Counted from the first letter of the stretch, positions 1 to 34,961 are shown. The stretch: DNA of 34,961 nt from Candidatus Thorarchaeota archaeon (GCA_048884785.1 JBHLQM010000017.1:18284-53244), one strand, 5' to 3'. Numbers and translations: made by a program. Notes: generated from the letters alone by a model not told the origin.

Positions 1-109
1 TAATGAAAAACTCCTTTTTCGTATCTCGAATTCTTACTACCCTTGTAATATTTCCCTCGAATCCCTTTAGACTGCCTCTTCTCATTTCCCTATCCTTCTG
101 CATCATCAT
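1..109 (-). CDS. 5' part of a gene running off the left edge of the window (MMMQKDREMRRGSLKGFEGNITRVVRIRDTKKEFFI...), product unknown
   Basis: Manual translation of the minus strand: open from ATG at 109 (or 106/103/85) to the window edge. Not in the supplied ORF track. Confidence 0.45.
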   Translation of the reverse strand, partial: MMMQKDREMRRGSLKGFEGNITRVVRIRDTKKEFFI

Positions 110-273
110 CAGACAAATGGTAAGTAAGGAATCTGATTTGGTGCGAATTGACATTTGCAAATTTGGTAATAGGTTTTCACATTTAATCAATTCCAAATGC
201 AATATCTATAAATCAGAAAAGCACGGAATGCTCTGAAGATGTTGTTTTCAGTGCATGGAAATATGCTGTGCAG

Positions 274-726
274 CTAAGATGGATTTTCGAGCAGATTCTT
301 AAGAGAAGCACCCTCCTCCTTTATGTGTCTTTTAAGAGCTTCAATTTTGGCATATGCAAAGAATGATTCTGTGAATAATTTTGGAATCCTGAAATAGTTA
401 ATGGCTGTAAAGATACACTTGTTTCCACTTGATTCGAAGGAATATGCTCCCTTAGGATGGAATATCGAAAGCGGGAAGAATGGTTTACTTTCAGAGTATT
501 TGAATTTCTCAACCTTCGTTGTTTTCACTTTGATTTTGAACAATTTTCCATCAAGGATTTCCTCAAAGTATGCTACTGAGTCTACCTCATGGGGACGCCC
601 CTTGATCCACCTACATACAACATGGTCTTGTGGATGCCATGAAATATAATTGTCTTCAAGATTCTCGAAGAAATCCCACAGCTGATCAATGCTAGTTCTA
701 ATTTCAATCGAATCTTCAATTATCAT
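274..726 (-). CDS. SRPBCC/START-fold (polyketide cyclase-like) protein
   Basis: N-terminal IEDSIEIRTSIDQLWDFF...YISWHP and C-terminal helix HIKEEGASLKNLLE are typical of SRPBCC. Start moved from 759 to ATG at 726. Confidence 0.75.
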   Translation of the reverse strand: MIIEDSIEIRTSIDQLWDFFENLEDNYISWHPQDHVVCRWIKGRPHEVDSVAYFEEILDGKLFKIKVKTTKVEKFKYSESKPFFPLSIFHPKGAYSFESSGNKCIFTAINYFRIPKLFTESFFAYAKIEALKRHIKEEGASLKNLLENPS

Positions 727-985
727 CTCTTCAAAGAATTTCAAATAGAATCCTCGCATCTGTTTGTGAAGCTATCTAGTTAGACATAGAATTCAACCTA
801 TTGATGTTTCGCTTAATTTTGGATAAGAGGAATGATTTTCTTAATCAAGACGAAGAAATGTTTGTCTTGGTTCCACATACGATGTTATAATGAGTAGAAT
901 CAATTTTTCCAGGCATATCTATTCTTGTGCCATCATTGGCGGAAAACGATGATTCTTTAATCTGAAATCTCTGTGGATAGCTGAA

Positions 986-1480
986 ATGGAATTGATTAAG
1001 ATGGAGAAAAAACAGAGGAATAAGCTTACAGCATTGGTTCAAAGAATTCGTGCTGCCAGAAACGATCCATCAAAATTGAACGAACTCATAGAGAAATATG
1101 TCAGCGAGTATGGACGCGACGCCGACCAAATAGTCCTTGATATAATTGCCGAAGAAACCCGGCATGCTTGGTCAGAACTCGCCAAAGAGAGAGGAAGTAA
1201 TTCCATCGACGATCTGCTTGATACATTATGGAAATCATTTGGTACTGTAGGTGGTGAATACACCGTGAGACGCGTAGGTGGAAAGGTGCAGATCTACGCA
1301 ACTAAATGTCCAATGGCTGATACATACAGGAAGCTTGGGAAGGAAGAGTTTGGGCTTATGTTTCATTGTAGTACTGATCCACATATCGTGGCAGGTTTCA
1401 ATGAGAATATGAACTTTGAAATTTCCAGAACACTAATGGCTGGAGACGAGCATTGCAATCACTGCTATTCACTGAAGTGA
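986..1480 (+). CDS. L-2-amino-thiazoline-4-carboxylate (ATC) hydrolase-like family protein (V4R-related fold)
   Basis: Motifs TKCPMA, CSTD...GFN and RTLMAGDEHCNHCY. Confidence 0.75.
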   Translation: MELIKMEKKQRNKLTALVQRIRAARNDPSKLNELIEKYVSEYGRDADQIVLDIIAEETRHAWSELAKERGSNSIDDLLDTLWKSFGTVGGEYTVRRVGGKVQIYATKCPMADTYRKLGKEEFGLMFHCSTDPHIVAGFNENMNFEISRTLMAGDEHCNHCYSLK

Positions 1481-1519
1481 TGTATGAGGATTAAACAGAT
1501 TTCATGAGAGGTGAAGTTT

Positions 1520-2269
1520 TTACATCATTCCTCGATAGATCCCACCATCCGCCAGTAAGAGGGTACCGTGAATGTAGCTCGCTACTGGACTCAGAAGGAA
1601 GGAAGCGATTGCTCCGAACTCATGAGGTTCAGCGATTCTTCTAAGTGGTATGTGGTCGGTTATATTTGCGGCATCACCTATCGAGCCACTTTTTGCCTTT
1701 TGTGATGTATCAAAATTTCCAGGACATATAGCGTTGATTCTAATACCCTTTGGACCCAATTCATCAGCTAGAGTTCTCATCACTCCGATGACAGCTGTAC
1801 GCAACGAGTTGGCTAGAAGATGGTTTTTTGTGGGTTGCCTTACTGACGATGATGTGTTATAGAGGATTGATGGATTCGCAGATTTCTCTAGGAGAGGAAT
1901 CGCTTTACGAGTTATTCTGACCACACTCATAACAACAAGCTGGAAAGCTAGGTGCCACTCCTCGTCAGTCAAATCATTCAATGTGCCGGATTGCGGTCCT
2001 CTTGCATTGATGAAAACACCATCAAGCATACCTTCAGTTGACTCTATGCTTCTTAGTAGGAAATTCACATCCTCATTCTGTTGGATATCTGCAATAACAT
2101 ATCTAGCTCTCTTACCTAGCTTAGCAAGCGCTGCCTTCAATGATTCTTCTGTGCGCCCACAAATAACAACATATGCTCCTTCATTAGCAAGAGCTTGTGC
2201 AGTAGCAAAACCAAGACCCCGAGAAGCTCCAGTCACTAGAAACTTCTTTTCATTGAGACAAAGATCCAT
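1520..2269 (-). CDS. Short-chain dehydrogenase/reductase, atypical BKR-like subgroup
   Basis: TGASRGLG Rossmann motif, GIRINAICPG, IPLRRIAEPHEF, ASYIHG...DGG. Has ANSLR in place of YxxxK. Confidence 0.9.
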   Translation of the reverse strand: MDLCLNEKKFLVTGASRGLGFATAQALANEGAYVVICGRTEESLKAALAKLGKRARYVIADIQQNEDVNFLLRSIESTEGMLDGVFINARGPQSGTLNDLTDEEWHLAFQLVVMSVVRITRKAIPLLEKSANPSILYNTSSSVRQPTKNHLLANSLRTAVIGVMRTLADELGPKGIRINAICPGNFDTSQKAKSGSIGDAANITDHIPLRRIAEPHEFGAIASFLLSPVASYIHGTLLLADGGIYRGMM

Positions 2270-2333
2270 TTAGATTGCCCTGACGGAGGCTTTTCTAGTT
2301 ACATTTGACTTAATCTATTAGCGCCAACCTTTG

Positions 2334-2702
2334 CTATTTCTTTCTTGATTCATAGTCTTCAATTGCCTTGTGAAGAGCATCAGCCGCAAGGTTGGAGCAA
2401 TGCATCTTCTGAGGAGGCAGTCCATCCAATGCATCGGCAACTTCTCCTCGTGTGAGTTTCTTCGCTTCTTCAATGGTTTTACCGATTGCCATTTGCGTAG
2501 TCATAGAGGAAGTAGCGATGGCTGCAACACAACCGAATGTTTCCACCTTAGCATCAACAATAACATTGTCTTTGACTCTAATGTAGAGCCTGAGCATGTC
2601 CCCGCAGACAGGATTTCCTACCTCTCCGACTCCATCTGGATTCTCCATAGTCCCCATATTCCGCGGGTTCTGGAAGTTCTCTCTCACCTTCTCAGAGTAC
2701 AT
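2334..2702 (-). CDS. iscU: Fe-S cluster scaffold IscU/NifU-N (MisU-type)
   Basis: YSEKV..NPRNMG, GNPVCGD, FGCVAAIA and LPPQKMHCS; all three Cys ligands present. Confidence 0.97.
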   Translation of the reverse strand: MYSEKVRENFQNPRNMGTMENPDGVGEVGNPVCGDMLRLYIRVKDNVIVDAKVETFGCVAAIATSSMTTQMAIGKTIEEAKKLTRGEVADALDGLPPQKMHCSNLAADALHKAIEDYESRKK

Positions 2703-2911
2703 TCATTGTGCCTCACAAGAAACCGCGTAGGTTCCTCTTTAGGACTTTTCCTTTCCGACACAACAAGTTTACGACAATCACCCGCGAAAATTGGATTTTC
2801 GACTATATCCTTACTATCGGTTTTCTCCATAGTCCTCATATTCCATGGGTCTGAAGATTCTGCTTCGAATACTTTATTCTCGATTGCAAGTGGCAATGAA
2901 TTGACAGTCAT
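2684..2911 (-). pseudogene. Degenerate partial duplicate of the iscU 5' end, still an open 75-codon frame
   Basis: DPWNMRTMEKTDSKDIVENPIFAGDCRKLVV aligns to IscU NPRNMGTMENPDGVGEVGNPVC-GDMLRLYI. DNA 2823-2844 matches 2641-2662 at 21/22 nt. Confidence 0.7.
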
Positions 2912-2932
2912 CGATGGTATTATGCTGCAAGG

Positions 2933-4147
2933 CTACCATTCTTCCTCAGGAATATCATGATGATGGTCATCCTCCCCCTCGGGATTGGCAAAGTAGCGTC
3001 CATGCCTGATGGGACTGAACTCACGTAGCCTCTCAACTCCTGGCACTAGCGCATCAATGAAGGCATCGATTTCTTCTTTCGTGTTATGTCGAGAGAAGGA
3101 AACTCTAAGAGACCCATGTGATACTTCGGGAGGAAGTCCAATCGCCTTCAGCACATGGCTTCCTTGCAGAGTTTTCGAAGAACATGCTGAGCCTGTTGAT
3201 ACTGAGAACCCAGCCATATCAAGCTGAACAAGCATTGACTCTCCTTCGATATATTGAACTAGCATACTGAAAAGCCCTGGAATTCGTTTGTCTTGATGTC
3301 CCGTGAAGCTGATATCTGTAAGGCTTTCTTGAAGCCGTTTCTTGAGGTACACGCATAGTTGTTGAAGATGATTGACATCACTGGTGCTCCATATCTGGAC
3401 GGCTCTAGCAAACCCTACAATAGCAGGAATATTCTCTACTCCGGGTCGCAACCGTCTCTCTTCATCTCCTCCCTCATGCAATCGATCTATTTTAGTACCA
3501 CGCCTAATGAAGAGCGCTCCAACGCCTTTCGGTCCATGAATATGATGCGCGTCTATGGTTACAAGGTCAACCGGCATCTTCTCAGTATCAATTGGAATTT
3601 TCATGTAGGTCTGAGTCGCATCAGTATGAAATATCACATCAGCTTCTTTTGTGATTTGAGCAATCTCCTCAATAGGTTGCAGTGTACCTATCTCCGCATT
3701 GCCATGCTGGACTGAAACAAGAACTGTGTCCTTTCGGATCATGCTTTTTAGCTGCTTTAGACTAATCAATCCAAACTCATCGACGTCCAAGAATGAGATT
3801 TCATATTCAGCATCCCTCAGTCTTTCACAGGATTTTAGAACAGACTGGGTCTCTATTGGAGTTGTAATTATATGCTTGCCGCTCTTCTTGTTTGCTCGAG
3901 CCACTCCCCTAGTTGCAAGGTTGTTTGATTCCGTATCACCAGAGGTGAAAATGATAGTTCTTGGATCTGCATTCAATGAATTTGCTATGATCTTTCTGGC
4001 ATTTTCAAGTCCAGTAGCTGCGCTGACATCTTGTGAGTGACTTAATTCTAGTCCTGCTGTTCCATACCATTCCCTGTAGTATGGTAACATGGCCTCAATA
4101 ACTCGCTCATCTACTTTTGTTGAATTCGCATTATCAAAGTATGCCAT
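2933..4147 (-). CDS. iscS: IscS/NifS-family cysteine desulfurase homolog lacking the PLP Schiff-base lysine
   Basis: IIFTSGDTESNN, FHTDATQ, HGPKGVGAL, STGSACSS and GSLRVSF, adjacent to iscU. Canonical SxHK reads DAHH. Confidence 0.93.
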   Translation of the reverse strand: MAYFDNANSTKVDERVIEAMLPYYREWYGTAGLELSHSQDVSAATGLENARKIIANSLNADPRTIIFTSGDTESNNLATRGVARANKKSGKHIITTPIETQSVLKSCERLRDAEYEISFLDVDEFGLISLKQLKSMIRKDTVLVSVQHGNAEIGTLQPIEEIAQITKEADVIFHTDATQTYMKIPIDTEKMPVDLVTIDAHHIHGPKGVGALFIRRGTKIDRLHEGGDEERRLRPGVENIPAIVGFARAVQIWSTSDVNHLQQLCVYLKKRLQESLTDISFTGHQDKRIPGLFSMLVQYIEGESMLVQLDMAGFSVSTGSACSSKTLQGSHVLKAIGLPPEVSHGSLRVSFSRHNTKEEIDAFIDALVPGVERLREFSPIRHGRYFANPEGEDDHHHDIPEEEW

Positions 4148-4152
4148 TCTGC

Positions 4153-4545
4153 TCAGTCCTTACATGCCGAACATTCCTTTTCAACATGTGCGCAGTATTC
4201 TCGATGAACATCGCAGAGCGTTCCTTTATCTCTGAGTACCTCTATGATCCTGTTTATCTCTCTGGTCATTATTTCATAGACCCAATCTCCCTCGTCACGT
4301 TCCTCCCAAGCTCTCAGGATGACTTCGGCTGATTTCTTTAGCTCTGGAAGCATGTCTTTGGGTATTTCGACCTGATCTCCACGGGACCTCTTCGATTTGT
4401 TAAGTTTGTACTGGGTGACGGCAGGCTCTGTTACTCCCAACATCTGAGCAATCTGCTTTTGTGGAATCTCCTTGCCAATCATGACCCGTGCCAGTTCCCT
4501 TCTTATTGCAGGGAGTACGTACCAAACTTCCACTTCCTGTGGCAT
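4153..4545 (-). CDS. Archaeal XRE-like HTH transcriptional regulator (COG2522-like) with C-terminal Cys/His cluster
   Basis: MPQEVEVWYVLPAIRRELA, QKQIAQMLGVTEPAVTQY (HTH), KRSRG, and C-terminal CDVH..C..CSAC. Start moved from 4674 to ATG at 4545. Confidence 0.85.
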   Translation of the reverse strand: MPQEVEVWYVLPAIRRELARVMIGKEIPQKQIAQMLGVTEPAVTQYKLNKSKRSRGDQVEIPKDMLPELKKSAEVILRAWEERDEGDWVYEIMTREINRIIEVLRDKGTLCDVHREYCAHVEKECSACKD

Positions 4546-4614
4546 TAACCAAGTTCTTCTCTTGCTTCTCTTTGTTTTACTATCTCCAGCTGACACGGTT
4601 CGACCCTCGGGTTG

Positions 4615-4657
4615 ACAATAGTTATTGTTTAACATAGTTAAGAACGGTGCATATAAG
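4615..4657 (-). promoter_or_regulatory. Putative promoter/operator of the HTH-iscS-iscU operon
   Basis: Abutting palindromes ACAATA-GT-TATTGT (4615-4628) and TTAAC-ATA-GTTAA (4629-4641), just downstream of a minus-strand TTATAT box (~4651-4657). Confidence 0.5.
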
Positions 4658-4728
4658 GCTGACGGCGCAGACATTGATTCAACCGCAATTATTGAGCGGT
4701 GTGCTTCCGCATTTGGGTGAGAGATTCA

Positions 4729-5466
4729 ATGATAGAACACACATCCGTTCTAAAAGCCGCAGAAATCATACTTTCATCTGACTACCTAATTGCTCTTACT
4801 GGTGCTGGAATTTCAAGCGAATCAGGTGTTCCCACTTTCAGAGGAGCTGATGGTCTATGGAGGAATTATGATGCAATGCAACTGGCAACTCCGGAAGCAT
4901 TTAGAAAAGATCCAAAGCTGGTTTGGGAATGGTATTCTTGGAGACAAGGATTGATACTCGGATGTGAACCGAACTTAGCACATCTTACACTAGCAAAATG
5001 GGAAGCCAAGAACGTGCTGCGGGGGCTTATTACCCAAAATGTTGACAATCTGCATTCAAGGGCTGGTTCGAAGAACATCATTCAGGTGCATGGTAGTATT
5101 TTCAAATTAAAATGCACTGAATGCGAATTCAAGGGCGACTTGACTGCTCCACCCAAAGACATTCCATTGTGCTCTGCATGTGGTTCATATTTGAGACCTG
5201 ATGTAGTTTGGTTTGGCGAGAACCTTGACTATCACATAATGAGTCAAACATACAAGGAGCTAGACCAAGCTGACACAATCCTTGTAATCGGAACATCAGG
5301 AATCGTTCAGCCTGCCGCTTCATTTCCACTAATAGTTAGGCAACATGGCGGAAAAATAATAGACATCAATATTGAGCCCACATCGATAAGCAATTTTGCT
5401 GAGGTTTATATCACTGGGAAAGCAAGCGAAGTTCTTCGAGAGATTGACCTAGCTCTTGATTTATGA
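4729..5466 (+). CDS. cobB: Sir2-family NAD-dependent protein deacylase (class III, CobB-like)
   Basis: TGAGISSESGVPTFRG, TQNVDNLH, HGS, two CxxC Zn motifs, RPDVVWFGE and GTSG..PAA. YxxR (YSWR) suggests desuccinylase-type specificity. Start likely ATG 4729. Confidence 0.95.
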   Translation: MIEHTSVLKAAEIILSSDYLIALTGAGISSESGVPTFRGADGLWRNYDAMQLATPEAFRKDPKLVWEWYSWRQGLILGCEPNLAHLTLAKWEAKNVLRGLITQNVDNLHSRAGSKNIIQVHGSIFKLKCTECEFKGDLTAPPKDIPLCSACGSYLRPDVVWFGENLDYHIMSQTYKELDQADTILVIGTSGIVQPAASFPLIVRQHGGKIIDINIEPTSISNFAEVYITGKASEVLREIDLALDL

Positions 5467-5526
5467 ATGTCACCTCGGCAAGAGATAAATGTCAGGATAA
5501 CGCGACAAAAGGGGATGAGCTCCGCC

Positions 5527-6525
5527 ATGAGAATTCTTATCACAGGAATAACCGGTTTCATTGGACGGAAACTAGCAGCGCGTCTTGTAGAATCCGGATA
5601 CGAGATAGTGGGGTTGATTCGATCCACAAGCAATACCGCAGGTCTACCTCAAGGCATTGATTTTAGAGACGCGGATTTGCTATCCGTTGAAACCCTTGAA
5701 CCTGCTGTTAAAGGCGTTGATGTTGTCATCCATTTGGCCGCATATTTTGATTTCTATCCTTCCGATGTCGGCTTGCTATATCGTACTAATGTTGAAGGTA
5801 CTAGGAATCTCATGAATGCTTGCGTAGGAACTAAGGTGAAGCGCTTTATTTATTGCTCAACAACAGAGGTTATTGGACCAGTGACATATCCTCCAGGGAC
5901 TGAGAATACAGAGTTGCTGCCACAATTTGACTATTCTAAAAGTAAGAAGATGGCTGAGGAAATAATTCGAGAAATCACAGAAGATACCAATCTTCCGCAC
6001 ATAATTTTGCGTCCAACTGGGATTCTTGGAGAAGGTGACACATATACAATCGTTGAGCTACTTGAAACATTAAACAAAGGCCAAATCCCAATAATACCTG
6101 GAGATGGTAACAAACACATCATGTATACTCACATAGATGATGTTGTAGATGCATTTGTAGCTGCTATTTCATCAGCTTCTGCTTTGAATAACACCATAAT
6201 CATCTGTCCAGATAAACCGATGAGCTATAATGAAGTGTTCTCATTCTTGGGAGAATCCTTAGGTGTAAAAGCTCCTACACGAAGAGTACCAATTAGTCTT
6301 GCCAAAGCTGGAATTGGATTGATGAGTCCAATCAAAAACCGACGTCATACAACTTTTCTATGGCATATGAAGACAATACAGAGTTTGGATGAAGAAAGAT
6401 GGTACTCGAATGAGAAGGCCAGAAAACTTCTCGGTTGGTATCCGAAAATCACAATTCAGCAGGGACTCATTCGACAAATTGAATGGGCCTGGAAAGAGGG
6501 GCTCCTAGAAAAAAAGAAGGTATAG
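5527..6525 (+). CDS. NAD-dependent epimerase/dehydratase (extended SDR, 3-beta-HSD-like)
   Basis: ITGITGFIG, VIHLAA, NVEGT and YSKSK. Start probably MRILITG at 5527 (ORF extends to 5467). Confidence 0.92.
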   Translation: MRILITGITGFIGRKLAARLVESGYEIVGLIRSTSNTAGLPQGIDFRDADLLSVETLEPAVKGVDVVIHLAAYFDFYPSDVGLLYRTNVEGTRNLMNACVGTKVKRFIYCSTTEVIGPVTYPPGTENTELLPQFDYSKSKKMAEEIIREITEDTNLPHIILRPTGILGEGDTYTIVELLETLNKGQIPIIPGDGNKHIMYTHIDDVVDAFVAAISSASALNNTIIICPDKPMSYNEVFSFLGESLGVKAPTRRVPISLAKAGIGLMSPIKNRRHTTFLWHMKTIQSLDEERWYSNEKARKLLGWYPKITIQQGLIRQIEWAWKEGLLEKKKV

Positions 6526-6529
6526 AACC

Positions 6530-8155
6530 ATGGACCCGATGCTTGGTTTTTTGCTAATAATTGCACCAATCATACTTGCAGTGATACTTCTGATAGCTCT
6601 CCATAAAGCAGCTGATACAACTGGTGTGATTGTGTGGCTTGTAACTGTTCTTATAGCAGTCTTTGCTTTCCAGACTGATATAGGCGTAGTCTTGATTGCC
6701 AGCATTGTAGGGATAGTGCGTTCTTTTCCAATATCACTGATGGTTGCCACATCAATCCTCATGATGACCTATATGCAAGAAACTGGAGCCTTGGGACGGC
6801 TAATTGTTTTCTTCAAAACCCTTGGAGGTGGAAGTCGACCTATGCAAATAATGCTGATTAGCCTTGGATTGGGTCTTTTCCTAGTAGGAATTGGGGCAAC
6901 ACCAGTTTCTATGCTTCCGCCTGTTATGCTGGCACTCGGGTTTTCTCCTCTGGTGGCTGTAGCCCTTCCCTCAATTGGATATGATCCGCTAACAACATAT
7001 GCGCTTTTGGGAGTACCTGCCCAAGTCTTCACTGATGTATATTCATCGGTTTCAGGGAGTCCCATTGAACTATGGTTTGCTGGATCCGTATTTGCATCTT
7101 TTATGCCAGTTGTATCTATTGGAATTGCAGTTGCAATGCTTTGGATTGCAGGTGGGAAGAAGCTTCTCCTAAACAGGGAAGGTCTCTTTTTGGCAATTAT
7201 TGCTGGAGGCACTGCAGGGATTACTGCAATAATATGCAACCTTGAAGTTGTTAATTTGACTAGACTTACAAACGTAGTTGCTGGAGCTGCGGTACTGGCT
7301 GTTCTTTATGTGTACAACAAACTCTCCAAGAAACCATTTCTAGACCGAACACAGTTGAGTGGCAATGATCATGAAACCGAGAAATCTATGAGCCTTATTC
7401 GCGCTAGCATTCCCTGGGTAGTTCTTGTCATCCTCTCTCTGGTAACGACACTAATAGATCCAATTAGGCAATTGCTTGCAGTTCAGCTAGATTTAGCAAT
7501 TAACTTTGGCCAGTATCAGGGTGCTGACCTTGGAATTAGAAATCTTACAATCAGCACCAAATTCCTCTGGCAGGCATATACGTTGATGCTTATTGCTACG
7601 CTAGTATCAATGCCCTTCTTCAGAAATGACAAACAAGTCTTAAAGAACACTTTCAACAAATTTCTCAAGCGGGCTCCGCGTCCAGTTTTGGCAGCAGCCA
7701 TATTCTTTGCGATGGCTGAAGTAATGAACTTCAGTGGCTTTGTTCCAGACTTAGGGGGAATCTGGGTGTTTCCGGTTGATCCGACAAACAATATGGTCTA
7801 TCTGCTTGCGTCTCTCACATCGGCATCTCTCGGAATGGCGTACCCCCTCACAGCTGCTTTTCTTGGTCTTCTGGCCGGATTTATTTCCGGGTCGGAAACT
7901 TCGGCTATTGCAATGTTTACAAACTATCATTATCAGGCTAGCACTGCGATTGGAGCAAATGCAATCGTCGTGGCTGCGTCTAATGGAATAGGTGGGGGTC
8001 TTGCAAGTGTTCTTAGCCCTGCCAAAATACAGAATGCCGCAGCAGTGATTGATCAGATTGGTATTGAAGGACAGGTCATCAAATATGGTGCTGTTGTAGC
8101 TCTATTAATGACGCTTTCGACCGCGATGTTGACCATGATATGGGCCTTTGGATGA
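6530..8155 (+). CDS. lctP: L-lactate permease family transporter
   Basis: Polytopic membrane protein with the LctP signatures GFISGSETSAIAMF and GGGLASVLSPAKIQNAAA. Confidence 0.85.
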   Translation: MDPMLGFLLIIAPIILAVILLIALHKAADTTGVIVWLVTVLIAVFAFQTDIGVVLIASIVGIVRSFPISLMVATSILMMTYMQETGALGRLIVFFKTLGGGSRPMQIMLISLGLGLFLVGIGATPVSMLPPVMLALGFSPLVAVALPSIGYDPLTTYALLGVPAQVFTDVYSSVSGSPIELWFAGSVFASFMPVVSIGIAVAMLWIAGGKKLLLNREGLFLAIIAGGTAGITAIICNLEVVNLTRLTNVVAGAAVLAVLYVYNKLSKKPFLDRTQLSGNDHETEKSMSLIRASIPWVVLVILSLVTTLIDPIRQLLAVQLDLAINFGQYQGADLGIRNLTISTKFLWQAYTLMLIATLVSMPFFRNDKQVLKNTFNKFLKRAPRPVLAAAIFFAMAEVMNFSGFVPDLGGIWVFPVDPTNNMVYLLASLTSASLGMAYPLTAAFLGLLAGFISGSETSAIAMFTNYHYQASTAIGANAIVVAASNGIGGGLASVLSPAKIQNAAAVIDQIGIEGQVIKYGAVVALLMTLSTAMLTMIWAFG

Positions 8156-8228
8156 CAACTTGATATCTGGTACTTTCTTCATTAGAAAATCGGAAAAGAC
8201 CAGCCCTTTCTGCATCGGAAAGCCATAT

Positions 8229-8263
8229 CAATTAGATATACAATAATATATATCATCTAATTG
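8229..8263. promoter_or_regulatory. 9-17-9 inverted repeat upstream of the 8275 gene, candidate operator
   Basis: CAATTAGAT (8229-8237) and ATCTAATTG (8255-8263) flank an AT-rich spacer; the right arm abuts the SD-like GGAGGT. Confidence 0.4.
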
Positions 8264-8274
8264 GAGGTATTCGC

Positions 8275-8706
8275 TTGACTAACCACGCAAAAGAAAATGC
8301 CGTGCAACATGCAAAAATCATGGCCATGATCTATGTGGCGCTCTCTCTCTTCATGGCGCTTCTCTACTTCGCGTCTGGATGGATATCTACAGGAACAATT
8401 GATATGAGAACTAGGGCATTCACTCTCGGATTCGTCGCTGCACTCATGCTGGCTCTTGTTGGGTTTCAGATGTTGAAGTGTCTATTTCATTCAGGACTAA
8501 ATCCTGTGACAATATCACTTTTCGGTATCCTGAATGTGCTCTTCATTGCTATGCAGCTTGCAGTTCTTGCAGACTTTACAGTGCCAGATAGTCCAGAATT
8601 ACCTATTACGTTGGTTGTTTTTTATCTCATGTTGGCTTCGATTGGTATTATTGTTCTTATTCTTTGGATGGCATGGAGTTGGATGAAAGAGAGAAGGGCT
8701 CCCTAG
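8275..8706 (+). CDS. Hypothetical membrane protein, about 4 TM helices
   Basis: Four hydrophobic segments; TTG start preceded by GGAGGT. Confidence 0.7.
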   Translation: MTNHAKENAVQHAKIMAMIYVALSLFMALLYFASGWISTGTIDMRTRAFTLGFVAALMLALVGFQMLKCLFHSGLNPVTISLFGILNVLFIAMQLAVLADFTVPDSPELPITLVVFYLMLASIGIIVLILWMAWSWMKERRAP

Positions 8707-8784
8707 GATTTACAGATTCCTACGCACCAGTCAAACGCCAAAACACACGCAAGTATATCAGGGACCCAGTTTCAGTTTTCATCC

Positions 8785-9624
8785 ATGTGTCTTCAGCATA
8801 TCACTGGCAATATCTATGCAGACGTATCAGGCAAGTATGGTGGTAACTTTGGAGCCGTTGTTCTGCAGGATCAGGTAGTTATGATTGACTCCGGGATGAT
8901 TCATACACATACTGCCAAGGTTCGGGATTGGATTGACTCACAATTTCTACTACCTGTTACAAAGCTCCTGTATACACATTCGCATAGTGATCATGTCTTT
9001 GGAGCGCAGGGTTTGGGCGAATTAACAAGAATAGGATCTAAGGCGATGAGTGATATTTGCATTAGGAACCTTGATGATCAATGGAAGAGTGAAACGATAT
9101 TGAGCAATGCTGAATCACGGAAAGAAGAACGCCCAGAGCTTTGGGCTGCAGTTCAAAACCTCACTCTGAAGTTACCCGATTTGGTGTTTGAAAAGCGAAT
9201 CACTATTGGTGCTTTTGAAGAATTAACGCTTCAGCATATAGGAGGGCATACGGCTGGTTCCTCCGTTGTCATCTCCAAAGATGAGCATGCAATATTCATT
9301 GGAGACCTCATATTCAATGGGGTGTTTCCGTACGCCGGTGATCCCACCTGTAATCCTGATGTATGGATATCAGCCCTTGAGGAAATTGGTGCGAGCAATT
9401 TTGACTACATCATCCCTGGCCATGGTCCTCTATGTGACAATGAAGCGCTGCAAAGTCACATTGAGTTCTTTCAGAAACTACGTGAATCAGTGAAAGATGC
9501 TATAAATGCAGGAATTTCAGCTGACGAGTATCTCAACCGAAACATGATGCCAGAATATTATGAAGAAGGCTTGAGCCATAGAGGTCCAATAACAATTCAT
9601 CGCTTCTTCGATTTCTACTCCTAG
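8785..9624 (+). CDS. MBL-fold metallo-hydrolase (cyclase/glyoxalase II-like)
   Basis: THSHSDH, GGHTAGS, GDL and IPGHG metal-binding motifs. Confidence 0.92.
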   Translation: MCLQHITGNIYADVSGKYGGNFGAVVLQDQVVMIDSGMIHTHTAKVRDWIDSQFLLPVTKLLYTHSHSDHVFGAQGLGELTRIGSKAMSDICIRNLDDQWKSETILSNAESRKEERPELWAAVQNLTLKLPDLVFEKRITIGAFEELTLQHIGGHTAGSSVVISKDEHAIFIGDLIFNGVFPYAGDPTCNPDVWISALEEIGASNFDYIIPGHGPLCDNEALQSHIEFFQKLRESVKDAINAGISADEYLNRNMMPEYYEEGLSHRGPITIHRFFDFYS

Positions 9625-9635
9625 AGGAATGCAAG

Positions 9636-11549
9636 ATGCGATTGCTTGAGAGCATAAATGTTGGAAACCTTGAGCTTGAGAATAGAATCATTCTACTGGC
9701 AACGCACCTTGGGTATTGTTCTGAAAATGGTATAGTGACCGATCGTATAATTGAATTTTACAGAGAACGCGCGAGATTTCGACCTGGCTTGATAGTTGTT
9801 GGGGGGTGCTATACCGAAAAAAGAGGAAGAAGCGGTCCTACTATGATTGGCATCTCTAGTGATGACCATATCGAGGGTCTCAATAGATTGACCTCTGCCA
9901 TTCATGATTATAATGTGCCGGCTGCAGCTCAGCTATATCATGCAGGTCGGTATTCTCATGAGATATTCATAGGGGAGCAGCCAGTTTCTGCATCATCTGA
10001 GTACACGAGATTGACTCGGACAACTCCTCGTCCTCTTTCTATTGATGAAATTGCTGCAACCGTCGAGAATTTTGGACTAGCCGCGAGAAGGGCACAGAAT
10101 GCTGGCTTTGACGGGGTTGAAATCATCGGATCCGCTGGCTATATAATTAATCAATTTCTAGCCCGTGCAACGAATAAAAGAACTGATGAATATAATGGAG
10201 ACCTTCGTGCAAGAGCCAGATTCGCATTGGAAGTTATAGAATCAGTAAGAAAGCATGTCGGAGATTCCTACACAGTAATCTATCGAATGAGTGGCGATGA
10301 TTTTGTTGAGGACGGGACCACTCTGAAAGATAACCGGATGATAGCACCTTGGCTAGTTGATGCAGGAGTGGACTGCATTAATGTAACCGGAGGATGGCAT
10401 GAAACTCGTGTTCCTCAAATCACTATGGATGTACCTCGTGGACACTATTCCTATCTTGCTGAAGGCATTGCAGAAGTAGTAGATGTCCCGGTAGTTGCCT
10501 GCAATCGAATAAATAGTCCAACAGTTGCTGAGAAAATATTGCAGCGAGGAAAGGCTCGTCTTATCGGTATGTCTAGAGGATTCATAGCAGATCCAGAAAT
10601 AATGGAGAAAATAAGGAACTCACGTTTTGATAGCATACGTACATGCATAGGATGTAATATCGGATGTCTGGACCAGGTGTTTTTGTTGGAACCTGTGGTC
10701 TGCTCCATCAATCCCATTGCTGGGTATGAGGGGCAGCGCGCATTGGGGACTAGGGCTGAAGGAAGAATTGCTGTAGTAGGAGCTGGTCCTGCTGGGATGG
10801 AAGCCTCGCGTGTGCTTCGCATGCGTGGCTACGACGTAACTCTTTTTGACAAAAGCTCACGTCCCGGAGGCCTCTTGAATCTTGCTTCCAAAGTACCACT
10901 AAGAGGGGAATTTGCGACCTATTGTGTTCATATGTGGAGAGAACTCAAACGACTTGGGGTGAATCTCGAGCTTGGAACAAAAGCCACAATTGAGATACTT
11001 CAAAATGGCGGCTACGATGCTGTCGTTTGTGCTACTGGTACAATTCCTGCCGCTCCAGCAATTGAAGGGGTTGAGTCACCCCACGTGACATCTGCATATG
11101 ATGTTATGTCATCTGGTGCTGATGACTTGGGCAGAGTTTCGATTCTAGGAGCCGATTCACTTGGCTGTCACGCGGCATTATACTTGTCGTCAAGAGCAGA
11201 TTCTATTGATCTATTTGCCTTGGGCGATGTAGTGGGAGAAGACATTGGCATATCAACAAGATGGGTAATCCTGCAGGCTCTCAAAAATAGAAATGTCACC
11301 ATCCACAAAAATGTGGAGATCTCTCAAATCACATCAAATTACATCATGATAGAGGGCAATGACGATACCATTCTCCTTGATGCAGATACTGTTGTTGTCG
11401 CAGCGAAGCCTCAACCGAGAGTAGAGCTATATGATTCATTGATGGACCTGGATATCAGAGCTGTACTAATCGGTTCAGCTCGAAAGAGCATGAACCTGCT
11501 GGATGCAGTACATGATGCATTCCTCTTTGCCACTGATTTCTCAATTTAA
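9636..11549 (+). CDS. fadH: 2,4-dienoyl-CoA reductase FadH-like flavin/Fe-S oxidoreductase (OYE family)
   Basis: QLYHAGR, GSAGYIINQFL, NKRTDEY, GGWHETRVP, CIGCNIGCLD...CSINP (4Fe-4S) and VVGAGPAG (FAD). Confidence 0.88.
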   Translation: MRLLESINVGNLELENRIILLATHLGYCSENGIVTDRIIEFYRERARFRPGLIVVGGCYTEKRGRSGPTMIGISSDDHIEGLNRLTSAIHDYNVPAAAQLYHAGRYSHEIFIGEQPVSASSEYTRLTRTTPRPLSIDEIAATVENFGLAARRAQNAGFDGVEIIGSAGYIINQFLARATNKRTDEYNGDLRARARFALEVIESVRKHVGDSYTVIYRMSGDDFVEDGTTLKDNRMIAPWLVDAGVDCINVTGGWHETRVPQITMDVPRGHYSYLAEGIAEVVDVPVVACNRINSPTVAEKILQRGKARLIGMSRGFIADPEIMEKIRNSRFDSIRTCIGCNIGCLDQVFLLEPVVCSINPIAGYEGQRALGTRAEGRIAVVGAGPAGMEASRVLRMRGYDVTLFDKSSRPGGLLNLASKVPLRGEFATYCVHMWRELKRLGVNLELGTKATIEILQNGGYDAVVCATGTIPAAPAIEGVESPHVTSAYDVMSSGADDLGRVSILGADSLGCHAALYLSSRADSIDLFALGDVVGEDIGISTRWVILQALKNRNVTIHKNVEISQITSNYIMIEGNDDTILLDADTVVVAAKPQPRVELYDSLMDLDIRAVLIGSARKSMNLLDAVHDAFLFATDFSI

Positions 11550-11605
11550 ACCGCAACAGGTCAATGTGATTCCCTGCCTAAGCGGATACTCTTATAGGCC
11601 TAGCA

Positions 11606-12817
11606 GTGAGTTTTGAAATAGTTCTGGAATATGGAGTATGCACTGAAGTGTCCATTGACAACGAGTTTACACCTAGAGTAATCAGCTATCCAACATTCAC
11701 TGAGCTTTCAGCTATTCTCTCCAGTCACTTTGAAATCCTATCAAGCACAATTGAGTATGGCATGCCAACTTTTCTCTACAGATGGAGCAGCGCTGAAGTT
11801 CCAAAACCTGAAGTGCAGCGCAAGGTGTTTGATGAGATACACGCTAAAGCAGATACTCTGAATTTGTGGTCTGTCATTCGTTGGTCAGACGAGGCCCAGA
11901 AAGTATACTATACAAGATTCATACCGCAGGAACGTCAACCGAAAAGCGATATACGTATCAATTATGCCCTTTTCATTGCTACACTTGCCGCTATTGCAAT
12001 AGGTGGATTCTTGCAGGCAACAAGTATAGTTTTTCTTACACTTTTCTATCCTAATGGCTATACTATATGGGATATCGCATTTACTACTGGGATATTCATA
12101 TTGGCGTTAATGGGGATTATAGGGACTCATGAAATGGGGCATTATCAAATGGCGAAAAGACGAGGTATAGATGCCACTCCTCCGTATTTCATTCCCGGAC
12201 TACCTCAGATAGGAGGTACCTTTGGAGCTTTCATTCAGCAAAAGAGTCCTCCAAAGGACCGAAGTGCTTTATTTGATCTCGGAGTTGCTGGACCGTATGC
12301 GGGATTCGCAGTAACCTTGGTTGCGTTAATAGCCGGATTCCTACTTTCTGTACCAGTAACTGCTGAGCAAATTGCGGCAATCGATAACACGTTTCCAGGT
12401 ATGTCCGGTGGACTTCCAGTTCCATACCTCTTTGTAATTCTAGAGCTTTTCTTTGGCGGGCTAGTTCCTCCTGGAGGCACAATATATCTGCATCCTGTTG
12501 GTTTTGCAGCCTGGGTAGGCTGCCTAGTTACTGCATTGAATCTCTTTCCTGCAGGACAGCTTGATGGTGGTCACGCCCTGAGAGCGATAATTGACGAGAA
12601 GAAGCAGAAGTATATTGGTTTTGGAGCTATTGCTGTCATGTTTCTCCTTGGGTTTTACCTGATGGCAATTTTGGTTCTTGCCTTGGGTGCGGCTGGCGGT
12701 CATCCGGGTGCGCTTGATGATACAGTACCTGTGACGAAATCTAGGGTCATTATATTCATAGTTGCGATGATAATTCTGGCCCTAAGTATTCCACCTCTGG
12801 GTTTGACACTCTTTTAG
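11606..12817 (+). CDS. Site-2 intramembrane metalloprotease (M50)
   Basis: HEMGH, GTFGAFI, AGPYAG and NLFPAGQLDGGH. True start may be GTG at 11648. Confidence 0.93.
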   Translation: MSFEIVLEYGVCTEVSIDNEFTPRVISYPTFTELSAILSSHFEILSSTIEYGMPTFLYRWSSAEVPKPEVQRKVFDEIHAKADTLNLWSVIRWSDEAQKVYYTRFIPQERQPKSDIRINYALFIATLAAIAIGGFLQATSIVFLTLFYPNGYTIWDIAFTTGIFILALMGIIGTHEMGHYQMAKRRGIDATPPYFIPGLPQIGGTFGAFIQQKSPPKDRSALFDLGVAGPYAGFAVTLVALIAGFLLSVPVTAEQIAAIDNTFPGMSGGLPVPYLFVILELFFGGLVPPGGTIYLHPVGFAAWVGCLVTALNLFPAGQLDGGHALRAIIDEKKQKYIGFGAIAVMFLLGFYLMAILVLALGAAGGHPGALDDTVPVTKSRVIIFIVAMIILALSIPPLGLTLF

Positions 12818-12860
12818 TAATAAGCCCCATCAATTAATACTTGAGTCCAGTATTGAATTA

Positions 12861-12879
12861 GAGGAAGCTTAGCTTCCTC
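12861..12879. terminator. Palindrome between the convergent S2P and tbp genes, possible bidirectional terminator
   Basis: GAGGAAGCT-T-AGCTTCCTC. Confidence 0.5.
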
Positions 12880-12916
12880 CATCTCTATGGGAAAAATCAA
12901 GTTTCATGTTTAGTTA

Positions 12917-13501
12917 TTAGTCAATATCCCAGTCTTCTCCTTCTGGAATACGCATAACGCCAAGCTCTAGTAGGCGATCCATGACTTTGTGTGCAGCCTC
13001 ATCAATCTGAGGTTCGAATTTGGCACCAGTAATGACAAGCTTTCCAGATCCAAATAGAAGGATGACTACCTTTGGATCTCTCATCCTATAGATGAGACCC
13101 GGGAATTGCTCTGGCTCATACAGAGTATTCTCGAGTTTCATGGCCGCTAATTCGAGATTCAGTTCAGCGCCTAGGCTAGCACTTGCCACAATATTCTGCA
13201 CAACAATGATTGGTTTGCCAGTGATTTCGATTCCCGCCTCTTTAATATTCTTCACAATTCTATGAACTGCGCGTTTTGCTTCCTTCTCGCTCTTTGCACC
13301 GGTGCAGACCATCTTACCTGAATTGAAAATCAGAGTTGCAGTCTTTGGCTTCTTAAGTCTATATACCAAACCTGGGAACTGTTCAGGATCAAATTCAACA
13401 TTGGGCATTGTTGCGGCGATCTCATCCAGGTCAAGCCTCTGATTTAAAATAACTGAGGCAACAACATTCTCTATTTTTGTGATTGGGGTTGGTCGGGGCA
13501 T
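12917..13501 (-). CDS. tbp: TATA-box binding protein
   Basis: Two TBP repeats (ENVVAS..PEQFPGLVYR..LIFNSGKMVCTG and QNIVAS..EPEQFPGLIYR..LLFGSGKLVITG) plus an acidic archaeal tail. Confidence 0.99.
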   Translation of the reverse strand: MPRPTPITKIENVVASVILNQRLDLDEIAATMPNVEFDPEQFPGLVYRLKKPKTATLIFNSGKMVCTGAKSEKEAKRAVHRIVKNIKEAGIEITGKPIIVVQNIVASASLGAELNLELAAMKLENTLYEPEQFPGLIYRMRDPKVVILLFGSGKLVITGAKFEPQIDEAAHKVMDRLLELGVMRIPEGEDWDID

Positions 13502-13511
13502 AAAAATTCAA

Positions 13512-13592
13512 TCTCCTACTTTATAAGGGCCTCTTTATAAAGGGGTTAGAATTTTGCCTTATAAAGCTGCGCAATAAGGTCATTGGACCTTA
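13512..13592 (-). promoter_or_regulatory. tbp promoter region: SD, three TTTATAA boxes and an upstream 7-4-7 palindrome
   Basis: Minus-strand GTAGGAGA (13512-13519); CTTTATAAGG 13519-13528; CTTTATAAAG 13533-13542; CCTTATAAAG 13557-13566; TAAGGTC-ATTG-GACCTTA 13575-13592. Confidence 0.7.
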
Positions 13593-13594
13593 AG

Positions 13595-13619
13595 AAAAAA
13601 GATGGAGCGTCATGCTCCA
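13595..13619 (-). terminator. Hairpin plus U-tract terminator of the 13625-14284 gene
   Basis: TGGAGC-N5-GCTCCA (13603-13619) followed on the minus strand by TCTTTTTT. Confidence 0.65.
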
Positions 13620-13624
13620 CCACT

Positions 13625-14284
13625 TTATCTTCTTTTGATAGCTACTACAACGAGAATTACTAAAACTACTGCCGCAACGCCAATGATGAGAAGAGTTGTG
13701 GAATCAAGAGGAAGGTTTAAACTGCCCGGAACAGCCAACTCGAAATATTCGTCTGCCTGAGATGTATAATCCATGTATACCTTATAGTATTCCGTAACTC
13801 CATTCGTCTTTGATACGTAGAGAGTAGTTGTCTTTGTAGCACCTGTAAATTGCTCGACATAAATGTACCCCCACTGGCCAGCATTATTCACAATTGTAAC
13901 ATCGCCCGTTGCTGATTCAGCAGATTCCTCCAGAAGTTGCGTGAGGAGTGACCAGTTGCCAATTGGGCACATTACTATCCAGTATGGAGTGAATCCCAGA
14001 GGCGTTCCATTCTCATAAAAACCTGAGATGTAAGACGTGCTAAGTATGGCATTTGAAATACTTGTTACTGTGTCTGGGATAGGTGGAAGTGACGTTACTT
14101 CGATGTAGATGTTTTTGGTGCCTTGCTCATATGATATCTGCGTTCCTGCAACAGTAAATGTATAGTGAAACTTATCTCCCACATTGAAACCCCATTCAAG
14201 ACCTTGCGTGTTTGTAGCATTCACGTAAGTCATAGGCAAAAGAAACAGGGTCCCAATGATTAGTGCAATTCCAATTACCTTCAA
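13625..14284 (-). CDS. Secreted, C-terminally membrane-anchored surface protein of unknown function
   Basis: N-terminal signal peptide, beta-rich body (LEWGFNVGDKFHY...PIGNWSLL), C-terminal TM helix followed by KRR. Confidence 0.85.
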   Translation of the reverse strand: MKVIGIALIIGTLFLLPMTYVNATNTQGLEWGFNVGDKFHYTFTVAGTQISYEQGTKNIYIEVTSLPPIPDTVTSISNAILSTSYISGFYENGTPLGFTPYWIVMCPIGNWSLLTQLLEESAESATGDVTIVNNAGQWGYIYVEQFTGATKTTTLYVSKTNGVTEYYKVYMDYTSQADEYFELAVPGSLNLPLDSTTLLIIGVAAVVLVILVVVAIKRR

Positions 14285-14420
14285 TGAAAAACCCCCAATC
14301 GATTTCTGAACTGCGTTTCCCTACAATCCACTAAATAACTCTTGCTGGGAAATGAAAAATGCAGTTACAAGATTGATCAGCTTTAGAGAAGTACACCGTT
14401 TAGTACACGCGACTAGAGAG

Positions 14421-14681
14421 GATGGAGCAAAACGCTTCATTATTTCATCTTCTTTTGATAAACACTACAACATGAATTAATACTACTGCTGCTCCTACAC
14501 CAATGATGAGGAGAGTCGTGAGGTCTATTGGAAGACCTGCAGGAGCCGCCATCTCGATGTACTCGTCTTCCCCAGATGAATAATCCATATGCTGTTTGTA
14601 GTATGGTAGGCCACCACTGGTCTTTGATAGATGGAGGGTGGTTCTCATTGATAGCCTCCAATGGAGTACATATCCAAGCAT
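14421..14681 (-). pseudogene. Truncated paralog (3' third plus decayed terminator) of the 13625-14284 surface protein gene
   Basis: TTLHLSKTSGGLPYYKQHMDYSSGEDEYIEM..LPIDLTTLLIIGV..IKRR versus TTLYVSKTNGVTEYYKVYMDYTSQADEYFEL..LPLDSTTLLIIGV..IKRR. GATGGAGC hairpin relic at 14421-14440. No signal peptide. Confidence 0.85.
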
Positions 14682-14778
14682 TCTCTAGAAATCTCCCGCT
14701 GGAACCAAGAGATCTAATATCAAGATTGTTATAAGACATAGTACAATTTCTGAAGTTCACCGTGTTTGGTGAATAGAT

Positions 14779-15564
14779 ATGAACTCAAACAAGGGAATGA
14801 TGCCAACACTATTCATAGGACATGGTTCCCCCATGAATGCTATAGAGAATAACAAATTCACGAAAGGATGGGAGGACATCGCAAAAGCAATCCCAGAACC
14901 TTCCGCAATTCTCTGCATCTCTGCTCATTGGTATATACCAGACACTAGAATTGGTGGAATGGACTCTCCACGAACAATCCACGATTTCTATGGTTTTCCT
15001 CGTGAATTGTATGATCAGCAATATCCTGCTCCTGGAGCTCCAAAGTTGGCCAGTGAGGTACAACACTTAGTACATTCGACAAGAATCACTTCTGATGCGA
15101 ATTGGGGACTTGATCATGGCACTTGGTGTGTACTAAAGAAGATGTATCCAAAAGCTCATCTTCCCACAACACAGCTTAGCATTGACTACACAAAATCACC
15201 TCAACAACACTATAGAATCGCCCAAGAGTTGATAGAGCTGAGAAAACAGGGAGTTCTCATCCTTGGAAGCGGCAATTTAGTCCACAATCTCGCACTTGCT
15301 CGGCTTGATAGATTCGATTCTGTATTCGATTGGAATGTTGAATTTGACCAAAAGATGGTGGAATATTTGCAAACCGGAAATCATCATGCCATAATTGAAT
15401 ACTCAGCATTGGGTGAATTGGCGAGGAAGGCTCACCCAACTCCAGATCATTTCCTGCCACTAGTCTATGTTCTAGGTGCAACGTCATCAGAGGAAGAAGT
15501 ACATGTCTTTAACCAATATTACATGGCGGGCTCTCTTTCAATGACTTCGATAAGAATTGGATAG
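14779..15564 (+). CDS. ygiD: 4,5-DOPA dioxygenase-like extradiol dioxygenase (LigB family)
   Basis: FIGHGSPMNA, ISAHW, TIHDFYGFP, WGLDHG, GSGNLVHNL and HPTPDHFLPL. Confidence 0.93.
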   Translation: MNSNKGMMPTLFIGHGSPMNAIENNKFTKGWEDIAKAIPEPSAILCISAHWYIPDTRIGGMDSPRTIHDFYGFPRELYDQQYPAPGAPKLASEVQHLVHSTRITSDANWGLDHGTWCVLKKMYPKAHLPTTQLSIDYTKSPQQHYRIAQELIELRKQGVLILGSGNLVHNLALARLDRFDSVFDWNVEFDQKMVEYLQTGNHHAIIEYSALGELARKAHPTPDHFLPLVYVLGATSSEEEVHVFNQYYMAGSLSMTSIRIG

Positions 15565-15627
15565 GCACCAAAACTGACAAAAGAATCTTGGTGTCCCTAT
15601 TCCAACTGCAATTTAGGAGGACATTTC

Positions 15628-16461
15628 ATGAAAATGGAAGAGTCTGAATACATGGGATATGATGGTACTCAGATGTTTATGCGGGTCTGGAGCCCTCAGC
15701 AACAACCAAAGGCTGTGTTGCTGGGCTTCCATGGTCTAGGTTCCCACAGTGGCCTGATTTCACATGTGGGGGAATTCTTTGCGAATAGTGGATATCTTTT
15801 CTATGCACCTGATATGCGAGGATTTGGCCACTATTCCGGAATAAAAGGTCATGTGGATTCTTTTGAGGAATATAACAAAGATATGGAAAGCCTGGTGGCA
15901 TTCATAAAGCTCAAACACCCCTCCCTCAAGCTCTTTCTCTATGGGCATTCGCTTGGAGCGCTGTGGATTGTCTTGTATGTAATGGAGTATCAGGAGGGAA
16001 TCGATGGAATTCTTTTGCCATCTTTAGCAGTATCAGAGCGTCTTAAGATAGGAACCGCCACAAGATCCATCATGAAAGTATTATCGAAAGCAAATGTCAA
16101 GAAGCATTTCGATACCGGATTAGACTTGGACCTCATCGCTCGCAATCCAGAAGTGGTTAAAAGGAATAAAGAGGATCCTCTCCGTTTTGATATGGTCACT
16201 CCGAGGATGGCAGCAGAGGGACTTGCAGCTAGGGCAAGAGCGTTTGCTAATGCACAATTAGTGACTGTACCTGTTTTTGTCCTACAGCCCAGTGAGGATT
16301 TGATTTTGATACCTGAGGAAAACAAGAATTATTTCGATCGGATTGCTTCAAAGGACAAGACTTGGAAACAATATGATGGTTTATATCATGAACCATTCCA
16401 GGACGAGGGAGGGGATGAATTACTGAAGGATATGGCGGCTTGGCTCGACGAACGCACCTAG
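15628..16461 (+). CDS. Alpha/beta hydrolase, lysophospholipase/monoacylglycerol lipase type
   Basis: HGLGSH, DMRGFG, GHSLG nucleophile elbow, catalytic Asp (SEDL) and His (LYHE). Confidence 0.92.
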   Translation: MKMEESEYMGYDGTQMFMRVWSPQQQPKAVLLGFHGLGSHSGLISHVGEFFANSGYLFYAPDMRGFGHYSGIKGHVDSFEEYNKDMESLVAFIKLKHPSLKLFLYGHSLGALWIVLYVMEYQEGIDGILLPSLAVSERLKIGTATRSIMKVLSKANVKKHFDTGLDLDLIARNPEVVKRNKEDPLRFDMVTPRMAAEGLAARARAFANAQLVTVPVFVLQPSEDLILIPEENKNYFDRIASKDKTWKQYDGLYHEPFQDEGGDELLKDMAAWLDERT

Positions 16462-16529
16462 TGATTTGTAGGCTCTCAACTGTATCTGCTCGGCAAAAAG
16501 CGTATATATTCGCCTACTGAGCTTATTTC

Positions 16530-16958
16530 ATGAATACCACCCTTCTTACGACGGCCGTTCGTGCATGGCTTATGGAAACATTGGTTTCCGGATTCAACTT
16601 CTTTGTTCTGATGGGTCTAATTTACGAGCCGTTATGGGGTGAGTTAGCCGCACATCAAGTGGGAATGACTACGAGAATCGTGTACATCTTCGTGTTTGCA
16701 TTCCTTCTTCTTCGCTATGTAAAGAAATACGCCACTTTTGACCTAGTTCAGGTCGGACTGCTCTGGTTGGTTTTGGAACTGGTGTTTGAGTGGGGAGGCA
16801 GTTTCCTTATTGGCCGCCCAGTGGCTGAGATACTCATTGGATGGAACGTCTTTGCTGGATATATGTGGCCTTATGTATTGGCTGCATACTTATTATCCAA
16901 TCTTGTTGTTGGTTTAGTCCTGAAGCCCGGGAAGAAGGATTTGGGCAATCTAAAGTAG
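16530..16958 (+). CDS. Conserved hypothetical membrane protein, about 4 TM helices
   Basis: Hydrophobic segments with YEPLWGELAAHQ and WLVLELVFEW; BRE/TATA-like AAAAAGCGTATATA upstream. Confidence 0.75.
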   Translation: MNTTLLTTAVRAWLMETLVSGFNFFVLMGLIYEPLWGELAAHQVGMTTRIVYIFVFAFLLLRYVKKYATFDLVQVGLLWLVLELVFEWGGSFLIGRPVAEILIGWNVFAGYMWPYVLAAYLLSNLVVGLVLKPGKKDLGNLK

Positions 16959-17204
16959 TCCCTATGTCTAGGTCGAAATCATTCATCTTGATTGAATCGT
17001 CTTGAGTCTATCCTTACATTCGAAAGAATGACATCTGAAGCAGATGAGATTCAATGCATGACCACTATATCAAAAACTGACTATACCGGATTCTCAATAG
17101 CAGCTTAAATAGAAAATTGAATGCGAGAAGTTCACAAAGCACTGTTTTAGCATGGTGCTCTTGTTTATGAAACAGAAAATAAATTGAGGTAAATCGAAAT
17201 CCAA

Positions 17205-17912
17205 ATGAACGCGCAAAACACGATGGATGACTCAGACAAGTGGATGTACAAAGTAGGCGGTATATCTGGACTTGTGGTATTTGTAGGGTATTTCATTATC
17301 ATTGCCCTATATATCGTAGCATTTCCACCGAATGGAACCGAGGAGAAACTCATTTTCTTCGCTGAGCATGCGACTGAGTGGTGGTCTATAATCGGTCTCT
17401 CCGTCTTAACGAACTTTCTCCGCTTGCTTGTGTTTTTCTCGCTCTACCTTGCTTTGAAAGGAATTAACCGAAACGCGGCACTAATAGCAGTCGCATTCGA
17501 GGCACTGTTTGTTGTCTTAGAGTGCTCAACCAGCTATGGGACATTGTATCCCGCGTTTATGAATCTCAGTAGTCAATACGCAACAGCCACCAGTGATGCC
17601 CAACGGGCAATCTTCGTCACAGTTGCAACTTATGTAGATGCGGCACTAAATTCCGGCTTTCTAGGAATCTATGCAGTACTCGTCCCCGCCATCAGCTCTA
17701 TTGTAATCAGCTTTGTCATGCTGAAGGGAATCTTCAATAAAGCTACGGCTTACTTGGGCTTCATCTCAGGCATACTAGCAATTGTTTCAGTTGTGGGTGC
17801 CTATTTCATTAGCGCTCTGAGTAATGTTGTAATCATCGCATCCATGTTATCTATGGTCTGGTTTTTGCTTCTTGGCTACAGATTATACAGACTCGGTCAG
17901 GGAGCGAATTAG
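17205..17912 (+). CDS. DUF4386-like polytopic membrane protein
   Basis: About 6 TM helices; LYLALK, LSSQYATATSDAQRA, MLKGIFNKATAYLG and WFLLLGYRLYRL resemble DUF4386. Confidence 0.7.
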   Translation: MNAQNTMDDSDKWMYKVGGISGLVVFVGYFIIIALYIVAFPPNGTEEKLIFFAEHATEWWSIIGLSVLTNFLRLLVFFSLYLALKGINRNAALIAVAFEALFVVLECSTSYGTLYPAFMNLSSQYATATSDAQRAIFVTVATYVDAALNSGFLGIYAVLVPAISSIVISFVMLKGIFNKATAYLGFISGILAIVSVVGAYFISALSNVVIIASMLSMVWFLLLGYRLYRLGQGAN

Positions 17913-18000
17913 AGGTAGATATATTCTGCAGTATACGCAGCTAAACCTTGCTGCACGCAAATTGCAGATTTGGGTGGTGACTACAAAATCAAAATATGTT

Positions 18001-18025
18001 GAACATCGTCCATTGGACGATGTTC
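18001..18025. repeat. Perfect 12-1-12 inverted repeat
   Basis: GAACATCGTCCA-T-TGGACGATGTTC. Confidence 0.85.
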
Positions 18026-18176
18026 TTCCTTTCCCGATCGCGTCGAAATATATTGAACATCTTGCTATACATTTGGTTCAATTACTTTGATTAAAGAGAA
18101 ATGGATTTGATTGTCCAAATCCCGATACACTTACATTAATGTAGAACGTTCAATCCTAGAATAGATATGTATTGGA

Positions 18177-18626
18177 GTGTTTCGGATGGAGCGAGTAATT
18201 GACAAGTATGGGTGGATTGTGTTCCTAGCTTTGGGTCTCTTGTGGTTGGTGGTTGGATTGTACCAAATCTTTCTTCCCCGCGAATTAGCTGTAGAAGACG
18301 TTCAGCTTGTATTGAACCTGGAGTTGAGTGAGCTTGAGTGGTCGAGTCCGGTGGCCATGGAATTCGTGTACTGGCTATACGGGAGTCTGGGTCTCCTCAA
18401 GGTAAGTTGGTCCCTCTTTGTCTTAGCAATAACCCTGACTGGCTTTCGGAGGGGAGAAAAATGGGCTTGGTACACCCTGTGGTTGGTGCCTGCTCTTTTG
18501 GTGAGCACTGGACTCTTCAACACTTTCTATATTGGTGATGCCTCTCAGATGTTGCAGTGGATCCCGATTCTAAGTCTATCGCTAGTGGGGCTGTTCCTTC
18601 CGTACAGGAAGTTCTTCCCCAAATAA
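18177..18626 (+). CDS. Hypothetical membrane protein, about 4 TM helices
   Basis: Hydrophobic segments, FRRGEKWAWYTLW and GLFLPYRKFF. Start GTG 18177 or ATG 18186. Confidence 0.75.
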   Translation: MFRMERVIDKYGWIVFLALGLLWLVVGLYQIFLPRELAVEDVQLVLNLELSELEWSSPVAMEFVYWLYGSLGLLKVSWSLFVLAITLTGFRRGEKWAWYTLWLVPALLVSTGLFNTFYIGDASQMLQWIPILSLSLVGLFLPYRKFFPK

Positions 18627-18865
18627 CCCCGAGTGTGTTTGGCTTTTGACATTGAGTAGAGAAAGCTGATGCGTTGAATCCTTGAACCTAAGTGGTGCGA
18701 CAAGGGTAGATAGGCTTCGTGATTTGGAAGACGAACATGATTGAGTTTTATCATGATACTCTAATTGGACTATGAAAAGCCTTTTATGCTCCACACAGGT
18801 TCGACGCGCCAAGTAGTACGATGGTCATTGGACACGCCGTCTAAGACCGAAGAGAGTGACATTGG

Positions 18866-20764
18866 ATGAACAACCAACAGAAAGTCTTTACATTTTTCCT
18901 AGTCTTTCTAGTGCTGACTAGTTCGACAACGCCAATGGCGGTTGTTCGCGATAATGCTGCCATTGTCTCACCAGCAAGTGTTCCAAAGGTAGTTGCGGAC
19001 ACCACTCTGATTGTTGAGAATGAAACAATTAATTACAATCAGGCTTTCAATGACGATGACTTTGTATTTCATGTGTACAATGGCACCTCTGTGATTGCTC
19101 TTGCCAACGTTACCCTATACAACAACACAGACCTGGTGAAGTATGACTCAAAACTCACGGTTGGTGATGGTTCTGCGGTATTCTACAATGTACCTCAGGG
19201 AATCTGGGAGTGGAATGTAACCTGGTCTCTTGCACCAGGTGTATTTGTAAATGGTACAATGGTTTCTAATGGACCAGATGCAGTCGTAGACTTTGAACTC
19301 GGGAACTTAGATTGGCAAAACAATGATGATGATATTCTAGCTACGGTCACAGATATTGATGGCAACCCTGGAACGGGACTTAATTTCTCTGTTTATTCAC
19401 GAGATACCAATTCTACATATGATGAGATTATACTTGGGGCTAGTGGAATTGCCAATATAACCAATATTCCAGAAGGCAACTATACTTGGTATCTAACGGT
19501 TCAGACAGGAGATTATGCGGGATATGTCATTGACTCCGAGAATTTCATAGCCGATGGCACAACGATTGAGGTCTGGATAAGACCTTTGGGGAACTTTGCA
19601 GGTAACCCTGGCTACTATGATCTTGAGATTTTCACGTACTTTGAAACTTCTCACTTTCCACTAGAAGGAGCACTAGCAAATCTTACTTATTATAATGGAA
19701 CTGAAATTGACCATCAGTATACTCCTGCAAATGGAACCGTCACATTCCTAGATCTGCCTGTTGCCTTCGTTAACTGGACAGTGTCGTACCTAGGAACCCA
19801 GATTTGGAGTGGCTACAGGAATCTCACAACTATTAGCACAGATATACGTGCGCCCATCCTGACCACAGCCAATTCGACTGTAAAATACCTGTATCAGACT
19901 GAAAACATTACAGTGACATGGTTTGTTGAGGATGAGTTCCCTTCACAGCTCAAGATGTATGTAGGTGCCACTCTTAACGAAACAATCACATGGACAAATC
20001 AAACAAGCTATACTTTCAACGCGACCGGCTTTGAGATTGGCATCTATGAACTCAAGCTCGTGGCCCTTGACCTGAACACCAATACCAATGAGAGTATTGT
20101 ATCCCTTAGGGTCTTTGAGAATGTCACTCCAACCATTGAAGGTCCTGATGATATTGAATTCTACTTCTCAGAATCTGGCAAATCACTCAGGTGGAATTTC
20201 ACTGATGATTGGCTTGATTCCTATGTAATCTATCGCAACAATTACGGAATTGAGAATGGAACTCTAGATCGCGAGGCACCATTCCATGTTGTCTCTCTTG
20301 ACGGTCTAGCAATTGGTGTTTACAATTATTCCCTTTGGATTAATGACACCAGTGGCAACTCCGTCTTCGACAATGTCACGGTGACAGTCAAAATTGACGA
20401 CATAGCACCAGTTATAACATATGAGCCTCCTGCAGTGTACTATGCAAGGGGCGATAGAAACATAGTCCGAAATTGGACAGCCCAAGATGAATTCAAGGAG
20501 AGATACACCATTACTGTCGACAGCATACTAGTTGTTGATGAAGAATGGACTTCAGAGGCTATTGAGTTCGATTTCTGGGGTCTAACCGAAGGTGAACATG
20601 ATGTTGTCCTAACCGTTTCCGATATTGGAGGAAACACAGCGACATCTACCGTCAAGGTCTATGTTGGAATGCCTGTAGCCATTACCGCTATGGTTGGTAC
20701 GGTCGGAATAGTTGCAATAGTTGTTGTCATCGGTCTGCTATTATGGTACTTCAAATACCGGTAG
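18866..20764 (+). CDS. Cell-surface glycoprotein with tandem beta-sandwich (Ig-like) domains and a C-terminal TM anchor
   Basis: Signal peptide, three N-terminal repeats, three Ig-like repeats (AP.I...W...D...GL..G.Y...D..GN), about 28 NxS/T sequons by manual count, TM helix followed by KYR. Confidence 0.88.
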   Translation: MNNQQKVFTFFLVFLVLTSSTTPMAVVRDNAAIVSPASVPKVVADTTLIVENETINYNQAFNDDDFVFHVYNGTSVIALANVTLYNNTDLVKYDSKLTVGDGSAVFYNVPQGIWEWNVTWSLAPGVFVNGTMVSNGPDAVVDFELGNLDWQNNDDDILATVTDIDGNPGTGLNFSVYSRDTNSTYDEIILGASGIANITNIPEGNYTWYLTVQTGDYAGYVIDSENFIADGTTIEVWIRPLGNFAGNPGYYDLEIFTYFETSHFPLEGALANLTYYNGTEIDHQYTPANGTVTFLDLPVAFVNWTVSYLGTQIWSGYRNLTTISTDIRAPILTTANSTVKYLYQTENITVTWFVEDEFPSQLKMYVGATLNETITWTNQTSYTFNATGFEIGIYELKLVALDLNTNTNESIVSLRVFENVTPTIEGPDDIEFYFSESGKSLRWNFTDDWLDSYVIYRNNYGIENGTLDREAPFHVVSLDGLAIGVYNYSLWINDTSGNSVFDNVTVTVKIDDIAPVITYEPPAVYYARGDRNIVRNWTAQDEFKERYTITVDSILVVDEEWTSEAIEFDFWGLTEGEHDVVLTVSDIGGNTATSTVKVYVGMPVAITAMVGTVGIVAIVVVIGLLLWYFKYR

Positions 20765-20770
20765 TTCTGA

Positions 20771-20801
20771 TTGACGGCCTTTAGTTGGCCGTCAACCTTT
20801 T
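20771..20801 (+). terminator. Hairpin plus T-tract after the surface protein gene
   Basis: TTGACGGCC-N7-GGCCGTCAA followed by CCTTTT. Confidence 0.7.
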
Positions 20802-20861
20802 ATCTTCTCAAACGCGCCGACTGAAGAGTCCATCCAAAAGGGATGGATAATTCAGATTACG

Positions 20862-22166
20862 GTGTCTATTATGAGGTACATCCATGTGCGTGACGTACTT
20901 GATGGAAAATTCGAAGGAAAAAAAGTCCGTTTAAGAGGATGGGTTCATAGAATCCGAAAACAGACCAAGATGACTTTCGTAATACTTCGTGATCCCTCAG
21001 GTATTGTTCAAACGGTTATAAAAGAAAGCGCTGTTAGCGTGGGCGAATACGCCGATGTTAGCAGGATGTTAATAGAATCTCTCATCCTCCTCGAAGGAGT
21101 AGTAAAAGCTGACTCTAGAGCCGAGGGAGGATATGAAATCCAAGTAGAAAACGTGAAAGTTTTACATTTCGCAGAGGACTTTCCGATTACCGAGAACCAA
21201 AGCACCGAATTCCTTAATGATAATAGACACCTATGGATGCGCTCTCGCAAGATGAGCAATATTCTGAAAGTAAGGGATGAGGTGTTCAGAGCGGCAAGAG
21301 AATACCTACGAAAGCAAGGTTTCTATGAAACCACATGTCCCATGTTTGTATCAACGATGGGTGAGGAAGGAGCAGAGCTCTTCGAGGTTGACTATTTTGA
21401 CCGCAAGGTATACCTCACGCAGACAAGCCAGATGCACTTGGAACCACAGCTCTTTGCCATGGAGAAAGTTTTCATTCTGGCTCCATCATTTCGAGGTGAA
21501 AAGTCAAGAACAAGAAAGCACCTGACTGAGTTCTGGCACCTTGAAGTTGAAGAGGCATGGTGTGACCATGAGTGCAACATAAAACGACAGGAAGAACTCA
21601 TTGCGCACATGTGCCATGCTGTAGCAAAGAATCGCCCGCACGAACTGGCTGAACTGAACATTGACCCAGAAAGGCTTTGGAAAATCAAGCCACCCTTTGA
21701 GCGCATGACCTATGAAAAGGCAGTTAAAATATGCCAAGACGCAGGGTTGGATATTCAATGGGGTCAGGATATCAGAACAGAGGCGGAAGAAATCTTGACG
21801 AAAGATAGAGATACGTTCCTCTTCATTGAGTATTATCCAAAGGAAATCAAATCATTCTACATGAAGAGCAACCCAGAGGATCCTCGAACCTACAAGAATG
21901 ATGACCTTCTGGCACCCCATGGATATGGCGAGGTGATAGGAGCAAGCCAAAGAGAAGATGATGGTAATCTAATAATTGAGAACCTTCGCAGAATTGGCGA
22001 TGATCCAAAGAAGTATGAATGGTACCTTGATCTTAGGAAATACGGGAGTGTAGAACATTCTGGCTTCGGCGTGGGAATGGACCGATTGATTACTTGGATG
22101 CTTGAATTAGAGCATATACGGGATTGTGTTCCATTTCCAAGAACTGTCAGTAGAATCTATCCCTAG
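20862..22166 (+). CDS. asnS: Asparagine--tRNA ligase
   Basis: OB-fold LRGWVHRIR, motif 2 FRGEKSRTRKHLTEFWHLE, DLLAPHGYGEVIGASQRE and motif 3 GFGVGMDR. Start GTG 20862 or ATG 20871. Confidence 0.95.
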   Translation: MSIMRYIHVRDVLDGKFEGKKVRLRGWVHRIRKQTKMTFVILRDPSGIVQTVIKESAVSVGEYADVSRMLIESLILLEGVVKADSRAEGGYEIQVENVKVLHFAEDFPITENQSTEFLNDNRHLWMRSRKMSNILKVRDEVFRAAREYLRKQGFYETTCPMFVSTMGEEGAELFEVDYFDRKVYLTQTSQMHLEPQLFAMEKVFILAPSFRGEKSRTRKHLTEFWHLEVEEAWCDHECNIKRQEELIAHMCHAVAKNRPHELAELNIDPERLWKIKPPFERMTYEKAVKICQDAGLDIQWGQDIRTEAEEILTKDRDTFLFIEYYPKEIKSFYMKSNPEDPRTYKNDDLLAPHGYGEVIGASQREDDGNLIIENLRRIGDDPKKYEWYLDLRKYGSVEHSGFGVGMDRLITWMLELEHIRDCVPFPRTVSRIYP

Positions 22167-22195
22167 AACGGGAGGTTTTTTCCCGTTCCTTCTTT
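22166..22195 (+). terminator. Hairpin terminator after asnS
   Basis: GAACGGGA-N7-TCCCGTTC followed by a pyrimidine run, between convergent genes. Confidence 0.65.
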
Positions 22196-22204
22196 CCATA
22201 CTTC

Positions 22205-22447
22205 CTATGTTTCTGGTGATTCGTCTTTAGCTTTCTTTTGAGCTATAAGCTGAGCTTGCTGTATCCTCATTAATCTATATGAATAGATGAGGCCTGCTAG
22301 TCCAATGATTGATATAAGCAACCAGACAGGACTTGAAAGCGGATGTGAAAATGCCAATGTGAGGATGTAAACATTGAGAAAGAAGAAGAAGATTCCAAAA
22401 GAAACAATTACTGCGTAAAATGATGAAGGCATCTCAAGCAGACTCAT
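22205..22447 (-). CDS. Small 2-TM membrane protein
   Basis: Two hydrophobic helices, charged tail, SD-like AGGTGG upstream. Confidence 0.7.
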   Translation of the reverse strand: MSLLEMPSSFYAVIVSFGIFFFFLNVYILTLAFSHPLSSPVWLLISIIGLAGLIYSYRLMRIQQAQLIAQKKAKDESPET

Positions 22448-22551
22448 TCAAACCACCTAATTTTCTTCACTCGTCATACAATATAGAGGTTGTCCATCAA
22501 ATAGCGACGCATAATGGAATGCAGATTAGACTCGCAGCTTAACTTTGTGGA

Positions 22552-23460
22552 CTAGTTTTCTGTTTCATTGTTGTTCTCATAATCCATCTCATTGTTATTC
22601 TCAAATTCCTCTGCGACCAAGGGACTTACAAGAAGCCCCTCAGATGTTGCTTTGAGGACAACCCGCTTCCCAAGACCTGCCAGTCTTCTAATCGTTTCAG
22701 GAATGACCATTCTTCCTTTAGCGTCTATCTCTGTAATATCACCATAGAGCGTGTGCTTTTGCCCTTCAATAAGTCCGTCTCTAATGCGAAGAACCCTGTC
22801 AGCAATAGCGGCAACTCTTGGATTATGAGTGACATTTACTACAGTTGTTTGAAAGTCCTTATTCAATGTTCGAAGAGTTTCCATAACCATCTCTGCCGTT
22901 TCTGTGTCTAGCTCACCTGTGACTTCATCAGCAAGCAACAGCTCGGGCTTGTTTGCAAGGGCAACACAAATGGCAACTCGTTGATTCTCCCCGCCGCTTA
23001 ACTGATGTGGCTTATGTGCCATTCTAGGAGCAAGACCAACTGTTTCCAATAGCATCTTTGCTCTCTGTTCGGAAGGTCCTTTGGGAGCTCCTGCAAGCCT
23101 CATCGGCAACATGACATTCTTAATCGCAGTTAAGCCGGGTACAAGATTTCCAGTTTGCCAGACGAATCCAACTTTTTGGCGTCTATACAACATAGATCTC
23201 TTATCATCAAGCAAAGTGACACTATGTCCGTCATATAGGATAGCCCCGGCTGTGGGCTTATCTAGTGCTCCAAGCATCTTAAGGAGTGTTGACTTGCCCG
23301 ACCCTGATGGTCCAACAATGGAAAGGAATTCTCCATTGCCCACTTCGAAGTCAATACCTCGCAAGGCGATGACTTCTTTCACACCTCTTTTGTAGACCTT
23401 CATGAGGTCTCTCACTACGATTTTGTTTTGTTGTGCTATTTCCTCTAGATTTTCAGACAT
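22552..23460 (-). CDS. LolD/MacB-type ABC ATPase with C-terminal AbrB/MraZ-like domain
   Basis: GPSGSGKS, LSGGENQR, LADEVTGELD, VTH; C-terminal EIDAKGRMVIPETIRR. Start moved from 23586 to MSENLEE at 23460. Confidence 0.92.
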   Translation of the reverse strand: MSENLEEIAQQNKIVVRDLMKVYKRGVKEVIALRGIDFEVGNGEFLSIVGPSGSGKSTLLKMLGALDKPTAGAILYDGHSVTLLDDKRSMLYRRQKVGFVWQTGNLVPGLTAIKNVMLPMRLAGAPKGPSEQRAKMLLETVGLAPRMAHKPHQLSGGENQRVAICVALANKPELLLADEVTGELDTETAEMVMETLRTLNKDFQTTVVNVTHNPRVAAIADRVLRIRDGLIEGQKHTLYGDITEIDAKGRMVIPETIRRLAGLGKRVVLKATSEGLLVSPLVAEEFENNNEMDYENNNETEN

Positions 23461-23465
23461 GTGTT

Positions 23466-26294
23466 TCACTCCGTATATTGTATCTGTTCTGCAATGTTCT
23501 TTCTTAGTGCTGCAGATGTGACAACATATGTTGCAGCCAATGCAAATGTGCAACTGAGAGCAAGTATCGCTCCCAGCAGTAACCAAGGTACCGCAATGAA
23601 CACTGGAAGTCTAATCCACATGCTCAATGTGCCTGTACCGAAATATACCAGTGGCATATTAATTGCGAAGTATGAAAGCATAAGACCAATTAGTGACCCA
23701 ATTCCAGCCGCGACTAAGAGACTGAGAGTAGTGTCAATCAATACGGCACTCTTTATCGATTTGCTTTCAGTCCCCAGTGCTCTCATCACGGCGAACTGCT
23801 TTCTGAGCCCTCTAACTCGTACTGTTGAAACTATCATCATGCCAATCGACAAGTAGATGATTGTGAAAAGGACATTTATTGTATAGATCCCATATATTGA
23901 CTGTCCGGCTTTTGAGTCGAGTACTCTATCTATCTCTGTATATGGAGATTCAATGCCTTCAAAACTGTATGGGGCCACTTCCCATAGATTCCTCATAACT
24001 TCTGTGTAATTCGCTTCAAGATCCATTCTGACTAGGAATTTGTTGATTTTTGTTGTATTCAAGCAACGGTGAACATAATCCAAATCTACTACAACGAATC
24101 TGCTTGAGTCGGCCTCACCAGGGAGATAGGTTTGCCCTGAGCCTTGAGAATTGGACATTACATCAACTATGTTCATGTCCGAAACATTAGTCCAACTCTC
24201 ACCTTTCAAAGTGAGGGTAATTGCATTTCCATATACTGGGGTTTGATAGAAGCCGCTTTGGATATAATGATCAATTGGTTGAAACGATGCAAGCACATTC
24301 GTTTCATTCTCTATCATTTGAGATATGGCATTCTCGGGAGTAGACAGAAGTGTGAAATATTGAAGCCAGAATGCTGTATCTTTCCATTTTTCGAGGTCCA
24401 CAGCGTATACAAGTATGCTCTCATTTCTATATACTCTTCTTGTCCATTCACTTGTCCAGTATTGAATGCTCCCTTGCACTTTGAATACTGGACACACCTT
24501 CGATACGCCTTCCACAGTCGTTAGATTCTCAAGAAGATCCAGGGTTACATTCGATAGGCTACCATCCACAGTTATCGCGAAATCGGCCCCTGTATAGAAT
24601 TTGTGTACAGATACCATGTGATTGTATCCAGTTGTGGCGGATAATGAAGAAAATACACCGGCAGTAAACACCATCGCAACAAAAACAACGCCCATTGCTT
24701 CGCTTTTCTTATACATCAATACAGTCCTTGCCATTACCTGCGTACCAACTCGAAATGACGGCTTCTTGATCATTTCCATGATTCCTGATTTGAAACGTGA
24801 TGTAGGGCGAGCAGCTAATCTGGCAAATGCAATGATGAAAACGGCTAGTAGAGGAACAAGCCATATCAGAAACGAGAGAGACATAAATGATAGGAATCCA
24901 AAGAACCCTAGGATTGTCATAGTTGGAACGAGAATATAGCCTGACAGAGCTAGGGCAAGTAGCTCCACCATCGGGCTTCCTAGATTCTCCTGTGAGAGTA
25001 ATGATTCACGTTCAAGAATATTATGGGCTTCAGTTGCAGTCATCAAGTAAGCCCGAACAGCAACCGGTATCGCCACAATTATGCCAACCCCAAATGCAAA
25101 GGTAAAAATCGTCACTATTGCATTTGGATGGAAGGTCATAGTGAGATCGAAAAGCTGGGTCAAGTCGAAGACGAAGAACGTCTTCACCGTGACCGAAAGC
25201 AAAGCAGCAAGAGCTCCCATCAAAACTGCTCCTAAGCTGCCAAGTATTCCAGTCACAATAGCGCTGGTAAGAATCCATGAGAAGGCCTGCCAACCTGATG
25301 CTCCGCGGGTCTTTATTGTACCTACATCTCGTCTTAATTCATCATTCATGAGATTGGAATTGTAGTAGATTAGTAAAACGCCCATAATGATACTTGGAAT
25401 TGAGAATGAAAGCGCAAGAGCAGTCATTCCCATCGCCCAGGAAGTATACTCGAAGAGACTATTTAGTAGACCAAAATTAGATACCATCGCCAACGGGAGT
25501 GCATCTTGCTCAAACTGTCTTCTTAGGTTGACAAGTCTATCTTCAATCTCTGTTGGTTCGCCTTGAATTATTGAAGACCTATCGAGTCGAACCCAATATT
25601 TTTCAGAAATACCGTTATATTGGCCATAACCTAATTCGCCAAAACCCTCGTTTAATGTGTCTTTAGTAGTAATTATGTCCAGACTGGATTCCCTATCAAT
25701 CTCAGCATAATAGTAAGGATAGTATTCATCAGTGAATAGGTCGGTTGTGAATGTGCCGAGGATTTCTAGCTCTACACTAATCGTCACTTCTTGATAGTAC
25801 TCATCGTACGTTATAATTTCAATAGTGTAATTATCCCCAATATCATAATCATCTGTCAGGAAAATGGATTCGCGTAAATAACACCCATTGTCTGCAAGGT
25901 CTAGTGCATCACTTCCTATATCAAATACATTTGGAAATGTATCAAAGAAAGTCATTTCTACACCCAGAAGCACAATCCTACGCCATTCGTAGTAATATCC
26001 AAATTCTGCATACTGGTCAATTATACTCAGAGGTTCAATATTGGTGACTAGCTCCTGTTGATTCAGCAAGTCTTCAATTGCAGAAAGCTCTGTTTCATTT
26101 TGCCTATAGAATGATGGTGATATTGAAACCTCCATATCAACATCTAGATTTTGAGTCAAATCATTGAGAACATTTGGCCCAACACTGTCCATATAAAAGA
26201 GAATACCGCCTAACACGCCTGCTGAAAGAGAGAATATCAGAAATGTTGTCAGCACCTGCGGAGCCTTAGACATCAATCTGGAAAATAGAAACAT
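23466..26294 (-). CDS. Large FtsX/MacB-like ABC permease (two FtsX modules)
   Basis: RRDVGTIKTRGAS and RKQFAVMRALG motifs, two large extracellular domains. Start moved from 26339 to ATG 26294. Confidence 0.88.
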   Translation of the reverse strand: MFLFSRLMSKAPQVLTTFLIFSLSAGVLGGILFYMDSVGPNVLNDLTQNLDVDMEVSISPSFYRQNETELSAIEDLLNQQELVTNIEPLSIIDQYAEFGYYYEWRRIVLLGVEMTFFDTFPNVFDIGSDALDLADNGCYLRESIFLTDDYDIGDNYTIEIITYDEYYQEVTISVELEILGTFTTDLFTDEYYPYYYAEIDRESSLDIITTKDTLNEGFGELGYGQYNGISEKYWVRLDRSSIIQGEPTEIEDRLVNLRRQFEQDALPLAMVSNFGLLNSLFEYTSWAMGMTALALSFSIPSIIMGVLLIYYNSNLMNDELRRDVGTIKTRGASGWQAFSWILTSAIVTGILGSLGAVLMGALAALLSVTVKTFFVFDLTQLFDLTMTFHPNAIVTIFTFAFGVGIIVAIPVAVRAYLMTATEAHNILERESLLSQENLGSPMVELLALALSGYILVPTMTILGFFGFLSFMSLSFLIWLVPLLAVFIIAFARLAARPTSRFKSGIMEMIKKPSFRVGTQVMARTVLMYKKSEAMGVVFVAMVFTAGVFSSLSATTGYNHMVSVHKFYTGADFAITVDGSLSNVTLDLLENLTTVEGVSKVCPVFKVQGSIQYWTSEWTRRVYRNESILVYAVDLEKWKDTAFWLQYFTLLSTPENAISQMIENETNVLASFQPIDHYIQSGFYQTPVYGNAITLTLKGESWTNVSDMNIVDVMSNSQGSGQTYLPGEADSSRFVVVDLDYVHRCLNTTKINKFLVRMDLEANYTEVMRNLWEVAPYSFEGIESPYTEIDRVLDSKAGQSIYGIYTINVLFTIIYLSIGMMIVSTVRVRGLRKQFAVMRALGTESKSIKSAVLIDTTLSLLVAAGIGSLIGLMLSYFAINMPLVYFGTGTLSMWIRLPVFIAVPWLLLGAILALSCTFALAATYVVTSAALRKNIAEQIQYTE

Positions 26295-26295
26295 G

Positions 26296-29076
26296 CTACA
26301 TGTCACCCCCATATGGTCCTGATTCTGCCCAACTCGCATTCAATGACTCAGCAATATTAATTCGTGTGGTCAAGGCGGCGACAACGGCGATAAACACGAT
26401 TACTGATACAACAAAGAAGAGCAAGACGCTTATCATCGTAATTAGAGGATAGATTGGATAAACAGGAATTGGATACGTATAGTATGATGTCTTATATGTC
26501 ATGAGAGTATTGGAGATATATAGCGGGGCATATCCTGCAAGCAGAACAAGACCTGCACCAACAAGAACGACCATCTCCGCGATTTGAGCTTTTATGACAA
26601 CGCTCCTATCCCCACCCATCGAGCGGATGAGTGCGATCTCTCTTTTGCGTGCTGTCGCACCCTCAAAGGCATAGATACTGAAAGCCGCGAATATTACGAC
26701 TGAAGAGGCAATTGTTAGCATTGTATCAACAGCACGGTCAATCTTATAGGATGTCTTCTGTGTGAAATAATCTACTTCATAGCTAGCCGAAGTCCAATCC
26801 CATTCGGTTATCAGGAGTGAGCCGCCTTGATTCAAAACATCCTCGACCAATTGTGTGCTATTCGAGCCCTCTGGGGTTCTAACGCAGAGAACATTGTGTG
26901 TTGAATTTGCCAGATTAATTATGGAACCGAAATAATTGCGATTTACCCAAATTGTGTTGGAACCCATTACTTCAAAGTAAGGAGTATAGAAATACGGACT
27001 GTCGGTTCCTGTATCTCTATAGATTGCGTTTGAGAGCACTTCCGAAATTCCTACCACGGTGAAAACAAAGATTTCCTCAGCACCTTCCCAATCAAATGAG
27101 AATCCTCTCAATGAGTCACCAACTCCTAGGTTATAGGAGTCTGCTATATCTCTAGAAATGATTGTACCTGACGGCGTGGAAATTAAAGCTTGCAGCAGTG
27201 GCGCAAGCTCAGATTCATTCAATTGCACTCCTCTATAATCATACCCCACATATTGATACTCTTCTGGATCAATTGCCATTACAAAGGCGTAATCCCAGTA
27301 ATCAGAAGAAAGGCGTATTTCTGAGATTGAAACCATCGAAGAAGCAAGGCACAGTTCATGTTCAGATACATTTGCCCTGAAATCATCCCATAGAGGAGTT
27401 GGGTAACTTCCAAGATGAAATGATGCATCACCTCCAAAAGTGAACCGAGCTTGGTTTAGCTTGGTTGTTGGCATGGAAGCACCGATTATCGCATAGGTCC
27501 AGGCTATGCTCATTGAAAGAACAAGTACAAGAATTGCTGGTCCTGCCGAGGATGCGCTCTTGCCAATACGTCTGACACCAACAGAGGAGGGCAAAACTCC
27601 AATTACTTTATTCATCCCACGTGAAATGTGGATGGCGCCTCTGCGGAGGACTTTGATGCTTAGGCTTCCAATAGCAATGAATAATGCCAATGGAATGTAA
27701 CCTGCAATCATTGAAAAGAAGTAACTATATTGAAGAATTGGACCCAACCCTGATACAGCGACAAGAAAGAGAATTGAAAGCACAAGTAACACGATATCCC
27801 ATTTAATGAATATCAGCACTCTAGATAATTTCTGAAGCTTTCCTTCACTCTCCTCTATTCTTCTCTTTGTAGAGAATACTGCATTATATCCGAACCAGGT
27901 GAAGACGGGTAGAAAGAATCCAACAATTACTGCAATAACAAGGGAATCCAAACTAATCAGGAATGGTTCAGTAAAGAACTTATCCGGAGAGAAGACAAAG
28001 TATCCTTCAGAAGCAAGGCCAAATCTACTAAATAGCAATCCAAGGGCCAAGCCTGTTATTGCGCCAATTGCAGAGAGTCCCACGATTTCCTTCAGCATGC
28101 GCCTCTCTATGTCTCCTACGGATGCGCCACGCGACATGAGCATATTGTTCTCATATCTTTTCTCATTCATGTTATGACGGATGGCAAGGAATAGCACAAG
28201 TACGACCAGTACAATGACTCCCCCCGCGCGAAGTAGCTGACTATACCTCATACTGGATTGCCAGTTGATGTACATACTAACCGCTTGGGACAATCGGTCA
28301 TCTACCCAAAATGAACCGTAGTAGTATTGCGGACTGTAGCCTGGTTCTAGCTCTCTAATTGATTGTTCTATATTGAGAAGATACCCCAATGAACCTGCGG
28401 CATTGAATGGAGTGAGCGGAGACCTATCGATCTCAATATCAACCATTCCCTCATCTTCGAATGGATTTAGTCTATCTTGAGTGACAATTGCGATTGCACT
28501 ACCGTACCAAAAATAGTACACATCGTCGCTTGTGACTTGTCCAAAGATTCCGACCACAACCATAGCAAATGGTTCTGCTGGTCTATCAGGCTCATAACTA
28601 TAATTGACCAATCCATTGACAACTACATCGAGCTGTTCAGCCACTCTTCTGTCCAATGCAATCTCTGAGCTATTTTCAGGAAATCTCCCCTCAATTAGAT
28701 CGAACCTTTCTGGAAAGCCCTCAAAATAGTCGGCGTCCGGTGCAACGAGTGTACCCCAGATATCCATGTCATCAATAGAACCAATACGTGGTCTAAGGAC
28801 ACCCCATGAGCCTGCAATATAATGTGCCTTTGTAACTTCTGGGAGAGAACGAATTTCATCAACATAGTTCTCGATATTATTACCATGCGCTGACATGGCG
28901 ACTTCTCCCACTTCGCCCACCAAGTTATTCCATTCGTGGACCGAGAAGGAATCAACATACACCAGAATGCCCATTGCCATTGATGAAGCAAGCAGGATGC
29001 AGAGTAGTGATACACTCTTGCGACGAAGGCCCTGTAACGGTTCATAGCCAACTGGAACTGCCGACAAAGCTCGCAC
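26296..29076 (-). CDS. Large FtsX/MacB-like ABC permease (two FtsX modules)
   Basis: KRYENNMLMSRGAS, RKREIALIRSMGG and LIEGRFPENSSEIAL (MacB periplasmic-core-like). Confidence 0.9.
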   Translation of the reverse strand: MRALSAVPVGYEPLQGLRRKSVSLLCILLASSMAMGILVYVDSFSVHEWNNLVGEVGEVAMSAHGNNIENYVDEIRSLPEVTKAHYIAGSWGVLRPRIGSIDDMDIWGTLVAPDADYFEGFPERFDLIEGRFPENSSEIALDRRVAEQLDVVVNGLVNYSYEPDRPAEPFAMVVVGIFGQVTSDDVYYFWYGSAIAIVTQDRLNPFEDEGMVDIEIDRSPLTPFNAAGSLGYLLNIEQSIRELEPGYSPQYYYGSFWVDDRLSQAVSMYINWQSSMRYSQLLRAGGVIVLVVLVLFLAIRHNMNEKRYENNMLMSRGASVGDIERRMLKEIVGLSAIGAITGLALGLLFSRFGLASEGYFVFSPDKFFTEPFLISLDSLVIAVIVGFFLPVFTWFGYNAVFSTKRRIEESEGKLQKLSRVLIFIKWDIVLLVLSILFLVAVSGLGPILQYSYFFSMIAGYIPLALFIAIGSLSIKVLRRGAIHISRGMNKVIGVLPSSVGVRRIGKSASSAGPAILVLVLSMSIAWTYAIIGASMPTTKLNQARFTFGGDASFHLGSYPTPLWDDFRANVSEHELCLASSMVSISEIRLSSDYWDYAFVMAIDPEEYQYVGYDYRGVQLNESELAPLLQALISTPSGTIISRDIADSYNLGVGDSLRGFSFDWEGAEEIFVFTVVGISEVLSNAIYRDTGTDSPYFYTPYFEVMGSNTIWVNRNYFGSIINLANSTHNVLCVRTPEGSNSTQLVEDVLNQGGSLLITEWDWTSASYEVDYFTQKTSYKIDRAVDTMLTIASSVVIFAAFSIYAFEGATARKREIALIRSMGGDRSVVIKAQIAEMVVLVGAGLVLLAGYAPLYISNTLMTYKTSYYTYPIPVYPIYPLITMISVLLFFVVSVIVFIAVVAALTTRINIAESLNASWAESGPYGGDM

Positions 29077-29077
29077 C

Positions 29078-29779
29078 TCAGGTGATGTTCACAATTCTTC
29101 CATCACGCATATTGTAGACCTTATCCATCTTCTCGCCAACATCGGGATCATGAGTAACAACCAGAAGTGTTCCTCCTTCTCCTTTTGTGAGATTGATGAG
29201 AATCTTCATGATGTCCTCTCCAGTTTGAGTATCAAGATCTCCTGTCGGTTCGTCAGCTAATACAACCACCGAACTTGACGCCCCGGGAGGTTTTGCAAGA
29301 GCACGAGCTATTGCAATTCGCTGTTGCTCTCCCCCAGAGAGCTCATCAGGACGGTGGTCAGCTCTCTCAGAGAGGCCAACCAATCCCAGAAGATGGTCCA
29401 CACGTTCTTTTCTTTGGGATTCTTCAACGCCCCCAATAAGCAATGGAAGTTCCACATTCTCATATGCGGAAAGGACAGGCAAAAGATTGAAGAATTGAAA
29501 GACGAAACTAATCTTGTTTCTTCGAACGCCAGTTAGCTCTTTCTCATTCATCGTCGTGATATCGACACCATCGATAACCACTCTTCCAGATGTGGGTCTG
29601 TCGAGTGCACCAATGAGGTTAAGCAATGTCGTTTTGCCAGAGCCAGAGGGACCCATAATCCCTATAGCTTCACCTCGGTGTACTTTTAGAGATACACCCC
29701 TAAGTGCAGGAACTTGGATATCGCCCATAGTGTAGATTCTTGAAACGTCGTTAAGGTCCACGATAGTATCATTCGCCAT
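29078..29779 (-). CDS. LolD/MacB-type ABC ATPase
   Basis: GPSGSGKT, FVFQFFNL, LSGGEQQR, LADEPTGDLD and VTHD. Confidence 0.95.
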   Translation of the reverse strand: MANDTIVDLNDVSRIYTMGDIQVPALRGVSLKVHRGEAIGIMGPSGSGKTTLLNLIGALDRPTSGRVVIDGVDITTMNEKELTGVRRNKISFVFQFFNLLPVLSAYENVELPLLIGGVEESQRKERVDHLLGLVGLSERADHRPDELSGGEQQRIAIARALAKPPGASSSVVVLADEPTGDLDTQTGEDIMKILINLTKGEGGTLLVVTHDPDVGEKMDKVYNMRDGRIVNIT

Positions 29780-29854
29780 TTATTCCCTCTCCGAAGTCAT
29801 CAATGCTGACCGGAATTGAAAGCATTTTAGGATTTCTTTTGAAGTATAGGAACT

Positions 29855-29880
29855 AGCAAATAATGTACTACTTATTTGCT
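29855..29880. promoter_or_regulatory. 9-8-9 inverted repeat upstream of the ABC operon, candidate operator
   Basis: AGCAAATAA-TGTACTAC-TTATTTGCT in the divergent intergenic region. Confidence 0.45.
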
Positions 29881-30011
29881 GTGTTTTCATACATATTGAT
29901 TTCAAATCAGGCTCATGGCAACGTATCAACTAATATTGCGTAGTAAGACATAGGTTTATTTCTCTAAATGACTTCTCTACATAAAGAATAGTTTGAGAGA
30001 GACCAATACAA

Positions 30012-30650
30012 ATGTCTGACGAACTCATGACCATGAAGTACGAATTCTTCAGCCGGAAGGGATTTTTGGCGGCAGCCATTGTGATATCGGTTTCTCTAGT
30101 TTTGCAGTCTTTCTTTGGTTTCCCAGAGATTTGGACTGCTCGGCCAATCGAGTACATAGTGCTTATCATTGCCTCTGCTTTGATAGTCGGATTTGCGGGA
30201 GGAAGTGTGCTTGTCTTCCTATTTCCTCCTGATCAGGATGTGATAGGAGTGGCTGGTCTTGGAAGTGACGATGCGACTCAACATATAGCACTCTTTCTCG
30301 TTATACTTGCACTTGTACAGCCTTTACTATCAGGTTTCTTTCTCTTCTTTGAGTACTTTGGGAATGATCCCTTTGCTGTGATTTGGGTCATTGTTGGATT
30401 CGCTGCTCCAAGCGCCGGATTTGCCGTTTCGATGTACGATCGGACAAGGGCTATTGCCTCTGACCTCGAGGAATACTTTAAGCAAAACAAGAAACTCGAT
30501 CTTACATCACTTGATTGGCTTTTAGGACTTGGACCTAGAACTGCTGTATATAGAATGGGTATGCTTGAGAATGCTGCATCCAGAGTAAAGGGAATTAGAT
30601 TCAGAGGTCACGAGATAATAAAAGATCCAGACCAATTTGCCATTACCTAG
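30012..30650 (+). CDS. Hypothetical membrane protein (about 4 TM helices plus soluble C-terminal domain)
   Basis: Long ORF filling the gap, with a hydrophobic N-terminal two-thirds. Confidence 0.8.
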   Translation: MSDELMTMKYEFFSRKGFLAAAIVISVSLVLQSFFGFPEIWTARPIEYIVLIIASALIVGFAGGSVLVFLFPPDQDVIGVAGLGSDDATQHIALFLVILALVQPLLSGFFLFFEYFGNDPFAVIWVIVGFAAPSAGFAVSMYDRTRAIASDLEEYFKQNKKLDLTSLDWLLGLGPRTAVYRMGMLENAASRVKGIRFRGHEIIKDPDQFAIT

Positions 30651-30665
30651 TTGAACCACGATAAT

Positions 30666-30980
30666 CTAGGAGTGCTTTTGCTTCATGTGAGCAGCAAGAC
30701 CCTCTTCAGTCCATGCAACCCAGCTACATTTCAAACAGGAGAGCTTTCTGCTACCCACTCCGAATCGAGGTGCAGGTTTCTCTTCAACCTCATAGATTGT
30801 TCCGCCATAACCACTCCTTTTCTTGGTTCCAATTTTGAATCGCTTCCTGAAGCAATCTTCACATATTCCCTGTTTTTTCATCTCTTCCGTGACAAAGCTA
30901 TCTTCAAGGGTTTTTACCGGAGGTGGAGTCCCTCTTTCTTCCCCACAACTCTCGCATAGTCCGTCTGTTATGGTTACCAA
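30666..30980 (-). CDS. Small double zinc-finger protein (C4 plus C2H2)
   Basis: CESC-x27-CEDC and C-terminal CLKC-x12-H-x4-H; TTG start. Confidence 0.8.
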   Translation of the reverse strand: MVTITDGLCESCGEERGTPPPVKTLEDSFVTEEMKKQGICEDCFRKRFKIGTKKRSGYGGTIYEVEEKPAPRFGVGSRKLSCLKCSWVAWTEEGLAAHMKQKHS

Positions 30981-31078
30981 CCTTCCTATCTGCAGGTACT
31001 CAAGTATCGTGATATTGCAGATATAATAATCCGCCTTATTTGCTTTATCAGTATCTGGAATCGAGAAATAAGTGGGAC

Positions 31079-32590
31079 TTAGGGTTCCTGGAGTGAGGTC
31101 ACATAAAATTCGCTAGCGGTTCTAAAAACATCCTCAGTTCCTTCGCCGGTTAGACATGATGTTTCTATGAATGCTATGGGATGCAGCCTGCCTTCAACTC
31201 CAATGCTTTTGGCAAGACTTTCAGCATATTTGAATCCCTCATCGCTTGTTACAGGAGGTTCGAGTGGATCAGGTTCACCCATATCTCTGACATCCTTCTT
31301 GTTTCCCACAAGAATGATGGGAGGCGGCACTATCTGTTTTACTGTAGCCTCTTTTAGCCAAAAGTCCAAGCTCTCAAAGCTCCAGCGATCAGCAACAGAA
31401 TAGACGATGATAATTACATTCGCCTCAGCATAGAACTGCTTCCTCGGAATTCGTGCATTTACTGCATCATCGAACGACCAGACATTGATATCTACTCGAT
31501 AATCTTCGAGTTGGACAATTGCCGACCTGATGTATTGCTTGGGATCTCCGTCAATTTCAGGTCCCTCTTGAATTTTGAGTCCAGCTCTTTCCATAATACT
31601 ATGCTTTCCGACACCCACCTCACCAAGGATTACTACCTTTGCTCCTACTAGGGGACGAACTGCATGCTTTGGCGTCTTCTTGGTCCTTGAGGCGGTCGCC
31701 TCTTCAAGCGAAACTGATCCCTGAATTTCCGTTTCTATGATTCTATCTTCTTGATCAGACATTGCTAAGATTTGCTCATCATCTTCTGCTTGAATAATCG
31801 CTTCCTCAAGATCCTCGATTGATTCGGCTTTCTCAAGTTCTTCTATCCGTGGTGTTGCTTCATCTTCGGATTCAATGACAGGAGTTTCTCTTAGAGGTCT
31901 GGTTGGTTCCGTTGCGCTTGAAGCTGAAGCTGCAACAATTTCCTCTGAGCCCGATAGCGCAATACGTATCTGTGGCTTCATATTGGTTGTAGGTTTTTCT
32001 ACGGTTTTGTTCTCTAGACTTGGGGCCATAAAGGCGTCGCTAAGAGATTCTACTGCGGACAGGGCATCTTCAATACCGGGTAGGTCCGTGTCATCTATAA
32101 CTGTGACCTCGCCAGGCACAACCCTCTTGTGTGGTGCCTCTTCATCTCTCTTGATGTCAGGCACTTCTTGCTCTTCATTTTCCTCCAATGACTGAACAGA
32201 AAAAACAGGCTCCGGCTTGGCTTCGATATCTTCAACTCTTTCAGTTTCTCGGGTGATTTTTTCAACAGTGGTTTGCTCGGAAATTATCATCTTTGCCTTT
32301 GGGACTCCGACTGCAATTAGTGATTCCTCCAATACTCCTGGTGGAAGAATCTTCCCTTGGAATTTGAAGAACACCTCTAGGTCTTCAAGCACTTCTCCAA
32401 AGGACCTATTTCTCGCTTTGATTTTCTTTTTTACTAGGCCTTTGTCACGTACCTCCACAAATCCTGGCATCAATGCGATTGTGACGGTTGTGCCCGGTAC
32501 TCTCAGATTTACCCAACTCCAAGGTGTTTGTTTGTGATATGTCTCTACATATCTTAACTGTTTTGTGAATATCTCCTTTGCGTTTGCCAT
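31079..32590 (-). CDS. Multidomain protein: N-terminal domain, acidic low-complexity linker, C-terminal Rab/Ras-like (pseudo)GTPase domain
   Basis: KVVILGEVGVGKHS, FYAEANVIIIVYSV..RWSFESL..WL, IILVGNKKD and FIETSCLTGEG. Confidence 0.88.
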   Translation of the reverse strand: MANAKEIFTKQLRYVETYHKQTPWSWVNLRVPGTTVTIALMPGFVEVRDKGLVKKKIKARNRSFGEVLEDLEVFFKFQGKILPPGVLEESLIAVGVPKAKMIISEQTTVEKITRETERVEDIEAKPEPVFSVQSLEENEEQEVPDIKRDEEAPHKRVVPGEVTVIDDTDLPGIEDALSAVESLSDAFMAPSLENKTVEKPTTNMKPQIRIALSGSEEIVAASASSATEPTRPLRETPVIESEDEATPRIEELEKAESIEDLEEAIIQAEDDEQILAMSDQEDRIIETEIQGSVSLEEATASRTKKTPKHAVRPLVGAKVVILGEVGVGKHSIMERAGLKIQEGPEIDGDPKQYIRSAIVQLEDYRVDINVWSFDDAVNARIPRKQFYAEANVIIIVYSVADRWSFESLDFWLKEATVKQIVPPPIILVGNKKDVRDMGEPDPLEPPVTSDEGFKYAESLAKSIGVEGRLHPIAFIETSCLTGEGTEDVFRTASEFYVTSLQEP

Positions 32591-32658
32591 TCTATCAGCC
32601 TACTATCTGAACAGAAAGAATTATGTCCCACGAACGATGAATTCATGTTGAATCTACT

Positions 32659-33219
32659 ATGACAGATATTGATTTTCGCGATTACGTTGAAGTGATTAAG
32701 GATTGGCCAGAACCTGGAAAGGCAGTGTGTGATATTAGTCGCTTATTGGAGCATCCAACGGTCTTTCACGAAGCTGTTGTAGTACTTGCAAAACCATTCT
32801 TGGATGTGCAACCCAACAAAGTGATAGGTATTGAGCAGAGAGGTCTCGCGCTGGGCAGTGCTATTGCATACTACTTAGGATGCGGGATTATTCCGGCTCG
32901 GTCAATTGCCTACCTTCCTGAGGATTATAGCAGACCTGTAGAGTTCATGCCGTCTAGCAGATTTGCTGATAGACGTCTTGCTCTTGTGGCAGATTCGATA
33001 GACCCTGGAGACCGAGTAGCTATTGTCGATGATTGGCTTATTCAAGGGACTTCAGTCCTTGCAGTAGAAAGAATTGTTGAGAAACTAGGTGCACAAGTAG
33101 TTGGGGTCGCATGCGTTATAAATAATTTAACTGAAGCGAGACGGAAACTACTTGGACGTCCGGAAATACATTCTCTCATAGAGAACCTAGAAACAGACGC
33201 CTTTTCTCCAGTAGATTAA
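32659..33219 (+). CDS. Adenine phosphoribosyltransferase-like type I PRTase with degenerate motifs
   Basis: DWPEPG..DIS.LL, GIEQRG and PGDRVAIVDD give an APRT-like architecture; catalytic loop and PRPP loop are atypical. Confidence 0.8.
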   Translation: MTDIDFRDYVEVIKDWPEPGKAVCDISRLLEHPTVFHEAVVVLAKPFLDVQPNKVIGIEQRGLALGSAIAYYLGCGIIPARSIAYLPEDYSRPVEFMPSSRFADRRLALVADSIDPGDRVAIVDDWLIQGTSVLAVERIVEKLGAQVVGVACVINNLTEARRKLLGRPEIHSLIENLETDAFSPVD

Positions 33220-33273
33220 TAGATTGATTCTGAGAAACTCGAAGAGGTTTGCAACATCGCAAGAATTCATCTT

Positions 33274-34941
33274 CTACTGGATTCTCAGCTCCCTTCTAAG
33301 TATTTTTCCAACCTGAGACTTAGGAAGAACATCTACAAATTCCACATCGGTTGGAATCTTATAGACTGCCATCCTCTCCTTACAGTACGCTTTGATTTCA
33401 TCAAATGTTGCAGTCTGACCCTTTTCAAGAACAATAAATGCCTTGACTGTTTCTCCTCGAGTTTCATCCGGTATTCCGATTACAGCAGCTTCATGTATTT
33501 TTGGATGTTCGAACAATATTTCTTCGACTTCATTAGGCCAGACCTTGTAGCCCGATGCGTTGATCAGGTCCTTTTTCCTGTCTACAATAAAGGTCCATCC
33601 ATCAGGGTCCATCCTAGCAATATCTCCTGTGAATAGCCATCCATCTGTTGAGAGAACGTCTGCGGTTTCATCCGGTCTTTTATGATAGGCCTTCATTATC
33701 TGAGGACCCTTAATGGCAAGTTCTCCAACTTCACCATAGGGAAGTTCTTTCTTTCTATCTTCAAGGCTAACAATTTTGGAATATGTACTTGGGAATGGGA
33801 GTCCTATTGAACCAACCTTTCTTAGTTCTTTATCCAAAGGATTGGCATGAGTCACTGGACTTGCTTCAGTTAGACCGTAACCTTCTATAATAATGGAGTT
33901 TGTTGCCTCTTCGAACTTCCTTGTAACTTCAGCAGGGAGTGCCATAGCACCAGCTATCGAAAGCTTCAACGATGTGATGTCGTATTTGGCAACTTCTGGA
34001 TGGCTGTAAATTCCTATAGCCAGCGTTGCAACGATGGGAAAGAAAGTTGGTTTCTCATCATTGATTCTCTTTAGTAGGTTTTTGATGTCTCTTGCATTAG
34101 GTATCAAAATAATGCTGCAGCCCCAAGAAATAGCGAGATTCATAGAAACAGTCTGGCCGAAGATGTGCTGAATGGGCAATGCTGCAACAAATTTTTCTTT
34201 TCCTCTTTCTGCCATCCATTCCATCCATGCTGCACATTGTTCGCAATTGGCCTTTAGATTATCATGCGTAAGCATAGCTGCTTTTGGAGTACCTGTAGTT
34301 CCTCCAGTGAATTGGTAAACTGCAATATCATTAGAAGGATTAATGGCGACAGCTGGAGGTTCGGGAATATTTCCTTCCATCCATAGGTTCCATAAGATAT
34401 CTCCAGAATGAAGAGTTGGGACTTCTTTCATCTCTTTCCTGTATTTGGTTCTGGGTGCAAGGATTTGTAAAAGCTTGCTCATCGGATCCCAGGCTGCTGT
34501 CACAATTATGTTCTCCAGACTACTCTCCGCTCTTACTGCATTTACTGTTTTGTAGAAGAAATTCAAAGCGACAATTGTTCTTGCTCCGGAATCTTGAAGA
34601 TATACTCTGAGTTCTTTTGGCATTGCTAGTGGATTTATCGGAGTTACAATGGCACCGCATTTGAGTGCTCCATAGTAGGCTATAACGAACTGAGGACAAT
34701 TTGGAAGCATTATCGCAACTGCATCTCCCTTTTTCACTCCCATTTTTGAGAAACCATAGGCTGCTTTATCGATTAGCTCCCCAAGTTCTCTGTATGTAAA
34801 CCTGACCCCTTCATAGAAAAGGGCTAGATTATCTGGATACTCCTTTACGGCCTTATCCACATAGGCAAAGAGAGGTCCCTCTGGAATAGAAATATCATGA
34901 GGGGTGCCGCCAACATACTTTTTCAACCATGGTCTTTCCAT
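33274..34941 (-). CDS. fadD: Long-chain fatty acid--CoA ligase
   Basis: QFTGGTTGTPKA, EGYGLTEASP, GWLFTGD, DRKKDLI and LPKSQVGKILRR. Confidence 0.93.
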   Translation of the reverse strand: MERPWLKKYVGGTPHDISIPEGPLFAYVDKAVKEYPDNLALFYEGVRFTYRELGELIDKAAYGFSKMGVKKGDAVAIMLPNCPQFVIAYYGALKCGAIVTPINPLAMPKELRVYLQDSGARTIVALNFFYKTVNAVRAESSLENIIVTAAWDPMSKLLQILAPRTKYRKEMKEVPTLHSGDILWNLWMEGNIPEPPAVAINPSNDIAVYQFTGGTTGTPKAAMLTHDNLKANCEQCAAWMEWMAERGKEKFVAALPIQHIFGQTVSMNLAISWGCSIILIPNARDIKNLLKRINDEKPTFFPIVATLAIGIYSHPEVAKYDITSLKLSIAGAMALPAEVTRKFEEATNSIIIEGYGLTEASPVTHANPLDKELRKVGSIGLPFPSTYSKIVSLEDRKKELPYGEVGELAIKGPQIMKAYHKRPDETADVLSTDGWLFTGDIARMDPDGWTFIVDRKKDLINASGYKVWPNEVEEILFEHPKIHEAAVIGIPDETRGETVKAFIVLEKGQTATFDEIKAYCKERMAVYKIPTDVEFVDVLPKSQVGKILRRELRIQ

Positions 34942-34961
34942 ATCTTTCTCTCTCCATACTT

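Follow-up and report, generated by a model that had tools for sequence, protein, structure and literature searches.

The window, by which we mean the whole stretch of 34,961 nucleotides of Candidatus Thorarchaeota DNA that was analysed, carries at positions 31079-32590 of the minus strand an intact reading frame of 503 codons with an ATG start, and we read its 503-aa product (P0001) as a tethered, RasL-derived pseudoGTPase. Among 5.8 billion proteins searched, 169 homologues reached E<=1e-3, the top one at 4e-163; the named homologues are all labelled Thorarchaeota, and nearly all homologues are 410-515 aa long and share the same architecture. Downstream by 98 bp, on the same strand, lies a gene (30666-30980) for a 104-aa protein with a zinc ribbon (CxxC...CxxC) and a C-terminal C2H2-type finger; convergent with it is a plus-strand gene (30012-30650) for a 212-aa protein with four hydrophobic segments and a soluble C-terminus of about 70 aa, its four-segment (4-TM) topology having been read from the sequence by eye. 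The zinc-finger protein reached no Pfam family at threshold and had no NCBIfam or PDB sequence match, and the 4-TM protein likewise had no match in Pfam, NCBIfam or PDB. On the other side, a plus-strand gene for an APRT-like phosphoribosyltransferase (32659-33219) stands divergent and head-to-head, 68 bp from the annotated GTPase start; against the NCBIfam APRT models it scores far under the cut-offs, at 107 bits against 224.

The architecture of P0001 was modelled with AlphaFold2 on a 120-sequence alignment, and a second model was made without the G domain. Three parts are confidently predicted, namely residues 28-100 (pLDDT ~94), a helix at 167-188 (~80) and the G domain at 313-501 (>94); all residues outside them fall under 50. 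The same three parts stand out in the alignment. On average the N-terminal domain is 52% identical to the query, the helix at 165-190 reaches 58% and the G domain 53%, whereas the two linker segments stay at 23-28% and residues 1-27 at 15%; this pattern suggests purifying selection in three separate regions. Residues 1-27 (32510-32590, minus strand) form a non-conserved extension to which only five rows align (pLDDT ~50), and the true start of the protein is uncertain; in two loci of the same genus a TGA stands at the position of the window's W25. Recoding was considered for the TGA codons that seemed to stop inside matches in other genomes, and was set aside, as these are mostly stops just upstream of the true start.

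The N-terminal basic domain (residues 28-104; 32279-32509, minus strand) is predicted as four strands followed by two helices, with a net charge of +5, and contains the motif PGYVEVRDKGxVKKKI; its pLDDT is ~94 in both models. The initial annotation had described an unrecognised basic domain here, and it remains without a known fold or family: residues 1-310 match nothing in Pfam or NCBIfam, Foldseek against the PDB found no match for the domain (best E 0.24), VIA-align over 48,161 chains gave a best Z of 6.0 to a de novo designed protein and 5.4 to phage P7, both at background, and against the ESM Atlas there was no usable feature match, with query-normalised structure TM scores all 0.34 or below. 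When 1.84 billion proteins were searched with a profile of the N-domain and helix derived from 22 loci, only 48 representatives scored at E<=1e-3, nearly all of them 400-500 aa long and a few short or of low complexity. The profile matches almost solely proteins of this architecture, to which the N-domain is therefore essentially confined.

Between this domain and the G domain lies a linker of 201 residues (105-305) with a net charge of -34, of which 67% are polar or charged. The earlier description of a disordered acidic linker of about 200 aa agrees with this charge and with a pLDDT mostly under 50, but it overlooked a conserved helix inside. The linker thus falls into a first disordered acidic part (residues 105-164; 32099-32278, minus strand; pLDDT <50, charge -10, 23% identity), an acidic amphipathic helix (residues 165-190; 32021-32098, minus strand; predicted helical at 167-188, pLDDT ~80), and a second disordered acidic part (residues 191-305; 31676-32020, minus strand) with a short conserved patch at I210, G214 and A220. 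The helix, whose consensus is D-x-x-D-I-E-D-A-L-x-A-V-E-S-L-S-D-S-F-M-A-P, is as conserved as the folded domains; A176, L177, S184 and F187 are invariant in 120 sequences, and leaving out the G domain does not change the confidence with which residues 167-188 are predicted. The helix resembles a short element for binding a partner.

The G domain itself (residues 306-503; 31082-31675, minus strand) is preceded by a conserved lead-in, TPxHxIKPxV. Pfam Ras (PF00071) matches residues 318-492 with E 2e-15, at 57.1 bits against a cut-off of 21.6, and Pfam Roc matches as well (E 1.3e-09). The top Foldseek matches are the Thorarchaeota Rab structures 7eze, 7ezb and 7ezd (E 2e-13, TM 0.84), eukaryotic Rab and Rho proteins ranking next, and TM scores to Rab, Rho and Thor-Rab structures lie at 0.8-0.88. 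A profile score above the cut-off together with a Ras/Rab fold places the domain among the small G domains of the Ras superfamily. The best PDB sequence match of P0001 is the RGK protein RAD (phmmer, E 1.3e-09), in an alignment that covers only residues 318-435.

The motifs for guanine recognition are intact, with NKKD at G4 (N430-D433; 31292-31303, minus strand) and ETSC at G5 (E476-C479; 31154-31165, minus strand), the latter continuing as T477-S478-C479-L480. The machinery for Mg2+ and the gamma-phosphate is altered, as the initial annotation had observed. In the P-loop, G323-E-V-G-V-G-K329-H330-S331 (31598-31624, minus strand), a His occupies the Mg2+-ligand position of the canonical GxxxxGK[ST]; the stretch that aligns with the T(I/L)GxD(F/L) of switch I in paralogues is non-conserved and has no Thr; and at the start of switch II the W-D-x-A-G-Q of G3 is rewritten as W371-S-F-D-D-A376 (31463-31480, minus strand), so that the Walker-B Asp, the gamma-phosphate Gly and the catalytic Gln of DxxG(Q) are all replaced. 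In Ras numbering the changes are S17H, no T35, D57S, A59D, G60D and Q61A. The positions given earlier for the His330 codon (31601-31603) and for WSFDD (W371-D375, 31466-31480) are exact. A G-domain fold from which the G1 Ser, the G2 Thr and the G3 DxxGQ are missing assigns the protein to the pseudoGTPases.

The label "Rab-like" fared less well than these motif readings. It is right as to the Ras-family fold, but it overstates the relationship: the domain is one of the Asgard RasL group and lacks a prenylation Cys, and in published phylogenies no Asgard sequences come out as specific sisters of Rab (10.1101/2024.02.28.582541); "RasL-derived" is the better term. The absence of a prenylation motif had been recognised correctly, as P0001 ends in TSLQEP, and a C-terminal Cys is absent there and in all 38 homologues displayed.

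Motif states were counted in an alignment of 120 homologues of P0001. In the P-loop, G323, E324, V327, G328 and K329 are present in every sequence; at G4, N430 and D433 are likewise invariant and the first Lys is found in 119, and at G5, S478 is kept in 117 and T477 in 113. The rewritten G3 is conserved just as strictly (W371, F373 and A376 in 120/120, D374 in 119/120), whereas the Walker-B Asp position, 372, is Ser in 107 sequences and Asp in a single one, and WSFDxA may be regarded as the fixed derived signature of the family. Position 330 is the most variable column of its motif (R38 H22 K17 G15 E9 S8 Q6 A2 N2 L1), with Arg, Lys or His in 77 of the 120 but Gly and Glu also represented, and no single replacement chemistry is evident; the following position, 331, is Ser (78) or Thr (38) in 116 sequences (97%). 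The initial annotation had proposed that conservation of GKHS and WSFDD be checked in orthologues: the second is borne out as the near-invariant WSFDxA, whereas His330 is present in only 22 of 120, and GKHS is best taken as a clade-level state at a freely drifting position, not as a conserved motif. The canonical Mg2+, gamma-phosphate and catalytic positions (Ras S17, T35, D57, G60 and Q61) are altered across the whole family, as judged from the 120 homologues, and this rules out what had been named as the sign of a decaying allele, orthologues with a canonical G1 and G3. No conserved Gln, Arg or Thr candidate is present in switch I or II of the alignment. As a side observation, charges at positions 330 and 375 showed no clear pattern of covariation when inspected by eye on the tree.

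Four canonical RasL paralogues in the same genome carry GKTS, T(I/L)GxD(F/L), WDLAGQ(E), NKxD and ETSA, and they align with P0001 without gaps in the motif regions, GKTS against GKHS and WDLAGQ against WSFDDA. A shift of register in the P-loop, with Ser331 serving as a new Mg ligand, was considered and is unlikely; given this gap-free alignment, the Ser or Thr at 331 is inherited from an ancestral GKTS and is no relocated ligand.

The order in which motifs were lost was approached with a quick maximum-likelihood tree of the G domains of 40 orthologues, rooted on five paralogues and supported by SH-aLRT only. The tree separates orthologues from paralogues (SH-aLRT 97). Three of the five paralogues (WSFGEA, WSLEDA, WSPEGA) also begin their G3 with W-S, and this part of the rewriting is therefore likely older than the duplication. 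Ser at position 330 is scattered over the tree (P0132, P0055, P0018, P0021/26), the G1 Ser position having changed many times, and this pattern fits with a Mg2+ site abandoned early, whose Ser then drifted freely. One of these sequences, P0018, combines GKSS with WDFDAA and was examined as a possible ancestral state; it is nested inside the KHS/WSFD clade on the quick tree, which makes a reversion more likely. The P-loop Lys has been lost in three of five paralogues of the same architecture (GVGM, GVGM, GVGV), with NKxD mostly kept, and conservation of NKxD is therefore by itself no proof of nucleotide binding. The window's own genome encodes a further paralogue of 394 aa with GKQS and VWLPEGA and the same N-domain and helix.

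The distribution of the family was assessed in 300 other genomes sampled across the phylum. The N-terminal 200 residues (N-domain and helix) were found in 68 of 76 genomes of the family to which the window's genome belongs and in the one genome of a sister family of the same order, and were not found in 224 genomes of other families of the phylum; judged by sequence, P0001 and its orthologues are conserved across one order of Asgard (Thor) archaea and appear specific to Thorarchaeia. The zinc-finger and 4-TM genes are single copy, present in 62 and 63 of the 76 own-family genomes respectively, and a search of 225 genomes from outside the family detected neither. Discordant cases fall at contig ends; one genome that is 97% complete in 20 contigs (G128) lacks all three.

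Gene order was compared in 17 loci from different genera of the family, and runs 4-TM (+), zinc-finger (-), GTPase (-), APRT-like (+), with an ABC transporter flanking on one side and an acyl-CoA synthetase on the other. The 4-TM, zinc-finger and GTPase genes are adjacent in all 17 own-family loci examined, the zinc-finger neighbour in two of them (L023 and L033) having been confirmed by a separate genome search. The APRT-like gene is head-to-head with the GTPase gene in 16 of the 17; in the remaining locus (L027) it has been split off by an inversion through which the trio stays together, and in another (L034) all four genes stay together although the outer genes change. The linkage of the APRT-like gene is weaker than that of the zinc-finger and 4-TM genes. 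The GTPase and zinc-finger genes are separated by a TATA-like box and a T-tract and may therefore not be co-transcribed, so that the claim made here is one of conserved adjacency and does not extend to an operon; the genomes compared come from a single family and do not count as independent samples, and adjacency within them may partly reflect shared ancestry and not function.

Several known systems offer points of comparison, Asgard RasL GTPases such as Thor-Rab being the nearest relatives of P0001 and eukaryotic pseudoGTPases its nearest functional counterparts. The Asgard RasL/Thor-Rab proteins (7EZB, 7EZD, 7EZE) have the same fold and come from the same lineage as P0001, with which they share the GK-x-S context, the DRxSFxxxxxW helix, NKxD, ETS and the lack of a prenylation Cys. 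Thor-Rab is a single-domain protein, whereas P0001 has about 300 extra N-terminal residues comprising the orphan domain, leash and helix, and P0001 is without the Ser/Thr, Thr, Asp, Gly and Gln positions that Thor-Rab has; for Thor-Rab, binding of both GDP/Mg2+ and GTP-gamma-S has been reported, together with phosphate release at Rab11B-like rates (Tran et al., 2024, PMC10933270).

Like Rnd1-3, RhoH and the RGK proteins (Rad, Gem, Rem), P0001 keeps G4, G5 and the P-loop Lys while its switch and catalytic residues are altered. RGK proteins have no switch-I Thr and carry DxWE in place of DxxG; without canonical G2 and G3 they still bind Mg-nucleotide and hydrolyse slowly, and their C-terminal extension binds calmodulin or membrane. 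P0001 is not itself a member of the RGK subfamily, having WSFDDA in place of DxWE, GKH at G1 and no C-terminal extension. Unlike P0001, the Rnd, RhoH and RGK proteins retain the P-loop Ser/Thr and the Walker-B Asp, hence Mg2+; their N-terminal architecture is also different, and common ancestry extends only to the level of the Ras superfamily.

CENP-M, the pG1 and pG2 domains of p190RhoGAP and the psGD of AAGAB are nucleotide-free, with degenerate G1, G4 and G5 (PMC5593906, PMC12490416). In these proteins, as in P0001, a Ras-like fold is reused as an interaction module of a larger protein or complex, and catalysis is not expected; in the P0001 family, however, G4, G5 and the P-loop Lys are conserved across 120 orthologues, and only the paralogue clade with GVGM or GVGV approaches the state of CENP-M, p190RhoGAP and AAGAB. 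The family of P0001 sits between the nucleotide-retaining pseudoGTPases (RGK, Rnd) and the nucleotide-free ones. A literature search found no description of the family and no work joining "pseudoGTPase" and "Asgard", and the family is not described in the Thor-Rab and ArfR papers.

The reading that we favour, and consider reasonably probable, is that P0001 is a RasL-derived pseudoGTPase which would hold a guanine nucleotide without canonical Mg2+ and serve as a non-hydrolysing tethered adaptor. Its G domain keeps the Ras fold, the P-loop glycines and Lys, NKxD and TSC, and has given up the three Mg2+-ligand positions (P-loop Ser/Thr, switch-I Thr and Walker-B Asp) along with the gamma-phosphate Gly and the catalytic Gln. 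Every Mg2+ ligand, the Gly and the Gln being gone family-wide, canonical Mg2+-dependent hydrolysis and Ras-type switching appear very unlikely, and this is the part of the reading that we would put forward with good confidence. That a guanine nucleotide is still bound seems likely, as the Lys, the P-loop glycines, NKxD and the G5 Ser are strictly conserved at a mean identity of about 53%, although paralogues that keep NKxD after losing the Lys weaken this argument. The nucleotide would then be held without canonical Mg2+ coordination, with neither hydrolysis of GTP nor switching in the manner of Ras, and the G domain could act as a stable interaction platform. By analogy with the RGK proteins, residual activity by a non-canonical route is possible.

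The long acidic disordered leash ties the G domain to the small basic N-domain of orphan fold, the conserved amphipathic helix on the leash being a putative partner-binding element. The likeliest partners would be the products of the adjoining zinc-ribbon/C2H2 and 4-TM genes, and a 4-TM partner would bring the assembly to the membrane. A tethered adaptor is suggested by the leash with its conserved helix, by the basic orphan domain and by the two lineage-specific genes linked to the GTPase gene, but that it acts specifically with the zinc-finger and membrane proteins is a tentative proposal, which we would not yet hold to be the likelier case. On sequence grounds, the protein could be the scaffold or guanine-nucleotide sensor that the initial annotation had envisaged.

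A bolder version, which we regard as speculative and rather improbable, would have guanine nucleotide bound free of metal, with a long polar or basic side chain at residue 330 (Arg, Lys or His) and the near-invariant Asp374 filling the Mg2+/gamma-phosphate site; the G domain would report occupancy by GDP, GTP or another guanine nucleotide instead of hydrolysing it, and with the C2H2/zinc-ribbon and 4-TM proteins would form a membrane-anchored signalling module specific to Thorarchaeia, in which case archaea would have invented the pseudoGTPase adaptor principle before eukaryotes arose. PseudoGTPases are known mostly as eukaryotic regulatory scaffolds. Here a Ras-like domain would have turned non-catalytic, been fixed for long and then been duplicated within the archaeal group closest to eukaryotes, and the resulting module is combined with an orphan-fold domain and linked to two further lineage-specific genes. 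Should nucleotide binding without Mg2+ prove true, it would be a new binding mode for the Ras superfamily; should the three-gene module prove true, it would offer an experimentally tractable example of how Asgard GTPase expansions diversify beyond switching. A caution also follows for annotation, in that not every Asgard "Rab family GTPase" need be a functional switch.

The favoured reading has to be weighed against one in which no nucleotide is bound at all, P0001 being a class i pseudoGTPase whose Ras fold is an interaction scaffold only and whose P-loop, NKxD and TSC are kept for fold stability. The loss of all Mg2+ ligands is consistent with this, as is the persistence of NKxD in most of the same-architecture paralogues without a P-loop Lys, where motifs would have outlasted phosphate binding, and the phosphate/Mg pocket could be occupied by the bulky side chain at 330, which is Arg, Lys or His in 77/120 sequences. 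We nevertheless consider it unlikely: K329, G323, G328, N430 and D433 are each found in 120/120 sequences and S478 in 117/120 while G-domain identity is about 53%, and known class i pseudoGTPases show degenerate G1, G4 and G5 (PMC12490416). At the other extreme, P0001 could be an active GTPase or switch with non-canonical machinery, in which S/T331 or Asp374 takes on a metal role, a partner protein or dimerisation provides a catalytic residue in trans, or hydrolysis is as slow as in RGK proteins. The intact Lys and P-loop glycines, the 97% conservation of S/T331, the presence of D374 in 119/120 and the best PDB sequence match to RAD (E 1.3e-09) all speak for such activity. Against it, S/T331 is the ancestral GKTS residue in an alignment that has no register-shifting insertion, and in Ras-fold structures the residue that follows the Mg ligand points away from the metal; position 330 drifts freely, Gly, Glu, Arg and Leu included, which speaks against any need for a metal ligand at this position, and switches I and II offer no conserved Gln, Arg or Thr candidate, which leaves this alternative improbable.

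That a canonical Asgard small GTPase is simply decaying here, as a defective allele or a pseudogene, is an explanation to which we give almost no credence. It would account for several canonical motifs being lost in one gene and for the 27 non-conserved N-terminal residues, but the family-wide conservation of the altered motifs leads us to reject it: the reading frame is intact, more than 160 homologues share both the architecture and the derived invariant residues, three regions show the pattern of purifying selection, and the gene is retained at a conserved locus, with its N-terminal part detected in 68/76 genomes of the family.

The pseudoGTPase gene is followed on the same strand by a gene (30666-30980, - strand) for a 104-aa zinc-finger protein, in which an N-terminal CxxC...CxxC zinc ribbon is combined with a C-terminal motif of classical C2H2 spacing (C-x2-C-x12-H-x4-H), an unusual pairing for one small archaeal protein. 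It is assigned to no family; the Pfam match to zf_C2H2_ZHX is weak (E 0.085). A T-rich tract lies immediately 3' of the GTPase stop codon, and a TATA-like element, ATTATTATAT, stands about 35 nt upstream of the TTG start of the zinc-finger gene (both in 31015-31078, - strand); these elements suggest that the two genes are separate transcription units, though their adjacency is strictly conserved.

G128, a 20-contig genome from the same family that is 97% complete, has neither an orthologue of the pseudoGTPase nor the zinc-finger gene nor the gene for the 4-TM membrane protein (30012-30650, + strand). This joint absence is a single case (n=1) consistent with co-loss of a functional module. Two genes for very large FtsX-type permeases (957 aa and 926 aa), together with one for an ABC ATPase, in a MacB-like arrangement (23466-29779, - strand), are found beside the module in most genera and are parted from it in loci L027 and L034. 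On the other side, an APRT-like phosphoribosyltransferase gene (32659-33219, + strand) and the GTPase gene are oriented head-to-head, with 68 bp between the former and the annotated start of the latter; this arrangement is seen in 16 of the 17 loci compared within the family, the exception being L027, where an inversion parts the two. The APRT-like protein is about 80% identical between genera and scores far below the cut-off of NCBIfam APRT (107 bits; cut-off 224). The proximity of this purine-nucleotide-related gene to a pseudoGTPase predicted to bind guanine may or may not be significant.

Residues 1-27 of the annotated GTPase protein (32510-32590, - strand) lack conservation, and two genomes of the same genus (loci L007, 1513-1560, and L008) have an in-frame TGA exactly at the position of Trp25 in the window (TGG, 32516-32518); it is therefore uncertain where the window gene truly begins. 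In L007 and L008 there is no ATG, GTG or TTG from this TGA up to the conserved "LRVPGTT" strand, and the first common start downstream is a TTG at Leu40. Judged from these sequences, either translation would begin there at a non-canonical start, for which the conserved CTG at Leu29 is a candidate, or the N-domain would be made without its first two strands.

The window's own genome also encodes a 394-aa paralogue (G000:C85; locus L002, 991-2175, + strand) with the same N-domain and the conserved linker helix, there DLNILETALESVGDLSDRFLSP, and a G domain that has diverged further (GKQS, VWLPEGA, EISA). In related paralogues from other genomes the Lys of the P-loop is gone (GVGM, GVGV). A gene for a leucine-rich-repeat protein adjoins the L002 paralogue gene.
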